From Candidatus Kaiserbacteria bacterium (GTDB lineage: Bacteria > Patescibacteriota > Minisyncoccia > Phycocordibacterales > UBA2100): 64,000 nt of DNA. The stretch is taken from NCBI GenBank assembly GCA_963767115.1, contig CAVYCR010000005.1, positions 25,582 to 89,581 of the forward strand. Reading direction: 5' to 3'. Below are positions 1-64,000 of this stretch, piece after piece. The notes under the pieces were generated by a model that saw only the letters and a program-made list of their open reading frames with translations, was not told the origin of the DNA and searched no databases. A program made the translations under genes and the position numbers. The stretch's first letter is position 1; each line of letters begins with the position of its first letter.

Positions 1-15
1 ATATTTCAACAGTAT

Positions 16-45
16 ACAAAAAAGAAACGGCCCGAGGTGGGCCGT
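16..45 (-). terminator. Rho-independent terminator downstream of the 63..497 gene
   Basis: Stem ACGGCCC (27-33) / GGGCCGT (39-45). On the minus strand it is followed by TTCTTTTTTGT. Confidence 0.6.
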
Positions 46-62
46 CAAAATAGTTTGGCATA

Positions 63-497
63 CTAACCGGTCACACAATTTAGACCAGGTATACAACTTG
101 CCCGTACAGGTTCCCAATTAAGAGACAGTACGCCGAACTCCTTCTTTGCGAGCGCGACGGTCAAACGAACGGATTCCAGACTCCCTAGAGAAATTCCTCC
201 CAAAATGGGGCAATGATGAATATAACACCCGAAATGAGTCTCGCAGAAGGATATATACTCGGGAGTATAAAGAATGAATAAGTGCCATCCCTCATCGATC
301 CTCCATGGAGGAGCGATCGGGCCTTCCGCTGTCGCAGCAAGATACAAGAATCTCTTCACGTCAGAAAAAAGTCTCACGGCATCACGTGAGGATATATCCA
401 AATATTCCCCAATATGGAGAATCACTTTGGGTCGTACATCGTCCATAAGACGACTCATATTCACTTCCACGCGGGAAGCGTCTGGTGAATCAGTCAT
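63..497 (-). CDS. hypothetical protein with a WH...Y..C...HH motif (glycine-rich-domain/DUF1399-like?)
   Basis: 144-aa ORF. The motif IDEGWHLFILYTPEYISFCETHFGCYIHHCP resembles the WHxHxL..Y..C core of GRDP-like proteins. The family assignment is from memory only. Confidence 0.5.
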   Translation of the reverse strand: MTDSPDASRVEVNMSRLMDDVRPKVILHIGEYLDISSRDAVRLFSDVKRFLYLAATAEGPIAPPWRIDEGWHLFILYTPEYISFCETHFGCYIHHCPILGGISLGSLESVRLTVALAKKEFGVLSLNWEPVRASCIPGLNCVTG

Positions 498-553
498 GAT
501 TACCTCCGATAAGGAATTTCCTTAATGACTATAGGACACTCAAGAAAGATTGT

Positions 554-931
554 CTATATCCCTTCCTGATCATTCATATATTGCTGCATCTGCGCGCTGT
601 CGGGCATCATGCGGCTGTTGAGCGTGAACATGATCCAGATCGAGCCGGAGACGAGAATAAGGACGACGAGGCATGCACCGGCGAGAATGAAGAGCCGTTC
701 GCCTGAGGAATCTTTGCCGCCGAGATGCAGGAAGCACGCTACCTGCACCGCGAATTGTATGAGCGCGAGAATAATGAGTACGACGAGCGCAGTGTTGTGC
801 GAGAGCTGTCCAGTAACAGTGAGCCAGTATGCAAGCAGCGTGATCGCAAGCGAGAACACGAAGCCGATCACATACGACGCGATCACTTTTCCACCGTGCC
901 ACAAACCGATTTGTTCGAAGTAATTGTTCAT
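554..931 (-). CDS. cyoD: cytochrome o/aa3-type quinol oxidase subunit IV
   Basis: 125 aa with 3 TM helices. Typical CyoD/QoxD sequence (GFVFSLAITLLAYWL..., QFAVQVACFLHL). It is the last gene of the cyo cluster. Confidence 0.85.
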   Translation of the reverse strand: MNNYFEQIGLWHGGKVIASYVIGFVFSLAITLLAYWLTVTGQLSHNTALVVLIILALIQFAVQVACFLHLGGKDSSGERLFILAGACLVVLILVSGSIWIMFTLNSRMMPDSAQMQQYMNDQEGI

Positions 932-935
932 ATCG

Positions 936-1540
936 TTATACGGAGCCCATCAGGTACACGATGGTGAAGATGAAAATCCAGACGATGTCGAGGAAGTGCC
1001 AGAAGAGCGACCAGAGCGCGAGCTTGCGCATGTTGGAGCGCGTAAGACCTTTCATCGAGATTGAGATGATGAGTGCTATGACCCAGAGCAGACCGACGGT
1101 GATATGCAGTCCGTGCGTAGCGACGAGAGTGAAAAACGATGAGAGAAAGCCGTCAGTCTGCGGACCGTTGCCTGCAGCGATGAGGCGCGAGAATTCTGAG
1201 ATTTCCATAGTGAGAAATGCAAAACCCAGAAGCGCCGTCGCGACAAGTGACGCCACGACCATCTTGATGTTGCCAGCGCGCGCAGCGATGAGTGAAAGCC
1301 CTGCGCAAAACTACTAGTGAGCAAGATGATCGTCTCGGTAAGTACAGATGACAAGTCGGACAGACCGGCAGGATTCGATGAGGCTGCCCGCAGCACAAGA
1401 AAGACCGAGAAAAGTCCGGCAAAGAGCACGAAGTCGGTCATCAGATAAATCCAAAATCCAAGGATGATCTTTGAATCCGCCTCGCGGCTTTCGCTTGAGA
1501 GATTCATATCGTAAATTGTGGATTCTGTTGTCATATTCAA
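936..1540 (-). pseudogene. cyoC: quinol oxidase subunit III, split by one frameshift near 1300
   Basis: The N-terminal part (1076..1540 frame: ...ILGFWIYLMTDFVLFAGLF...LLTSSFA) continues in another frame (936..1262: MVVASLVATALLGFAFLTMEISEF...WHFLDIVWIFIF). The junction reads SSFAQG / GLSLIAARAGNIK. Confidence 0.8.
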
Positions 1541-2376
1541 TAAGAGACTGATGTCGTTGCGACTTGAATAGAACTGATCAGTGCATCCAACTCTCCCTGT
1601 GTAAGACCTTTAGAGGTGATCTCGAAAATGTCATTGCCGTTCTTGTCGAAGATATTGACACTACCTATAGCACTACCGCTTCCAAGTTGCGAAATCGAGT
1701 CGATATATTGCGTGTGCGAAACAAGAAGCGGGATGGGACTTACGATGTATGCCTTTGTCTGAAGCAAACCTATGTTCTTAAAGGTTTGAGTTGGCGAACT
1801 AAAAACGGTTCCAGGCGTAATAGAACTGACTGCCAACCAGAGTTGGTATTCACTTTCCGGATTACCTTCGGAATCCATAATGGTACTCGTGCCGTCGTCT
1901 GAGAGCATTATTATCGTAGAAGCAACATCGGTGTTGGGAGGATTATTATAAAATATTCCGAAATCTTTATTTCCGGCGACAAATTTGGTTCCTTCATCCG
2001 AGGGGAGCACCTCACTAATGCTCGTACTTGCAAGCGGAGAATTAAATGTAAGAGTACCAACAGTAAAAATCTCCCCGCTTCCCAGGTCAGGCGTTGGGGC
2101 TAGTGTGTGATCTTGCGGAAGGTTCCAAAGCTCATTCCAAAAATCATCTTGCCAAAGATGATCTTGGTTTGAATCTTTCAAGGAGATTAGCAAGCCAAAA
2201 GCAAAGAGATACGGAGATGCTGCAACCACGATGAGGACAAGAGCAATAATTAAAAACAAGCGTTTTAGCCACTTTCTGGGTCGACTATGATTCTGTGGCG
2301 CTTGATTCATATGATCCATCCCCTCAGGTGTAGATACCGAGGAGACGGGTGTGGTCTGTGTATCTTTTAGTGGCAT
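1537..2376 (-). CDS. hypothetical membrane-anchored protein inserted between cyoB and cyoC
   Basis: The ORF 1537..2508 is trimmed to Met45 (MPLKDTQ...) to avoid overlap with cyoB. It has one TM (LFLIIALVLIVVAASPYLFAFGLLI) followed by about 240 aa of extracytoplasmic domain. There is a 4-nt overlap with the cyoC start. Confidence 0.55.
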   Translation of the reverse strand: MPLKDTQTTPVSSVSTPEGMDHMNQAPQNHSRPRKWLKRLFLIIALVLIVVAASPYLFAFGLLISLKDSNQDHLWQDDFWNELWNLPQDHTLAPTPDLGSGEIFTVGTLTFNSPLASTSISEVLPSDEGTKFVAGNKDFGIFYNNPPNTDVASTIIMLSDDGTSTIMDSEGNPESEYQLWLAVSSITPGTVFSSPTQTFKNIGLLQTKAYIVSPIPLLVSHTQYIDSISQLGSGSAIGSVNIFDKNGNDIFEITSKGLTQGELDALISSIQVATTSVSY

Positions 2377-2405
2377 AAAATGACTTTGATAATTGAGTTG
2401 TCGAA

Positions 2406-4383
2406 TTAGTGTATCTCCGATGTGGGAATTATATACTTGGTATCTTCTTGAAATGCACGCACGAAGATGCAAGTGATAGCACCGACGAGACCGAGAATCG
2501 CGAGCCACCAGATGTGCCAGACGATGCCAAAGCCGGCGGCAAACGCGCAGGCGCCGATCATGACACCGATGCCGGTGTTGCGCGGCATGCGGATTTTGAG
2601 CAAGGTTTCGCCTTGCTCAGGCGCATACTGCCACTGTATTTTCGTCGTGCCATGCTTTTCTTCCCACCACGCATCGCGGTCGCTCACCACGGGCAGCGCG
2701 GCGTAATTGTACTCTGGTGGCGGCGAAGATGTGGACCATTCGAGCGAACGAGCGTCCCACGGATCTCCGCCCACCCTGTTCGTATCGCGGCGCCTGATAC
2801 TACGAACTATTTGTGCGATTTGGAGAATGAATCCGAGTGTAATGATCGCGGCGCCGATGCCCGCAATGATGAAAAAAGGCTGCCAGCCGAGACTTGCACT
2901 GTAGTGATCGATGCGTCGTGTCGCACCCATCATGCCGAGGATGTAGAGCGGGCCGAATGCGAGGATGAAACCAATGAGCCAGCACCAGAAGGCCTTGCGC
3001 CCGAGATACTCATCGAGCTTGAAGCCGAAAAACTTCGGGAACCAAAACGTGATGCCCGCGAAGAATCCGAACAGTACGCCCGAGACGATCATCGTGTGGA
3101 AATGCGCGACCAAGAAGAGGCTGTTGTGCAGCTGATAATCGGCGGCCGGCTCGCGCCATGACCACGCCTGCCACACCGCCGAGCGTGAAGAGCACGACAA
3201 ACCCCATGAACCACAGCATCGGAGACTCGAAGCGGATGCGGCCGCGATACATCGTGAAAAGCCAGTTGAAAATCTTGACGCCGGTGGGCACCGCGATCAC
3301 TGCGGTCATGATGCCGAAAAAGGTGTTCACATCCGCACCCGCTCCCATCGTGAAAAAGTGATGCAGCCAGACGATAAACGATAGGATGACGATCGCCCAC
3401 ACCGATACCACCATCGAGGTGTAGCCCGCGAGCTTCTTGCCGGAGAAGACCGGCACGACTTCCGAGAAAATGCCGAAGGCCGGCAGGATCAGATATGTAG
3501 ACTTCCGGGTGCCCCCACGCCCAGATGAGATTGACGTACATCATCATGTTGCCGCCGGCGCCTGCCGTGAAGAAGTGCGTCATGAGCGTGCGGTCGAGTG
3601 CGAGCAAGTGCGAGTGTGACAGTGAGAATCGGAAAGGCGAAGACTACAAGCGACATCGAGCCCAAAACCGTCCAAGTAAACATCGGAAGCCGCATCCATG
3701 TCCATGCCCTTCGCGCGCATGCTGCACGATCGTCGTGATGAAATTCACTCCAGAGAGCAAGCTGCCCAAGCCCGCGATCTGCAAGCTCCAGATCCAATAA
3801 TCGACACCGGCGGTCGGACTGTACGCGATCTCGGAAAGCGGCGGATACGCAGAGCCAGCCGGCCATCGAGAAATCGCCGATGAGAAGCGAGAGATTGACC
3901 AGAGCTGCACCTGCGGCAAAGAGCCAGAAGCTGACGCGAATTGAGAAACGGAAACGCGACGTCGCGGCTGCCGATCTGCAAGGGCACGACGAGGTTCACG
4001 AGGCCGAAAAGGATTCCCATCGCGACGAAGAAGATCATGATCGTGCCGTGCGCGGAGAAGATCTCTTGGAAATGGCTCGCGCTCACGATGCCGATACGAA
4101 TCACCGACCGAGAGTCGCCTGCTGCGTGCGCATGAGAAGCGCGTCGACGCCGCCGCGCACGAGCATGATGAACGCCACGGCGATGATACATGATGCCGAT
4201 CTTCTTGGGGTCGAGCGAGGTGAGCCATTCATTCCAAAGGAAGTGCCAACGATGGTAGTACGTGATCAGGGCGACGATGATCACTCCGACGCACAGCATA
4301 AAAAGTGCGCCGCCCCACGCGATAGGGTTGGGCGGGAAAACCGACCATGAGAGCGTGCCGAGGATGAGCGTCGTCCAGTCCAT
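2406..4383 (-). pseudogene. cyoB: quinol oxidase subunit I (heme-copper oxidase), at least 8 frameshifts
   Basis: CyoB-like sequence is recoverable only by hopping between six ORF fragments (3745..4383, 3644..4228, 3489..3866, 3089..3607, 3010..3456, 2406..3200) plus a short unlisted frame near 4105-4185. Motifs present: [58 protein letters not shown]. Confidence 0.9.
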
Positions 4384-4389
4384 ATGACA

Positions 4390-5355
4390 TTACATGTGTG
4401 CATTCATGTCCATTTGCATCGGCATATCGTGCATATTCATGGTAGTCGAAGACGACAGTGATGCGCTTTGCGGCGTGACATCGAGCGCCTGCGTACCGAG
4501 AGATGACATGTATTGCATGGTGATGCCGTCGAAGAGATCTCCGTCGACCGGATAATAATACACGACAGGGTTGTATGTGCTGGGAGCTGCAAGCGTACGG
4601 TACGAATCCGGAGAGAGCGGTATCGACGATGACTGAAGCGAGCGCACCCACATATTGAAGTCACCTTGAGAAACAGAATGCACAGTGAAGGCCATGCCGG
4701 CAAAACCTTGCCCACTGATGTTGCCCGAGAGTCCGTTGAAATCTCCCGCGCGCGACGCCTCGAGGCTGAGCTGTGTCGTCATGCCGGGCATCACCATGAT
4801 CTGGCCACCTAAGCTAGGTATCCAAAAAGAATTCATCGGCGCATCGGCAGTCAGCTCGAAGTGCACGGGGACATTCTCAGGGATCTCAAGCATATTGACT
4901 GTCGCGATCCCCTCCTGTGGGTATATGAAAAGCCATTTCCAATCGAGCGCGACCACTTCTACTTGGAGTGCCTCGCCAGGGAGCGGAGCATACGGGTCGA
5001 GCGCGTGCGTCGAATGCCACATGATTACGCTCAAGAAAAAGACGATTACCAAAGGCGGCAGCCACCAGAGGATCTCGGAGAAAGCGCTGTAATGGTCCCA
5101 GCGCGGATGATGCGACTGCCGCGAGGTCTCGCTCCCGGCGCGATACTTCCAGGCAAAAAGAAAAAGCAGGAAAAATACTGGCACTACGATGACAGCACAG
5201 AGCGCGAGCGTCGCAAGAATCACCGAGCGCTCGCCGAGCGCTATGGGACCGGCGGGGTTGAGGACTGCCATTCGCGCGCGATCTGTGTATGCAATTGTGG
5301 CAAGCCCGAGGATCGCGAGGAGGGCGATGCTCGCGGGCGCTATGCTACGTTTCAT
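4390..5355 (-). CDS. cyoA: quinol oxidase subunit II
   Basis: Intact 321-aa ORF with a lipoprotein-like N-terminus and 2 TM. It has a CyoA-type cupredoxin fold sequence (VVALDWKWLFIYPQ, NSFWIPSLGGQI) and a Met/His-rich C-terminal tail MNMHDMPMQMDMNAHM. Confidence 0.9.
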   Translation of the reverse strand: MKRSIAPASIALLAILGLATIAYTDRARMAVLNPAGPIALGERSVILATLALCAVIVVPVFFLLFLFAWKYRAGSETSRQSHHPRWDHYSAFSEILWWLPPLVIVFFLSVIMWHSTHALDPYAPLPGEALQVEVVALDWKWLFIYPQEGIATVNMLEIPENVPVHFELTADAPMNSFWIPSLGGQIMVMPGMTTQLSLEASRAGDFNGLSGNISGQGFAGMAFTVHSVSQGDFNMWVRSLQSSSIPLSPDSYRTLAAPSTYNPVVYYYPVDGDLFDGITMQYMSSLGTQALDVTPQSASLSSSTTMNMHDMPMQMDMNAHM

Positions 5356-5359
5356 CCCG

Positions 5360-6840
5360 TTAGTGTATCACCTGTGTCTGGCCATTCCCCGACAACCGTA
5401 GGCCAAATACTGCAAGCGCCGCTGCACACACGGAGAAGAGTGCGCCTACGAGAAATGCTGCGTCATAGCCGCCCGCAAGCGACTGCGCGAGAGCCATACC
5501 ACCCGAAGAGAGGTGCTGCGTGAAGCCTCCTGCGATACTCGCAAGGATCGCGAGACCGAGCGCTCCGCCCATCATAAACGCGGTGTTGACGATGCCGGAA
5601 GCAAGGCCCGACTCGTCCTGCGGCACGCCGTCGAGCGCCGCGAGAAGCATCGGGTTGAGCGCGATGCCCGAGCCTAAGCCGAGCGCGATCATGCCGGGGA
5701 GCACGTTCCAAAGAAACGTCCCGCCGACGGATGCAAAGGAAAAGAGCGCGAGACTGCATGCTACGAGCCCGAGACCAAACATAAGCGAATACTTGATGCC
5801 GTAGCGTATGACGATGCGCGCCGAGAGACCGAGGGAGAGTATCGCCATGATGATGTTGCCCGGTAGAAACGCGAGACCCACTTGCAGTGGCGAATAATGC
5901 AGGACCTGCTGCAGATAGAGCGCCGAAAGGAAAAACCACGCGAACATCGATGCGGACCAGAGTATGGCGATTCCGTTGGCGATCACGACGTTGGGGATAC
6001 GGAAAAGCGAAAGCGGCATCAAGGGAGAGCTCACGCGCGATTCGATCCAGACGAAAAGGCCGATGCCTGCAAGCGAGACGAGTAGTAGGCCGATCGTTTG
6101 CAGCGAGAGCCATCCCGCATAGGATCCGTTGACGATCGCATAGGTGGCGACGATGAGCGAGACGTGATGACGACCGCGCCCCACACATCGAGATGCATGT
6201 GCTTTGTCTCCCCTTTGCCGCCGTCAAGCAGGTAGAGCGACGCAATGGTGACCGCGATGCCGATCGGGATATTTACCAAGAAGATCCAGTGCCAGTCGAG
6301 CGCGGCGGTCAAGACGCCGCCGAGAAAGACGCCGAGCGATCCGCCGCCTGCGGCGACGAATCCGTACACGCCCATCGCTTTGGCCCGTTCCTCTTCCTCG
6401 CGTAAAGAGATTCATCATCAGTGAGAGCGCGACGGCCTATGCGATCGCGCCGCCCGATCCCTGCACGGCGCGCGCGACGATAAGCAATTCTTGCGATCGT
6501 CGAAATGCCGGAGAAAGCGAGCGAGCGTGAAGAGGCGCGATGCCGAAGAGAAAAAGTCGCGCGTTGTCCGTACAGATCGCCGAGCCTGCCGCCGAGCAAG
6601 CAGGAAGCCGCCGAAGGTCAGCGTGTAGGCGTTGATCACCCACGCGAGGTTGGATCATGAGAAACCGAGGCTATCGCGGATCGACGGCAGCGCGACATTG
6701 ACGATCGTCGTATCGAGCACGATCATCAGCGTTCCCATGCACAAGAGGACGAGCGACCACCACTTCCGGTTTGACGTGTGTATAGTTGTCATAATCGCAG
6801 ACAATACCGTACAAAAGCCGGAAAGAGAAACGCCCGCCAT
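5360..6840 (-). pseudogene. MFS transporter (EmrB/QacA-like), 2 in-frame stops plus about 7 frameshifts
   Basis: The N-terminus ...MIVLDTTIVNVALPSIRDSLGFS is followed by an in-frame TGA (6655-6657), then SNLAWVINAYTLTFGGFLL. There is a second in-frame TAG (6437-6439) inside GGAIA*AVALSLMMNLF. The sequence hops frames about 7 times between about 6190 and 6600. The C-terminal 274 aa (5360..6184) are intact. Confidence 0.85.
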
Positions 6841-6902
6841 ATGAGACGCGGCGGGCGCTTGCCCCCCTTCTTACTCAGTATTACTAAAACTATCAAACTA
6901 GA

Positions 6903-7052
6903 TTAGAGCGGATTACGGCCCTGTATGACGCGGATCAGGATGACGATGACCGCGAGCACGAGAAGCAGGTTGATAAATCCGCCGAGCGTAAACGACGTGA
7001 TGTAGCCGAGTGCCCACAAGATCACGAGAATCACCGCGATGGTCCACAACAT
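6903..7052 (-). CDS. small membrane protein (lmo0937-like family)
   Basis: Hand-translated 49-aa ORF below the ORF-track cutoff: MLWTIAVILVILWALGYITSFTLGGFINLLLVLAVIVILIRVIQGRNPL. It is a typical two-TM small protein of that family. Confidence 0.6.
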   Translation of the reverse strand: MLWTIAVILVILWALGYITSFTLGGFINLLLVLAVIVILIRVIQGRNPL

Positions 7053-7120
7053 ATTATTTTTTTCGATAGTGATAATGGGTAACTATAATTCGGCAAAGAT
7101 GAAGGGATCATTAAACATTA

Positions 7121-7540
7121 TTAAAAGAGAATGAGCGCTACGGCGATAGCGCCGAGCCACGAGCAGGTAGAGACCGCGCCACTTATCATGAGCGGCAGCC
7201 GTTCATTGCGCGTAAGTGTCGCAAATGGCTTCTCGACGGCCGACATGAAGCGTTCTATAAAGAACGAGTTGATGACGAGCGCGCAGACGAAGAGCATCTT
7301 GAGCCAGAAGAGCGGCTGCGACACCAAGTACTCGCGCATCGGCCAGAAGAGGCAGAGGCCGCTCAGGATCAGGCACGAGAGGCCGACGGTGACGATCCAG
7401 TGCGCGATATGGAGCGGGCGCGGATCGAGCGTGGCCTTTTTGCCGCGCACCCAATCGAAGGCGAGATGATCGGCAAACAATACGCCCAAGCCTGCAAAGC
7501 AGAGCGAGCCGATGTGGATGACGAAAAGGAGCTGCTGCAT
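7121..7540 (-). CDS. hypothetical integral membrane protein
   Basis: 139-aa ORF with four predicted hydrophobic helices. I recognise no family. Confidence 0.55.
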   Translation of the reverse strand: MQQLLFVIHIGSLCFAGLGVLFADHLAFDWVRGKKATLDPRPLHIAHWIVTVGLSCLILSGLCLFWPMREYLVSQPLFWLKMLFVCALVINSFFIERFMSAVEKPFATLTRNERLPLMISGAVSTCSWLGAIAVALILF

Positions 7541-7547
7541 GACAGGA

Positions 7548-7997
7548 TTAGGAAGCGAGTGTGCCTATATAGAACTGCTGCAAGATTTGCGCGGGCTGGG
7601 ATTGTCCGCCATGCTGGGCGTTGAATGCAGATGAGCCGTCGGAGCCGCAGATGGAGAGGATATGCTCGGGACCACCAGGGTGTTGGTTGATCCAGCTGGT
7701 AAGGTCGTAGACTTTGCCGTTGATCGCGCTCCAGCAGCTTGTCGCATCCTTATGCTGCGCTACCTGCGCCATCGTGTATGACTGCGCGGCAGTGCTCGTG
7801 CTCGTCGTGGAGGTCGTACTTGTGCCTGTGGTAGTGGTGCCTGTCGAGCTTGCAGTGATCGTGTATTGGCCGCTGGAAGATGGCGATGCCGATTGCGACG
7901 ACTGCGTACCCAAGACCGCAAAGCCGATAACGACGACCGCAATGATAAAGACTGCGCCTAAGATATATCGTGATTTCATATAATGCCGATAATACAC
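7548..7997 (-). CDS. membrane-anchored cytochrome b5-like heme-binding domain protein
   Basis: N-terminal TM, a T/S-rich linker, and a C-terminal b5-type core (HKDATSCWSAINGKVYDLTSWINQHPGGPEHI). Confidence 0.75.
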   Translation of the reverse strand: MYYRHYMKSRYILGAVFIIAVVVIGFAVLGTQSSQSASPSSSGQYTITASSTGTTTTGTSTTSTTSTSTAAQSYTMAQVAQHKDATSCWSAINGKVYDLTSWINQHPGGPEHILSICGSDGSSAFNAQHGGQSQPAQILQQFYIGTLAS

Positions 7998-8027
7998 TAT
8001 TGTGATGAATTTATTTCATGGCAGTTG

Positions 8028-8397
8028 TTAGTCCCCTTTTACAGGATCAAACCACACCGCCTCGATATTATTGCCATCTGCAATCGTGCACGAACGCCGC
8101 ATAATACCCCGGAGAATAATCGCGATACCCGGGCTTGCCGTTATCCTTCCCGCCGGATGCGATCGCCGCCTCGTAAAAGGCATCAACCGCATCCTTGTCC
8201 TTCGCGGCAAAAGCGATGTGCATCCCCTGCGGATTGCTGTCCTCGCCGATCCAGAAGCTCGTGTGCCCGCCTTCCATGTACCCGGCAGCGCCGTCGAACT
8301 GCATGCTCAGCGTGTACCCGAGCGGCGCGAGCGCCTTCGTATAAAATTCCTTTGCAGCCTCAAAATTCTTAACCTTCACGCCTGTGTGTTCGATCAT
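8028..8397 (-). pseudogene. VOC/glyoxalase-family protein with one frameshift near 8080-8086
   Basis: The 8068..8397 ORF ends ...YYAAFVHDCRWQ*. The conserved C-terminus ADGNNIEAVWFDPVKGD continues in the 8028..8210 frame. One extra base in GATTGC accounts for the shift. It could be a sequencing error. Confidence 0.7.
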
Positions 8398-8524
8398 ATA
8401 TAAAATATAAATATACCTATGCTAATACCTTGATACTATCATTGCGATATGAAGAATGCAGCAAGTTTTTCCAAATCGATCTAAAAGCAAATAGGTGAGC
8501 TACTACAATATTCTGTGGAATGAT

Positions 8525-9016
8525 CTATTGGCAAATATCGCTTACATTCGGATGGAAGACTCTCATATAGTCTGCTGACTTCATGCCGATCGAATAACTC
8601 CTATCGCCCGCATTGAAGATTATTCGCTCATTGTCGAAAAGGCCTTTGTCGGCAAAAACATCGATGCCGAAGATGTTGCCAAAGGGCGGCACGCCGCCGG
8701 GCAAGACGCCGCTCGTGATCTCGGAGACTTCTTGCTCGGTCGCAAATCTGATATCACCAAGACCAAGATTGACCTTGATCTTCACCGCATCAAATTTCTT
8801 GTTGCCTGGCATAACAAACATCACGAATCGCTTGCCTTTTCCCGCTTCTTTTACTCTCGCGATGATCGCCTTCGCGCCTTGCTCTAAACGATAGCCGGTT
8901 CTTACCTTTGCAGCTTCTTCGCTGGTGCGCACCGGCTCGTGCTCAAAGGATTCAAACTCGACTGAATTGTCGCGAAGAAGATTCCCTATCTTTTCTACCA
9001 CTGGATGATATTCCAT
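8525..9016 (-). CDS. YbaK/EbsC-type aminoacyl-tRNA editing (deacylase) domain protein
   Basis: 163 aa with a YbaK/ProRS-associated domain pattern (AKAIIARV..., VMPGNKKFD..K...LG, GGVPPFG). Confidence 0.8.
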   Translation of the reverse strand: MEYHPVVEKIGNLLRDNSVEFESFEHEPVRTSEEAAKVRTGYRLEQGAKAIIARVKEAGKGKRFVMFVMPGNKKFDAVKIKVNLGLGDIRFATEQEVSEITSGVLPGGVPPFGNIFGIDVFADKGLFDNERIIFNAGDRSYSIGMKSADYMRVFHPNVSDICQ

Positions 9017-9113
9017 GTTTTGTTATGAGATTGCGTATTTCCAAGGCTTTTCCATGGCGAAACTATATCACCAAACGTTCCTATGCTGACAACTTTTGTG
9101 CTACGATTCGCTC

Positions 9114-9323
9114 ATGACAAAGGTTTCTAATAAACTGCAGCGCACCAATCTCCTCCCCCTCACTACGATGGAGGAAATTCCAGTGCTCACTGCTGACGAG
9201 CGCGCAGAACTCATCGCCTCGCTTGTCGAAGCTGAAAGAGAGATCGCCGAAGGCCGCGGCGCTCCCTATGATACGGAGGAGATGCGGCGGCATTTTCAGC
9301 GCGGTTTAAGCAAGCTTGTATAA
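9114..9323 (+). CDS. small hypothetical protein (antitoxin-like helical protein?)
   Basis: 69 aa counted from MTKVSNKL. The segment ADERAELIASLVEAEREIAEGRG resembles small addiction-module or ribbon-helix components. There is no partner gene adjacent. Confidence 0.35.
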   Translation: MTKVSNKLQRTNLLPLTTMEEIPVLTADERAELIASLVEAEREIAEGRGAPYDTEEMRRHFQRGLSKLV

Positions 9324-9329
9324 CAAATA

Positions 9330-9791
9330 TCATTTCAAAAGCGCGAGAAAGAGCCTCGGTTGACCGTCGCCGTAATAATCTTCGACGCGGGATTCAACCT
9401 TGAAGCCGAGTGATTCGTAGAGGCCAAGTGCAGGATTGTGGGGGTGCGTGACGAGATCAATGCGTTTTGCGCTTGCACTCATAGAGAGTACCTGTGTGAG
9501 CGCTTGCCGTGCGAATCCCCTGCCCTGGAAACCTGGGGCTATCACCAATCCGCTCAAGTAGACGTGACCGTCACCTTTGTGCCCGAAAGACGTATTCCCA
9601 ATAATTTCCTCGCCAACCTTGATCAGATACACCTCGTTATTTTCAAATTCTTCAATCCAATCTTCCACATCAAGCGCTGCCGAATAAGTATGTAAATCCG
9701 CGACACTTTCTTCCAATTTCAAGAGCGTCGGAATATCGGCAATAGATGCTTTTCCAAGACTAACTATTTGTGCATCGTCGATCTGAGTCAT
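9330..9791 (-). CDS. GNAT family N-acetyltransferase
   Basis: 153 aa with the acetyl-CoA binding motif VAPGFQGRGFARQALTQVL. Confidence 0.85.
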   Translation of the reverse strand: MTQIDDAQIVSLGKASIADIPTLLKLEESVADLHTYSAALDVEDWIEEFENNEVYLIKVGEEIIGNTSFGHKGDGHVYLSGLVIAPGFQGRGFARQALTQVLSMSASAKRIDLVTHPHNPALGLYESLGFKVESRVEDYYGDGQPRLFLALLK

Positions 9792-9808
9792 GGGATATTT
9801 TGAAAAGA

Positions 9809-10333
9809 TTATTTTTCCAATACATCTCTAAGCACCGTATCAGCTTGCATTCGAGTATCCATCTCTACCGCATTAAGAATCTTCGCATTCGCATAATCAT
9901 TCTCATCGTGCATTTTGAGAAAATCATTCATCTCTTCATCGGCGATCAAGGGCTTCCCGAGCCGCACACTGCGCTCCGCCGTGCGCTCTCGCAATACTTC
10001 CGTAGGCGCATCGAGCCGATAGGCAAGGAATCGCGCAACGTGTTGCTTCGCGATTTCTTCGAGCTTTTCAACCTCGCTTCTGCTCATCGACTGCTCGATG
10101 ATCACGTTGATGCCGTTCTTGAGATATTCCACTGCCATTGCATTGATGACTGCCCTGCTCACCGTTTGATGCGCCGGGATCTCCCTGAATTGCGAGATGA
10201 AACGCTTGATATGATCGACGCCGATATGTGCGGTATATGCAAGCTCGTCGTGCAGTACATCAGCCAGCGTCGTCTTGCCCACTCCCGGCGGCCCGAAGAT
10301 AACGATCAAGGTTAATTTGTTAGGCTTTTGCAT
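9809..10333 (-). CDS. P-loop kinase / AAA_33-type ATPase
   Basis: 174 aa with Walker A GPPGVGKTT at the N-terminus. Size and layout resemble small nucleotide or antibiotic kinases. Confidence 0.7.
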   Translation of the reverse strand: MQKPNKLTLIVIFGPPGVGKTTLADVLHDELAYTAHIGVDHIKRFISQFREIPAHQTVSRAVINAMAVEYLKNGINVIIEQSMSRSEVEKLEEIAKQHVARFLAYRLDAPTEVLRERTAERSVRLGKPLIADEEMNDFLKMHDENDYANAKILNAVEMDTRMQADTVLRDVLEK

Positions 10334-10369
10334 GTGGTGAGCGAGCAGTCATGAAGCAATGCCTCAACC

Positions 10370-10879
10370 TTACTTCTTCTTCCGACGAGCAGCCTGCGCT
10401 TTCTTGATGTTGGCGGCTTCGGCGCGGCGCATGGCGAGGGTCGGCTTCGCGCTCTCGGGAATGTTCTTGCGCGGATGCGCGCGGAAGATGTCGCCCTTCA
10501 CATGCACGATCCTTCCGCTGATCTGTCTGAGGACGCTCTGCGCTTTTACTTCAGTGATCTTCAAATGGCCGTTGACGACCTTCGCGCCACCTTTACTCAC
10601 AAGCCACGTCACCGTGTCCCAGCTTCCGCTCGAGCGCTTGCCCGCGAGCCGCTCGAGGCCGCCCTTCTCTCCGACATCCTGATTGCGGAAGGTCACAAAC
10701 TCCGACTTGGGACGTATTTCGATGCGGTAGAAATTGCCCTTGCCGGTCGTGCCGGGCTTCGCACGCTTGCGGCCTTCGGGCTGCGCGAGGCTGTGCTGCC
10801 GTTTGCTCATACCCTTCCACACAGCTTGCGCCTTCTTGATATTTTTCTTGGCGGCGAGCGTCTGCTTCTTGTTTGCCAT
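10370..10879 (-). CDS. hypothetical highly basic protein
   Basis: 169 aa with Lys/Arg-rich termini. Both termini contain NIKKAQA (AAKKNIKKAQAVW and AEAANIKKAQAARRKKK), flanking a beta-rich core (KGNFYRIEIRPKSEF...). Confidence 0.55.
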   Translation of the reverse strand: MANKKQTLAAKKNIKKAQAVWKGMSKRQHSLAQPEGRKRAKPGTTGKGNFYRIEIRPKSEFVTFRNQDVGEKGGLERLAGKRSSGSWDTVTWLVSKGGAKVVNGHLKITEVKAQSVLRQISGRIVHVKGDIFRAHPRKNIPESAKPTLAMRRAEAANIKKAQAARRKKK

Positions 10880-10972
10880 AAGTATTGGGCGTTATAAATA
10901 TAATTTAATAATACGAGTAATCATTTCATGTACAATACTCAAGATAAAGTATACGAGGTCAAAAATCAGGCC

Positions 10973-11350
10973 CTATTTGTAGATCTTTTTGAAGCTCTCT
11001 CTTGTTATAAGAAAACCCAAACCAAAGATCTTTAAGAAGTTATCTGTGATGACCGCAATTACAACATTGGGATTTGCAAAATTCCACCAACCAGCTCCAT
11101 AAAATACGACGAGAATTATATCGAATATAACAATCATTCCTATAAAAATAAGAATCCAATTAGACCACCGTTCCCTTCTGTCGAGGATACCCCTATTCTC
11201 TTTTTCTACCATCGACTCCTCCTTCGCACTACCCTCTTTCAATACCTGATACCATTCGGTTGTACTACTAACTACAGAATCGTCTCCCGCATTTTCAGCA
11301 TCCAACTTCGATATGACATCCGCTGGTTTAACGTCAACGGAATCTGCCAT
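10973..11350 (-). CDS. hypothetical 2-TM membrane protein downstream of ImmA-like peptidase
   Basis: 125 aa with an acidic N-terminus and then two TM helices (WILIFIGMIVIFDIILVVFYG, VVIAVITDNFLKIFGLGFLI). It lies 3 nt after the ImmA-like gene in a visibly AT-richer islet. Confidence 0.55.
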   Translation of the reverse strand: MADSVDVKPADVISKLDAENAGDDSVVSSTTEWYQVLKEGSAKEESMVEKENRGILDRRERWSNWILIFIGMIVIFDIILVVFYGAGWWNFANPNVVIAVITDNFLKIFGLGFLITRESFKKIYK

Positions 11351-11353
11351 ATC

Positions 11354-11839
11354 TTATTTTAGATATTCCAATGTATGCTGCATTGAGGACATGGGCACAC
11401 CGAATATTTCAGCCATGACTTTGTAGTCGGATCGAGAAAGGTTGTACTTATTCAGATATTCTTTAACCATGAAATCGGGCATGAGCAAGTGGGCAGCAAA
11501 ACTATTAGCCTGTTGTTCCTCATCACTGTATTCGGCATCGTCTTTAGGGACTCGAAACAGTACACTGTAATTCGGGTGCTCTAGAAAGATGTGCCCTAAT
11601 TCGTGCGCAATGGTGAATAGCTTCCTCCGAGGAGTGTCATCTATGGCCACATAGACGATCTTTTTAGATTGGTCATGAAAGCCGGCTACCCCGTCATATC
11701 CCGAAGGCATTTTAATCTCTTTTATTTCGTAGCCCTCTCCTTCCGCTATTTTTCTTACATCGACCACCGGCTCAGTGATATTGTAGGCCTCAAGGACTCT
11801 TAATGCCTTGTCTGCAATTTTGTTGTGATCAGCAGTCAT
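11354..11839 (-). CDS. ImmA/IrrE family metallo-endopeptidase
   Basis: 161 aa with the HEXXH motif in FTIAHELGHIFLEH and a typical DUF955/ImmA layout. Confidence 0.8.
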   Translation of the reverse strand: MTADHNKIADKALRVLEAYNITEPVVDVRKIAEGEGYEIKEIKMPSGYDGVAGFHDQSKKIVYVAIDDTPRRKLFTIAHELGHIFLEHPNYSVLFRVPKDDAEYSDEEQQANSFAAHLLMPDFMVKEYLNKYNLSRSDYKVMAEIFGVPMSSMQHTLEYLK

Positions 11840-12015
11840 ATATCACAATAATCCTAGATATACCCTTAAGCTACCATGAACGGATTCGGTCTCAAAACCA
11901 TTCTATGGGGAAACCTAATTTTGATATATCCTCTCTATTAGTTTACTACTGTCTCATTACCATTAACTATTCCAACTTTTCTAATATACATACAAAGCTC
12001 AAAGAATGTGCATCG

Positions 12016-12669
12016 CTACGGCGCAAGCGTCGCATAGACGACCAAGCGATGGTCATAGGTGGAACCGTCGGGGGTGAGATCGCCGGCACACGTAATGAGG
12101 TTGAGATAGTGTCCGTCCTTTTTCGCGAAGATCGTCTGCAGCGGCACGTCGGCAAGCGCGTACGTCTCGACATCAGTCACCAAGAAATGCAAATCTCTGC
12201 CGTCGGTACCGACGACATAGATACTATCCCCCACTGAGACCATATGTAGGCTCGCGAAAGCTGCGAAGACATGCGCATCGATCACGGCACTTCCTCGTGC
12301 ACCCGGCACCGTGCCGTACTTGTACCACCCCACATTGTCGCTCGTGCCGCTCGGTACGGCCATCGCACCAATTGCATTGGTACCGACACCTATGATCGAT
12401 GAGTCGAACATGATCGAAGGAATGACCAAATGCACTCTCCCATCGCTCGTGGGCATGATGCTCTTCGGCGCACTTGCGCCTGGTGTCGTGGTGGCCGCAT
12501 TTACTACAGCTACATCAGCGGGTGGAGGTATAGAAAGCGCCGGGCCGAGATAGATCGGTAACGGCGTGATAAGTGTAGCGGCATCAAGTGTGTATGACCC
12601 AATCGAGAGCGATAAGAATGTCAGCGCCGAGCAAAAGACCAACACCAAAGATGTTTTCTCTATGAACAC
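12016..12669 (-). CDS. sortase (class E/F-like transpeptidase)
   Basis: N-terminal TM, catalytic His (SAVIDAHV), the LITCAG Cys motif and a downstream Arg (YDHRLVVYA). Confidence 0.85.
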   Translation of the reverse strand: MFIEKTSLVLVFCSALTFLSLSIGSYTLDAATLITPLPIYLGPALSIPPPADVAVVNAATTTPGASAPKSIMPTSDGRVHLVIPSIMFDSSIIGVGTNAIGAMAVPSGTSDNVGWYKYGTVPGARGSAVIDAHVFAAFASLHMVSVGDSIYVVGTDGRDLHFLVTDVETYALADVPLQTIFAKKDGHYLNLITCAGDLTPDGSTYDHRLVVYATLAP

Positions 12670-12755
12670 TCTCCAAGTATAAGTGACTTCATTTGATTAA
12701 TCAAAATTTCATGATGTGATCATTCATATATTGACATGTCTTCTTGGTATCAGAA

Positions 12756-13319
12756 TTAATATTTGCGCACGACAGCAGTGACGACCGCCTCTACTCTGAA
12801 AGATTCGCGCGGATAGATCGGCTTGTATTTGGGGTTGCCCGGCTCGAGGAAGAAGTCGACGCCGCGCTTGCGCAGGTACTTCATCGTGTAGTCGCCGTCG
12901 ATCATAGCGATCACGATCTGCCCCGGCTTGTAGGTCGCCCTGCGCTCGACCACGACCATGTCGCCCGGCTGTATTCCCGCGTCGATCATCGAATCGCCTT
13001 TGACCTTGAGGATGTAGGTCGACTCTTTGTTGGGCACGAGGTATTCGTCGAAATCCATCACGTCGAGCACCTCCTCTTCTGCTACTGAGGGCAAACCGGC
13101 CTCGACGTAGCCGAGAAGCGGCGTACCTGCTGAGAGTCGTTTGGGTACAAGTCGACCACTCCTGTCCTTATCGACGATTCCCGCTTCGACGAGCTTCTCC
13201 ACGAAATAATGCACCGCGCTCTTGCTCCGGTAGCCGGTGATCTCCATGATCTCGCGGTACGAGGGCATGCGGTGGTGCTTCTTATAAAAAGACAGGATTT
13301 TGCTTTGTCGTAAGTCCAT
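12756..13319 (-). CDS. lexA: LexA repressor (S24 peptidase)
   Basis: 187 aa with an N-terminal wHTH, the cleavage/catalytic region KVKGDSMIDAGI and a Lys in DYTMKYL. Confidence 0.9.
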   Translation of the reverse strand: MDLRQSKILSFYKKHHRMPSYREIMEITGYRSKSAVHYFVEKLVEAGIVDKDRSGRLVPKRLSAGTPLLGYVEAGLPSVAEEEVLDVMDFDEYLVPNKESTYILKVKGDSMIDAGIQPGDMVVVERRATYKPGQIVIAMIDGDYTMKYLRKRGVDFFLEPGNPKYKPIYPRESFRVEAVVTAVVRKY

Positions 13320-13331
13320 GGCAGAATAGTA

Positions 13332-13349
13332 TTAGAACGATCGTTCTAA
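13332..13349. promoter_or_regulatory. SOS (Cheo-type) box upstream of lexA
   Basis: Perfect palindrome TTAGAACGATCGTTCTAA containing GAAC-N4-GTTC, 13 nt upstream of the lexA start codon. Confidence 0.7.
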
Positions 13350-13401
13350 GTCAATTCCGGGCCTGTGGAAAAGCTCTTTTTGAGTTCGCGAAGGCTCTCA
13401 T

Positions 13402-13442
13402 AGGACAGTCCTCATTGAGCGTATCTCAATGAGGACTGTCCT
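13402..13442. other. 18-bp perfect stem-loop between lexA region and upstream gene
   Basis: AGGACAGTCCTCATTGAG (13402-13419) / CTCAATGAGGACTGTCCT (13425-13442) with a 5-nt loop. It is probably a terminator for 13462..13977, although no clear U-tract is present. Confidence 0.4.
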
Positions 13443-13461
13443 TTATACTATTGAATATGAA

Positions 13462-13977
13462 TCACATCCTCCTACTATCGTATGCCCACTGCAGGAGCGC
13501 TTGGCGCTGGCGGGTGTGGCAGGAGAAGTCGCCCGCTTCGCAGCTGTGCTTGATCTGCGCGATGTGGCGCACCATGGCTCTCCAGCGCTTGATCTGTCGT
13601 GTGTCCTCAGCGGGAATCCTTCGTCCCATATAGTAGCGGCAATACCATTGGAACCATCCACGCGGATCATCATGGTAGATCCAGCCTTTTTCCCGCCACA
13701 CGGAGAGCGGCTGGCTTGCGCTCACTTTGAAGAAGTTGAGCGATTTGTCATGGCCTTGCGGAGAGAGCTTCGCATGCGCAAACCAGCCTCTTGGAAACTC
13801 ATCTGCACAGTCCGTCATATATTTGCCGCCAAAGACGCCTAGATGCAGCATTTCTTGCGGCGTGAGGTCGGGCTTGAATGCAGGGTCAAACTGCTTCCCT
13901 ATCGGTGCCACGCATGCATAGCTGTAGCCGCGCTGCATTTTGTCCTTCACCGTAACGACGCGGGCCCTCATTTGCAA
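13462..13977 (-). CDS. conserved hypothetical protein
   Basis: 171-aa ORF with strongly conserved-looking blocks (LGVFGGKYMTDC, DPRGWFQWYCRYYMGRR, RQIKRWRA). I cannot name the family. Confidence 0.65.
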   Translation of the reverse strand: MQMRARVVTVKDKMQRGYSYACVAPIGKQFDPAFKPDLTPQEMLHLGVFGGKYMTDCADEFPRGWFAHAKLSPQGHDKSLNFFKVSASQPLSVWREKGWIYHDDPRGWFQWYCRYYMGRRIPAEDTRQIKRWRAMVRHIAQIKHSCEAGDFSCHTRQRQALLQWAYDSRRM

Positions 13978-13985
13978 AATATAGC

Positions 13986-14315
13986 ATGCATGATTTACTG
14001 GCTACAGAAAGCAGACACTCGGAGAGGCGTATGCTCATGTTGACCTACGGAGTGCCCATATTAATATTCTTGATATGGTGCGGGAGAGAGTCGCAAGAGC
14101 GGCTTATCATCAGCGAGGCAATTGCGATAGTGAAGATGTACTTCTTGTTTCAGCAATTCAATTGGACGATAAACGTCCCGTTTGCAATTACTTTTGCAAG
14201 TTCCGGATTTGTTTGCGTGCTAGCAATTGTTGCAGGACAAGCCTTTTATAATATTTCAGAGTTTTTTGCCTCATCACGCCAGACAACAGAGAAAAAACTC
14301 TGCCCTCGGAAATGA
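13986..14315 (+). CDS. hypothetical membrane protein
   Basis: 109-aa ORF with 2-3 hydrophobic segments, followed immediately by a good terminator. Confidence 0.4.
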   Translation: MHDLLATESRHSERRMLMLTYGVPILIFLIWCGRESQERLIISEAIAIVKMYFLFQQFNWTINVPFAITFASSGFVCVLAIVAGQAFYNISEFFASSRQTTEKKLCPRK

Positions 14316-14340
14316 AGCCCGGTATCAACCGGGCTTTTCT
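14315..14340 (+). terminator. Rho-independent terminator
   Basis: AAGCCCGG-TATCAA-CCGGGCTT followed by TTCT. Confidence 0.6.
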
Positions 14341-14350
14341 ATTAATTATC

Positions 14351-14380
14351 AGAAAGAGGCCGCGTGAGCGGCCTCTTTCT
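14351..14380 (-). terminator. 13-bp stem terminator-like hairpin after the DUF5666-like gene
   Basis: AGAAAGAGGCCGC-GTGA-GCGGCCTCTTTCT. Confidence 0.5.
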
Positions 14381-14406
14381 CGTTCGTAATACTTCCCAGA
14401 AAAGAA

Positions 14407-15163
14407 TTAGAAGAACCCGAACATCTTGTGGAAGAATCCACCGATCGCGCCGAAGACACCCGGTGCTTGGTGCGGCATACTCGTCCCTGCAGCAGGAGTG
14501 CTCGAAGCACCCTGATCAATGACTGAAGAGGCTGTCACGGTAGTGCCGTTGACAGTACCTTGCACGATCACTTTGTCGCCTGTCGCAAGCGATGAGATTG
14601 AAGAGGTCGCGTTGTCTTTGAAGACGGTCGCAGCAGAAGCGTCGACTGAGTACGTCACATTGCTCGCGTTGGTAAGAGTGATGGTCGAGCCGCTGAGCGC
14701 GGAGATCGTGCCGCCAACGACCGGTTCACCGTTGCCTTGTATGGCCTGCGGCGATTGCATCGGCGCACCACCTCCCTTACCCATGTGATTCATCATCATG
14801 CCGTCGTTGATCTTGGTAGCGGTGACGGAAGTGCCGTTCACCGTACCCTGCACCATCACCATATCGCCGACTGCGATCGCCGAGAGCGTCGAGGTCGCAT
14901 GATCTTTCATCACGGTCGCGTTGGTCGCATCGACCGTATAGATGGTCGATGTCGCGCTCTTCTTGAAGCTTTTGCTGCGTAACGTCGATAGACGTGCCGC
15001 TGATCGCGGAGACCGTACCGAAAACTCCCGGTTGCATATGCGCGCCCCTACCCCACATATCGGTCTGCGCCGCCGAAGCGACACTGCCGACAAGAAGTAC
15101 CGCCGCCACAGCGGAGCCTCCCATGACCCTCGTAAATATTGATGAATTCATATCTTTCTTCAT
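14407..15163 (-). pseudogene. secreted protein with two DUF5666-like repeats, one frameshift near 14970
   Basis: The signal peptide and first repeat start lie in frame 14777..15163 (...GVFGTVSAISGTSIDVTQQ). The remainder is in frame 14407..15093 (KSFKKSATSTIYTVDATNATVMKD...VQGTVNGTSVTA, repeated). The shift falls in an A4/T4 run, so it could be a sequencing error. Confidence 0.7.
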
Positions 15164-15295
15164 GATTAATCCACTAACCAGTAATTCCCCTATCTCTTTT
15201 ACAAGACGTGGGGATGTAGTATTTCAAATGAATTTAACGCACTTGTCGCTACAAGATTATTTCGGCCGCATGGAATGACGTTAGAACTTTTTTCA

Positions 15296-15445
15296 TACAA
15301 AAACCCTCGCTGCGATAGCGAGGGCTGGTGAAATGTCGTCACACTAGGGCCACCAACCCAAGTGCACAGCAAGCGTCTGTTGCGATTACTAAGCTTGCCA
15401 CGAGCTTTCTTGATCGCCTGACCTGATATGTTGAATCAGGTGCTC
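15296..15445 (-). ncRNA. candidate structured small RNA or leader (about 150 nt), family unknown
   Basis: No ORF. It is bounded by a promoter-like site (15452-15480) and a canonical terminator CCCTCGCT-N5-AGCGAGGG+TTTTTGT (15295-15323). Internal hairpins include ACCTGAT/ATCAGGT, GCAAGC/GCTTGC and GGGTTGGTG/CACCAGCCC. Confidence 0.4.
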
Positions 15446-15451
15446 CATGGA

Positions 15452-15480
15452 GTTTTTATCATGCTAATAACCACTCGTCA
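15452..15480 (-). promoter_or_regulatory. sigma70-like promoter for the sRNA candidate
   Basis: Minus strand TTGACG (15480-15475), a 17-nt spacer, then TG-A-TAAAAA (extended -10, 15457-15452). Confidence 0.4.
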
Positions 15481-15516
15481 AGTTTGCTGGCAGCATGGGA
15501 CGATGTTGGAAGCTTT

Positions 15517-15927
15517 CTAATATCTGGCTGGAGTCAATATGTTTAGCTGATCTTTAGTCAATTCGACTTGTTGAGGCGTATAGATTTGGTAAAAACCAAC
15601 ACCTATAGCTACTAAAATAGCGATAACTGCAACAAAGATAGCTATGATGCTGGCAAATCTTGCCTCTTGGAGAGCCTGATGCTGCAATAGTTTAAATCTA
15701 GCTTCAAAGGACAGGATTAATATTTCGTTACCCGAATCGCCATTTCCTGGAATACGATATGTTCCTGTCTGCGTAACAATATCTGCACCTCGTATCTCCC
15801 TGTAAAGGAATCTCTCTTGCAGCTCTGTTAATTTTAAGTCCTTCTTCAATTCGTTAAATGTAAAGCCGTCATCCCTATTTGCTGCACCATATTTTAATAT
15901 TTTTATGTGTAGGTCTTCGCGTTTCAT
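15517..15927 (-). CDS. hypothetical protein with C-terminal TM helix
   Basis: 136-aa ORF in AT-rich DNA with a TM segment (SIIAIFVAVIAILVAIGVGFY). Confidence 0.5.
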   Translation of the reverse strand: MKREDLHIKILKYGAANRDDGFTFNELKKDLKLTELQERFLYREIRGADIVTQTGTYRIPGNGDSGNEILILSFEARFKLLQHQALQEARFASIIAIFVAVIAILVAIGVGFYQIYTPQQVELTKDQLNILTPARY

Positions 15928-15960
15928 AAATTAGCTGGGGGTTCTGGATAATGTTGGAAA

Positions 15961-16251
15961 CTATTTAGATATTTGGGGTTGTACTTTACTCGTCCAAAGA
16001 TGTTCGAATTCCTCTTCGGGTATTTCATAAAGTACAAATTCAGATTGTTTCTGGATTTCAGAATTGGGTGGAACTGGTTCCGTACCCAACATCGTAGAAC
16101 CACTTGATTCAGTCTTTGAGGCAAAGTCACAGTGTCCGTCTTTATACTGCTCTATCTTGCGCGTTTCCCAACGCTCCTCATCTAATTCGCTATAGAGCAA
16201 GATAGGTTCGCCTGGATGATTGTGATGCCATTCTATTTTTATATAGGTCAT
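15961..16251 (-). CDS. hypothetical small protein (immunity-protein-like, DUF6881-like?)
   Basis: 96 aa (MTYIKIEWHHNHPGEPILLYSELDEERWETRKIEQYKDG...). Its start overlaps the upstream ORF stop (ATGA). The family recall is uncertain. Confidence 0.55.
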   Translation of the reverse strand: MTYIKIEWHHNHPGEPILLYSELDEERWETRKIEQYKDGHCDFASKTESSGSTMLGTEPVPPNSEIQKQSEFVLYEIPEEEFEHLWTSKVQPQISK

Positions 16252-16448
16252 GCTTTATTCGTTTGCTGGCCTCTTAGGTCTGGTGCCCCAGCGGTGAGAC
16301 CCCACAAGGGTTTGCGATCGTTGTCGAGCCAGTTGTAGTTCCAGTTCCACGAGCCGTCGTCGTTCCGATTGAGGTACAGGAAGTACCGGTTGCCGTCCGA
16401 GTTGCGCAGAAACGTACATCGCGCCGTCCGTATCATTATCACCGCCAT
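16248..16448 (-). CDS. short paralog of the C-terminal domain of the 16716..17378 protein
   Basis: FLRNSDGNRYFLYLNRNDDGSWNWNYNWLDNDR compares with VLRNSDGRRVFLYLYRFGDGSWSWDCDWLDSDR. About 100 nt align at the DNA level. It is translationally coupled to the next gene, and may be either a fragment or a domain-only protein. Confidence 0.45.
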   Translation of the reverse strand: MAVIMIRTARCTFLRNSDGNRYFLYLNRNDDGSWNWNYNWLDNDRKPLWGLTAGAPDLRGQQTNKA

Positions 16449-16644
16449 TGAATACTCTCCGGCTGAATCGAATTCGCGATCTGTAATCGCCTAGCACGAT
16501 GTACCAAGCATCTTAATTTTTTTGATCTTCACGGCTCACGCTGTTGCAAATCGTAATCGGCAACATTCTGGATCCGTGCCAAACCGGCCTCGGCAGCGGG
16601 AAACCGTGATCGCCCGCATATTCGCCTAGCGCCATACGTATCAT

Positions 16645-16682
16645 ATCAAAAGCAATCGGCCTCCGTGCAAGCACGGAGGCCG
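16645..16682 (-). terminator. Rho-independent terminator after 16716..17378
   Basis: CGGCCTCCGTG-CAAG-CACGGAGGCCG. On the minus strand it is followed by ATTGCTTTTGAT. Confidence 0.55.
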
Positions 16683-16715
16683 AAGAGCAAAGCGCACAGT
16701 GCGCAAGGGCAAGCG

Positions 16716-17378
16716 CTATGCGGCCGAGGCCACAGGGCTGCTTGCGAGGAGCGGCGAGACGTCGTCGCGGACGCGGCGGCGATCGCTGTCGAGCCAGTCG
16801 CAGTCCCAGCTCCACGAGCCGTCGCCGAACCGATAGAGGTACAGGAAGACCCGGCGGCCGTCCGAGTTGCGCAGAACGGTTCCGCCGAGCTCGAACCACG
16901 AAACATTGAAATGGTCGTGGATGAAGCGGAGCGTCGCCTGTCCGGGCTCTTCGAAGAGCGCCTGGCCGATCTTGGCGTCGAGACGGATCTCGGGCATCGC
17001 CTTCAGCCGTTCGAGTTTCACCTCGCCGGTAATGGTGTCTTCGCCTTCCTGGTGGCCGCTTTCGAAGCGGACACCGGAGAAGTCGATGTCGGTCAGCGCG
17101 AGCGAACGCTCGTCCTGCTCGACGATCTCCCAACCGCGCCCGATGAACTTCACCGGGTCGAAGGGCTTCGAGCGATCGACGACGAGTGCGCTCGGGCCTT
17201 TGATGATGAAGCGGCAGCCGTTATTCACGAACGCCGTGAATCGGCGACCGAGTTCATCACGCGGAAGGCTTATGACCTCCGTTTGGAGTTTATCGCCGTC
17301 GACGGAATCCCAATTCGTATCGACGCCGAACCGGCCAGCCAGTTCAAGTGCTTGGCCGCGAGTCACGATCTTAGCCAT
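16716..17378 (-). CDS. hypothetical protein, unknown family
   Basis: The start is set at MAKIVTRGQ, which has a GGAGG 5 nt upstream. 220 aa. The overlapping 16513..17133 ORF is a GC-rich alternative frame. Confidence 0.65.
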   Translation of the reverse strand: MAKIVTRGQALELAGRFGVDTNWDSVDGDKLQTEVISLPRDELGRRFTAFVNNGCRFIIKGPSALVVDRSKPFDPVKFIGRGWEIVEQDERSLALTDIDFSGVRFESGHQEGEDTITGEVKLERLKAMPEIRLDAKIGQALFEEPGQATLRFIHDHFNVSWFELGGTVLRNSDGRRVFLYLYRFGDGSWSWDCDWLDSDRRRVRDDVSPLLASSPVASAA

Positions 17379-17548
17379 ACTGTCCTCCATGCGCTGCACC
17401 GCTTTGAGCGGCTGGACGCGAGTCAATGAGCTGTCTCCGAAGCGACATTCGTCGTCGTTTCGTCAGCTAAGCGGGATTATACTATTCTAATACTACTATG
17501 TCAATCGCGTCCGAAAACGCTCAAATGAAGTGAGAGAAACTGTTTCTC

Positions 17549-17791
17549 TCATATCAAGCGCAGCTTCTGCTGCCGGGTCAACCGCTTGATCTCGGCTTCG
17601 CGCCTGAGCGCCGATGATTTGTCTTGAAATTCTTGCGTGTACACGATCCGCATGACAGCTCTCGAGCGCGTATAATGTCCGCCCTTGCCGTCTTGGTGCT
17701 CTTTGAAGCGCCGCTTCACATCGGTCGTATATCCTGTATAGAGAGAACCGTCAGCGCACTCGAGTATGTAGACGTAGTGCACTTGGTTCAA
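17549..17791 (-). CDS. GIY-YIG nuclease family protein (UPF0213-like)
   Basis: 80 aa: YVYILECADGSLYTGYTTDVKRRFKEH...REAEIKRL. Confidence 0.85.
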   Translation of the reverse strand: MNQVHYVYILECADGSLYTGYTTDVKRRFKEHQDGKGGHYTRSRAVMRIVYTQEFQDKSSALRREAEIKRLTRQQKLRLI

Positions 17792-20746
17792 CTAATTTGA
17801 AACCCCGAGGTAACGCAGAACCTGCTGGAGAATATTCGCCATTTGATCAAGTGTTTGTCCTGCTTCTGCCGCACTCGCGGTCTGTGAAGAGGTCGAAGCA
17901 ACAGTAGCAGAAGATGTAGAGGCAGTGTTGGAATAGGCACGGATATATGCGATCTGCATGTCGTTGATGGGCGGTGTCGCATTGGTCGGCCAACCGGAGC
18001 CGATGCCGAGGTCAGCCAGCATGTAGTACGGCTGATGCATGACGGAAGGCGTCGGTGTCTGGAACGTGAGCACCCCGTCGTAGTAGAAGCTCATCGTCTG
18101 CGGCGTCCACAACATGCCATAGGTGTGGTAATTACCGTCCGACGGGACAGGCTCGACAGAGACGCTGCCGCGTGCTGCCGTAGTGCCGGCAGTCCAGTCA
18201 TGCAAGGTCGTGCTGAAATGGTTGATGAATGAAGGGTTCGCAATGTACTCCATGATGTCGATCTCCCCATGAGAAGTCTTAACACCAGTCTTGCTCGCCT
18301 CGTCGAGCATCCAGAAGGCGGGCCACGTGTCGATACCGGAAGGCAGTTTCGCTTTCATTTCAAAATATCCATACTCCTGCGAGAATCCTTTGCCGGTATT
18401 GTCGACTGAGGTCATTACTCCTGAGGTCCATCGTTTGTTCACCTCTTGCAGGCGGATATCGAGACCGCCGCCCGGAATGAGCGAATAAGGATCCTGCGGG
18501 TCGCTCAAGCCGACCATCGCGGTTGCCGCGCCGTCGGTCGTCGACATGCAGCACGCTTCGTTGTGCGTGTACCAATTGGATCCGTCGTACACGCGAGAGT
18601 CAGAGATGCTGAGCTTTTGGAACTCATCGTCGAAGGTAAGGTGGTAGCCGGCGAGGCTTGGCCCGGTAGAAGTAGCAAAACCGAGCGATGCAGACGGCGT
18701 GCCGGAGGCACTCACGTCGAGTACGCCCACATAGTATCGATACGCTTGGTCATGAACGACGCCAGGACCGGCAGTAAGCGCCAGTATTCCCTTCGAGCCA
18801 GTCAGTGTCGCCATCACATAGTAGGTCCCGTCGGCAAGTGCAGGCACAGTCATCAGGTTTTGGACAGAAATCGGCCCAGACCACTGCGTCGAGGGCAGGA
18901 CAACAGCGCCGTTATTGAAACTATTCGCCACATGAGCGACAGTGGCGCCGCTTGCGTTCACGAGATAGAGGTCGAGACGACTGGTCTCGGTCAGCGATTG
19001 CGTAGCAGAGAAATTGGTCTGGAAGTTGACTATAGAACCAGGAGCTGCCGTCTGCACTTGCTGCGAAAGAGGGTTGATCGTTACGATACTGCTGTCATCT
19101 GCCCCCGGAGTGACCGACGCGATCGTCCACTGCGGAAGCGCGGGCATCGTAGAGGGCGTGCTTGAACTAACAACAACCGGAGGAGTAGGAAGTGGTTGGG
19201 TCGTCGTACTCACACTATTGGAAGCGGCAGAAATATTGCCAGCAGCATCAAACGCCTTCACGGTATATGAGTAGCTCGTCGAAGGCGCAAGACCCGTATC
19301 GCTGTATGACGTAGTGCTTGCAACGCCGATTTGAGTGCCACCGCGATATATAGCGTATCCGCTCACCCCGACATTGTCTGTGGAGTTCGCCCATGAAAGG
19401 TTTATCTGTGAGATTGATACGACGTTCGCCGAAAGATTTGCCGGAACTGATGGTGGAGTCGTATCAGGCGGTATGGTAGTCGTGACTGAGACTGAAGAGC
19501 TCGCCGATCCGCCGAGACCACTGCACATGAGCGAATAGATACTTGAAGACAACACTCCCGTCATCAACTGCGACCCCGCAAGTGCTTTCGAGCCCGCCCA
19601 GCCACCTGAGGCGGCGCACACAGAAGTATTGATCGAAGACCAGATAAGACTGAAGGAGCCACCTGAGAATATTGTCGAGGTGCTTGCGACGAGCGATACG
19701 GCAGGCACAGGTGCCGGAGCAGCAGCGATAGAAACGGATTGCGTCGATGACCCCCCTGCACCACTACACGTGAGCGTATAAGTGGAAGATGTAGTGATGT
19801 TAGAGATCAATTGCGATCCACTAATAGGTTCCGTTCCATTCCAACCGAGAGATGCAGAACATGAGGTAGCACCGGTCGAAGACCATGTGAGCGTAGTCGA
19901 GCCACCGTACGGTACGGTAGAAGAGCTTGCTGAGAAAGAAATTGTCGGAGCTACCGGCGTAGGTGGCTGAGTTGGTGAGGACGAAGAAGCCGAGGACCCC
20001 GAAGATGTTGATGATGAGGATGTCGAAGAAGAAGTTGATCCTGCGAGCGGAAGGACAGCGAGGTTGAGTGATTTTGAAACTGTTCCGGTAGGTCCCGTGC
20101 AGGTCAGCATGTAAACCTTGTCGGTAGTCTCTCGAGGGATGAAGTCCGATCCCGCAAGAGGGACAGCACCACTCCAGCCGTCATCAGCCTTGCAATATGT
20201 CGCATATTTGGAGCCCCAAGTGAGCGTCGTCGAACCACCGAACGAGACCGGCGAAGGACTGGCGATGATGGTCACGAGCGGCGTAGGCAAGGACGACGGC
20301 AAGATAGTCACAGGCAGGGTCTTGACCGTAGTGCCGCCCGGCCCCGTGCAGGTCAGCACATAATCCTTGTTGGTCGTCTCTCGAGGGATGAAGTCCGATC
20401 CCGAAAGCGCTAGTGTGCCGCTCCACCCGTCACCGCCAGCGCACGAGCTGGCGTTTTGAGAGCTCCAAGTGAGCGTGGTCGAGCTACCGAAAGATACAAC
20501 CGCGGGACTGGCTGAGATCGACACGATCGGCGCCGTACTACTAGAGATGGCGCCTGTGGCTGCGGCAGCAGAAGCTGTGAGCACTGTGATCTGGGCTTCG
20601 ATAGAAGAAAGTTGCGCTTCGAGGTCGGCAAGCGTATCGGCCCCCGCAACTATAGGGGCTGCCACAGCCATTGGAACAAGAATGAGGACTGCCACCCCGA
20701 AAACACTAACCAGTCTTCGATTCATCACGGCCTCATAATAGCTCAC
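17792..20746 (-). CDS. secreted multidomain glycoside hydrolase family 16 protein
   Basis: 984 aa with a signal/TM region and four Ig-like repeats of about 95 aa (...STTLTW.S...SC.A..GW.G....SGS......T..YTLTC.G.GG). These are followed by an FN3 domain (PANLSANVVSISQINLSW...YTVKAFDAAGN) and a C-terminal GH16 core with the catalytic motif HGEIDIMEY. Confidence 0.85.
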   Translation of the reverse strand: MSYYEAVMNRRLVSVFGVAVLILVPMAVAAPIVAGADTLADLEAQLSSIEAQITVLTASAAAATGAISSSTAPIVSISASPAVVSFGSSTTLTWSSQNASSCAGGDGWSGTLALSGSDFIPRETTNKDYVLTCTGPGGTTVKTLPVTILPSSLPTPLVTIIASPSPVSFGGSTTLTWGSKYATYCKADDGWSGAVPLAGSDFIPRETTDKVYMLTCTGPTGTVSKSLNLAVLPLAGSTSSSTSSSSTSSGSSASSSSPTQPPTPVAPTISFSASSSTVPYGGSTTLTWSSTGATSCSASLGWNGTEPISGSQLISNITTSSTYTLTCSGAGGSSTQSVSIAAAPAPVPAVSLVASTSTIFSGGSFSLIWSSINTSVCAASGGWAGSKALAGSQLMTGVLSSSIYSLMCSGLGGSASSSVSVTTTIPPDTTPPSVPANLSANVVSISQINLSWANSTDNVGVSGYAIYRGGTQIGVASTTSYSDTGLAPSTSYSYTVKAFDAAGNISAASNSVSTTTQPLPTPPVVVSSSTPSTMPALPQWTIASVTPGADDSSIVTINPLSQQVQTAAPGSIVNFQTNFSATQSLTETSRLDLYLVNASGATVAHVANSFNNGAVVLPSTQWSGPISVQNLMTVPALADGTYYVMATLTGSKGILALTAGPGVVHDQAYRYYVGVLDVSASGTPSASLGFATSTGPSLAGYHLTFDDEFQKLSISDSRVYDGSNWYTHNEACCMSTTDGAATAMVGLSDPQDPYSLIPGGGLDIRLQEVNKRWTSGVMTSVDNTGKGFSQEYGYFEMKAKLPSGIDTWPAFWMLDEASKTGVKTSHGEIDIMEYIANPSFINHFSTTLHDWTAGTTAARGSVSVEPVPSDGNYHTYGMLWTPQTMSFYYDGVLTFQTPTPSVMHQPYYMLADLGIGSGWPTNATPPINDMQIAYIRAYSNTASTSSATVASTSSQTASAAEAGQTLDQMANILQQVLRYLGVSN

Positions 20747-20882
20747 GAGAGACTCGGTAGAGCGGCATATTCATGAGGTAAGTGTGGATAACTATCGATA
20801 CGGAGCCTCTTTTTTGCAGGGCAAGGAATTTCACCGAAACTTCATCTGGTATTCATGACTTGAGGGGTATACTGATGGGATT

Positions 20883-21908
20883 GTGAATAAACCTCGTATT
20901 GAGGGTCTTAGCTCAGAACTTACAGATGCAATTGTGGGTACTTTGCGAGAGCCGATAGTGATACTCGATCGTAATTTGCAGGTGGTCGTGGGCAATCGCG
21001 CCTTCTATGACAAATTCGAGGTCGATTATGCCAAGATCCGCGGGAAGAAGTTCTCACAACTGGGTAATGGCGAATGGAATATCCCAGCCCTCACGACACT
21101 CTTGGCACAGGTCATTCCCGAGAAGACAAAGGTCGAAGGGTACGAGGTCATACACACCTTCGAGCGCCTCGGCCTGCGCGTCATGATCCTCAATGCGCGC
21201 TCACTGAAGCTCAACGATACGCATCACGACATCTTCGTCTCGATCACTGACATCACAGAGGAGCGCAAGATCCTGCGCGACAAGGAAAACCTGATGCTTC
21301 AGAAGGACACCCTCCTCAAGGAGATGCGTCACCGGATCGCAAACAGCCTGCAGCTCATCGCGAGCATCATCCTTCTCAAGGCCGGCAGCGTAAAATCCGC
21401 TGAGAGCAAAGCCCACCTCGAAGACGCGCACGACCGCATACTCTCGATCGCGACAGTACAGCGCAACCTCGACCCGACGAGCGAGGGCTCCCAGGTACCC
21501 GTGCTTGAATACCTCCGCACGCTCTGTGAGAGCATTGCCAAATCGATGATCGGCGGGCGCAAGCCTATCACGCTCAAGGTGACGGGCGGCAGCGGCACCG
21601 TCACGCCGGACGAAGCGATCGGCCTCGGACTCATCACGACAGAGCTCGTGATCAATTCCCTCAAGCATGCCTTCCCTAAAGGCGAGGGCCAGATCACGGT
21701 CACCCATGAGTCGAAGAAAGCGGGTTGGAGGCTGCGGGTCGGTGACGATGGTGTCGGCCTCTCAGCAACTCACATGGAAAGCCGCGAGGGGCTCGGCACC
21801 AGCATCGTTGAGTCATTGGCTGGTCAGTTGAATGCAAGTGTTGAGAGAGAAAGTACCTCGCGAGGCACCGTGGTCTCGATCTCGCATCCGCGCAATGCCG
21901 CGAAGTAG
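20883..21908 (+). CDS. PAS-domain sensor histidine kinase (HisKA_2/HWE type), orphan
   Basis: GTG start. It has a PAS-like N-terminus, the H-box EMRHRIANSLQLI and an HATPase_c region (ELVINSLKHAF...DDGVGL). Confidence 0.85.
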   Translation: MNKPRIEGLSSELTDAIVGTLREPIVILDRNLQVVVGNRAFYDKFEVDYAKIRGKKFSQLGNGEWNIPALTTLLAQVIPEKTKVEGYEVIHTFERLGLRVMILNARSLKLNDTHHDIFVSITDITEERKILRDKENLMLQKDTLLKEMRHRIANSLQLIASIILLKAGSVKSAESKAHLEDAHDRILSIATVQRNLDPTSEGSQVPVLEYLRTLCESIAKSMIGGRKPITLKVTGGSGTVTPDEAIGLGLITTELVINSLKHAFPKGEGQITVTHESKKAGWRLRVGDDGVGLSATHMESREGLGTSIVESLAGQLNASVERESTSRGTVVSISHPRNAAK

Positions 21909-21990
21909 TGCGCGGTGCACGCCTATAAGCACACTAGGTCTTGCCTAGTGTGTAGGGCGCCGATTCGGGGCTTTGTGCTAGCATGGCCCT

Positions 21991-22953
<963 letters not shown>

Positions 22954-22989
22954 AAGATTGGGAGGATGTAGGACTTTTATAAATAATGC

Positions 22990-23021
22990 GGCCGCGTGAC
23001 GATTGTCACGCGGCCTTTTTT
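22990..23021 (+). terminator. Rho-independent terminator after obg
   Basis: GGCCGCGTGAC-GATT-GTCACGCGGCC followed by TTTTTT. Confidence 0.75.
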
Positions 23022-23294
23022 CTAATCGCGCTCTTCGCGCACATGTCGACGCCAAGCACGGGAGTCCCGACAGTGGCCCTCGTCGCGGTGCTCCCGCTCA
23101 AGAGGATTTGTGTGCCTCAAGGGGGTGGGCCTTCGACTATCCGTCGGGCGGCCTTCTCCAAGACTGCCTGCTCGCGTGGATATCGCTAGCCAACTGCGCT
23201 CTCATCGCTTACTCCCTTCTGTTTGACTTGCATCAAAATATAACACGATCGACGTATTGTCGAGCTGCATGAGATGAAGAGGTTCGGAGATATT

Positions 23295-23915
23295 TTATTG
23301 CGCGCTGACCTTTCGATACGCGGGGCGTGCAGTGATGAGCGCGCGGTACTTAGTCATGTTGGGGAACGTCGAGAAATCGATCTTGAGGAAATCCGCAATG
23401 ACGAAGAAATAGATGAGCATGATGTCGGCTGCCGAGAATTCTTGACCGCCGATATACGGGCGGCTGCCGAGCTCACTCTCGATGTACGCAAGCAGCTTAT
23501 CGCGGCTGCCGAGCGCAGCTTTCATCGCAGGCGAATCATCACCGACGCCGGCACTCTTGAGCGTAGTCGGCAACATCAGCGCGGGCATCAGGTCGCCTTC
23601 GGTCGCGTACATCCATTCGAGATAGCGCGGATAATCTTGCGAACTCACTGCAGGGACAAGCTTATCTTTACCGTATTTCTCGAGCAGGTACTGCATGATC
23701 GCACCGGATTCGAAGAGTTTGATGTCGCCGTCTTCGACGACCGGAGCTTTGCCGAGTATGTGCACTTCTTGCTTGTAATCGTCTTTGGACGAGAAGTTCG
23801 CATTGCGATCGTATTCTTTGGTCTCGTAAGGAACGCCCATTTCTTCCAAGAGCCATTCGATGCGTATAGCGCGCGAGAAAGGAAGCTTGTAGATTTTGAT
23901 CATAGTCGGTATCAC
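23295..23915 (-). CDS. glutathione S-transferase family protein
   Basis: 206 aa with an N-terminal thioredoxin-like fold (KAPVVEDGDIKLFESGAIMQYL) and a helical C-terminal domain. The true start is possibly MIKIYKL. Confidence 0.8.
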   Translation of the reverse strand: MIPTMIKIYKLPFSRAIRIEWLLEEMGVPYETKEYDRNANFSSKDDYKQEVHILGKAPVVEDGDIKLFESGAIMQYLLEKYGKDKLVPAVSSQDYPRYLEWMYATEGDLMPALMLPTTLKSAGVGDDSPAMKAALGSRDKLLAYIESELGSRPYIGGQEFSAADIMLIYFFVIADFLKIDFSTFPNMTKYRALITARPAYRKVSAQ

Positions 23916-24034
23916 GATGAAGTATGCGGGTTACTGCAGAAGTATCGCATAACAAAATGTTTTTTGCATGAGCACTGGCCGACGAAGTCAGTGCGTACAC
24001 GGCCAAAACCTCCAAAAAATGCTAGGCTGCACAT

Positions 24035-25153
24035 ATGCGTAGTCCCACGCGGATCATATTCATGCTTGCCATCGTCCTCGCCATTGCGGGCATTACGAAT
24101 GCCGTAGTGTACGAGGCGCTCGCGCTCACACTTCATCTCTACGCGCCGAGCGCGCTTATGGCACTTGGTGCCGTACTCGCCGCGCTTTCAATCGGTTTTA
24201 TCGGCGCGACAATTCTGGGGTCATACTTCTATACCCTCGCGACGCGGGTGATCTACACCGTCTTGGCCTGCTGGGTAGGCAGTCTCGCGTACTTGTTTTT
24301 TGCTTCAACGGCACTCGGCGTTGTCACTGGTATCGCGTCGCTGGGTCAGTTGCAAGTACCTACCCGACCTTTGGGAGCGATATTTTTTGCGGTCGCGATC
24401 CTCATAAGCATCTACGGCATCATCAACGCGCGACACATCGTGGTGACGCGCTACACTGTAGCGCTGCCCCAGCTACCCGCGGTGTGGCGAGGCAAGAAGG
24501 CAGTCTGGATCAGCGACCTGCACCTGGGGCAGCTCCACGGGCCGGCTTTTGCCGCTCGCGTGGCAAGAGTCGTACAAGCCCTTGCGCCGGAGATCATCTT
24601 TGTCGGCGGGGATCTCTACGACGGTACGCACGCGCCCGACCCGAGCTATCTGGGCCGGCCGCTCGCCTCGCTCCAGGCGCCGTGGGGTGTGTTTTATATT
24701 ACTGGCAACCACGAAGAGTTCGGCGAGAGCGATGCCTTTCTCTCTGCAGTACGCTCCTTCGGCATGCGCATACTCGCCGATGAGGTGGTCGATATCGAAG
24801 GGCTGCAGCTCGTCGGCGTCGATTATCACAACGCTAACACTGTAGAGGGATTTACAGGTATTTTGAATACTCTCAAGCTCGACCCCGAGCGTCCCTCGAT
24901 ACTCCTCAAGCACGAGCCCAACAATGTGCATGTGGCTGAAGAAGCGGGAATCTCGCTCCAGATATCGGGCCACACGCACGCAGGGCAGCAGTGGCCCTTC
25001 GGGTACCTTGCCTCTCTGAGTTACAAAGGTTTTGTCTATGGTCTCAAAGGCCGCGGCGCGCTCAGGGTACTCGTCTCAAGCGGTGTCGGCTCGTGGGGTC
25101 CGCCGCTTCGCGTGGGCACCCGATCAGAAGTAGTAGAAATCACGTTTGTGTAA
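24035..25153 (+). CDS. membrane-anchored metallophosphoesterase
   Basis: About four N-terminal TM helices. Motifs ISDLHLG, GGDLYDG, GNHE and GHTHAGQ are present. Confidence 0.85.
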   Translation: MRSPTRIIFMLAIVLAIAGITNAVVYEALALTLHLYAPSALMALGAVLAALSIGFIGATILGSYFYTLATRVIYTVLACWVGSLAYLFFASTALGVVTGIASLGQLQVPTRPLGAIFFAVAILISIYGIINARHIVVTRYTVALPQLPAVWRGKKAVWISDLHLGQLHGPAFAARVARVVQALAPEIIFVGGDLYDGTHAPDPSYLGRPLASLQAPWGVFYITGNHEEFGESDAFLSAVRSFGMRILADEVVDIEGLQLVGVDYHNANTVEGFTGILNTLKLDPERPSILLKHEPNNVHVAEEAGISLQISGHTHAGQQWPFGYLASLSYKGFVYGLKGRGALRVLVSSGVGSWGPPLRVGTRSEVVEITFV

Positions 25154-25180
25154 TTGAGAACGTTCTCGCCTTCCTTTTTT

Positions 25181-25276
25181 TTACGAAGAGGGCTTCGAAG
25201 GGTCGCGGAAAACGGCCTCGACGTTGTTGCCGTCGAGGTCGACGATGAAGGCGGCGTAATAGTCCGGCGAAGCGGA
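25181..25276 (-). pseudogene. C-terminal remnant of a second VOC/glyoxalase gene
   Basis: Hand translation gives SASPDYYAAFIVDLDGNNVEAVFRDPSKPSS*, preceded by a stop. It matches the C-terminus of the 8028..8397 protein family, and the rest of the gene is absent. Confidence 0.55.
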
Positions 25277-25296
25277 TCATCCGGTATACTGTCACT

Positions 25297-25860
25297 ATGA
25301 ACACGACCCGACTCGAGGCCTTTAGCGATGGCGTCCTTGCCATCATCATCACTATCACGGTCCTCGGCATCCGCATCCCGGCGGGCCCTGCCTTGACGGG
25401 ACTTCTCCAGGCACTCCCAACGCTCGTGATTTATGCGTGGAGCTTCCAGACGGTCGGCATCTATTGGAACAACCACCACCAGCTCCTCTTGCATACCGAC
25501 ACGGTAAGTTCCTCGATGATGTGGGCCAATCTCAACCTGCTCTTTTGGCTCTCGCTGATCCCCTTCACGACCGAATGGCTCGGTGAGAACCTCGGCGCTA
25601 CGTGGCCGACGGTCGCCTATGCGACGATACTCTTTCTCGCAGCGGTGGCATATACCATTCTCGAATACGTAGTCGCCGCACACCAAAAGCGCGCTTCGAA
25701 GTTTTCGCGCGAGCTCTCCCAGAGCTACAAGGAGTGGATTTCACTCGGCGTCAACGGGACGGCCGTCGCGTGCGGATTTTTCAATCCGTGGCTCTCATAC
25801 TTTTTCATCGTCGCCGTATCCCTCATCTGGCTGCTGCCCGACCGCCGCGGCTTGCGATAA
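25297..25860 (+). CDS. TMEM175/DUF1211 family membrane protein (K+ channel family)
   Basis: The signature RLEAFSDGVLAIIITI lies at the N-terminus. 6 TM, 187 aa. Confidence 0.85.
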   Translation: MNTTRLEAFSDGVLAIIITITVLGIRIPAGPALTGLLQALPTLVIYAWSFQTVGIYWNNHHQLLLHTDTVSSSMMWANLNLLFWLSLIPFTTEWLGENLGATWPTVAYATILFLAAVAYTILEYVVAAHQKRASKFSRELSQSYKEWISLGVNGTAVACGFFNPWLSYFFIVAVSLIWLLPDRRGLR

Positions 25861-26070
25861 GCTTTGTGAAAGAGAGCGCATGTCATCGGGCATCTTTGCC
25901 TGCCATTCTCCCTTCGTGCCATCAGGCAAAGGTACTGAGATCGCCGCTGCGTGAAGCGCTGAGTGCGCGATGAGGGAAGAAGCACGGCCATACAAAGCAT
26001 CGCCAAGCAGCGGATGACCGATCGACGTGAAGTGCACGCGTATCTGATGCGTGCGGCCCGTTGTGCAAGT
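25795..26070 (-). pseudogene. C-terminal fragment of an RluA-family pseudouridine synthase
   Basis: The reading frame gives TGRTHQIRVHFTSIGHPLLGDALYG...HSALHAAAISVPLPDG. The catalytic N-terminal two-thirds are missing. The fragment begins exactly at the repeat element at 26072. Confidence 0.65.
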
Positions 26071-26071
26071 A

Positions 26072-26108
26072 AGAGGTAAGGGTAAGGGGGACAGTCACAC
26101 TTATCTCA
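26072..26108 (+). repeat. repeat family copy 1 (AGAGGTAAGG[GTAAG]GGGGACAGTCACACTTATCTCA)
   Basis: Near-identical direct copy at 26735-26766. Its core AAGGGGGACAGTCACACTTA (26084-26103) is also present inverted at 26161-26180. Confidence 0.8.
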
Positions 26109-26155
26109 TTTATCTTATTGCGAGGAGGAATGCCTACTACCGAATATCCCTTACT

Positions 26156-26332
26156 TTATTTAAGTGTGACTGTCCCCCTTATCATGTCCCCCTTATCATA
26201 GGTAACGGTCTTTTTGCCCGATGCTTTCTTGTACATACGCACCCAAACGCCACTCGAGCCTACATGATTCTTGGTGAGCCACGATCGCCACGCTGCCGCT
26301 GAAGCAAACGCTTGTACCGGATATGAGTTCAT
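26156..26332 (-). pseudogene. N-terminal fragment of a YdeI/OmpD-associated-family protein fused into the repeat
   Basis: The hand-translated 58-aa ORF begins MNSYPVQAFASAAAWRSWLTKNHVGSSGVWVRMYKKASGKKTVTY, which resembles a YdeI N-terminus. It then reads into the repeat (DKGDMIRGTVTLK*). Confidence 0.5.
26161..26180 (-). repeat. repeat family copy 2 (inverted core)
   Basis: TAAGTGTGACTGTCCCCCTT is the exact reverse complement of 26084-26103, with a 57-nt spacer. Confidence 0.8.
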
Positions 26333-26457
26333 ATCTCTTTGAAATCATGACACCCTGTTGAGTCATTCAATGCCAAATTAAGCTGCTGGGAGCTTGGTCT
26401 GACGTTTGAAGAGTTACGTAATCATGCTAGGGTCTTTGTAGACAAGGGGAGGATATC

Positions 26458-26649
26458 ATGAGTACGGATGGTTCATCTACGAAGTCGCAGCGTCAACCGA
26501 TGATAGGTAACATGCTACGTATTGCCGTATATCTTGCGCCGGCCGTATTGGTGTTTGCTTGCATGCAGTCCTATAACGGACCGCAGTGGATCTCGGATGC
26601 GGTCGCGGGAATAGTAATTTCTATTCTCCTGTATATTCCTGATCATTGA
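26458..26649 (+). CDS. small 2-TM membrane protein
   Basis: 63 aa with a good SD (GGGGAGGATATC ATG), two hydrophobic helices and its own terminator. Confidence 0.55.
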   Translation: MSTDGSSTKSQRQPMIGNMLRIAVYLAPAVLVFACMQSYNGPQWISDAVAGIVISILLYIPDH

Positions 26650-26654
26650 ACCAA

Positions 26655-26683
26655 AAGGGTACCGACGTCCTCGGTACCTTTTT
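26655..26683 (+). terminator. Rho-independent terminator
   Basis: GGTACCGA-CGTCC-TCGGTACC followed by TTTTT. Confidence 0.65.
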
Positions 26684-26734
26684 GCTGACTGACCCTTATT
26701 AAACTAGGGGGTGAGGGAGGGGTAAGGGGATAGG

Positions 26735-26766
26735 AGAGGTAAGGGGGGACAGTCACACTTATCTCA
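26735..26766 (+). repeat. repeat family copy 3
   Basis: AGAGGTAAGGGGGGACAGTCACACTTATCTCA, preceded by a G-run-rich tract (26707-26729). Confidence 0.8.
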
Positions 26767-26810
26767 ATGACTGGGAGTCTGAGACGACGTTGGGACCTTT
26801 CTTCAACACA

Positions 26811-27155
26811 TTAAATTTTATTAAGATCATGCCTAATGACATCAGAGGTTGTCATTATACCGATCGCGTTTGATAGCTTCTTGCGACCGAGATCCAGGTC
26901 GTTAAACTCTTCCTCGCTTAAATAACCGTCTTTGTTCCAGCCCCAGGGTTTGTATTCGCCCGTCCTGTCCCATTTATTCATCTTTTCTAGCGTTTTATAG
27001 AGTTGCGTTAAGATAACCTTTGCCTTTTCCCTACCTTCTGTCTCAAGAGTCACGTGCGCATCCTCGAAAGACTTCCTAAGTGCCGCAATGTGTTCCTGGG
27101 TCGGTGCTTCAGAAGCCTCAATAGTCACCCGTGGTTTCTCGAAACTTTCTTTCAT
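26811..27155 (-). CDS. hypothetical protein
   Basis: The start is set at MKESFEKPRV (114 aa). The longer ORF to 27254 runs through a G9 homopolymer (27223-27231). Confidence 0.5.
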   Translation of the reverse strand: MKESFEKPRVTIEASEAPTQEHIAALRKSFEDAHVTLETEGREKAKVILTQLYKTLEKMNKWDRTGEYKPWGWNKDGYLSEEEFNDLDLGRKKLSNAIGIMTTSDVIRHDLNKI

Positions 27156-27502
27156 ATACAAACTATACCAGCATTTTAGCTGACCACGTGAAGAAAATAG
27201 TTTTGACGTACTCAACCCCAAACCCCCCCCCGTGATTTCTGAGATAGGTTGCACTTATCCCGATACCGCAGTAGCCTCCGAACGGGAGCTCTTCCCAGCA
27301 AGAAAGGATAGATGATGCGCTCATGCTTCCATATACTCTATATACCGCTCTCGATACTGACCCTGATGGATCCGGCAAAAGCCGACCATCCAGCAATGGA
27401 GGTCGTGGGCACCGTTACGGTGCACAACACTGCCACCGGTGATGTGTTGGACAAGAGGCCAATACAAGGGTCTAGAACAATACCCTCGATCCAGAGGGCA
27501 CT

Positions 27503-28168
27503 TTAACCTTTTTCCAAGAGACGTGTGATGGGAAGACCATGACTTCGAAGTGCCTTATTGAGGCTGTAAGTTCCATCCATTTCGAGTGTCAATATTCTGT
27601 ATTCGCAATTACCGAGGTTACCGAGTGACTCGAAATACTCTTCTTCCCAGCCTAGGATTATCATGAGAAGCACTCTGAACTCAAAGCCATGCGAGAAGAC
27701 GACGATATTGCAGCCATCCTCCTTCTGTATCGCGAAGATCTTTTCCTTGAATGCTCTCAATCTTTCAATCATAGAGGCAGCACTCTCGCCCGTCGGGAAT
27801 GTATAGCGCAACACACCAGTCTTGTAACGCTCTGCTTCGATTCCTGGTCTGTTCTCTGCAGTGATATGACCCCAATCCTGCTTCACAATGAGAGGTTCGA
27901 CCTCTACGTTTACATTCAAGTTGTCAGAAAGCTGAGGAAGCACGATCTTGAGCGTTTGCACATTCCGAACACCGGGAGAAGTGTAAAAGCGCACGTTTTC
28001 ATTGCCACGCAAAAGCTGTGACAACATGGCGCCGAAGTTTTGTGCTTGGCCCCTACCCTTGTCAGTCAGAGGAATTTCGAGATCACTGAGGACATCGTAG
28101 ATGCTATTGTCGACATCTTCGATTGATTCCGCATGCCGACATATTATGATCCGTGGTCTGTTTTCCAT
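27503..28168 (-). CDS. histidine phosphatase (phosphoglycerate-mutase-like) family protein
   Basis: RHxE catalytic start (IIICRHAESIED) and a downstream SHG (VVFSHGFEFR). Confidence 0.8.
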   Translation of the reverse strand: MENRPRIIICRHAESIEDVDNSIYDVLSDLEIPLTDKGRGQAQNFGAMLSQLLRGNENVRFYTSPGVRNVQTLKIVLPQLSDNLNVNVEVEPLIVKQDWGHITAENRPGIEAERYKTGVLRYTFPTGESAASMIERLRAFKEKIFAIQKEDGCNIVVFSHGFEFRVLLMIILGWEEEYFESLGNLGNCEYRILTLEMDGTYSLNKALRSHGLPITRLLEKG

Positions 28169-28221
28169 GACATAACCTTTCCATATAGTTTTTCAGATGG
28201 TTTCAGAGTACACTCAACCTC

Positions 28222-28782
28222 ATGAGCTCAAGGTCCAACGGGAAAAGTGAGGTTTTCTTGATGACACTACGCGACAAAGATATCTTTCCAGATAGGCCGG
28301 GTCTTACCGACGTAGTATGGAAAGAACGTCCGACCGGCAAAGTCGTCCTGTTCAATGAGAAGGGCGAGATTGCCTTAGTGAGCAACAAGGTCACTAATCT
28401 CTTCCTGCTCCCCGGCGGAGGTATCGAAGACGGCGAAGATGTTATCGAGGGTACGCGGCGCGAATGTAGAGAAGAAACCGGCTATGAGATCGAAATCTTT
28501 GACGAGCTTGGCGTTACGGAAGATTACCGATCCCGAGACAGTCGACACTGCGTAAGCTACGGGTACGCAGCTAAGGCCCTTTCAAAAGGACCTGTCGCTC
28601 TCACTGAAAGCGAGAGCGACATAGGTTTCTATGTTCAATGGTTTCCTCTGACAGATGCAGCGCAGCTATTCCAATCTCAAGAAGCGAAGGTCAAGCGAGG
28701 CGAAGTCGAGTTCTATAATACCTGCTTCAACATCCTGAGAGATTCGTTTTTTGTTCAGCGAGCACAGGTACCGCTGAACTAA
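28222..28782 (+). CDS. NUDIX hydrolase
   Basis: Nudix box GGGIEDGEDVIEGTRRECREETGY. Confidence 0.85.
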   Translation: MSSRSNGKSEVFLMTLRDKDIFPDRPGLTDVVWKERPTGKVVLFNEKGEIALVSNKVTNLFLLPGGGIEDGEDVIEGTRRECREETGYEIEIFDELGVTEDYRSRDSRHCVSYGYAAKALSKGPVALTESESDIGFYVQWFPLTDAAQLFQSQEAKVKRGEVEFYNTCFNILRDSFFVQRAQVPLN

Positions 28783-28786
28783 GTCA

Positions 28787-29275
28787 TTACTTGCCTCTGA
28801 TTTTCTTGATTATTGAGCCCGTTGAAACTCTTTCCTCATTGTAACGAGGCAGTATTCTTATTTTCGTCGTGGGTGAGCTTTCTTTTACCTGAGCGATCCT
28901 CTGATTGAGGCGAGTTTGGTTTGCTGCATCCTCACCAAAGACGATACTGTTCGGCTTCAACAGCGAGATAACTTCCTTGCTGTTGGGGCTTACATCTGCC
29001 AAGTAGGCATAATCGACAAACCTGATACTTGCCACCATTGCAGCTCTCTGCCTCTGGATAATTATCGGCCGACTCGAATCTTTGTAACTTCGCACATATC
29101 TGTCGGTAAGGACGGCAACAACCAACAGATCTTCAAGCGATGCGGCATATTCCAGCAGATGCAGGTGGCCAACATGGATGAGATCGAAGACGCCACCGAC
29201 CAGACAGAAGGTCTTGTCGGCTGGCAAAATCATCTTGAGGGCTTCGGCGCTTTCTGGGACGTTTTTCATCATCAC
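28787..29275 (-). CDS. cytidylyl/adenylyltransferase-fold protein (RfaE-II/TagD-like)
   Basis: HxGH motif in GGVFDLIHVGHLHLLEYA. 162 aa. Confidence 0.75.
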   Translation of the reverse strand: MMMKNVPESAEALKMILPADKTFCLVGGVFDLIHVGHLHLLEYAASLEDLLVVAVLTDRYVRSYKDSSRPIIIQRQRAAMVASIRFVDYAYLADVSPNSKEVISLLKPNSIVFGEDAANQTRLNQRIAQVKESSPTTKIRILPRYNEERVSTGSIIKKIRGK

Positions 29276-29361
29276 ACCTCTTTGTTTTGTGAATGTACTT
29301 TAGCAAAAATTGCTATACATACTAATTAATTATGCGTCAATGGCGGCTAAAAATGTTTTGT

Positions 29362-29712
29362 TTAAGATTTCCCGACGATGAGATGCAGATGAAAATGACC
29401 CGGTATCGATTTATTCTTGTATGTCGGTTCGATTATCCAATCGTACTCACTATTAACAAATGTCTTTTTAATCATACTTAGCTCTTCCAATTCCTCCCCT
29501 GTTAACTCTTCTTCGGACACATGCCGAGCGGACACCAGCATATGATGTATCATTGCGATTTGATCATAAGGGAAGCTATTCTCTACAAGTTTCCAAAACG
29601 GGAAGTCTTTTAAAGACTCTTTATCACAAAGTGGGCAAATATTTTCAGACGTTTCGTTTTGTAAATACTCTTGGTATTTTTTTGAACCTTCCGAAGTTCG
29701 TAGTGATGCCAT
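29362..29712 (-). CDS. HIT-superfamily protein
   Basis: Histidine triad PGHFHLHLIV at the C-terminus and a CPLC pair near the N-terminus. Confidence 0.7.
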   Translation of the reverse strand: MASLRTSEGSKKYQEYLQNETSENICPLCDKESLKDFPFWKLVENSFPYDQIAMIHHMLVSARHVSEEELTGEELEELSMIKKTFVNSEYDWIIEPTYKNKSIPGHFHLHLIVGKS

Positions 29713-29845
29713 ATAAATTAATATATCTTAGCATTTGTGCTTTGTAGAGACTGGACTTAAACACGCGTCTCAGTCGCCCTAGTTCAGTAGGTATCTCGGT
29801 CGCACAAATGCCATAGGCACCCTTGACACATGACTTGTAATGTGT

Positions 29846-29919
29846 TGGCTGCGGGACTTGGATTCGAACCAAGATACACTGCTCCAGAGGCAGTAGTCCT
29901 ACCATTAGACGATCCCGCA
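29846..29919 (-). tRNA. tRNA-Gln (anticodon CUG), CCA encoded
   Basis: Hand-folded cloverleaf: TGCGGGA acceptor, anticodon arm ACTGC-CTCTGGA-GCAGT, T arm CTTGG-TTCGAAT-CCAAG, then G-CCA. Confidence 0.85.
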
Positions 29920-29997
29920 AATCTTATAGGATTTCCCTATAAAAATGCCGCTATGCGGCAGTTATGGGAGTGTAACAAAAAACCTCGGATTTTGCAC

Positions 29998-30504
29998 TTA
30001 CCCCGCACTGAGATCCTGGTAGCTCGAGATCAGCCAGGCACCGTCATGCTTCACGAGATCGATGATGAGCGGGTCGGTACCGAAGACGCCATTGCTCGTC
30101 ATGAGGACAAGCGAAGCTTTTACTTGGTATCCATTCGAGGTCTTGATGAGACTATCCACGACGATATGATCGGGCCATGGGCTCGAGACCACGCGGCCGG
30201 GGGCAGACTCAGTGTCGCTTTGCCATTGTGAGAGGAGCGACGCGACGACGTAACGCCCGTAATTCTTCTTGACCTGTGCAGAAGCATCCGGCGCATTGAG
30301 CTCGGTAAGCTGCTCTTCTCGCCCGAAGGCTACGACGGTAGAGCTTGCTGCAAGCGCGTCTACCGAGAGCGTCGAAGCAGTGCTGGTCGCAGTAAGCATC
30401 GAAGTCGACCTGCCCGGCACGACGACCACAAGCACGAGGAACAGAACGATGACCAGGAAGAAAAAGGAGATCAGGAAGACGAGTGCGCGGGCTGCAGCGT
30501 TCAT
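29998..30504 (-). CDS. hypothetical membrane-anchored protein
   Basis: 168 aa with an N-terminal TM (LVFLISFFFLVIVLFLVLVVVV) followed by a soluble domain. Confidence 0.55.
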   Translation of the reverse strand: MNAAARALVFLISFFFLVIVLFLVLVVVVPGRSTSMLTATSTASTLSVDALAASSTVVAFGREEQLTELNAPDASAQVKKNYGRYVVASLLSQWQSDTESAPGRVVSSPWPDHIVVDSLIKTSNGYQVKASLVLMTSNGVFGTDPLIIDLVKHDGAWLISSYQDLSAG

Positions 30505-30543
30505 CTGACCATTGTACTCCTACGGAAAACTTTGGGCAGGATC

Positions 30544-31278
30544 TTAGTGAGTACGCTCGATCGTAGCGGTGAGCGCGAGATGGTCGGAGATACCGGCAGT
30601 AAAAGCGACATCGACGACGTCATACTTCCCTGTCGAGAAGATCCCGTCAACCATTCTGTGGTCGCGCTCCTCAGGCGGCGCCGTATGGTAGTGAGGATCG
30701 AGGCTGGTCTGGTAGTGCAGCGGAACGTTGTCGCGGAAACGGTCTGCAAAGAGCGAGAATATCTCGCCGCCGCGTGGCGCGTTGAAGTCGCCCATGAAAA
30801 CGAACTCACCCTTGCCGCGCAAGATCTCGAGGAGGTTGCCGGCGTTGAGGCGCTGGAGCTCGCTCGGCTGCCCTTTGGGCGTCCAGGTGAAATGCAGCGT
30901 GCTGATGCGCACGGGTATGCCGTCTTTCTGTACGTCGATCCCCACGAGCGGCATGTTCATAAAAACTTTCCTCACCTCGTTGCGTGCATCGTGCTCATTG
31001 CCCGCGTAATAATCGACGGACGATCCTACTAGAGGGGTCGCAGTAAATATCCCTATTCCGATCGTGACGATCTCGGTCCCCGGTGCGTCGTCGGGGATGC
31101 GGCTCATCGGCGCGAAGATGCATTGCATGCCAAGCGCTGATTCGAAATGCGGCACGTCACGCTCCAAGAGTTCCTGCAGGCACACGACCTCGCTCTTACG
31201 CTCTTGGAGGAAACGTGTCACACGCTCTAGGTGGAGCGAATGCTGGATATTGATGGATGCTACGGAGAGTCGTGCCAT
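30544..31278 (-). CDS. endonuclease/exonuclease/phosphatase (EEP) family protein
   Basis: 244 aa with EEP-type blocks (VVCLQE, GDFNAPRGG, SDHLAL). Confidence 0.8.
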   Translation of the reverse strand: MARLSVASINIQHSLHLERVTRFLQERKSEVVCLQELLERDVPHFESALGMQCIFAPMSRIPDDAPGTEIVTIGIGIFTATPLVGSSVDYYAGNEHDARNEVRKVFMNMPLVGIDVQKDGIPVRISTLHFTWTPKGQPSELQRLNAGNLLEILRGKGEFVFMGDFNAPRGGEIFSLFADRFRDNVPLHYQTSLDPHYHTAPPEERDHRMVDGIFSTGKYDVVDVAFTAGISDHLALTATIERTH

Positions 31279-31289
31279 AGTATTTGTTG

Positions 31290-32951
31290 TTATTTCTTGG
31301 CTCGGTCGCGAGCAGCTTTGAGGAAGGCGTTGAAGAGTGGGTGCGGCGAGAGCGGACGCGCTTTGAGCTCGGGATGGAATTGCGATCCGAGCATGAAGGG
31401 GTGCACCGACTTCGGGAGCTCCGCGATCTCCATGAGTACGCCGTCGGGCGAGCGACCTGAGAAAACGAGGCCGGCCTTCTCGAGCTGCCCGATGTAGTCG
31501 GGGTTGACCTCGAAGCGATGACGATGACGCTCAGAGATCCGGTTCTTCCCGTATGCATCATGCGCGATCGTACCTTTCTCGAGCTCACACGGATACGCTC
31601 CGAGGCGCATCGAGCCGCCATAGTCCTTGCGCGCGAGTTTTTCACTCTGCTCAGGCAGGATCATGATCACGGGGTCGGGGGTCTTCGGTTTGATCTCGGT
31701 CGTGTTGGCATCTTTGAGGCCCAAGACATGGCGCGCGTATTCGATCGTCATGAGCTGCATGCCGTAGCACAGTCCGAAATACGGGATTCTTTTCTCGCGG
31801 GCGAAGCGGATTGCGTTGATCTTGCCCTCGATCCCCGTCTCGCCGAAGCCACCGGGCACGATGATGCCGTCGTACTTCGCGAGCTCTTTCACGCGCTTGG
31901 GATCTTTCTGGTAGTCCTTGGCGTTGAGCCAGCTGATCTCGGGCTTCACGCCTTGCGCAAAGGCCGAGAACTTGATCGCCTCGATCACGGAGAGGTACGC
32001 GTCGGAGAGTACGAAGTCTCCGGTGTCGAAATACTTGCCGACGATGCCGATCTTGACGCTTTTGTTGCCGTTGTGCGCGTGCGCCGCGAATTCTTTCCAC
32101 TCCTTCATGTCGGAAGCTTTCGCACCACGCCTACGGAGCGCCTTGAGCAAGATGTCTGAGAGATGATCGCGCTCGAAATTCAACGGCACATCGTAGATGG
32201 ACGAGACGTCGGGGGCGGAGATGATGTGGTCGGCACTGACGTTGCACCACACTGCAAGCTTCTCCTTCCGCTTCAGATCAAGCGGGTGCGTGGAGCGTGC
32301 AACGATGAAATCAGGCTGCACGCCATATGAGTTGAGTGCGGAGACGGCGTGCTGAGTGGGCTTGGTCTTCATCTCACCGATCGTGCTGGGCACCGGAAGA
32401 TACGAGACGACTATGAAAATGACATCATCGGGATTCTTGAGGTGGATGACTCGCGCCGCATCGATGAAGAGCGCGTTTTGGAAATCCCCGATCGTGCCGC
32501 CGATCTCCACCACCGATACATCTGAATTTGCAAAATCCGCCGCGCGCTCAAGTCGCGAAATGATCTCGTCTCGTACGTGCGGTATAGCCTCGACGAATTT
32601 GCCTCCGTAACCGAGCGCACGCTCGCGTTCGATCACCGTTTTATACACCATGCCGGATGTCATGTAGTCTTCCGGCCCGAGGTCGCGGTCGAGGAAACGC
32701 TCATAGTTGCCCATGTCTTGGTCGGTCTCGAGCCCACTGTCGAGCACGAAGACTTCGCCGTGCTCGGTCGGGTTCATGGTACCGGCATCGACGTTGAGGT
32801 ACGGATCGATCTTGACGAGGTTGACCGAGAGCCCGCGAGCAGCGAGGATCTTGCCGATAGAGGCCGTCGCAATGCCCTTGCCCACCCCGGACATGACACC
32901 GCCAACGACGAAAATATATTTGTGTTTTGCGTGCGCACGCTTCACCGCCAT
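31290..32951 (-). CDS. pyrG: CTP synthase
   Basis: 553 aa with a synthetase domain (GGVMSGVGKG) and a glutamine amidotransferase domain (GLCYGMQ, HRHRFEVN). Confidence 0.95.
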   Translation of the reverse strand: MAVKRAHAKHKYIFVVGGVMSGVGKGIATASIGKILAARGLSVNLVKIDPYLNVDAGTMNPTEHGEVFVLDSGLETDQDMGNYERFLDRDLGPEDYMTSGMVYKTVIERERALGYGGKFVEAIPHVRDEIISRLERAADFANSDVSVVEIGGTIGDFQNALFIDAARVIHLKNPDDVIFIVVSYLPVPSTIGEMKTKPTQHAVSALNSYGVQPDFIVARSTHPLDLKRKEKLAVWCNVSADHIISAPDVSSIYDVPLNFERDHLSDILLKALRRRGAKASDMKEWKEFAAHAHNGNKSVKIGIVGKYFDTGDFVLSDAYLSVIEAIKFSAFAQGVKPEISWLNAKDYQKDPKRVKELAKYDGIIVPGGFGETGIEGKINAIRFAREKRIPYFGLCYGMQLMTIEYARHVLGLKDANTTEIKPKTPDPVIMILPEQSEKLARKDYGGSMRLGAYPCELEKGTIAHDAYGKNRISERHRHRFEVNPDYIGQLEKAGLVFSGRSPDGVLMEIAELPKSVHPFMLGSQFHPELKARPLSPHPLFNAFLKAARDRAKK

Positions 32952-33031
32952 ATGTTTAAAAATGATTACGACTCGTTCAGCCTACCACGCGGCAAATCTG
33001 TGATTTGACGCGGTGTGGGGATAGTGGCGGT

Positions 33032-33153
33032 GAGGCACTTATCTGGCAGCAAGGTTTTTGCCGTCGCTATCTGGGCCTGCTGGCCCAGCGCTCGGACTCG
33101 GCGCCGTCGCGCCTGCGTAGCCGGCAAAAACCTTGCTGCCAGATAAGTGCCTC
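33032..33153. repeat. 122-bp palindromic element A (32-bp perfect arms, 58-nt GC-rich spacer)
   Basis: GAGGCACTTATCTGGCAGCAAGGTTTTTGCCG (33032-33063) is the exact reverse complement of 33122-33153. The spacer itself contains CTGGGCC/GGCCCAG. Confidence 0.85.
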
Positions 33154-33163
33154 TGGTTTGCGT

Positions 33164-33288
33164 TGGACCGTATTCCGGAGCAAGTAATTTTTACGGCCGA
33201 GGACCGAACCCGCAGACCCGCTTGCGGGGCGTGAGGGCGCTATGCGTCCCGCAGGACGTAAAAATTACTTGCTCCGGAATACGGTCCA
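33164..33288. repeat. 125-bp palindromic element B (32-bp perfect arms, 61-nt GC-rich spacer)
   Basis: TGGACCGTATTCCGGAGCAAGTAATTTTTACG (33164-33195) is the exact reverse complement of 33257-33288. The arms share GG(C)AGCAAG...TTTTT.C.G with element A. Confidence 0.85.
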
Positions 33289-33303
33289 GAGATTACAGGC
33301 CCG

Positions 33304-34233
33304 TTATATACGAAGATACCGTCGCACGGCGAGATAGCTCGAGAGTGCGCCAAGGGCGACACCGGAGGCCATGACTAGCCCAAAGAGCATCCAGAAATTC
33401 GCAAGGTAATAGGTGTATACGTCGAAGGTGGTCAGGAATTCTTCTGACGGCGGGCCGAGCCAGATCGAGAGCGGGAAAAGAAGCGCGAGCACGATGACGC
33501 CCGAGATCACGCCGTAGAGAATGCCGGAGACCACGAACGGACCGCGCACGTACCAGCGGCCGGCGCCGACGAGGTTCATCACGCCGATCTCATCGCGCGC
33601 CGTATAGATCGCGAGCCGGATCGTGTTGAAGGCGATCAAGAGTGACGCGACCGCGAGCACTGCAGCAACGGCGATGCCGAGCTCGTGCGAAGTCCGTATG
33701 ATATTGGAAAGGCGGTCGATCGCTGTCTGGTTCTGTGCGAAGTTGACATTGTCGATGACCGAGCCTGCATCGGTACCGGCCGACTGCTGGGCAGTGAGGT
33801 ACTGTGCGATTGATTGATATTGCGAAGTGTCCTTCGCTTGCACCTGAAGCGAAGCCTCGAGTGGATTGTTGGGTAGCTCTTGCAAGGCCTGCATAGTGAG
33901 AGCGTCGTTCTGGTGACGCTCTTCGAAAGCAGCAAGCGCCTGGTCGCTCGATACATAGGTCACCGCCTGCACTTCAGGCAGAGCCTGTATCGAGGTCTCG
34001 AGCTCCTGCACCTGCTCTTGTGTCGCAGTGGTCGTGAGGTAAACGGTGATATCGACCTTGCCGGTGAGATCCTTCAAGACCGAATCGAGTGCTGCGCCGG
34101 AGATCACGAGTACTGCCATCACAAAAAGCGTGATCGTCATCACCAAGACTGCAGAGAGCGAGACGAAACCATTGCGCAAGAAGCCGATGAAGCCGTAGCG
34201 CGCTATTCTTTTAGTAGTAACCCAGATACTCAT
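33304..34233 (-). CDS. ftsX: cell division permease-like protein FtsX
   Basis: 309 aa with an FtsX topology (TM1, large extracytoplasmic loop, 3 C-terminal TM). It is adjacent to ftsE. Confidence 0.88.
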   Translation of the reverse strand: MSIWVTTKRIARYGFIGFLRNGFVSLSAVLVMTITLFVMAVLVISGAALDSVLKDLTGKVDITVYLTTTATQEQVQELETSIQALPEVQAVTYVSSDQALAAFEERHQNDALTMQALQELPNNPLEASLQVQAKDTSQYQSIAQYLTAQQSAGTDAGSVIDNVNFAQNQTAIDRLSNIIRTSHELGIAVAAVLAVASLLIAFNTIRLAIYTARDEIGVMNLVGAGRWYVRGPFVVSGILYGVISGVIVLALLFPLSIWLGPPSEEFLTTFDVYTYYLANFWMLFGLVMASGVALGALSSYLAVRRYLRI

Positions 34234-34240
34234 AGAATGA

Positions 34241-34333
34241 AGCTTGTAGCTTGTAGCTTGTAGGGACCCTGAAAACTGGGAGTATTTGTATTCATATTGT
34301 TTTTGTATTGCTACAAGCTATAAGCTACCAGCT
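34241..34333. repeat. imperfect inverted repeat built from AGCTTGT heptamers, between ftsE and ftsX
   Basis: (AGCTTGT)x3+AG (34241-34263) pairs with CTACAAGCTATAAGCTACCAGCT (34311-34333) at 21 of 23 positions. The spacer is 47 nt and AT-rich. Confidence 0.75.
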
Positions 34334-34343
34334 ATCAAGATAA

Positions 34344-35027
34344 TTATAATACGTATTTCCCTTCTTTGTCGTCGCGAACGATGCGACCCTGGTCCATCGT
34401 GACGACGCGCTTGCCTACGGAGTCGACGACGGTCTTGTTGTGCGTAGTCAAGAGCACGGTCGTGCCCAGCGCATTGATCTTCTTGAGGATCTCTACCACA
34501 TCGTGCGCATTGATCGGGTCGAGGTTGCCGGTCGGCTCATCTGCGATCAGTACATCGGGCTGGTTCACTATCGCGCGCGCGATAGCTACACGCTGCTGCT
34601 CGCCGCCCGAGAGCTCATGGGGAAAACTCCAGATCTTGTCGGCAAGGCCGACGAGGTCGAGTACATGCGGCACATCGGCCTGGATGTCTTCATCGCTTGC
34701 ACCCGCGACCTCCATCGCGAAAGCGATGTTCTCATAGACGTTCTTGGTGGGAAGCAGACGGAAGTCTTGGAAGATCGTGCCGATGTTGCGGCGCAGCTCG
34801 AGCAATTCTTTTGCCCGGAGCGTTGCGATCTCGCGGCTACCGAAGTAGACGGAGCCTTCAGTGGGGAAAACTTCAGCGAAGAGCATCTTCAAGAGCGTCG
34901 TCTTCCCCGCGCCCGAGTGCCCGACAAGCGAGACGAACTCGCCCGGCTCGATGGAGAGCGTAATGTCTTCGACCGCAGGCGGCGCGCCGTCGAGATATAT
35001 CTTGGTGACTTTGTCGAAATAGATCAT
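34344..35027 (-). CDS. ftsE: cell division ATP-binding protein FtsE
   Basis: The start is set at MIYFDKVTKIY. Walker A GHSGAGKTT, ABC signature LSGGEQQR and Walker B VLIADEP are present. Confidence 0.92.
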   Translation of the reverse strand: MIYFDKVTKIYLDGAPPAVEDITLSIEPGEFVSLVGHSGAGKTTLLKMLFAEVFPTEGSVYFGSREIATLRAKELLELRRNIGTIFQDFRLLPTKNVYENIAFAMEVAGASDEDIQADVPHVLDLVGLADKIWSFPHELSGGEQQRVAIARAIVNQPDVLIADEPTGNLDPINAHDVVEILKKINALGTTVLLTTHNKTVVDSVGKRVVTMDQGRIVRDDKEGKYVL

Positions 35028-35129
35028 GGAATTTCCGGAAATGAAAAGTACGCGTCTCATTATACCGCACCCTCCGCATTGTCCAACCCTGCAATGCAAA
35101 GGAGCAAGGTCTCACCTTGCTCTTTAAGT

Positions 35130-35162
35130 AGAAAAAGAACCCCGGCGTTTGCTCACCGGGGT
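35130..35162 (-). terminator. Rho-independent terminator after 35184..35453
   Basis: ACCCCGG-N10-CCGGGGT. On the minus strand it is followed by TCTTTTTC. Confidence 0.6.
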
Positions 35163-35183
35163 CCACACGAGGTCGCGTTGCTG

Positions 35184-35453
35184 CTAATGAGGTTTCTGCT
35201 TCGGATCAATGGGGCGGTCAGACAGAGCTTTGTGGGTTTGAGTTTGTTCTACGGTGGACACATGGTCAGGGTAGTAAATCTCGGTTCGACACGTTACACC
35301 GTTGCTGAAGCTTCCCCCCACCGGCATACATGTCATGACCATTTTCGTGACACTTTTGTCTAGGTCCCCGGGTGGCGCGGGCATATCCTGAGCAAAAGCT
35401 GTTGACCCGATCGTCAAACCTATGATAAATACACTTCCACGAATCAGCATCAT
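35184..35453 (-). CDS. small secreted hypothetical protein
   Basis: 89 aa with a signal peptide (MMLIRGSVFIIGLTIGSTAFAQD). Confidence 0.5.
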   Translation of the reverse strand: MMLIRGSVFIIGLTIGSTAFAQDMPAPPGDLDKSVTKMVMTCMPVGGSFSNGVTCRTEIYYPDHVSTVEQTQTHKALSDRPIDPKQKPH

Positions 35454-35550
35454 ATTTGCCTCCTTTTTTGCTTTCGAGCAGCACCCGGCACATCGCCGAT
35501 ACTCATTTTGGTTCAGAGATTAAAATTCGTCAATCAAGACAATTATTGTC

Positions 35551-36432
35551 TTACTCCAAACCTTTTTCCGCATCAACGAAAGCCTGCAAGTCCCCTTCGA
35601 GCACCTTCTCCACATTACGCTCCTCATGCTCGGTGCGATGATCTTTCACCAGCTGGTACGGGTGCAAGACGTACGAACGGATCTGGCTTCCCCATTCGAT
35701 CTTGGTGGAGGCGCCGGTCGAGAGACCTCTCTCTGCGCTCTTTGCCTCGGCCTCTTTCATTGCGTAGAGCTTGCCGCGGATCATTTCGAGCGCCTTCTCA
35801 CGATTTTGCGCTTGTGAACGTTCGGATGTGACATGTACCGAAAGCCCTGTCGGCGTGTGCGTCATGCGCACTGCGGTGTCGCGCTTGTTTACATTTTGCC
35901 CGCCCGGGCCGCCGGAGCGCGCGACAGATATATCGAGTTCGCTCTCCGGGATCTTGATCTCGCCGCTCTCGGGGATCTTAGGCAGCACCTCGACGAGCGA
36001 GAAGCTTGTCTGCCTTTTGCCCGCAGTATTGAAGGGCGACATGCGCACGAGACGATGCACACCCGCTTCATTTTTGAGTGAGCCATATGCATTGTTTCCG
36101 AGCACCTCGAATGAAACGCTCCTGAAACCTCCCATACTGTTCTCGTTGGAATCGATGAGCGGCGTGCGCCAACCCTTCGACGCCGCGTATTTCTGATACA
36201 TCTGATAGAGTATGCGTGAAAAATCCTCGGCATCGTCCCCGCCCGCACCCGAGATGATCGATACTATAGCGTCGCCCTTGTCGTATCCGCTGCCGCCTTC
36301 GAGCCGCGCCTTGAGGTCCTGGTATTCCTTGAGAGTTGCTTGCGCTTTGTCCTTGTCTGCCCAAAAATCAGGGGCTGCCATCCGCGCCTCGATATCGGCG
36401 ATCTGCTGCGCTATCTCTTCGTGTGCCATCAA
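35551..36432 (-). CDS. prfB: peptide chain release factor 2 (short form, no programmed frameshift)
   Basis: SPF tripeptide (RMSPFN) and GGQ (SGGPGGQNVNK). 293 aa, shorter at the N-terminus than E. coli RF2. I saw no internal UGA or shift site. Confidence 0.9.
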   Translation of the reverse strand: MMAHEEIAQQIADIEARMAAPDFWADKDKAQATLKEYQDLKARLEGGSGYDKGDAIVSIISGAGGDDAEDFSRILYQMYQKYAASKGWRTPLIDSNENSMGGFRSVSFEVLGNNAYGSLKNEAGVHRLVRMSPFNTAGKRQTSFSLVEVLPKIPESGEIKIPESELDISVARSGGPGGQNVNKRDTAVRMTHTPTGLSVHVTSERSQAQNREKALEMIRGKLYAMKEAEAKSAERGLSTGASTKIEWGSQIRSYVLHPYQLVKDHRTEHEERNVEKVLEGDLQAFVDAEKGLE

Positions 36433-36482
36433 GAGAGTATAGCAAAAGAGAATTAGTGATGTCGGACATCACTATATTGTTG

Positions 36483-36555
36483 AGCCGACTCCCGGATTTG
36501 AACCGGGGACCTACCGCTTACGAAGCGGTTGCTCTACCAGCTGAGCTAAGTCGGC
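36483..36555 (-). tRNA. tRNA-Thr (anticodon CGU)
   Basis: Hand-folded: GCCGACT acceptor, anticodon arm ACCGC-TTCGTAA-GCGGT, T arm CCCGG-TTCAAAT-CCGGG. Confidence 0.85.
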
Positions 36556-36603
36556 GTGCTCAATATCCTACGTCATTATCGACCTATTTTCAATTCGATC
36601 GTG

Positions 36604-36676
36604 AGCCGATGCCCGGATTTGAACCGGGGACCTACTCCTTACCATGGAGTTGCTCTACCAGCTGAGCTACATCGGC
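36604..36676 (-). tRNA. tRNA-Thr (anticodon GGU)
   Basis: Hand-folded: GCCGATG acceptor, anticodon arm ACTCC-ATGGTAA-GGAGT, with the same T arm as the neighbouring tRNA-Thr. Confidence 0.85.
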
Positions 36677-36895
36677 TTGTGCTGGCGATGATAGCATGCC
36701 TATCCGTTCGTACAAAGAAACACGGGGGGAATTGCTGCAGAGGTCTGACCTCTGCAATTCTAGCTACTAGAAGTACCCGAGGATATGCGCGATGATCGCT
36801 ACAAATGCTGAGAGAGCCAGCACGGCAATGATGACACTCAACCACTTGGGCGCGTAATAACGAGACTTCGGTGGAAGTACCATACGATTATTCTA

Positions 36896-38176
36896 TCAAA
36901 CTGAAATGAACATCCCGACCGCCGCGGCACCCATGAGGACGAATGTCCCCCATACGAAGACCTTCGACCACACTCCACTTTTATATTCGCCCATGATCTT
37001 TTCGTTGGATGAAATTCGCGCGATCAGGAATATGAGCGGCACTGCAGCAACACCGTTGAAGACCGCCGTGAAGACGAGCGCCTTGATAGGATTGATGCCG
37101 ATGAAGTTGATCATGAGCCCGATAATCGTCGCGATGGTGATGACTCCGTAGAAGCCGTGCGCACGCTTGAGCTTGAGGTTGAGGCCGCTCTCCCAATTGA
37201 GCGCTTCGGAGAGCGCGTACGCGGCCGAGGCGGAGAGTACCGGCACTGCGAGAAGCCCGAGGCCGATCACACCGATCGCGAAGATGAGCTGCGCCACAAA
37301 CCCGGCATCGGGGAAGGTGCTCACGAGCGGCTCGAGCGCGCGCGCCGCGTCAGAGGCTGTCGCCACGTTGGTGATACCGTTTGCGTTCAGCACCGTGCCT
37401 GCGACGACGACGATGCTCCAGCTCGCGACCTGCGAAGAGAGCATGCCGACGAAATTGTCGATGCGCATGGTGCGTAGGTATGCGGGCGTGATCTTGGGCT
37501 TGCTCTCCTGTAAGAGGTTCTCTTCTTTTTCTTCCTCGACTTCTTCGGATGCTTCCCAGAAGAACATGTACGGCGAGATCGTCGTCCCGAAGACGCCCGT
37601 GATGATGAAGAGGAATGCAAAGCTGAGCTCGATGTGCGGCACGAGTGTGGCGCGCAGCAAGGTGCCCCACGGCTCATGCACGAGGAAGAGCGTGAGCGGG
37701 TACGAGATCAGCGCGAGCGCGAGCCATTTGAGGATGCGCGCGTATACCTTGTAGCTCGTGAAGATTTCCAAGACGAGAATAAAGGCGGTGAAGACGAGCG
37801 TGAGCAGGGTGAAGTTGAGTGGGATGACGAGCTGCGCGGCAGCACCCATGGCGCCGAGGTCAGCGCCGATGTTGATCGTGTTGGCGGCAAGCACGAGCGC
37901 AATGGTCAAGTAGAGAATCCACGCGCCGTAATACTCCTTGATGACCGCTGCGATGCCCTTGCCTGTGACGGCGCCGATACGTGCGCACGCTTCCTGTGTC
38001 GCTGTCATGAAAGGCAGAAGCAACAGCACTGTCCAAAGTTGTCCGTAACCAAACTGCGCGCCCGTCTGGCTGTAGGTGGCGATGCCGGAAGGGTCGTCAT
38101 CGGCGGCACCGGTAATAAGGCCCGGCCCAAATACTCGCCAGAAGCTTCGAGACCCGTCCCCTTCGTCCCTATCCAT
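36896..38176 (-). CDS. NRAMP-family divalent metal cation transporter
   Basis: 426 aa with about 11 TM. N-terminal signature GPGLITGAADDDPSGIATYSQTGAQFGYGQLW. Confidence 0.85.
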   Translation of the reverse strand: MDRDEGDGSRSFWRVFGPGLITGAADDDPSGIATYSQTGAQFGYGQLWTVLLLLPFMTATQEACARIGAVTGKGIAAVIKEYYGAWILYLTIALVLAANTINIGADLGAMGAAAQLVIPLNFTLLTLVFTAFILVLEIFTSYKVYARILKWLALALISYPLTLFLVHEPWGTLLRATLVPHIELSFAFLFIITGVFGTTISPYMFFWEASEEVEEEKEENLLQESKPKITPAYLRTMRIDNFVGMLSSQVASWSIVVVAGTVLNANGITNVATASDAARALEPLVSTFPDAGFVAQLIFAIGVIGLGLLAVPVLSASAAYALSEALNWESGLNLKLKRAHGFYGVITIATIIGLMINFIGINPIKALVFTAVFNGVAAVPLIFLIARISSNEKIMGEYKSGVWSKVFVWGTFVLMGAAAVGMFISV

Positions 38177-38216
38177 CTGAGGATTGTAGCATTACCGAAA
38201 GCACCTACGGTTCAGT

Positions 38217-38366
38217 TCAGAAGGGAGAGAGTGCGGACTGTACGCCTTGAACCGTAAAATCATACGCCGCCTGTATATTGAAATTGAAGACAGCCAAATA
38301 GACGAAGACGACCACAATGGCAAAAAAGAGTAATTTTGATCCGGATTTGTCATTGTGATATCGCAT
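38217..38366 (-). CDS. possible 49-aa membrane peptide upstream of the NRAMP gene
   Basis: MRYHNDKSGSKLLFFAIVVVFVYLAVFNFNIQ... It is a short ORF with weak support. Confidence 0.3.
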   Translation of the reverse strand: MRYHNDKSGSKLLFFAIVVVFVYLAVFNFNIQAAYDFTVQGVQSALSPF

Positions 38367-38389
38367 CACTACCAGTATACCCCGCCGCC

Positions 38390-38432
38390 ACAAAAGAATC
38401 GGACCCGCCGCGAACATTTTCGCGGCGGGTCC
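38390..38432 (-). terminator. Rho-independent terminator after 38454..39347
   Basis: GGACCCGCCGCGA-N6-TCGCGGCGGGTCC (13-bp stem). On the minus strand it is followed by GATTCTTTTG. Confidence 0.7.
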
Positions 38433-38453
38433 TGTGTGTGTTGCGAGCTTACT

Positions 38454-39347
38454 TCAGCCCTCCTGTCCGGTGAGCGCCGGCGGCGAGCCGTACGAGACCG
38501 AACGCGTCAGGTCGATCTCCCGATGAACCGTCGTCTCTTGTGAGAACCCAGGGCCGCTTGACCACGTTGTGGCGTCGCTCGACCAATCCTGAGTGTAGTT
38601 TGCCGTCGATCCTGTAGAACCGATGAGAAGCGACGACGCCTGGAAGACGTCGGTCGCCGTATTGCCGCCGATGGCGTCGGGGCCTTGCAGGAGAGACCAA
38701 GAGCTAGTTGTGTCGTGCCCGGAGTCCGATTCCAAGTCGATTATTCCGTTCTGGCCTAAGTCGGAAGAACGGCCGCCAAACACGATGTCTGACGAGGCAG
38801 TCGTCTGCGAGAAACCTGGCGCCGTATACTGATAGTTCGCCGTGGCCAAGTTGCTCCCTCCGCTTGCATTGAAGATATCGCCGGGCGTCACCGACGAATC
38901 GTCATAGCGATTCAAGGACGTATCGAGTTCGCTTCTTTCCGAACCGAACGGGTTGGTATACCCGCCGATATCCTGCGTCTGTCGCGAGCTAGAGTCGAAG
39001 TGATCCGAGATACCCGCCGCCCGGTCAACGAAATCATCTTCCGTAGATGTAGAAGTCGTTTGGTCGTACCCGGAGGTCGTACCAAAGGGGTTGGTGATCA
39101 GCTCCGAGCTGCCCGCGACAGCGGTAGTCATGTCGTCGTAGGCGAGGGTCGTCGGCGTCACCACCGTACTCCCTTTGTTGGACAAGGAGATCCAGGAATC
39201 GTATTGGTCCTTGCCATTGAGGAAGTCGTCAGCGGAGTTAGCGACGTAACTGTCGTTCCAAGCCGTAGTCTCAACTGCTGTAGGCATTTTTAGTCTCCTC
39301 AAAAGGCCACTTTTAGCCGCTCGCAATAATATACTGTATTTTGACAA
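38454..39347 (-). CDS. hypothetical acidic S/T/D/G-rich protein
   Basis: 297-aa low-complexity ORF directly downstream of the 622-aa membrane protein gene. Confidence 0.5.
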   Translation of the reverse strand: MSKYSILLRAAKSGLLRRLKMPTAVETTAWNDSYVANSADDFLNGKDQYDSWISLSNKGSTVVTPTTLAYDDMTTAVAGSSELITNPFGTTSGYDQTTSTSTEDDFVDRAAGISDHFDSSSRQTQDIGGYTNPFGSERSELDTSLNRYDDSSVTPGDIFNASGGSNLATANYQYTAPGFSQTTASSDIVFGGRSSDLGQNGIIDLESDSGHDTTSSWSLLQGPDAIGGNTATDVFQASSLLIGSTGSTANYTQDWSSDATTWSSGPGFSQETTVHREIDLTRSVSYGSPPALTGQEG

Positions 39348-39380
39348 AAGTCAATATCAGTGTCTATAAGAGGTTAGTCT

Positions 39381-41249
39381 CTATTGTGCAAAGAGGAAGT
39401 CATTACTTCGCGCTGGCAATGGCTTCACTTGATAGCAAAAACGTCCGTTGCTCTCCCCCGCACAACTCGTCTTGAGGAATTTCCCGCCGTCGAATTGGGC
39501 GTACGGAGTACTGGTGCTCTCGAGATCGGCGCCGAGCGTATAGACAGCACCGGAGAGGGTGTACGGGTAGCTGGTGTTGTCGAGCGGATCGAGCGGCACC
39601 GTCTTGAGGTAGGTCGGCTCAAGCGTTGCGAGCGTGGATGGATAGCCGCCTTCGGCGCCATGATATGACTGCAGCGCGAATTGAATTTGCGAAAGGTCGA
39701 GAAGACGCGTGTTATCACGACTCTCCTGGACCGCTTCTTCGAGACTCTGACCGGTCACATCTTGATATGCGTCGCTGATGGAAATGGTCGAGGTCGGCGC
39801 ATCGATAGTGATGGGCTGATTGATATCGCTCAGGGTGAGATCGGCCGTCACGCGCACCTGCTTGCCCTTAAGGCTCTCCATCGCGTCGGTCGGGACGAGC
39901 CGCAGCGAGCTTTCAAACTTGTGCGGTATGCCGCTTGTCTCCGCCCAGATCGTGACAGTGAGATTGGAGGCAAGATACTTCGCAAGCTGCTCCCCTTCCG
40001 AGCTCTGGAGATATGCGAGCGTCGCCGGGTCGAAGTGCACGGTACTTGATGCTTCGCCGGCGAAGGCCTGCATCGCATCGTTATAAAAGACCGGCAACGC
40101 GGCGGCATTCAGCGTGAGGTCGTACTCATACAACGCCTGGCCGTCTTCTTGCACCAGGACCGGATCAGACGACGACAGAAGGTTGTCTTTTTCCTCGAGC
40201 GTGAGGATCGTCTGCAAGTCTTTTTGGCTTTGCGCTTGCGTCGTGTTTAGTGTTTGTGGAACATCACTGTCAAATGGAAGCATGCTCGCGTACTGCTTCT
40301 GGTCCTGTGGTGTTATTTCTACCCATTGGTTTTTGATGGCAGAAATATTTCCAACAAATCCGGGTATTTTGGTCACGATGCCGTAGTAATTGTCTCCGAC
40401 TTTCTCAAACTGCGCGGCGAGGCTCGCGGTGAGGTCCTCGGAGGAAAGGTCAAACGATATCGATGCCTCGCCATCGGCGCTCGTAGCGGTCTTTTGCGCC
40501 GCGCCGCTCACGTCGAGCGTCGCATCAAAATCAGATGGCACGAGCGCTGTCAAAAACTCCATAGCTTCGAGCTGGGTGCTTGTACTGTCTTGGGGTATCA
40601 CAAGGGCGGTCGCGTCTGGGTCGCGTGCCTGCGTATACACATGCGCTTTGACATCCCACGCACTCGTCTGTACTTGTGAGAGTCCGAGGGCAACACCACT
40701 CAAGACCGCGCCGGTCGTGTAGGGCGGATGCGAGAGAAACGGCAGATAGTGATACGCGTACTCTTCGATGAGCGGTAGTTGATCGGTCTCGTATGCATAC
40801 GCCGCGCCGCCGATAAGCGCGATGAGAAGCAGTGCAATGATGGTCAATAGTATGTTGCGGCCCGTATGCCTCGTGTGCTGCACAGGTATCGAGGTCGCAG
40901 GAGTCGGACGAGTCGATGATGAGACTGCAGAAGTATTGATTGGAACTAGAGGCTGCGCTGCGCTATGCGGGAGTCCTACATCGAGACTTGTGTCTTGTGG
41001 TTGTGGTTGTACCGGTGCCGGTGAAACTACTGGCTTCTCGGAGGGCACCAGTGGCGCCACAGGAGCTTCGGGTGAAGAGCTCATCGCAAGTGCCTGCGCG
41101 ATCATCTCAGGCTGCCAGCCATTCACCGCAAGCGCGGTAGCGATCTGCGCGTCGCTCTCTCCGGCCGCGCGACATGCACGGACATATGCTACCCCGTCTT
41201 GTATCGTTGCCATCTTATGTATAAGTGTGACATCTACATGAAGCGGCAC
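39381..41249 (-). CDS. membrane protein with C-terminal type IV pilin/pseudopilin-like globular module
   Basis: 622 aa (start possibly MATIQDG at 41213) with one TM (ILLTIIALLLIALIGGAAYAY). The C-terminus SRDNTRLLDLSQIQFALQSYHGAEGGYPSTLATLEPTYLKTVPLDPLDNTSYPY matches the pilin-type D..R..DL..I..AL..Y....G.YP pattern. Confidence 0.65.
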   Translation of the reverse strand: MPLHVDVTLIHKMATIQDGVAYVRACRAAGESDAQIATALAVNGWQPEMIAQALAMSSSPEAPVAPLVPSEKPVVSPAPVQPQPQDTSLDVGLPHSAAQPLVPINTSAVSSSTRPTPATSIPVQHTRHTGRNILLTIIALLLIALIGGAAYAYETDQLPLIEEYAYHYLPFLSHPPYTTGAVLSGVALGLSQVQTSAWDVKAHVYTQARDPDATALVIPQDSTSTQLEAMEFLTALVPSDFDATLDVSGAAQKTATSADGEASISFDLSSEDLTASLAAQFEKVGDNYYGIVTKIPGFVGNISAIKNQWVEITPQDQKQYASMLPFDSDVPQTLNTTQAQSQKDLQTILTLEEKDNLLSSSDPVLVQEDGQALYEYDLTLNAAALPVFYNDAMQAFAGEASSTVHFDPATLAYLQSSEGEQLAKYLASNLTVTIWAETSGIPHKFESSLRLVPTDAMESLKGKQVRVTADLTLSDINQPITIDAPTSTISISDAYQDVTGQSLEEAVQESRDNTRLLDLSQIQFALQSYHGAEGGYPSTLATLEPTYLKTVPLDPLDNTSYPYTLSGAVYTLGADLESTSTPYAQFDGGKFLKTSCAGESNGRFCYQVKPLPARSNDFLFAQ

Positions 41250-41350
41250 AAGGCTGCGGCTGTGGATTGCTGTACAATATCTCTGTGAACGTCTTGCATC
41301 ATCAGCATACGCGCAAGCGCGCAGAGCCCTACCCTTCGCGCGATTGGCGC

Positions 41351-41626
41351 ATGCGCCTCTTGGACCAAATCGTATATGTGGCAGGTGTCGTCGGGCCGCT
41401 CTCGACCATCCCGCAGATACTCAAGATATACATAGGCCACGATGCCGCAGGCGTCTCCATCGCCACGTGGCTCATGTACGCGATCTTCGACACGCCGTGG
41501 ATCGTGTATGCATACGTGCACAAAGAAAGGCCGCTTCTCGTCTGCTATGTATTGTGGTTTGTCTTCAACACCGCCGTCGCAGTCGGCGCGATCATGTACG
41601 GCGGCAACTATCTGGCAGGGCTTTAG
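41351..41626 (+). CDS. SemiSWEET / PQ-loop family transporter
   Basis: The start is trimmed to MRLLDQIVYV (91 aa, 3 TM). PQ motif in LSTIPQILKIY. Confidence 0.65.
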   Translation: MRLLDQIVYVAGVVGPLSTIPQILKIYIGHDAAGVSIATWLMYAIFDTPWIVYAYVHKERPLLVCYVLWFVFNTAVAVGAIMYGGNYLAGL

Positions 41627-41703
41627 GCGCGAAGAATCGCACTGGATAATCCGCAGTGCCTGGGGTATGGTTAGCCGAGCTGAAACACGTATGAGGGATA
41701 GCC

Positions 41704-42291
41704 ATGATGAGCTCGATAGTATCTCTCCCCGCCGCCTATAAGGAGCAACTGCGGATCCGCGAAGCGTTGACAGTAGGATTTAGCCGGCAGGTTGAGGGGA
41801 TCGGATACACCACCTTCTTCGACAACCAGCCACGATCGTACTCAGGCCGTATCAATCCCGATATGGTTATCATCGCGGCGGGATCCGGATACCTCGTTGT
41901 GCTTCGGGGTCCCGATACGCTTCTCTTTGAAATACGAGGCATGGTCCCCCAGTATCCTGCCGAGGCCGGCATGATCAAGGGCTTCCAAATACTTGCGTTT
42001 CTCGTTGCCGTGCCCGCGCTAAGCCTCTTTCTCTCGTTGATACTGGGACTGGGCTGGTGGAGCCTTGCCATGGTAGTGCTCGGCTTCATCGGCACCCTCA
42101 TCTACTTCTTCTTGGTGGAGCCGCCTCTGCAGGCCGTACGTGCGGCATCGTACGGAGCGGTCTATGTTTGGAAACAGTCGCATGGTCAAAGAGAAGCACG
42201 CGCGCAGTATCGCGAGATCGTGCGGCTGCTAAGCGCCTGCAATATGCGCGACCTCAAGGAAGTCCACCAGATATTGATCAAATGGATTTAA
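41704..42291 (+). CDS. hypothetical membrane protein
   Basis: 195-aa ORF with two or three central TM helices and a terminator at 42301-42333. Confidence 0.55.
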   Translation: MMSSIVSLPAAYKEQLRIREALTVGFSRQVEGIGYTTFFDNQPRSYSGRINPDMVIIAAGSGYLVVLRGPDTLLFEIRGMVPQYPAEAGMIKGFQILAFLVAVPALSLFLSLILGLGWWSLAMVVLGFIGTLIYFFLVEPPLQAVRAASYGAVYVWKQSHGQREARAQYREIVRLLSACNMRDLKEVHQILIKWI

Positions 42292-42300
42292 GACCACCTC

Positions 42301-42333
42301 AGGCACCCGGCAAACCCGGGTGCCTTTGTTTTT
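42301..42333 (+). terminator. Rho-independent terminator
   Basis: AGGCACCCGG-CAAA-CCCGGGTGCCT followed by TTGTTTTT. Confidence 0.75.
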
Positions 42334-42462
42334 ACATGTGAAGTCTCCGCCTCTCCAATTCCTCTAATGCGCGACCTCGTAGACGCTGTTGGAACCAGAA
42401 TACGAGGCCACGACGCCTATATCTTTATACCAGATTTGCGCTTAAAAGCCGAACAAGCGCCT

Positions 42463-43290
42463 TTATAAGCCCCTAAACAGCCGTGCAAAGAAGCTCATAG
42501 CAGCTTGCCACCAACACGCGCCAAACCACGTACAGGCTTTAGGAGCGACTACAGGAGCAATGGGCGGAGTAGCTACAGTGCCACCCCTTGAGTCTGTTTG
42601 TATGGTACTGGTAGGAAATGTCTGGGAGGTCGGCGGTTGCTGCGAGGTATATGCACTACTTTTGGAAGATGAGGGCGGTTTGGATGTTGGCTGCTGTGAT
42701 TTAGCAGGTTTGGATGTCGGTATGAGAGTTGGCGGCACAGCTACAGTTGAGACGGTAGTAGTACTTGTCGCCGTAGTGGTGCTGTTTTGATATCCAACTG
42801 CAGATGGTCCACTTATGACGCCTCCTCCACCACCTCCGCTCGATGAGCTGGAGTAAGATGAACTGCCACCCGCTCGCCAAGTCGTCACCACTTCACAATT
42901 GTCGCAATCGAAGGTCATGGTGCCGAAAACATTTTGAGCTACCGTGTGGCCGTGGAAAACGCCGTTGTTGTCTATCGTTACACCCGAGAAGCTAATCCAT
43001 CCCGTGCTGGCACCCCACGCATAGCCGCCAAGAGTGCCGTTACTATTAGTTACTCCACCATTATCAGGCGCAAGGTTTATCCAGCCGAAATTGGCAGACC
43101 AGATATAACCAGTGAGCGCAGTATCGGTTACTGACACATTGCCGCCATTGGCATCCCAATTGACCCACCCACCGTTGTCATTCCATGCATAGTGATTAGT
43201 GGCATCAATCGTGCCGGTCGCGGCGAACACTATAGCAGTGCTCGATAGAAACAGGAAAGCAGCAATAAGGATTAGTAAGTATTTTTTCAT
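42463..43290 (-). CDS. secreted protein with GW(I/V)N repeats and S/T-rich tail
   Basis: Signal peptide, then the repeated GGWVNWDANGG / FGWINLAPDNGG / TGWISFSG motif, followed by a poly-S/G/T/P linker and a hydrophobic C-terminus. Confidence 0.7.
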   Translation of the reverse strand: MKKYLLILIAAFLFLSSTAIVFAATGTIDATNHYAWNDNGGWVNWDANGGNVSVTDTALTGYIWSANFGWINLAPDNGGVTNSNGTLGGYAWGASTGWISFSGVTIDNNGVFHGHTVAQNVFGTMTFDCDNCEVVTTWRAGGSSSYSSSSSGGGGGGVISGPSAVGYQNSTTTATSTTTVSTVAVPPTLIPTSKPAKSQQPTSKPPSSSKSSAYTSQQPPTSQTFPTSTIQTDSRGGTVATPPIAPVVAPKACTWFGACWWQAAMSFFARLFRGL

Positions 43291-43787
43291 TGCTTTGTTG
43301 AAGTACTCTGCACGTTCACGGGGCCTGCGTTGACCACTTGGTGCGTACTCGGGCGAAAGAGCACCGCCTTGCCTGCAGTGGGAAAGAGGAAGAGCACATC
43401 GCCGTTTTGAACATTCACGTAGAAGGGCTGCTGAACTCTAAGCACGGAAGCGTTGGTGACGGTCGCTATTTGTGGCTGTTCTTGTGGCACGATCATGACT
43501 TGCTGTAGTTCTGCGAGAAGCTCAGAGCTTGAGGGTTGTGAGACAGCGTGATGCCAAATAAGCAGACTGATGATCAACAAAATACACACCCCGAGCGTCG
43601 TATATTGGCGACGACGCGTGCCTATAAGCAAACGCAAAATTCGGATATACCACTTGCGAAGCCGAACTCGGAATACAGCCCTGCGCGAAGTGATATGGCT
43701 ATCTGCAACTGCAGAAAGAACAGGTTCTTCGGAAGCAACGGACAGTGTCTTTGCTCTTCGAATTGTCTTTTTCGGGAGATCATCCAT
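43287..43787 (-). CDS. hypothetical single-TM protein
   Basis: 166 aa. Its stop overlaps the downstream gene start by 4 nt, and it lies 6 nt after the giant gene. Confidence 0.55.
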   Translation of the reverse strand: MDDLPKKTIRRAKTLSVASEEPVLSAVADSHITSRRAVFRVRLRKWYIRILRLLIGTRRRQYTTLGVCILLIISLLIWHHAVSQPSSSELLAELQQVMIVPQEQPQIATVTNASVLRVQQPFYVNVQNGDVLFLFPTAGKAVLFRPSTHQVVNAGPVNVQSTSTKQ

Positions 43788-43793
43788 ACAATC

Positions 43794-46700
43794 CTAGTTG
43801 TTCTGTGTTGGGGTAGTCGAAGCGGTATCATCTGCCGATGAAGTGGCGGCGTCTGAGTTGCTATTATCTTCTGAAGTTACAGCCTGGACTATCACCGTGC
43901 GGGTAGAGGTAGATGTGAGGCCGTTAGCATCGGTTACTACATAGTAGATGTGATAAGTGGCCGGGGCACTAGTATCTATCACCGCTTGGCTCATGGGTGT
44001 TGTCCCAACAAAGGTTTGGACGCCGAGGTTGAGGTCAGCCTTAGGGCCAGTAATAGTTGCGCCGAGGTCTGAATAGGTATCGCCGAGGTTAATAGTTGCC
44101 GGATTATCGCCGTTTACTTGAATGATGGGCGGGGTGGTAGAAGCCGAGGTATCGCTGCTTTGTGGGTCTGTATCATCAGAACCGCTCGACTGCTGGCCAC
44201 TTCCTGCAAGCACAGTAGCAAGTTGGTCGCCGGTGACGCATACGCTCGTACCGTCGGATTTTTGGACACAGAGCTTTTGGAAATTGCCGGTGTTTGCGGT
44301 AAGAATGTTCGTTGTAAATGATTGAGCAAAACTGGCAACCGTCTGCTCTAGCGAAGCAATTTCAGTTCCAAGCGCTTGTATAGCTTTCACCATAGGTGCG
44401 ATAAGACCGACATAGTTAAGCGTGAGTGTGCCATTAGGCGTCAGCGCAGTTGCAGAGGTTGTGGAAACAAGCTCGGGGAATATTTGCTGCACCTGCTGCG
44501 CGATAAAGCCGAGGTTTGTGCCATCTTCTTGGTCGAGGCGTGTGTACGAAACAGGATTAAGACCTTCAATATCAGCAAGTGAGGACGAGGCGTCGAGCGA
44601 GAGTATGTCCGTTTTGAGTCGCTGGTCGGATGATTGATAGATAGAGCCAGAGTATGTGGCATTGCCATTATCAAATACAGCAAACACTGTAGTTGAGGCA
44701 CTATTCACGACTGCAAACGGAGAAGTAGACGCAGTGTCGGTGCCCCAGACTGTAAGGCGGCTGTAAGGAGTGGTAGTCCCGATGCCGACGTTGCCGGTTG
44801 AGATGGCGCTCGTCGATGCGAGGCCGGTCGCGAATATTAGGTTGCCTATGTCTAAACTGGCATATGCACTATTAGATAGTGCGCTCAATTGATTACCGAT
44901 GATAATACTATCCTTATCTGTAGTGGGCTGATTGGCATCAGTAGAATTACCAAGTCCTATAATAATATTATTGCTACTGCCGGTTCCCAACTTATAGCCC
45001 GCTCCGCCACCAATTGCGATGTTATTACTCGCTTGGGTATTTTGAAAACACGAATTTGCCCCAAGACACGTATTACCAAAAGCTGTAGTTCCTGCCTGGC
45101 CAGCATTATATCCAACATATACATTTGCATTACCGGATACTTGAACTTGTCCAGCAAATGCACCTACAAAAGTGCCCTGATTCCCAGAAGTATTATTTTT
45201 ACCTGCAAAATAGCCGAGGGAAGTGTTGTAGAAACCCGAAGTAATTGCCGTCAGACCTTGATAACCTACCGCAGTATTAAATCCTGGATTCGATATTGTC
45301 GCACTACTTTTAAGCGCTTGATATCCGAGCGCAGTGTTATATGAAGAGGAGGTTGCATTCTGTAATGCTTGGAACCCAATAGCGATATTTCCCGCAGCAC
45401 TAGTAGAAGCAAGGAGATTTGCTCCCGCACTTTGACCAACAAGAAGAGACGAGTTTGTGGTTGAAGCTTGGAGGATAAGATTGCCGTCGATTTGATAGCC
45501 GCCAGTAGTCCCCAGAGTATTGAGGCCGTTATTGAACGTCTGCAAAACAGTCCATGTGTTGACGGTATTCGTTTGCGCACCACTACCACTAACAAGACAC
45601 GAGCCATTGATCGCAAAACATCCGCCTGTAATGTTGACGCCGTTGGCGATGGTAGTTGAACCAGTATTGTCGATTGAAAATAGGGTTGTTGTCGCTCCGG
45701 GAGTCGAGCTAGCAATTACGAAAAGGGTGGTATTGGTGTCACCGCTATTAGCTGCGATAGAGAATCGTGCGTAAGGCGAACTTGTGCCTATTCCGAATTG
45801 TCCGCTTGAAACTACCGTGGTAGATGCAAGTCCAGAGGCAAATAAAAGATTTCCGATATCAAGGCGCGCATAGGCATTATTTGGAAGAACATTTAATTGA
45901 TCTCCTATTTCAATACTATCTTTTGCCGTTGTGGGATACACATTGGAATTATTACCCCCAAATCCAATGAGTACGTTATAACCGCTGCCTGTCAACAAAT
46001 TATATCCCGCATTGGTGCCTATTACAGTGTTATCACTGCCTTGAGCGTTAGAGTAGCAAGCACCGCTGCCAATACAAACGTTTCCGAACCCAGTCGTATT
46101 TGAGAATCCGGCCTTGGAACCTATAAAAGTGCCACTGGAAGGATTAGTGACGGACGCGCCGGCAAGATAACCAATTGCGGTTATGTTAGCCCCCGTTGTG
46201 TTGATACTAAGAGCCCCATACCCGAAAGCGGCATTGTTGCTTCCAGTGGTGTTTGCCGAAAGTGCTGTGCTACCAAACGAGGTGTTATAGGAAGAAAGTG
46301 ATGCAATCGGTTGGCCGCTAGGGGTTTTTACAGAGCCGACAGAGGATGAATCAATACTGGCGTACAAAGAACTCTCGGCACCATTATCAGACACTGTTAT
46401 CCCCGATCCTACAAGCGGTGATGCGGCCACATAGAGTTGATAATCGTTCGTGCCGATACCTTGAAAATTGAATGACATGCTTCGTCCAGCTTCGATGCGC
46501 AAACCTTGGCCGTATGGACTTCCCGAAGTCTCAGCATTATTAACATTGATGTAATACGGCTGATCGGTGGAACTATCCGCCGTAACATCCAGTGCGGCAT
46601 AACCGAGATACGGGCTGATTAACTGGAGCTGATTGAATGATATTGTGTCGACGAGACCTACAAGCGAAGAATCCCCGATCTGTACAAGATTACCAGGCTC

Positions 46701-48911
46701 TATGCCGGTCTGTTGTCCTTCAACACGAAGATTATTTACATTTATCAACCGGAGAGCGCTTGCACCATTGCTGTGCAGTACAAATCCAGGGCCATTGGGC
46801 GCAAATATATTGACATCCTGAAAGGTAACCTCATTAGTGGCATCGCCGCTAGTTGTATTTGTTGACAGCAAATCAACGCCTGGATGAGTAGCATTACCAC
46901 TATTAAAACAATGCAAGTTTTCAATATATGATTCGCGAATATAGGCTTGCGTGGGAACATTTTTTGTAACCCCCGTTCGGAAGCAGCTCCCGTTCATATG
47001 ATCAACAAAGACGGAATCGATGCTGACGTAATCATCTCTATCAAAAAGCGTGATGGCGTTTTGCGTGTTTGTCGCACTTTGATCACCGACTATATGGAGA
47101 TCCGCGAGTATCGGACCCGCGCCTTGCGAAGAAACAAGCAGGGTTGGGGATCCGTATGGTGCCGGATTATTCGCGCCGCCCCAGGCTTCCGACCAAGAAA
47201 ATACATCGCCGGAAAGCGACGGCGCAGCATAGATAAATGTCTGTTCCGTACCCGCCCCCTTGATGCAACCAGCCACCTTGCTAAATGTGGGTAATGCCGA
47301 TGTTATAAGATAAATACCTCCAGGTGCGTACAGGCAGGTGGGTGCCCCCGCTTTATCCAATGTCGCAACATAATTTATAGCGTTTGACCAAGCATTTGTA
47401 TCATCTGTTCCGTAGGTAAATTGACCACCGGTCACAAAACTCCCGGAGAATGTAGCGCCAGTTCCCGAACCACTTGTTGAGGACTGAGTGAGCGTAGATG
47501 CCGTAGCACTGTAAGTGCCCGGCGTTGTAACGACTGGCAAAAGGACACCCATAACAAGTGAGACTGTTGCGCCTGAGAGTGAACCGCAGCCGGTGACAGG
47601 TTCTGCAGAAAGAGAAGTTGGATTTGCCGAATACTGACCATAATTGGTAAAAGTCCCGATAGAAGTAATAACACCAGAGGTGAGAGTAACATTCATACTG
47701 AATTTACGCTCACCGGAACCAGTTGTTCCAGTCGCTACACAAGAACCACTGCTTGAACCGGTGCTTGTGGTGCCCCCAGTGCCTCCAGATACAAGCGTGG
47801 CGCTCATTACTTTTGTTCTATCAACCGTAACTATTGCAGGGACCGATGCTGTACCTCCCAAGAGAGTAATAGTATCGCCGGGCACATAACTACCCGAGCC
47901 GCTTTGGGCAGTGCTTACAAAAACACTGTAAAGAAAACTGTACGGCACACTTGTGGCTGCATTAGCTCCGAGCGTGACATGGTGAGAGTCAGTAAATCCC
48001 GTTATTGTAGTTTGTAACGACGAGGTACCGCTGCCTGCATAATCAATCCAAATTGTTTTGCCTACATCGGCTGATGTAAAGGTTGCCGAATTGCTCGAAA
48101 AAGCACTCGACCCTTGAGTGATTGTCCCGTCGGAATAGCTGAGAGCATTACCCGCCGCACCAAAGTCTTTGACGCTGATAGTGTCAGAGAGTTTGCTTTG
48201 AACACTTCTGGTGATGGAGGTCGAGGTTGATTGCAAAAATTGCAAGCCCGAGACAACCCCAGATGCGGAGGTTGTGCCGGTGCCGCCATTGGCGATTGAG
48301 AGCGCAGTGCCGAGCGTAAGGCCGCCGGAAAAATATCCATTGCCACCGACCGAGAGAGTTTGTGACGGCGAGCTAGTGCCGATGCCGACATTGCCAGTGG
48401 TATAAAAAATATTTGAAATATTGGTTGTCCACTGTGACCCTACAATGCCGAGTGAGGAGGTGGCGGTAAGCGAGTAGCCACCACTATTATTTCCTACTAA
48501 CACTTGACCGTAAGTCGGCGAAGCTGCGAGGCCCGTACCACCGTTGGCAATACCAAGCACGCCGGTTACGTCGCTTGAAAGATTAACAAGCGCAGTCGTA
48601 ATGACACCTGCTACAGCCTTGAGTATTCCCGTAACATTGCCGATAGCAAGATTACCGGATACCGATACATTTCCTGCGAAGGTCGAGGTGGCGGTAGTCG
48701 AAGTTGCCACAAATGTGCCTGCGGTGTTAGCGACAACAACACAAGTCGGATCAGTCGGGGTGCAGGAAGGGTTAAGTGTTTGTCCGGGCAGATATGAAGC
48801 GAGAGCTGCTGTTGGCAAAAGTAGTAATGCAGCGAGCGTCAAAACGGCCGCCGCGCGTGGAGCTGTAATTTTTATTGAAATAGAGCGGAGCGAAAATATA
48901 TATTCATGCAT
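43794..48911 (-). CDS. giant tail-fibre/tailspike-like surface protein (pectate-lyase-like beta-helix, hep_Hag-like repeats, S74 chaperone-type domain, Ig-like DUF5011-type domain)
   Basis: The start is set at MHEYIFSL... (signal-like AAVLTLAALLLLPTAALA); the ORF extends to 49085. Recognisable segments include IANGGTGLA repeats, SVKDFGAAGN (Pectate_lyase_3-like) and two repeat blocks of about 335 aa (DIGNLLFASGLAST / DIGNLIFATGLAST). It also has SSDQRLKTDI...GFIAQQVQQIFPELV (Peptidase_S74-type) and a C-terminal PPIIQVNGDNPATINLGDTYSDLGAT. Confidence 0.85.
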   Translation of the reverse strand: MHEYIFSLRSISIKITAPRAAAVLTLAALLLLPTAALASYLPGQTLNPSCTPTDPTCVVVANTAGTFVATSTTATSTFAGNVSVSGNLAIGNVTGILKAVAGVITTALVNLSSDVTGVLGIANGGTGLAASPTYGQVLVGNNSGGYSLTATSSLGIVGSQWTTNISNIFYTTGNVGIGTSSPSQTLSVGGNGYFSGGLTLGTALSIANGGTGTTSASGVVSGLQFLQSTSTSITRSVQSKLSDTISVKDFGAAGNALSYSDGTITQGSSAFSSNSATFTSADVGKTIWIDYAGSGTSSLQTTITGFTDSHHVTLGANAATSVPYSFLYSVFVSTAQSGSGSYVPGDTITLLGGTASVPAIVTVDRTKVMSATLVSGGTGGTTSTGSSSGSCVATGTTGSGERKFSMNVTLTSGVITSIGTFTNYGQYSANPTSLSAEPVTGCGSLSGATVSLVMGVLLPVVTTPGTYSATASTLTQSSTSGSGTGATFSGSFVTGGQFTYGTDDTNAWSNAINYVATLDKAGAPTCLYAPGGIYLITSALPTFSKVAGCIKGAGTEQTFIYAAPSLSGDVFSWSEAWGGANNPAPYGSPTLLVSSQGAGPILADLHIVGDQSATNTQNAITLFDRDDYVSIDSVFVDHMNGSCFRTGVTKNVPTQAYIRESYIENLHCFNSGNATHPGVDLLSTNTTSGDATNEVTFQDVNIFAPNGPGFVLHSNGASALRLINVNNLRVEGQQTGIEPGNLVQIGDSSLVGLVDTISFNQLQLISPYLGYAALDVTADSSTDQPYYINVNNAETSGSPYGQGLRIEAGRSMSFNFQGIGTNDYQLYVAASPLVGSGITVSDNGAESSLYASIDSSSVGSVKTPSGQPIASLSSYNTSFGSTALSANTTGSNNAAFGYGALSINTTGANITAIGYLAGASVTNPSSGTFIGSKAGFSNTTGFGNVCIGSGACYSNAQGSDNTVIGTNAGYNLLTGSGYNVLIGFGGNNSNVYPTTAKDSIEIGDQLNVLPNNAYARLDIGNLLFASGLASTTVVSSGQFGIGTSSPYARFSIAANSGDTNTTLFVIASSTPGATTTLFSIDNTGSTTIANGVNITGGCFAINGSCLVSGSGAQTNTVNTWTVLQTFNNGLNTLGTTGGYQIDGNLILQASTTNSSLLVGQSAGANLLASTSAAGNIAIGFQALQNATSSSYNTALGYQALKSSATISNPGFNTAVGYQGLTAITSGFYNTSLGYFAGKNNTSGNQGTFVGAFAGQVQVSGNANVYVGYNAGQAGTTAFGNTCLGANSCFQNTQASNNIAIGGGAGYKLGTGSSNNIIIGLGNSTDANQPTTDKDSIIIGNQLSALSNSAYASLDIGNLIFATGLASTSAISTGNVGIGTTTPYSRLTVWGTDTASTSPFAVVNSASTTVFAVFDNGNATYSGSIYQSSDQRLKTDILSLDASSSLADIEGLNPVSYTRLDQEDGTNLGFIAQQVQQIFPELVSTTSATALTPNGTLTLNYVGLIAPMVKAIQALGTEIASLEQTVASFAQSFTTNILTANTGNFQKLCVQKSDGTSVCVTGDQLATVLAGSGQQSSGSDDTDPQSSDTSASTTPPIIQVNGDNPATINLGDTYSDLGATITGPKADLNLGVQTFVGTTPMSQAVIDTSAPATYHIYYVVTDANGLTSTSTRTVIVQAVTSEDNSNSDAATSSADDTASTTPTQNN

Positions 48912-49204
48912 AGAAACTAAAGAAAAGGAGTGGCTCCGTATAACGGCTCCTACTATCAAATTGTACCTTACCCTGCAGCGCTGTGGGGGGGGTGTTAACA
49001 AGCACGGGGACAAGTATTTTGATGTATTGAAAAAGCCCCTAAGAAGGAGCTCAATAGCCGCCTCAATCGGTGGTGTAGAGAACATGATAGCCCCGAAATG
49101 GGCTACCGTCCAAGACCCTAGCAGAACCCAGTGTTTTGCGAAGGGACCAAACTACCAGACAACTATTCGTTGGCCTTGCGAAGAGCAGAGAAAAAATTTG
49201 GTTG

Positions 49205-49382
49205 CGACGAATTCTCCGGCGGCACGATAGTAAAGTATTATAAATATATTCTGTATTTATACATTATCAATATATCTAGTTAATATATACATATATTTAA
49301 AGCCGATATTGTTATATAGATAATGCAATAATAATATTTATATAGATAATTTTATACCGTGGAGCCGCCGGGGAATTGGTCG
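49205..49382. repeat. 19-bp imperfect inverted repeat flanking an extremely AT-rich core of about 130 bp
   Basis: CGACGAATTCTCCGGCGGC (49205-49223) pairs with GCCGCCGGGGAATTGGTCG (49364-49382) at 17 of 19 positions. The core is full of TATATA/ATATAT runs. Confidence 0.7.
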
Positions 49383-49473
49383 GAAAAGATCCTGCCGTTC
49401 GGTCGCGCAAGCGCATTTACCTTTACAAATGAGGAGATAATGTGTCAGAATGCGAAAAATGACCCCGCGAGGC

Positions 49474-49501
49474 TTGACCACCGTTAGCGGGAGCGTAAAC
49501 T
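49474..49501 (+). promoter_or_regulatory. sigma70-like promoter upstream of the 3-gene cassette
   Basis: TTGACC (49474-49479), a 16-nt spacer, then TAAACT (49496-49501), about 50 nt upstream of the ATG at 49555. Confidence 0.4.
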
Positions 49502-49554
49502 GCTATCAATTATGTACGCATGGCATAATTATAAGCTAATCAATATCCAAACGT

Positions 49555-49956
49555 ATGGCAAAAGATGCAATTCTCACGCGCGTTGAAGAATTGGAAAAGC
49601 GCGTTGAACAGCTCGAAAGGAGCTTGAGTGGACCGATCCCTCGATCGGCGATAACGAAGAAATTATCAGCGAAGGAGTTCCTCATGACAAAGACTGCCAA
49701 GGCAGACACGCAAAAGGTCCTCGCCTTAGGATACTTCCTCGAGCATATGGGTGGTACCCCTTCTTTCAATGTACCTGACCTTGTAGGGGCATTCCGTGCG
49801 GCGAGGGAGAAGCTACCGGCCAACATGAATGACGCCGTCAACAAAAATATTGCGCGCGGCTTTTTCATGGCCGCGGATGCACCAAAAGATGCAAAAAAGG
49901 CTTGGTACCTGACGGCCACCGGTGAGCGATACGTAGAGAATGACATGAATCAATAA
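49555..49956 (+). CDS. cassette gene 1: hypothetical protein (coiled-coil N-terminus, wHTH-like C-terminus)
   Basis: 133 aa: MAKDAILTRVEELEKRVEQLERSL..., ending KKAWYLTATGERYVEN. I recognise no family. Confidence 0.7.
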   Translation: MAKDAILTRVEELEKRVEQLERSLSGPIPRSAITKKLSAKEFLMTKTAKADTQKVLALGYFLEHMGGTPSFNVPDLVGAFRAAREKLPANMNDAVNKNIARGFFMAADAPKDAKKAWYLTATGERYVENDMNQ

Positions 49957-49966
49957 ATTCAAGAAT

Positions 49967-50518
49967 ATGGCAAAAAATATTCAAATGGATGCAATGTCGA
50001 AGATCATCGCGATCTTGACTCCTTTACCCTCTGAGGAGCGAAGTCGCGTTATGAACGCAGCGATGATGCTGCTCGGCGAAGCGTCGCCTAAGTTGGGTGC
50101 CGTGAGTACGGATGATGAAGTGGGGGCCGTATCCAACCTGTCCCCTCGTGCAAAAGCGTGGATGAAGCAAAACTCGGTGACGAACGAGGAGCTGGAGCAG
50201 GTATTCCATATGTCCGAAACCGGTACGGAAGTGATTGCTTCTCACATACCGGGGAAAAACAAGAAGGAACAGACTTACAACGCCTACATCCTCACTGGCA
50301 TCGCACAGTTACTGGCAACAGGTAATCCTTCGTTTCAGGACAAGACCGCTCGCACGCTTTGCGAATCATCAGGTTGTTACGACAGCGCAAATCACTCTGC
50401 GCATCTGAAGGATCGGGGCAACGAATTCACCGGCACGAAGGACAAGGGATGGACCCTTACGGCCCCAGGGCTCAAACGCGGCGCGGAAGTCATAAAAGAG
50501 CTGAATAAATCCGAATGA
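49967..50518 (+). CDS. cassette gene 2: hypothetical protein
   Basis: 183 aa, 10 nt after gene 1, ending KGWTLTAPGLKRGAEVIKEL. Its stop overlaps the gene 3 start (ATGA). Confidence 0.7.
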   Translation: MAKNIQMDAMSKIIAILTPLPSEERSRVMNAAMMLLGEASPKLGAVSTDDEVGAVSNLSPRAKAWMKQNSVTNEELEQVFHMSETGTEVIASHIPGKNKKEQTYNAYILTGIAQLLATGNPSFQDKTARTLCESSGCYDSANHSAHLKDRGNEFTGTKDKGWTLTAPGLKRGAEVIKELNKSE

Positions 50519-51291
50519 TCGACAATACCAAAATACTTGCTGGACTGCCTTCCGGTCTTCGCGATCCCCTCCTTGAGAGCTATAAGGAAATCGGCAGGAA
50601 TTTCCTTGAGCATCGCTGGGAACCTGCCGAGCTTAATGGAGGCAAGTTTTGCGAAGTCGTTTATTCTATCATCGCTGGCAATTTGTCGGGCAAATATCCG
50701 GCACGTCCCTCGAAACCGAAGGATATGCTGAAAGACTGTCGTGCCCTTGAGATGACTCCACCTGACCCGAAGCGTGTCGGTGACCGAAGCCTCCGAATAC
50801 TTATTCCACGCGTTTTACCGGCCCTCTACGAAATACGCAATAACCGAGGCGTCGGTCATGTTGGCGGTGAAGTGGATCCAAACTATATGGATGCGACTGC
50901 TGTGTATACGATGGCCAGCTGGGTGCTGGCAGAACTCGTTCGAGTATTTCACTCTGTCTCGACGAAGGATGCTCAAGACGCGGTGGATAGTCTCGTAGAA
51001 AGAAAGCACCCATTGATCTGGGAGATCGAAGATGTAAAGCGCGTTCTAGACCCTGAAATGCCGAAGTCAGATCAAGCGTTACTCCTGCTCTACTCAGAAC
51101 CCACATGGGTATCCGAGAAAGATCTCTTCGCTTGGGTGGAATATAGCAGTTCAGGAATGTTCAAAAGACGAGTATTGGAAGTCCTGCATACCGCACGTCT
51201 AATTGAATACGACTCAGCAAATGCACGGGTACGCATTTCCCCAAAGGGGGTGATAGATGTGGAGCAGAGATTACTCAAAACAAGGATCTAA
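50515..51291 (+). CDS. cassette gene 3: Abi_C/HEPN-like protein with C-terminal wHTH-like tail
   Basis: 258 aa. The segment LYEIRNNRGVGHVGGEVDPNYMDATAVYTMASWVLAELVRVF (R108..H115, nt 50836-50859) fits the R-x(4-6)-H HEPN / Abi_C RN..G.(A/G)HG pattern. The tail is RRVLEVLHTARLIEYDSANARVRISPKGV. Confidence 0.7.
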   Translation: MIDNTKILAGLPSGLRDPLLESYKEIGRNFLEHRWEPAELNGGKFCEVVYSIIAGNLSGKYPARPSKPKDMLKDCRALEMTPPDPKRVGDRSLRILIPRVLPALYEIRNNRGVGHVGGEVDPNYMDATAVYTMASWVLAELVRVFHSVSTKDAQDAVDSLVERKHPLIWEIEDVKRVLDPEMPKSDQALLLLYSEPTWVSEKDLFAWVEYSSSGMFKRRVLEVLHTARLIEYDSANARVRISPKGVIDVEQRLLKTRI

Positions 51292-51355
51292 AGTTACCAA
51301 CACTGTCCTATCAGTGCCTTGACTACCCCAGCCGTTGCGTCATCCCTTAAGGGGT

Positions 51356-53050
51356 ATGAACAGAGCAGTATTTTACGCCCGAGTAAGCTCGGATTTGCAG
51401 CACAAAGAACGTTCGATCGAGAGCCAGATCGCAGAGCTGAAGAGGCAGATCGAGAAGTCCGGCAGCAAACTGGTCAAAGAGTACGTCGATAACGGGTACA
51501 GCGGAGCATTGCTCGACAGGCCAGCGATGGACCAACTGCGAAAGGATCTGCGGACGAATGTCTTCGACACGATCTACATCTTGAATACTGACCGCATCGC
51601 GCGCGACGTGACGCATCAGAACATCATCGTCGGCGAGATGCTGCGATACAAGAAACAGATCATCATTAACGGCAAAGATTACATTCATAATCCTGAGAAT
51701 AAATTCACGCTTACAGTACTCGGTGCGGTGTCAGAGCTGGAGCGAGCAAAACTGATCGAGCGTACGACGCGTGGCAGACAGCATCGCTTACGACAAGGAA
51801 TATTGCTCGGCAATGGACATCAGCTGTACGGGTACACATACAGCAAGAAGACTCCTACTTCATGGCCTTCGTATGCGATCAATGAGAAAGAGGCCAAGGT
51901 CGTACGATACATTTTCAATACATATGCCGAGGGCGGCGTCGGTATACATACCATCGCAACACAACTTGATCGTATGGGCGTGGAGAAAAGGCGCGGGAGA
52001 AACTGTCTCGAATATTCAGGGGTCGAAGGTATTTTAAATAACGAGACATATACGGGCTTCCGGTACTTCAATACCATGAAGCAAACGCGGGTGCCTTCAG
52101 ATCCAATGTCCAAGGCGAAGCAGGGCAAAATGGAACGTACGCCACGGTCAGAATGGATTGGTATTCCCGTACCCGCGATCATTTCCAAGAAGATATTTGA
52201 AAAGGTCAGAAAACGCCTTGAACACAACCACGCGTGCTGGCGCAATTCAAGACAGCCACAATTACTTTCCAACTTAGTCTGGTGCGGCATGTGCGAGACA
52301 CGCTGCTACGCACTACGACGCTCGTATCAGATAGAGCGAAGCAACGGGACATATAGGTATCGGCGGATCGTATACGTATGCAGATCGAAAAGCGCATCCG
52401 GTCACATTCCTGAGATCGCTGGTCATGCACTAGAAACACTGACCTTCGACATGATACGAGAGACGATGCTGGTGCCGGAAAGACTACATGAGTGCATTGA
52501 CCTATTGCATAAGCGAGCTAATGCGGGAAAACTGGAACAGCAATTACTGCATTTGGAAGAAAGAATACGAGTAATCGCCCAGCAGAAAAAGCGCATTATC
52601 GATCTGTATGCTTCTGGTGATCTCGAACACGAGGAATATATAAAGCGTATCCGCATCTACGATACCGAAACGACGGCCTTGAAGGAAAAACGCGATGGCC
52701 CTGCCAAATATGCTCCCCTGCTACAAAAGCCGGAGCTGATCGAAGCTGGGATCTCAAAGTACTGCCAGATTGTGCAGACGCGATTCAAGCAATGCGCCGA
52801 TTTTGAGACGAAGCGGAAGTTCTTGCAGGAGTATGTGAGCAAGGTTACGTATCATCGAAAGAACAAGGCTACAACAAAGGTGAAGGTATGTGGATCGATT
52901 CCGATACAGATAGGACCGGAAACGGTCGGCGTGGAGTTCACCATCGAACACAACATGGACTGGCACGAAATGATGGCGAGGTCGCCGAAGCAGTCAGAAC
53001 CATCAGTCGGGTATGACTACGTGCATCCATTCTCAAAAATAACGGTATGA
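51356..53050 (+). CDS. large serine recombinase 1
   Basis: Resolvase catalytic N-terminus (AVFYARVSSDLQ...SIESQ), a recombinase domain, a Cys-rich zinc ribbon (CGMCETRCY...YVCRSK) and a coiled coil. An AAGGGG SD precedes the ATG at 51356. Confidence 0.9.
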   Translation: MNRAVFYARVSSDLQHKERSIESQIAELKRQIEKSGSKLVKEYVDNGYSGALLDRPAMDQLRKDLRTNVFDTIYILNTDRIARDVTHQNIIVGEMLRYKKQIIINGKDYIHNPENKFTLTVLGAVSELERAKLIERTTRGRQHRLRQGILLGNGHQLYGYTYSKKTPTSWPSYAINEKEAKVVRYIFNTYAEGGVGIHTIATQLDRMGVEKRRGRNCLEYSGVEGILNNETYTGFRYFNTMKQTRVPSDPMSKAKQGKMERTPRSEWIGIPVPAIISKKIFEKVRKRLEHNHACWRNSRQPQLLSNLVWCGMCETRCYALRRSYQIERSNGTYRYRRIVYVCRSKSASGHIPEIAGHALETLTFDMIRETMLVPERLHECIDLLHKRANAGKLEQQLLHLEERIRVIAQQKKRIIDLYASGDLEHEEYIKRIRIYDTETTALKEKRDGPAKYAPLLQKPELIEAGISKYCQIVQTRFKQCADFETKRKFLQEYVSKVTYHRKNKATTKVKVCGSIPIQIGPETVGVEFTIEHNMDWHEMMARSPKQSEPSVGYDYVHPFSKITV

Positions 53051-54718
53051 AGAAGGCAGTTATCTACGCGAGAGTCAGTACCGATATCCAGCAGAAGGAA
53101 GGCACGATTGAAAGCCAAGTAATTGAACTCAAGCGGCAAGTAGTTGCCGCTGGTGATGTCCTTGTAAAGGAATATATAGACAACGGGTATAGCGGGGCGA
53201 AGTTGGATCGTCCCGCACTCGACCAGATGCGGAAGGATCTTGGCTCGGGGCTTTTCGATACGATCTACTTCCTTAACACAGATCGTATCGCGCGAGATGT
53301 GACCTTTCAAAATATCATCGTCACGGAAATCCTGAGGCACAAGAAACAGATCATCATTAACGGGAAAGATTATATTCATAACCCTGAGAATAAGTTCGAG
53401 CTGACCGTACTGGGTGCAGTTGCAGAACTGGAACGCGCGAAGATGATCGAGCGCAGTTTGCGGGGAAAACAGCATCGGCTCAAACAAGGATTCCTTCTAG
53501 GTCATGGCTACAACATTTACGGATATGACTATTCAAAGCGCGCTTCCGACATCCCTGCGAAGCTGACCGTCAACGAGAAGGAGGCAAAGATCGTACGGTA
53601 CATTTTTGAGAACTTCGCTAAGGGCGAAGCCAGCGTATGGCAGATGACGCGACACCTTGAGAAAAGCGGTATACCTACCAAAACTGGCAAAAAGCTTTGG
53701 AATATCGATGGACTCAAGCGTATGCTCAGAAATCCTACGTATGCGGGTACGAGGTATTTCAATACGAGACGGCTCACGAAGGAGCATGCCAGCCCATTAC
53801 GCGGACTCGAGTACGGCAAGAAGGTATGGAGGCCGCGTTCAGAATGGGTCGGTGTAAAAGTGCCTGCCATCATATCTCAAAAACTCTTCAATCAGGTGCA
53901 AGCAAAAACTGAATACAACAAGATCCACTACTACCATCCCAAAACCAAGCAGCTCCTTTGTAATCTCGTTGAGTGCGGCGAATGCAATTCAAGCTACTAC
54001 GCCTATCAGCGGTACTACCGAGAGAAACGACGCGGTCCGATGCGAGTGCGCCACAAGATCGCGTACTCTTGCAACAAACGGGCCGTAGACAAAATGCATC
54101 ACAAGGATCTGGTAAAGCCATGCCGGAACCCTGAGATCAAAGCTGAGATGTTGGAAACGTGCGTTTTCCGCATGATCGAAAATGTCATGCTCAATCCCGA
54201 AACTCTACGAGCGCACATGGATTTCTTCAATAAGAAACAACGTGCCGATCAATTGAGGCTTGAGGGTCAGCTGAAGAAAATTGATGAGAAGATCCACGCA
54301 ATCGGTGAACAGAAAAAGCGCATGGTCGATGAGTATGCGTCGGGTGATATTTCCCAAGAGGACTATATCGAGAGGAACATCACACATGATCGGACGATAA
54401 ACAAGCTTGGGACGAAAAAGAAAAGATTTAGTCAGTCGCATTCCCCTACTGCATAAAGCAGAGATCGTTGATCTGAACCTACGCCGATATTGCGAAGCAA
54501 TTAAAGCTCGATACGAGCAGTGCGTGGATTTTGATACTAAGCGCAAGTTCCTACTGGACTACATCGGCCAGGTTATATTCGTAAGAGATGCCGTTACTGT
54601 ATACGGATCCGTGCCTATAAGACTAAAGGCGTATGAAGACCCAGAGCAGACGAGTGAAGCGGGTAAATTACAATTCCGAATCGAGGGAAAGATTGATAGG
54701 AGCAAGAAATTAATCTAG
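53047..54718 (+). CDS. large serine recombinase 2 (paralog), one frameshift in an A-run at 54415-54424
   Basis: Its start overlaps the recombinase 1 stop (ATGA). It has AVIYARVSTDIQ and CGECNSSYY...YSCNKR. The C-terminus continues in ORF 54407..54718 (KDLVSRIPLLHKAEIVD...DFDTKRKFL), parallel to the recombinase 1 C-terminus. Confidence 0.85.
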
Positions 54719-54760
54719 TTCGCACATTGTTTGCGTCTTTGTAGTGGGTGTCTAGGTGGC

Positions 54761-55057
54761 TTATAGAGCTTCCTTGTTTTTGCTCATTTTTCTCCTCCTA
54801 TACAAAAGAAAAAGAAGTAGGAGGCCCGCAACAGCGATAAATAGAGTCCCATACCGTATGACCTCATCAGATACTAACCTGATTTGTAGAGGGAAATTAT
54901 ATTGATGAACAAAAAAATCAAAGATGTTTATTAAAAAACCTCCGAGAAAAAGAATCCACCCCCATAAGAAAACACGGATATGCTCACGCCTCCAAATATA
55001 AAATAGGAATATCGCGCAGAGAAGAAATATAATGCTAAAAAATAAATCGGGTATCAT
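54761..55057 (-). CDS. small 3-TM membrane protein (candidate immunity protein for the RHS tip)
   Basis: 98 aa, starting 27 nt downstream of the RHS-CT stop, in AT-rich DNA. Confidence 0.55.
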   Translation of the reverse strand: MIPDLFFSIIFLLCAIFLFYIWRREHIRVFLWGWILFLGGFLINIFDFFVHQYNFPLQIRLVSDEVIRYGTLFIAVAGLLLLFLLYRRRKMSKNKEAL

Positions 55058-55084
55058 AAAGATTTTGATTTTATAATAAATCTA

Positions 55085-55993
55085 TCACGGCCCTTCACTT
55101 GGCGATTGATCATCATAGGGGCCTATCTGCCCAAAGAAAGATCTGTATAGATTTTCAATAACGGCTGCAGCTACACCTGTACCTATAACAGCACTGCCTG
55201 CAGTCGTCAAACGCGACCACGGTATACTATCCAATCCGCCAGATGAAGATTCTGCGGTTTCTGCAGCCTCTCTCAATGCTTGAGATTCTGCCAGTGTAGT
55301 GTCTTCTCCGATTCCTTCGGTTAACGATCCATACTGCCCAATTGTTGTGATAGCCCTTGCAGCACCTTTTGTGGCAATTTGCGCAAGGTAATTTGCGACA
55401 TCACAATCTATTGCACAGTCTAAAGCGACTGACCCAAGAGCAGCATCCCCGACCATTCCGATGCCTGTGCCTGCCCCCAGTATTCCGATAGTGGCCGCCG
55501 CACCCGCCGGAGTATTTCCTCCTCCCTGCGTTACAATACCGTTATTCCTGCTCTGGTTGTAATTATAGGACGTCCATGACGTATTAAAAAGATTCGAAGG
55601 ACTTGGATGGGAGCCGCTATTGGACTGAGCGGCCGATGGGTTCTGCAGGTACTGGTATGTGCTAAAGGTGCTACAGCAGACGCTTTCATTGGTGCCGTTG
55701 TAATCGTATACAAGTCCTTGGCCTGGAATAATCGCACTTGTAAGACCGGTCGGATCTTCTTTAATTATTGGATTGTCTTGTGAGTAGGAGTAGGCGTTAA
55801 GACTTTGTGGATCTGTTAGAATTTGTAGCTTTGGAATGCCTAGAAATAGAGGATCTTCAGATAAGAACTGGCCTTGGGAACTATTGTAATAACGCTTCTG
55901 AAGGTAGTTTAAAGAGCTTCCGGCATCATAGTACTGACCGATAAAAGTCATTGCCGAGAAACACGATGAAGAAGTCGTCGAGCGGACAACCAT
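55085..55993 (-). pseudogene. orphan RHS repeat-associated core plus C-terminal toxin tip (5'-truncated)
   Basis: FIGQYYDAGSSLNYLQKRYYNSSQGQFLSEDP...NAYSYSQDNPIIKEDPTGL is an RHS core ending in DPxGL. All upstream YD repeats are absent. The CT of about 215 aa has Gly-zipper-like stretches (GAAATIGILGAGTGIGMVG; GSAVIGTGVAAAVI). Confidence 0.7.
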
Positions 55994-56489
55994 TTACGAT
56001 TCCCAACAGAAGGCCCTGAGTGACACGCAGAAACAGCTCGATAATCTTACTCAGATGCGCCTACGCGAAATGATCGACGATGATGAGTATTTGCGCGAGA
56101 AGACTCGGCTCAAGAATGAAATGGCCGTAATGAAGACAAAGGTGCAAGGTACAGAGCAACGGGCCGAGAATTGGCTCAAGCTTACCGAACAGACTTTCGA
56201 CTTTGCCTGCTACGCGCACAAAGCGTTCCTTTTTGGCGACGCGCAAACGAAGCGAGAGATACTTTCAACCATCGTTGGTTTGAACTGCACAATGCGCGAT
56301 CACGTTCTTAACATTCAAGCCGTGGAATGGCTTGTACCGATCAAAGATAAGTATCCTGCCCTCGAAGCTAGGATAAAGGCGTTTGAACCAGAGAATTATG
56401 GCTCTCCGGAATGGGAAAAGGCGGCTTTCGCCGCCTTCAGTCCCGATGTGCGCGGCCGACCGGACTTGAACCGGCAACCTCTCGCGTGA
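55945..56489 (+). pseudogene. 3' remnant of a third large serine recombinase, running into tRNA-Asp
   Basis: The frame reads ...EEVVERTTIYDSQQKALSDTQKQLDNLTQMRLREMIDDDEYLREKTRLKNEM...FLFGDAQTKREILSTIVGLNCTMRDHVL, which is the coiled-coil and C-terminal region only. No catalytic domain is present. Confidence 0.6.
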
Positions 56490-56524
56490 CAGGCGAGTGC
56501 TCTAACCAGTTGAGCTACGGCCGC
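56451..56524 (-). tRNA. tRNA-Asp (anticodon GUC)
   Basis: Hand-folded: GCGGCCG acceptor, anticodon arm CTCGC-CTGTCAC-GCGAG, T arm GCCGG-TTCAAGT-CCGGT, discriminator G, no encoded CCA. Confidence 0.85.
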
Positions 56525-56606
56525 ATATATGGCTGCGCGAATACTATACCATTAGCGCGAAGATTTTACACCCCCATCTCGTATCGCGCTATTTCGCGCT
56601 CTCAGC

Positions 56607-57476
56607 TCACGAATGCGTAGCACGGCTGGAGAGGAGCTGTGCAAGTACGATGGTGAGCGCCTTGATCTGCGACTCAAGCTGCGCTATCTCGGCTGACTGG
56701 TCGCTGGTAAGCGCAGTTGAGGTTGCCATGGTCGAAGAAGCGGCGCCCGTATACGAAAGTAGCGCTGCGCGCGTCGGCGCATCAAGGAGGCCGTAGCCGG
56801 TCGTGTATTCGTCTCCCGAGCAGGTGATGCCCTCTCTGCATTGGAACTGGCGAAGCGCAGCTTGTGTGAGAAGCCCGAAGACGTCTGTCTCCTGCCCGAG
56901 CGAACCGGGGCCGGAAGTAGCGACGGTGAAACCGTCGGCGTTCAGCATCTCCTGAAGCGTTACGACCTGCGGATCGACGTTGCCGAGTATGAGGTTGATC
57001 GAAAGCGCGGGAGAAGATGTCGCTGCTGCACCCATGGAACTAGTGGCAGACGAAGTTGCCATAACAGTCGCCGAGGACGTACCAACAACGAGCGGATGCC
57101 AACACGAGTATGACGAGAACCACGGCGTCGTCCCTTCGAAGCCGTAGAGGAACCGCGCGTACTCGAGATTACCGGTCGTCGTGTCGATATCGATACCTAA
57201 GCTTTGCGCCGCACCCGCATGAGAGCCTTCGTCGAGCTGAAATACCCCGACCACGTCGCCGTCGCCGCCGATAAGCGGAGCGCCGTTTGCCGCATATTGT
57301 CGGAAGCTCGATTCGCACTGCGCGATCGCGATCATGACGGGGATGTCTGAGAAGTAGGATCGTACCTGCGCTTCGACGCCGGCGTTGGGGTCGGTTGTTG
57401 TCTGTGCGGATGCAAATGCTGGGGCAAATACAAACAGCACCGACAAGAACCCTAGATATGCTTTCTTCATCTTCAT
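56607..57476 (-). CDS. secreted peptidoglycan-binding / lytic-transglycosylase-like protein
   Basis: Signal peptide (start probably MKMKKAYLG), a muramidase-like AIAQCESSFRQY block and a PG_binding_1-like repeat (VVTLQEMLNADGF...FGLLTQAALRQFQ). Confidence 0.7.
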   Translation of the reverse strand: MKMKKAYLGFLSVLFVFAPAFASAQTTTDPNAGVEAQVRSYFSDIPVMIAIAQCESSFRQYAANGAPLIGGDGDVVGVFQLDEGSHAGAAQSLGIDIDTTTGNLEYARFLYGFEGTTPWFSSYSCWHPLVVGTSSATVMATSSATSSMGAAATSSPALSINLILGNVDPQVVTLQEMLNADGFTVATSGPGSLGQETDVFGLLTQAALRQFQCREGITCSGDEYTTGYGLLDAPTRAALLSYTGAASSTMATSTALTSDQSAEIAQLESQIKALTIVLAQLLSSRATHS

Positions 57477-57521
57477 AGAAAGTAAGTATAGCAAAAACGA
57501 GTAATTTTGGTGGTCACAAAT

Positions 57522-57585
57522 AATTCCTTTGCCGTCGCAAAGGAATTTTCGCGACCCCGGCGCGCCGTCGCTTCTACTGAAGCGA
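57522..57585. repeat. 64-nt two-hairpin module, copy 1 (3' of tRNA-Val)
   Basis: AATTCCTTTGC-CGTC-GCAAAGGAATT, then TTCGCGACCCCGGCGCGCCG, then TCGCTTC-TACT-GAAGCGA. Confidence 0.8.
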
Positions 57586-57612
57586 CATGACTTGCGCCTC
57601 GCACATGCACAT

Positions 57613-57638
57613 GAAAAAGCAAAGCAGTTTGCTTTTTC
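57613..57638 (-). terminator. 11-bp hairpin just 3' of tRNA-Val
   Basis: GAAAAAGCAAA-GCAG-TTTGCTTTTTC, 8 nt after the tRNA 3' end. Confidence 0.5.
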
Positions 57639-57646
57639 AAGTTATG

Positions 57647-57719
57647 TGCGCGATGCAGGACTCGAACCTGCGACCTTCCCGGTGTAAACGGGTTGCTCTA
57701 CCAACTGAGCTAATCGCGC
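57647..57719 (-). tRNA. tRNA-Val (anticodon UAC)
   Basis: Hand-folded: GCGCGAT acceptor, anticodon loop TTTACAC, T arm GCAGG-TTCGAGT-CCTGC. Confidence 0.85.
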
Positions 57720-57756
57720 ATTATAGAAACGGTGCCGGCGGGGCTTGGTCACCGAT

Positions 57757-57820
57757 ATTTTCATTGCCGCCGCAATGAAAATTCGTCGACCCCGGCTCGC
57801 CGCCCGTTCTGCTGAACGGG
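57757..57820. repeat. 64-nt two-hairpin module, copy 2 (3' of tRNA-Met)
   Basis: ATTTTCATTGC-CGCC-GCAATGAAAAT, then TCGTCGACCCCGGCTCGCCG, then CCCGTTC-TGCT-GAACGGG. The geometry is the same as copy 1, with 6 compensated stem differences. Confidence 0.8.
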
Positions 57821-57836
57821 ACCCCAGCTCCGCCCT

Positions 57837-57868
57837 GCAAGTCCTTCCGGCGGCAAGAAATACAAGTC
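57837..57868 (+). repeat. inverted copy of the tRNA-Met 3' end plus trailer
   Basis: GCAAGTCCTTCCGGCGGCA-AGAAATACA on the plus strand matches minus-strand GCAAGTCCTTCCGCCGGCAcTAGAAATACA (57890-57922). Confidence 0.75.
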
Positions 57869-57903
57869 GTATAATGCGATGCATCATACTCCTGTATTTC
57901 TAG

Positions 57904-57977
57904 TGCCGGCGGAAGGACTTGCACCTTCGACCTTGGGTTTATGAGTCCCATGCTCTAACTACCTGAGCTACGCCGGC
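57904..57977 (-). tRNA. atypical tRNA with anticodon CAU (elongator Met or Ile2)
   Basis: The cloverleaf folds, with G1-C72 paired. However, the T-loop reads TGCAAGT (G at position 55 instead of U) and 31:39 is A.A. Confidence 0.65.
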
Positions 57978-58003
57978 AAAGTATATTCTTACGCTTCTCA
58001 AAC

Positions 58004-58264
58004 ATGCAACAGCCTGATAATAGCCTATTTTATGGCTTTTTCGATACTGGACATGAGAAATATATATTATATAATACATATATGAAAGTAGTTTTGCTCA
58101 TCAACAGCATCCTCTGGTGCTTTCTCTTCACCTATTTTTTCTATTGCTTCGGCGTTGCCGTCTTGGCGCTGAGCGTCGCTGGCCTCGGCAAGCTTCTGGC
58201 CGCCGCCCTTTTGCTCGCCATCGCTACGATGAGCCAGATGGTCTTCGGGATAGCCGCGCACTAA
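58004..58264 (+). CDS. possible small membrane protein
   Basis: 86-aa ORF (a shorter start MKVVLLINS is possible) with two hydrophobic helices. Support is weak. Confidence 0.3.
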   Translation: MQQPDNSLFYGFFDTGHEKYILYNTYMKVVLLINSILWCFLFTYFFYCFGVAVLALSVAGLGKLLAAALLLAIATMSQMVFGIAAH

Positions 58265-58662
58265 GCAAGTGACGCGCGCACCGCATCAAAAAATGCGCGG
58301 TCTTTCTCGTCGGTGAGCGTGCCTGTCACCTGCTCGAGTGCTACCCATTGCGCCGCAGGATTAATAGGATCGATCGGTGCGAGCTTCTCTTCTACGCTCG
58401 TGAAGAGATACATATGGATCAGCTTATACTCTTGCATATGCGCTCCGCCGCGCCGCTCATAAGAGCCGAGATCACGTATGAAGGTGATTTCATATAAGCC
58501 GGTCTCTTCGGCGATCTCGCGCCGTGCCGCTTCAAGCAGTGTCTCGTCACCTTCGACATGGCCTTTGGGGAAACCCCAGAAGCCCGCGAAGTGACTCTGG
58601 ACGAGCGCCACCTCGCCGCGCGCATTCATGACGATACCGCCGGCGATGATCGATGGTTGCAT
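58261..58662 (-). CDS. NUDIX hydrolase
   Basis: The start is trimmed to MQPSIIAGG so it does not overlap the tRNA. Nudix box GHVEGDETLLEAARREIAEETG. Confidence 0.8.
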   Translation of the reverse strand: MQPSIIAGGIVMNARGEVALVQSHFAGFWGFPKGHVEGDETLLEAARREIAEETGLYEITFIRDLGSYERRGGAHMQEYKLIHMYLFTSVEEKLAPIDPINPAAQWVALEQVTGTLTDEKDRAFFDAVRASLA

Positions 58663-58724
58663 TGGAGGATTGTAGCATCGGCACGATTCATTGCCGGGCC
58701 ATCCTTTGTATAGTAGAATCGCCA

Positions 58725-58796
58725 AGCGGGGTGGAGCAATGGTAGCTCGTCAGGCTCATAACCTGGAGGTTGTCGGTTCAAGTCCGACCCCCGCAA
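58725..58796 (+). tRNA. initiator-type tRNA-Met (anticodon CAU)
   Basis: Strong similarity to bacterial tRNA-fMet (GCGGGGTGGAGCA...GCTCGTCAGGCTCATAACCTGG...TTCAAGTCCGACCCCCGCAA). Position 1:72 is unpaired (A.A). Only two of the three canonical G-C pairs are present in the anticodon stem. Confidence 0.8.
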
Positions 58797-58869
58797 CAAA
58801 TTTGACCGGTCAGAAGTCGGTATCGTTACGATCCCACCGCACTGAAGTCAGTCGGTGTATACTTACGCG

Positions 58870-59871
58870 ATGTCTGAGCTTGAATATCAAGAGCAGTTGA
58901 AGAAGTACCTGGAATCACTCGACTCGGGTATTTTTGGGGTCGATCGTGTGTCAGTGATCAGTATCAAGCGTCTCGGCGGAGGTCTTCATAATGTTAATTA
59001 TCTTGTCGAACTCGATGGTTTGCCGCCGCGGAAGTTAGTCGTCCGCTTTCATCCGAAGAATAATCCGGGTGAAGATAAAACGGCGATTGAGGCATCAAAC
59101 ATGCGCTTGCTAGACGGCCTTCGTGTACCGAGAATTATCTTTGTAGGTGTTCCAGAGTTTCTCGGCTCGACCGTTATGTGCATGGAGTTTATCGAGGGAA
59201 CGAGCGCGGATTTTCGCACATTGTCTGATGAGAAGATTCGAATGCTCGCACGCGCGACCGCAGAGGTCCACAGTATCAAACGCGATATGTTTAGCCGGGC
59301 TCCCTCAGCACCAGCGAGCGAACATGGTACATACGCGGATTATCTGAGTACCATGATCAAAAGTACCATCACCGACCGCCTGACCAAAGTGCGCGTTGAG
59401 ATCTACCAAGACTCTCAAGCCTTGATCGCCCGGGGCCTTGAGAAATGTAACGACTACCTTGCACGCGAAGAATTCACCGGCTCCAGGTTCAGCCTGCTTC
59501 ACACCGACCTGGGCGAGGGAAACGTCATATGGTCGAGCGGTGAGCCGACCATTATCGACTGGGAGGAAATAACATTCGGCGATCCTGCCGATGAGGTCGC
59601 CTATATTTTTGCCATCAACAATCTAGACACCCAATGGCAGTCGACCTTCCTCGACGAATATCTCAGAGCCATGCATGATGAATCTCTCACGAGACGCATA
59701 CCGGCATATATCCTAAAAAACCGTCTCTTCGATCTGCGGTGGTCGATCAGCAAGATGGCTGAGTTGCAGTCCGGTGAAAGTCCAGAGATGTTGCACGGCT
59801 CTATCGAAGAGTACCGAGGATTCTATAACGTACGGCGAGATGCGCTCGAAGCGCTTCTTCGGAGTATGTAG
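58870..59871 (+). CDS. phosphotransferase (APH/choline-kinase) family protein
   Basis: Brenner/APH motifs LLHTDLGEGNVIW and IIDWEEITFGDPADE. The start is possibly MSELEYQ. Confidence 0.8.
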   Translation: MSELEYQEQLKKYLESLDSGIFGVDRVSVISIKRLGGGLHNVNYLVELDGLPPRKLVVRFHPKNNPGEDKTAIEASNMRLLDGLRVPRIIFVGVPEFLGSTVMCMEFIEGTSADFRTLSDEKIRMLARATAEVHSIKRDMFSRAPSAPASEHGTYADYLSTMIKSTITDRLTKVRVEIYQDSQALIARGLEKCNDYLAREEFTGSRFSLLHTDLGEGNVIWSSGEPTIIDWEEITFGDPADEVAYIFAINNLDTQWQSTFLDEYLRAMHDESLTRRIPAYILKNRLFDLRWSISKMAELQSGESPEMLHGSIEEYRGFYNVRRDALEALLRSM

Positions 59872-59898
59872 TAAGCAGCCTGCATCGCGCGGAATACG

Positions 59899-60660
59899 TT
59901 ATTCTATAAAACGGAATTCGCGGAAGACGCGTTCGTAGAGACTTACGATGTGCTGCGCTTCGCGCTGCGAGAGCGGTGTCGCCGAGCCTTCGTGCGCGAT
60001 CTTGTTGCGCGCGCGGTGCGCTTCCCATGCGTAATCGATCGTATTGAAACTCGTGCGCGGGACCATTTTCATCTTGTCGGCCATCGTCTCGCCCTTGTAG
60101 CCGAGCGTGTCGAGGAGCTCATTGAGGAGGATGTCGGCCTCAAGGATCGCGAGTCGCCATCCTTGCTCGCTCTCGGCAGTGATCTGTTCGAAGATCCTGT
60201 TCCAGCGCAGCTGCGCGCGCGAGACGTCGCGCGAGGCTACAGGGTGCGCGGTCGCCTTGAATCGAAGCTCCTCGAAGCGACGGACCTGCCCGATGCGCAC
60301 CGCACAATAGACGATGAGCGCGATCAAGAGAAGCGAGACGAAGATAGAGACGGCGGCAAATATTCCCCAATCGTCGAGGAACTGCTGATAATTGCTCGGC
60401 ACCGAGACGCTCTGGAGATAATCGTTGAGCTGACCGAAGGTCATCGGCGCGTTCAAGGGCGTCGAGGTGCCGGAGAGCGTGGAGTTGCCGCCGGCATAGA
60501 GCGAGATCACGAGGGCCGGCACCCATTGGAAGGTAAACACGCTCAGTATCGAGAGCCCGCTGATGAGCGAGGAGTGGAGTTCCGTGCCTTGCATAACACA
60601 ATTATACCCCGTAAAGAGAACCTGATGAGTGAGGTTCTCCACGGGGCAAGCCCCTATCAA
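59899..60660 (-). CDS. membrane protein with C-terminal DUF4145/HEPN-like helical domain
   Basis: 253-aa ORF with 2 TM in the first half. The C-terminus ILEADILLNELLDTLGY...AWEAHRARNKIAHEG contains an R-N-x-x-A-H motif. Confidence 0.6.
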   Translation of the reverse strand: MIGACPVENLTHQVLFTGYNCVMQGTELHSSLISGLSILSVFTFQWVPALVISLYAGGNSTLSGTSTPLNAPMTFGQLNDYLQSVSVPSNYQQFLDDWGIFAAVSIFVSLLLIALIVYCAVRIGQVRRFEELRFKATAHPVASRDVSRAQLRWNRIFEQITAESEQGWRLAILEADILLNELLDTLGYKGETMADKMKMVPRTSFNTIDYAWEAHRARNKIAHEGSATPLSQREAQHIVSLYERVFREFRFIE

Positions 60661-60671
60661 CGCGAGAAAGA

Positions 60672-62084
60672 TTATGCGAGATGCGAACCGACCTCGAAGA
60701 GGATGTCTTCGCAGCCGTGTCCGGCACTCAATTGAAAACCTGTGGGGAGATGCGAACCGGAGCGCTCTACCGTGCCCATGGGAAGCGACATCGCGGGAAT
60801 GCCGGCGAGGTTCGCCGGGACACTGAAGATGTCGCCCGCGTACATGGCGACCGGGTCGCTCATCTCTCCAAACTTGAAGGCCGGGGTCGGAGCGGTCGGT
60901 GTCGCGATCGCATCGACTGACTCGAAGGCTTTGACGAAGTCCTGGCGAATGAGCGCGCGCACCGCGCGAGCCTTGCGGTAGTAGGCATCGTAATACCCTG
61001 AGGAGAGCACGAAGGTGCCAACGAGCGTGCGACGACGTGCCTCCGGCCCGAGCCCTTCGCCGCGCGTCTTCGCGTAGACCTCGCCGATGGTGTCCGCCTT
61101 TTTCGAGAGGCCGTAGCGGATACCGTCGAAGCGGTCGAGGTTGGTCGAGACTTCGGCGGGGTTGATGATGTAATACACCGCGAGCGAATGCTTGAGGTGC
61201 GGCAGCTCGACATCGCGGATCTCGTATCCCGCGGCTTCGAGCTTCTTGAGCGCCTCTTCGAAGCGCGCCATCACATCAGGCTCGGTCCCCTCCTTGAGAA
61301 AGGCGCGCGGCACGCCAACTACTTTTTTGAGCAAGGTTTCGCCTTGCTCACTATCGGCATCCAGTAGCGAGGTGCTGTCATGCGGGTCGTGACCCTTGAT
61401 CGCGTCATAGATGATACGCGCATCTTCGACGGTATTAGCGATCGGCCCGATCTGATCGAGCGAGGACGCTGCCGCCATGAGGCCGAAGCGCGAGACTTTG
61501 CCGTAGGTCGGCTTCATCCCGACGACGCCACAGAGTGCGGCAGGTTGGCGGATCGATCCGCCCGTGTCGCTTCCCAAGGCACCGAGGCACAGGTGCGCGG
61601 CAAGAGCTGCGGCGGAGCCGCCCGAAGTACCGCCCGGCACACGTGAAGTGTCATGCGGATTCTTCGTCGGGCCGTATGCGGAATTCTCGGTGCTGCTTCC
61701 GAGGGCAAACTCGTCCATATTTGTCCTCCCCAAAAAGACGACTCCCTGCTCCTTGAGCTTGGTGATGACCGTAGCATCATAGCTCGCACGATAGTGCTCG
61801 AGGATCTTCGAAGCAGAGCTTGCGATGCGTCCATGAATCAAAATATTATCTTTGATTGCGATCGGGATACCGGTCAAGGGCTGCGACTTTCGCTCAGCAA
61901 TCATTTCATCAGCCGCTTTAGCTTCAGCGCGTGCGCTCTCGGTCCACACTTCGAGATATGCGTGCAGTTCGGGGTCGCGCTTCTCGATCTCTGCGAGATA
62001 CGCTTCAGCGAGGTCAAGCGCCGAATACTTCTTCTCGTCGAGATCTTTGCGCGCTTGCGCGATGGTGAGTGCAGATAAATCCAT
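60672..62084 (-). CDS. gatA: Glu/Asp-tRNA amidotransferase subunit A
   Basis: 470 aa with the amidase signature GGSSGGSAAALAA-like block (GGTSGGSAAALAA). Confidence 0.95.
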   Translation of the reverse strand: MDLSALTIAQARKDLDEKKYSALDLAEAYLAEIEKRDPELHAYLEVWTESARAEAKAADEMIAERKSQPLTGIPIAIKDNILIHGRIASSASKILEHYRASYDATVITKLKEQGVVFLGRTNMDEFALGSSTENSAYGPTKNPHDTSRVPGGTSGGSAAALAAHLCLGALGSDTGGSIRQPAALCGVVGMKPTYGKVSRFGLMAAASSLDQIGPIANTVEDARIIYDAIKGHDPHDSTSLLDADSEQGETLLKKVVGVPRAFLKEGTEPDVMARFEEALKKLEAAGYEIRDVELPHLKHSLAVYYIINPAEVSTNLDRFDGIRYGLSKKADTIGEVYAKTRGEGLGPEARRRTLVGTFVLSSGYYDAYYRKARAVRALIRQDFVKAFESVDAIATPTAPTPAFKFGEMSDPVAMYAGDIFSVPANLAGIPAMSLPMGTVERSGSHLPTGFQLSAGHGCEDILFEVGSHLA

Positions 62085-62085
62085 A

Positions 62086-64000
<1,915 letters not shown>

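Follow-up and report, generated by a model that had tools for sequence, protein, structure and literature searches.

What are the two small hairpin modules that stand 3' of a tRNA-Met and a tRNA-Val gene in the genome of a Candidatus Kaiserbacteria bacterium, and what keeps their structure alike while their sequences diverge? A sequence-only reading of the window, by which we mean the whole 64,000-nucleotide stretch of DNA analysed, had described a two-hairpin unit of 64 nt present twice with identical geometry, six compensatory stem changes and a conserved box upstream. Both modules were confirmed by sequence check at the positions given in Table 1, with three differences per stem, each of the six matched by a change on the opposite arm, and with TGGTCAC as the upstream box at 57511-57517 and 57746-57752. 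In a repeat search of the window the pair appears as a 71-nt direct repeat, 76% identical and 235 nt apart. Placed earlier some 60-150 nt downstream of tRNA-Val and tRNA-Met, the modules begin at 61 and 83 nt, respectively, on the minus strand. We read them as the cores of two copies of a structured noncoding RNA element that lies within a tRNA transcription unit in tRNA sense, copy 2 between tRNA-Met and tRNA-Val and copy 1 after tRNA-Val, with the promoter candidate upstream of tRNA-Met as the possible start of that unit.

Table 1. Features of the tRNA-Met, copy 2, tRNA-Val and copy 1 unit, with coordinates in the window.
Feature	Position	Strand	Sequence or remark
Sigma-70-like promoter candidate	58017..58044	-	TCGAAA-16-TATTAT upstream of tRNA-Met; 9/12 consensus match only
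tRNA-Met, anticodon CAU	57903..57977	-	63.9 bits against RF00005; unusual T-loop UGCAAGU
tRNA-Met trailer hairpin	57856..57902	-	Lies at the apex of a palindrome that is near-perfect and about 94 nt long
a' of copy 2	57836..57855	-	UGCCGCCGGAAGGACUUGCA; antisense to tRNA-Met from T-loop to 3' end, one mismatch
P2 of copy 2	57794..57834	-	GGC-GGA-GCU ... CCCGUUC-AGCA-GAACGGG ... GGC-GA-GCC; includes 7-bp hairpin 57803-57820
P3 of copy 2	57747..57791	-	GGUCGACGAAUUUUCAUUGC-GGCG-GCAAUGAAAAUAUCGGUGACC; includes 11-bp hairpin 57757-57782
Copy 2, 11-bp hairpin	57757-57782		Plus-strand letters ATTTTCATTGC-CGCC-GCAATGAAAAT; sequence check
Copy 2 linker			Plus-strand letters TCGTCGACCCCGGCTCGCCG; then CCCGTTC-TGCT-GAACGGG at 57803-57820
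a'' of copy 2	57732..57747	-	CAAGCCCCGCCGGCAC; degenerate direct copy of tRNA-Met 3' end CAAGUCCUUCCGCCGGCAC, from T-loop
tRNA-Val, anticodon UAC	57646..57719	-	70.8 bits; 12 nt downstream of copy 2 a''
Copy 1 trailer hairpin	57613..57638	-	GAAAAAGCAAA-CUGC-UUUGCUUUUUC
a' of copy 1	57599..57606	-	AUGUGCGA; trailer-type junction
P2 of copy 1	57559..57598	-	GGC-GCAA-GUC ... UCGCUUC-AGUA-GAAGCGA ... GGC-GC-GCC
P3 of copy 1	57512..57556	-	GGUCGCGAAAAUUCCUUUGC-GACG-GCAAAGGAAUUAUUUGUGACC, then ACCA
Copy 1, 11-bp hairpin	57522-57547		Plus-strand letters AATTCCTTTGC-CGTC-GCAAAGGAATT; sequence check
Copy 1 linker			Plus-strand letters TTCGCGACCCCGGCGCGCCG; then TCGCTTC-TACT-GAAGCGA at 57568-57585

The hairpins of the 64-nt unit are real, but the true unit is larger, with a core of about 88 nt; likewise, the 20-nt linker lies where it had been placed, but part of it is paired. 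On the minus strand, which is that of the tRNAs, the 11-bp hairpin forms the upper part of a stem of some 20 bp with a GGUC/GACC closure, whose G.U pairs are present on the minus strand only. The 7-bp hairpin is the top of a second stem, which extends through GCY/GGC and GGC/GCC helices. The core of the element, about 85-88 nt, comprises two long hairpins, P2 (irregular) and P3, with a joint of 2 nt between them. P2 carries a conserved GGA/GA internal loop, which in copy 1 has partly turned into Watson-Crick pairs, and the base of P3, GGUCGNG/YGUGACC followed by A and C, looks like an acceptor stem with its discriminator. On the minus strand, both copies fold much more stably than their shuffles (z = -10.0 and -3.5). 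The sequence-only reading had placed the modules correctly relative to the tRNA strand, but had missed both the folding strand and the full extent of the element. It had also suggested a scan by covariance model, and such a model built from 67 relatives and zero window sequences (R2) recovers exactly the two window copies, both on the minus strand: copy 1 at 57610-57502 (86.5 bits, E about 8e-18) and copy 2 at 57846-57737 (78.3 bits, E 5e-16), with the next best site in the window at E 0.56. Downstream of the other five tRNAs of the window, neither reading nor the covariance model revealed further copies.

Beyond the window, pattern scans found more than 60 distinct relatives in genomes of Elusimicrobia, Saccharibacteria and Paceibacterota and in metagenomes, and compensation of stem differences holds among them. 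In an alignment of 62 sequences (A3), the paired fraction of pair cells is 96%, compared with 76% for shuffles and 31-45% for slid controls, and double-sided changes occupy 339 cells, against 99 in shuffles. A smaller, model-retrieved set that includes divergent copies (A4) has 23 of 26 pairs covarying, among them those of the P2a helices and the P3 base; both the P2a and P2b helices covary across the family. On the tRNA-sense strand about 52 cells are G.U or U.G and about 5 are A.C or C.A (a manual sum over pairs not fixed by the search pattern), and this large excess of G.U over A.C points to RNA, or to that single DNA strand, as the folding molecule. Selection acts on the structure as formed by the tRNA-sense strand; the earlier argument for selection on a folded single strand, and against a recent duplication, is borne out by the covariation across the 62 relatives and by this G.U excess. 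We conclude that the modules belong to an unannotated, strongly covarying family of structured elements downstream of tRNA genes in Patescibacteria and Elusimicrobia.

The link to tRNA 3' flanks generalises across this family, although the sense and antisense copies of tRNA ends in the flanks, and the likeness to RtT discussed below, had escaped the sequence-only reading. For 52 unique copies, all within 92 nt of it, a same-strand tRNA ends 36-92 nt upstream (median 49 nt), and these tRNAs represent at least 15 amino-acid specificities. The 5' flank of the element, a', runs antisense to the 3'-terminal stretch of the adjacent tRNA, and the 3' flank, a'', often repeats that stretch. The direct repeat runs from T-loop nucleotide 56/57 to the tRNA 3' end or a few nucleotides beyond, and spans everything from perfect (26 nt in L193; 25-nt examples in L239 and L248) to decayed copies. 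For 42-46% of copies, the score against their own tRNA is higher than the 95th percentile of the control with mismatched tRNAs. At T-loop-type junctions a' reaches T54, while in the trailer-type copies examined it extends 5 nt into the tRNA; in both types a single purine separates a' from the core. An attempt to read T5' plus the T-loop as a sense tRNA copy was abandoned, as GGAUUUGAA, the reading in the Elusimicrobia copies, is UUCAAAUCC reverse-complemented and not its sense form.

Both junction types occur in the window. The a' of copy 2 has an antisense score of 17.5, against 9 at the 95th percentile of the mismatched-tRNA control, and to judge from its letters it can pair either backwards with the tRNA or forwards with a''. 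Positions 57732-57741 in the a'' of copy 2 are identical to 57903-57912 in the tRNA-Met end, and a metagenome relative (L259) has the same derived form of a''. The a' of copy 1 is a weak match (score 7; compare the related copy L253): its first seven bases, AUGUGCG, are complementary to 5 nt at the 3' end of tRNA-Val and 2 nt of its trailer, and there is no recognisable a''. Between tRNA and element stands a terminator-like hairpin, often with a U-tract; the CUGC loop of that of copy 1 is common to many family members.

Our preferred reading, to which we give about an even chance, is that the element is an RNA cotranscribed with tRNAs and released through mimicry of a tRNA end. Read-through from the tRNA promoter would make the element, with some copies having their own promoter, and the a':a'' helix together with a single-stranded, tRNA-like 3' tail would imitate an acceptor/T-stem end. 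A stable RNA of about 90-170 nt would be excised by the machinery of tRNA end maturation, namely RNase P, RNase Z or exonucleases, and the CCA-adding enzyme; a protein-binding surface on this RNA is suggested by its conserved GA-rich internal loop and by the junction. The repeated tRNA ends and the trailer hairpins may serve as sites of unequal crossing-over and so alter copy number. Such a released RNA is favoured by the tRNA-end mimicry, by long persistence and by the own promoter of L229, where TCGAAA-17-TGcTATAAT lies 5 nt before hairpin plus core and there is no tRNA upstream. Against it count the weak a' and absent a'' of copy 1 in the window. The terminator-like hairpin between tRNA and element also implies that read-through may be low. 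Older copies (L167, L218, L232 and L255) have a decayed a'' but an a' that is still perfectly complementary to the real tRNA, which would not be expected if the a':a'' closing helix were the selected feature.

A further observation that points against a released RNA, and looks like mobility, is that near-identical cores occur beside different tRNAs with unrelated flanks (L142, L157, L152 and L210). Cores about 96% identical adjoin tRNA-Arg(tct), tRNA-Ala(cgc), tRNA-Arg(gcg) and tRNA-Ala(ggc), with sharp boundaries to their flanks. It is conceivable, if on balance unlikely, that the element is a miniature nonautonomous mobile element that inserts at tRNA genes, with the core as the moving unit and a'' and a' as by-products or guides of insertion, a'' being an att-type duplication of the kind left by T-loop integration. 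In a variant, the fold would be that of single-stranded DNA, in which the stem of a' plus a rebuilds the tRNA-gene duplex, as in integron attC and CTX-phi; what is selected would then be the structure of an intermediate, either RNA or single-stranded DNA. The graded decay of the direct repeats fits such insertion, as does L135, where the distal copy carries CCA and the tRNA itself is followed by UAC. So do the seven copies, with tandem arrays, in one 8-kb Saccharibacteria locus and a core that is nearly identical between two distant phyla. Element-free tRNAs are without a palindromic trailer, and a palindrome native to the tRNA genes was rejected on this ground. No element is present at the corresponding tRNA-Met/tRNA-Asp cluster of Kaiserbacteria relatives (72-74% GatA identity), but these are too distant to define an empty site and their tRNA-Met differs. 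An exact search with the GatA of the window gave no entry; a cluster representative identical to it lies on a single 6.5-kb contig, which stops short of the tRNAs.

The insert is flanked by a direct repeat of the tRNA 3' part, as are integrative elements at tRNA genes, but a unit of about 150 bp is far below the size of classical integrative elements and encodes no integrase; the serine recombinase of the window (53047-54456) is some 3 kb off, beyond tRNA-Asp. Across 15 loci, no recombinase, transposase or reverse transcriptase is consistently nearby, and the element has neither constant terminal inverted repeats nor a target duplication of fixed length. Where different species carry a copy at the same tRNA, the differences between these copies are compensated (L128/L137/L151; L175/L231; copy 1 of the window and L253), and these many substitutions, as we read them, show long vertical persistence, which speaks against a mobile unit. 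Nor were true copies found in viral contigs, phage records or plasmid records: among the matches listed from a loose viral pattern scan there were GC-rich chance sequences and none with the fold; of three matches in a specific viral scan, two lie in coding-like, GC-rich sequence and the third (L181) has no recognisable P3 or GUGACC; and blastn against phage and plasmid records returned nothing. A related proposal, which we regard as improbable, is a guide-bearing mobile unit, in which the 85-88-nt core would spread to further tRNA loci and acquire or use a segment antisense to the 3' end of its target tRNA. Equally improbable in our judgement is its mechanistic part, that the inverted and direct target copies reflect target-complementary insertion, possibly RNA- or single-strand-mediated, by an element that encodes no protein.

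The complementarity of a' to the real tRNA is the best-kept feature of the flanks (21/21 in L167, 16/16 in L232 and 12/12 in L255). That it outlasts a'' in these copies would be expected of a cis-acting module of the tRNA precursor, a reading that we consider doubtful. Here, a' would pair with the tRNA 3' end and trailer, giving a long duplex capped by the trailer hairpin; the core would be an adjacent protein-binding or folding module, and the whole would direct or gate 3'-end processing, termination or the disposal of read-through, for example through RNase III cleavage of the duplex. The reach of a' in each junction type and the single purine before the core agree with this. At tRNA-Met, the left arm of the palindrome is the last 20 nt of the tRNA, and the duplex (57832-57940) folds at -61.3 kcal/mol with z -9.7; among tRNA-Ala loci (L146, L187 and L225), the trailer and its complement covary. 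However, a T-loop-type duplex would unfold the T-arm and acceptor stem, destroying rather than maturing the tRNA, most tRNAs in element-bearing genomes have no element, and some copies, such as L229, are without an upstream tRNA. In addition, a neutral process could keep a' matched to a selected tRNA arm, template-switch correction of imperfect inverted repeats being one such route.

The tRNA-derived flanks could also be taken as the mark of a tRNA gene that has degenerated into a pseudogene, or of a local duplication, without any function of its own, and the plus strand at 57734-57855 does start like the 5' end of tRNA-Met and end like its 3' half. Reading a' and a'' on the opposite strand fully accounts for this likeness, no tRNA model matches the core, and the family shows strong covariation and conservation across phyla; we hold this reading to be highly improbable and already largely refuted. 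A plus-strand tRNA at 57734-57855 was likewise rejected: a'' and a' lie there in reverse, the T-stem is unpaired, and ARAGORN and Rfam call nothing. On the tRNA model itself (RF00005), both programs call only the flanking tRNA-Met and tRNA-Val, neither of which overlaps a core.

The earlier remark that the motif was not recognised stands. At gathering thresholds, Rfam 15 families match only tRNAs in the whole window, and relaxed searches (E up to 10 for 57300-58100, E up to 0.1 for nine family loci) add only chance, sub-threshold matches of microRNA type; a literature search, which included the conserved core sequence, found no description of the element. Several identities were considered and set aside. 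P2 and P3 draw no call as intrinsic terminators and P3 is followed by ACCAAAAUU or AAGCCCC, not a U-tract, whereas in some family members the trailer hairpin, which is separate from P2 and P3, does have the form of an intrinsic terminator. A MITE or REP-type repeat is contradicted by flanks that vary with the adjacent tRNA and by the lack of a constant terminal repeat; the window holds only two copies, both at tRNAs, in contrast to dispersed MITE or REP sequences. By inspection, HDV-like, hammerhead, twister, pistol and hatchet ribozymes and group II domain V do not fit in topology or conserved nucleotides, and none has an Rfam match. Retron msr/msd, IS110 bridge RNA, TnpB or IscB guide RNA and IS200/IS605 ends were set aside because none of their partner genes lies in the vicinity.

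To our knowledge, very few noncoding RNAs have been described in Patescibacteria (the candidate phyla radiation) and Elusimicrobia. The family adds a widespread, multicopy RNA, and models R1 and R2 are ready for RNA family libraries and annotation pipelines. If the element should prove mobile, tRNA genes would be the target of a very small unit whose flanks derive from that target, and its mechanism of insertion could be new. Either way, duplications of tRNA 3' ends in these genomes should not automatically be taken as scars of prophages or genomic islands.

Known systems share individual traits with the element. In T-loop-class att duplications the 3' part of a tRNA is repeated from the T-loop and the distal copy decays with age, and the direct repeat of the element likewise runs from the T-loop to, or just past, the tRNA end; however, the element is an insert of about 150 nt with no integrase, and has an antisense copy of the target and a covarying folded core. 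Integron attC and CTX-phi attP are recombination sites that work as folded single strands, and resemble the element in keeping structure while sequence varies, in a strand-specific fold, in tandem arrays and in a stem that rebuilds a duplex target. Unlike attC, the element shows no R''/R' boxes (RYYYAAC / GTTRRRY) by eye, has no integron integrase nearby and is associated with tRNA genes, not attI. Group IIC introns insert directly after the 3' foot of a terminator-like hairpin, where the element is also placed, but its 88-nt core is without domain V/VI, a reverse transcriptase ORF or an Rfam group II match. Small RNAs such as 3'ETS-leuZ of E. coli are cut from the spacers of polycistronic tRNA transcripts by the tRNA-processing machinery; these are short, mostly unstructured, single-locus sponges that act by base pairing and, unlike the element, have no conserved multihelix core, tRNA-end copy or multicopy family.

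By analogy, the closest counterpart is RtT (RF00391). The two agree in architecture, but model searches give no homology: RF00391 matches neither the window, even with E relaxed to 10 for 57300-58100, nor the nine family loci searched (E up to 0.1), while the tyrT region, as positive control, gives four matches of 133-138 bits, and model R1 finds no match in the tyrT region. In E. coli, four copies of RtT lie between and after tyrT and tyrV, and the consensus has a closing stem, GGGGAAGGAU/AUCCUUCCCC, followed by CACCACCA, a copy of tRNA-Tyr from the T-loop; the annotated sRNA rttR ends at the copied CCA. RtT and the element are alike in lying between or after tRNA genes on the same strand in repeated copies, in a branched interior of two hairpins, and in a closing stem made of a tRNA 3'-end copy from the T-loop and its complement. 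Such a closing stem is found in copy 2 of the window and about half of the family (the T-loop type), and is weak in copy 1 (the trailer type). RtT is confined to one tRNA (Tyr) in enterobacteria and is without a palindromic trailer hairpin, whereas in Patescibacteria and Elusimicrobia the element is found with tRNAs of at least 15 specificities. In the older literature, the RtT of the tyrT operon is described as excised in the form of a stable RNA by tRNA end-maturing enzymes, a precedent for the proposed maturation of the element. As far as we know, the function of RtT itself has been unclear for decades. The family may offer a second, much larger and more diverse case of the RtT design, making possible comparative tests of which parts are conserved, which enzymes cut, and what binds the GA-rich loop.

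Two copies of the element lie on the minus (tRNA) strand of the window, copy 2 between tRNA-Met and tRNA-Val and copy 1 after tRNA-Val. Direct reading of 57000-58400 confirmed what the sequence-only reading had described at 57522-57585 and 57757-57820: the same geometry in both copies (hairpins of 11 bp and 7 bp, each with a 4-nt loop, on either side of a 20-nt "linker"), three between-copy differences per stem with 6/6 compensated and, in plus-strand reading, a TGGTCAC box 5' of both. The pair forms a 71-nt direct repeat (76% identical) in a repeat search of the window, and because both tRNA genes lie on the minus strand at the positions tabulated below, the modules start 61 and 83 nt downstream of tRNA-Val and tRNA-Met, in agreement with the downstream placement proposed earlier. 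The hairpins are real, but the actual unit is larger than the 64 nt first described, an 88-nt core composed of hairpin P2 (holding the 7-bp hairpin), a 2-nt joint and hairpin P3 (holding the 11-bp hairpin). On the minus strand the 11-bp hairpin runs on into a stem of ~20 bp (GGUCGCGAAAAUUCC...GGAAUUAUUUGUGACC) whose G.U pairs would become A.C mismatches if the plus strand folded, and below the 7-bp hairpin lie two 3-bp helices, GCY/GGC and GGC/GCC, parted by a conserved GGA/GA internal loop, so that the 20-nt linker is partly paired.

Features of the window and of the corresponding tRNA-Met to tRNA-Asp stretch in Kaiserbacteria relatives (L265, L266, L268)
Feature	Sequence	Position	Strand	Detail
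Large serine recombinase	window	53047-54456	+	Resolvase, Recombinase and Zn-ribbon domains; in region 53047-56524
ORF near recombinase	window	55085-55993	-	no Pfam match
ORF near recombinase	window	56055-56489	+	no Pfam match; overlaps tRNA-Asp
tRNA-Asp	window	56450-56524	-	overlapped by ORF 56055-56489
Copy 1 core	window	57511-57598	-	P2, joint, P3
tRNA-Val	window	57646-57719	-	ARAGORN and Rfam
Copy 2 core	window	57746-57835	-	P2, joint, P3
tRNA-Met	window	57903-57977	-	ARAGORN and Rfam
Corresponding stretch	window			copy 2, tRNA-Val, copy 1, peptidoglycan-binding protein gene
tRNA-Met to tRNA-Asp stretch	L265	12708-12904		47 nt
tRNA-Met to tRNA-Asp stretch	L266	20449-20931		small ORF
tRNA-Met to tRNA-Asp stretch	L268	12529-13439		free-standing LAGLIDADG homing-endonuclease ORF (PF14528, E 2e-13), missing from called gene list

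Positions common to the two window copies served as the query pattern for a scan of one genome per bacterial and archaeal species, where 58 places matched; 15 had the fold (Elusimicrobia 7; Saccharibacteria 6, three of them on one 754-kb contig; Paceibacterota 1; unclassified bacterium 1) and the remainder were GC-rich chance matches. A stricter pattern matched 82 places in metagenome contigs, those rejected being mostly exact duplicates or one GC-rich coding sequence recurring in many contigs, and 60 distinct cores from both sources were accepted as true. Viral contigs gave no clear member among the matches listed in the pattern scans, and phage and plasmid records gave none in blastn searches. 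The element is absent from Rfam 15, where the window and nine good family loci match no family except tRNAs, consistent with the motif having gone unrecognized at first, and we found no description of it in the literature. A divergent core sub-family occurs at L243 3496-3601 (-), L142 3067-3174 and 6438-6541 (+), and in the downstream flank of L146 (L-numbers denote loci from other genomes or metagenomes), with covaried P2a helices, GCC-GSA-GCG ... CGC-GA-GGC; the 3' end of the L243 copy, CGGGAGCAC, is identical to the acceptor 3' strand of the neighbouring tRNA-Arg, and its P3 base is itself made of tRNA-Arg acceptor sequence.

The core structure is under selection on the tRNA strand, as RNA or single-stranded DNA. 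In an alignment of 62 distinct cores (A3), 96.0% of pair cells held standard pairs compared to 76.3% in column shuffles (0/500 shuffles reached the observed value) and 31-45% when partners were slid by 1-3 columns, with double-sided changes in 339 cells vs 99 in shuffles and a covariation score of 0.527 vs 0.160. In some A3 columns the invariance reflects nothing but the search pattern; to escape this, a covariance model (R1) was built and used to gather divergent copies (A4, 33 sequences), in which 23/26 pairs covaried, including both P2a helices (GC to CG) and the P3 base (UA to CG), although A4 leans towards the model structure because it was fitted to it. One variant, L185, carries a perfect helix GGAAUGUCG/CGACAUUCC in place of GGCGGAGCC/GGCGAGCC. 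A hand tally of the A3 pairs left free by the pattern, read on the tRNA-sense strand, gave ~52 G.U or U.G cells and ~5 A.C or C.A cells, which identifies the tRNA strand as the one that folds, whether as RNA or as single-stranded DNA. Selection on a folded single strand, originally argued from two copies, is upheld by the A3 covariation and this G.U excess, and the suggested search for further copies, run with patterns and with R1, yielded relatives in genomes and metagenomes whose stem differences are compensated. A second model (R2), built from 67 relatives with no window sequence included, recovered only the two copies in the window (E 8e-18 and 5e-16, both minus strand; next best E 0.56).

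In 52 unique copies, a same-strand tRNA ends 36-92 nt (median 49) before the core, with Val, Arg, Ala, Lys, Gln, Met, Trp, Ile, Gly, Glu, Leu, Ser, Asp, Thr and His all represented; copies without a tRNA call are mostly contig-end cuts, later units of a tandem array or follow a tRNA fragment missed by ARAGORN. Seven copies lie within one 8-kb Saccharibacteria locus (L142), where tRNA-Arg(gcg) is followed by three, tRNA-Arg(tct) by two and tRNA-Val by one; the seventh is divergent. At L142 2958-3440, after tRNA-Arg(gcg), a two-unit block of ~264 nt is tandemly duplicated in the order hairpin, a' (the 5' flank of the core), core alpha, then hairpin, a', core beta; the second-unit a' matches a tRNA-Arg-like end and not the preceding core, indicating that whole blocks were moved or duplicated. 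The tRNA-Met upstream of copy 2 has an unusual T-loop, UGCAAGU, with G in place of the near-universal U55, and related tRNA-Met genes in L259, L208 and L216 (T-loops UGCAAGU, UGCAAUU) also carry such an element downstream.

Both flanks of the core copy the tRNA end: a', directly 5' of the core with one purine between, is antisense to the upstream tRNA 3' end, and a'', the 3' flank, is often a sense copy of that end. Two junction types are about equally common, a T-loop type that includes copy 2 and a trailer type that includes copy 1. In the T-loop type, a' reverse-complements the tRNA, beginning at T54 and covering the T-stem 3' strand and often also the acceptor 3' strand, and is sometimes interrupted by a conserved hairpin GAGC...GCG (loop CUGC or AUAAUUAU); a'', after GUGAC-C, runs from T-loop nucleotide 56/57 to the tRNA 3' end, including gene-encoded CCA where present and at times trailer and terminator too, with perfect direct repeats of 25-26 nt (L193, L239, L248) or ~40 nt (L198, L208). 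In the trailer type, the antisense match of a' covers the trailer and the final 5 nt of the tRNA; tRNA end, trailer, terminator-like hairpin and a' form one long ~25-bp hairpin (e.g., L146, -57 kcal/mol), and the core 3' end GUGACC-A-C then AAA repeats the tRNA's own ...CCAC/AAA. When every flank was scored against tRNAs of other loci, the own-tRNA score exceeded the 95th percentile of these mismatched pairs for the antisense segment in 46% of copies and for the direct repeat in 42%, and the palindromic trailer was absent from element-free tRNAs in the same loci. In copy 2, a' (57836-57855) matches tRNA-Met across 20 nt with one mismatch and folds with the trailer hairpin at -61.3 kcal/mol (z -9.7), and a'' (57732-57747) is a degenerate copy, CAAGCCCCGCCGGCAC; copy 1 has an a' of 7 nt and no clear a''. 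Directly after copy 2 a'', a perfect TATAAT (57720-57731, -) stands 2 nt ahead of the first base of tRNA-Val, too near for the normal -10 box of a tRNA with a leader.

Preservation of a'' varies from perfect to decayed, and a' remains perfectly complementary to the real tRNA despite a decayed a'' (L167 21/21, L232 16/16, L255 12/12). The better conservation of a' fits a cis-acting module that would gate processing or termination through pairing of a' with the tRNA 3' end, a reading we find unlikely. Against it, such pairing would unfold the tRNA at T-loop-type junctions, and imperfect inverted repeats can undergo neutral correction, which could keep a' matched. Between species, copies located at a given tRNA are separated by compensated changes and have thus persisted for long (L128, L137 and L151 at tRNA-Val(cac); L175 and L231 at tRNA-Gln; copy 1 and L253 at identical tRNA-Val(tac); copy 2 and L259 at the unusual tRNA-Met), and in two related pairs (L137 and L151; copy 2 and L259) the tRNA and the acceptor part of a'' show parallel changes. 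Near-identical cores (three differences in 82 nt) also occur beside different tRNAs, sharply bounded by flanks that are unrelated (L142, L157, L152, L210), and the core therefore moves or is copied between loci. The main rival explanation, a miniature mobile element targeted to tRNA genes, accounts for target-derived flanks, spread among tRNAs, arrays and occurrence in two phyla, but lacks any enzyme and must also explain the long vertical persistence; we regard it as a serious though rather unlikely candidate. At an Elusimicrobia locus (L135 5479-5696, -), CCA comes after the distal copy of the tRNA-Val 3' end and UAC after the tRNA gene itself, as would be expected if an insertion brought in the proximal 3' end. 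A tRNA pseudogene or functionless duplication is not supported and seems highly improbable.

By GatA (72-74% identical), the organism of the window stands close to Kaiserbacteria in the Paceibacterota. Three such relatives carry an element-free tRNA-Met/tRNA-Asp cluster and are too distant to define an empty site; in Kaiserbacteria relatives the stretch between these tRNAs is a variable spot. In the window, 53047-56524 resembles an integrated or variable region of its own at tRNA-Asp, apart from the element.

Position, orientation, a strand-specific structure under selection and tRNA-copying flanks all belong to what we observed. The best-supported explanation, to which we give an even chance, is an RNA made in the tRNA transcription unit and cut out by the enzymes that mature tRNA ends. 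Such an RNA would arise as part of that unit through read-through of the trailer hairpin, and would be excised by virtue of a closing helix and 3' tail that resemble the end of a tRNA; once released, it may act in trans. In one case, a stand-alone copy with no tRNA upstream (L229 3977-4158; identical sequence in L240), the element has a strong sigma-70-like promoter of its own (TCGAAA-17-TGcTATAAT) 5 nt ahead of a palindromic hairpin whose left arm begins CCACAUAAA, as a tRNA end and trailer would.

The closest known system is in the E. coli tyrT-tyrV operon, where a single RtT unit (RF00391) separates the two tRNAs and three more follow them, four in all. In the Rfam consensus, GGGGAAGGAU pairs with AUCCUUCCCC in the closing stem, followed by CACCACCA, a copy of tRNA-Tyr from T-loop to CCA, and the interior is branched with two hairpins; the annotated sRNA rttR starts 7 nt past tyrV and has its end at the CCA of that copy. 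Since an RtT unit is closed by a copy of the tRNA-Tyr 3' end and has a two-hairpin interior, it shares its architecture with the T-loop type of the element; the sequences are unrelated in model searches in both directions. Processing of the tyrT transcript has been described as the step that releases RtT. We group the element with RtT, among tRNA-operon RNAs that would imitate a tRNA end. The element represents a large, cleanly covarying RNA family with unusual target-derived flanks in poorly known phyla, and provides a testable link to RtT, an old unsolved RNA of E. coli.
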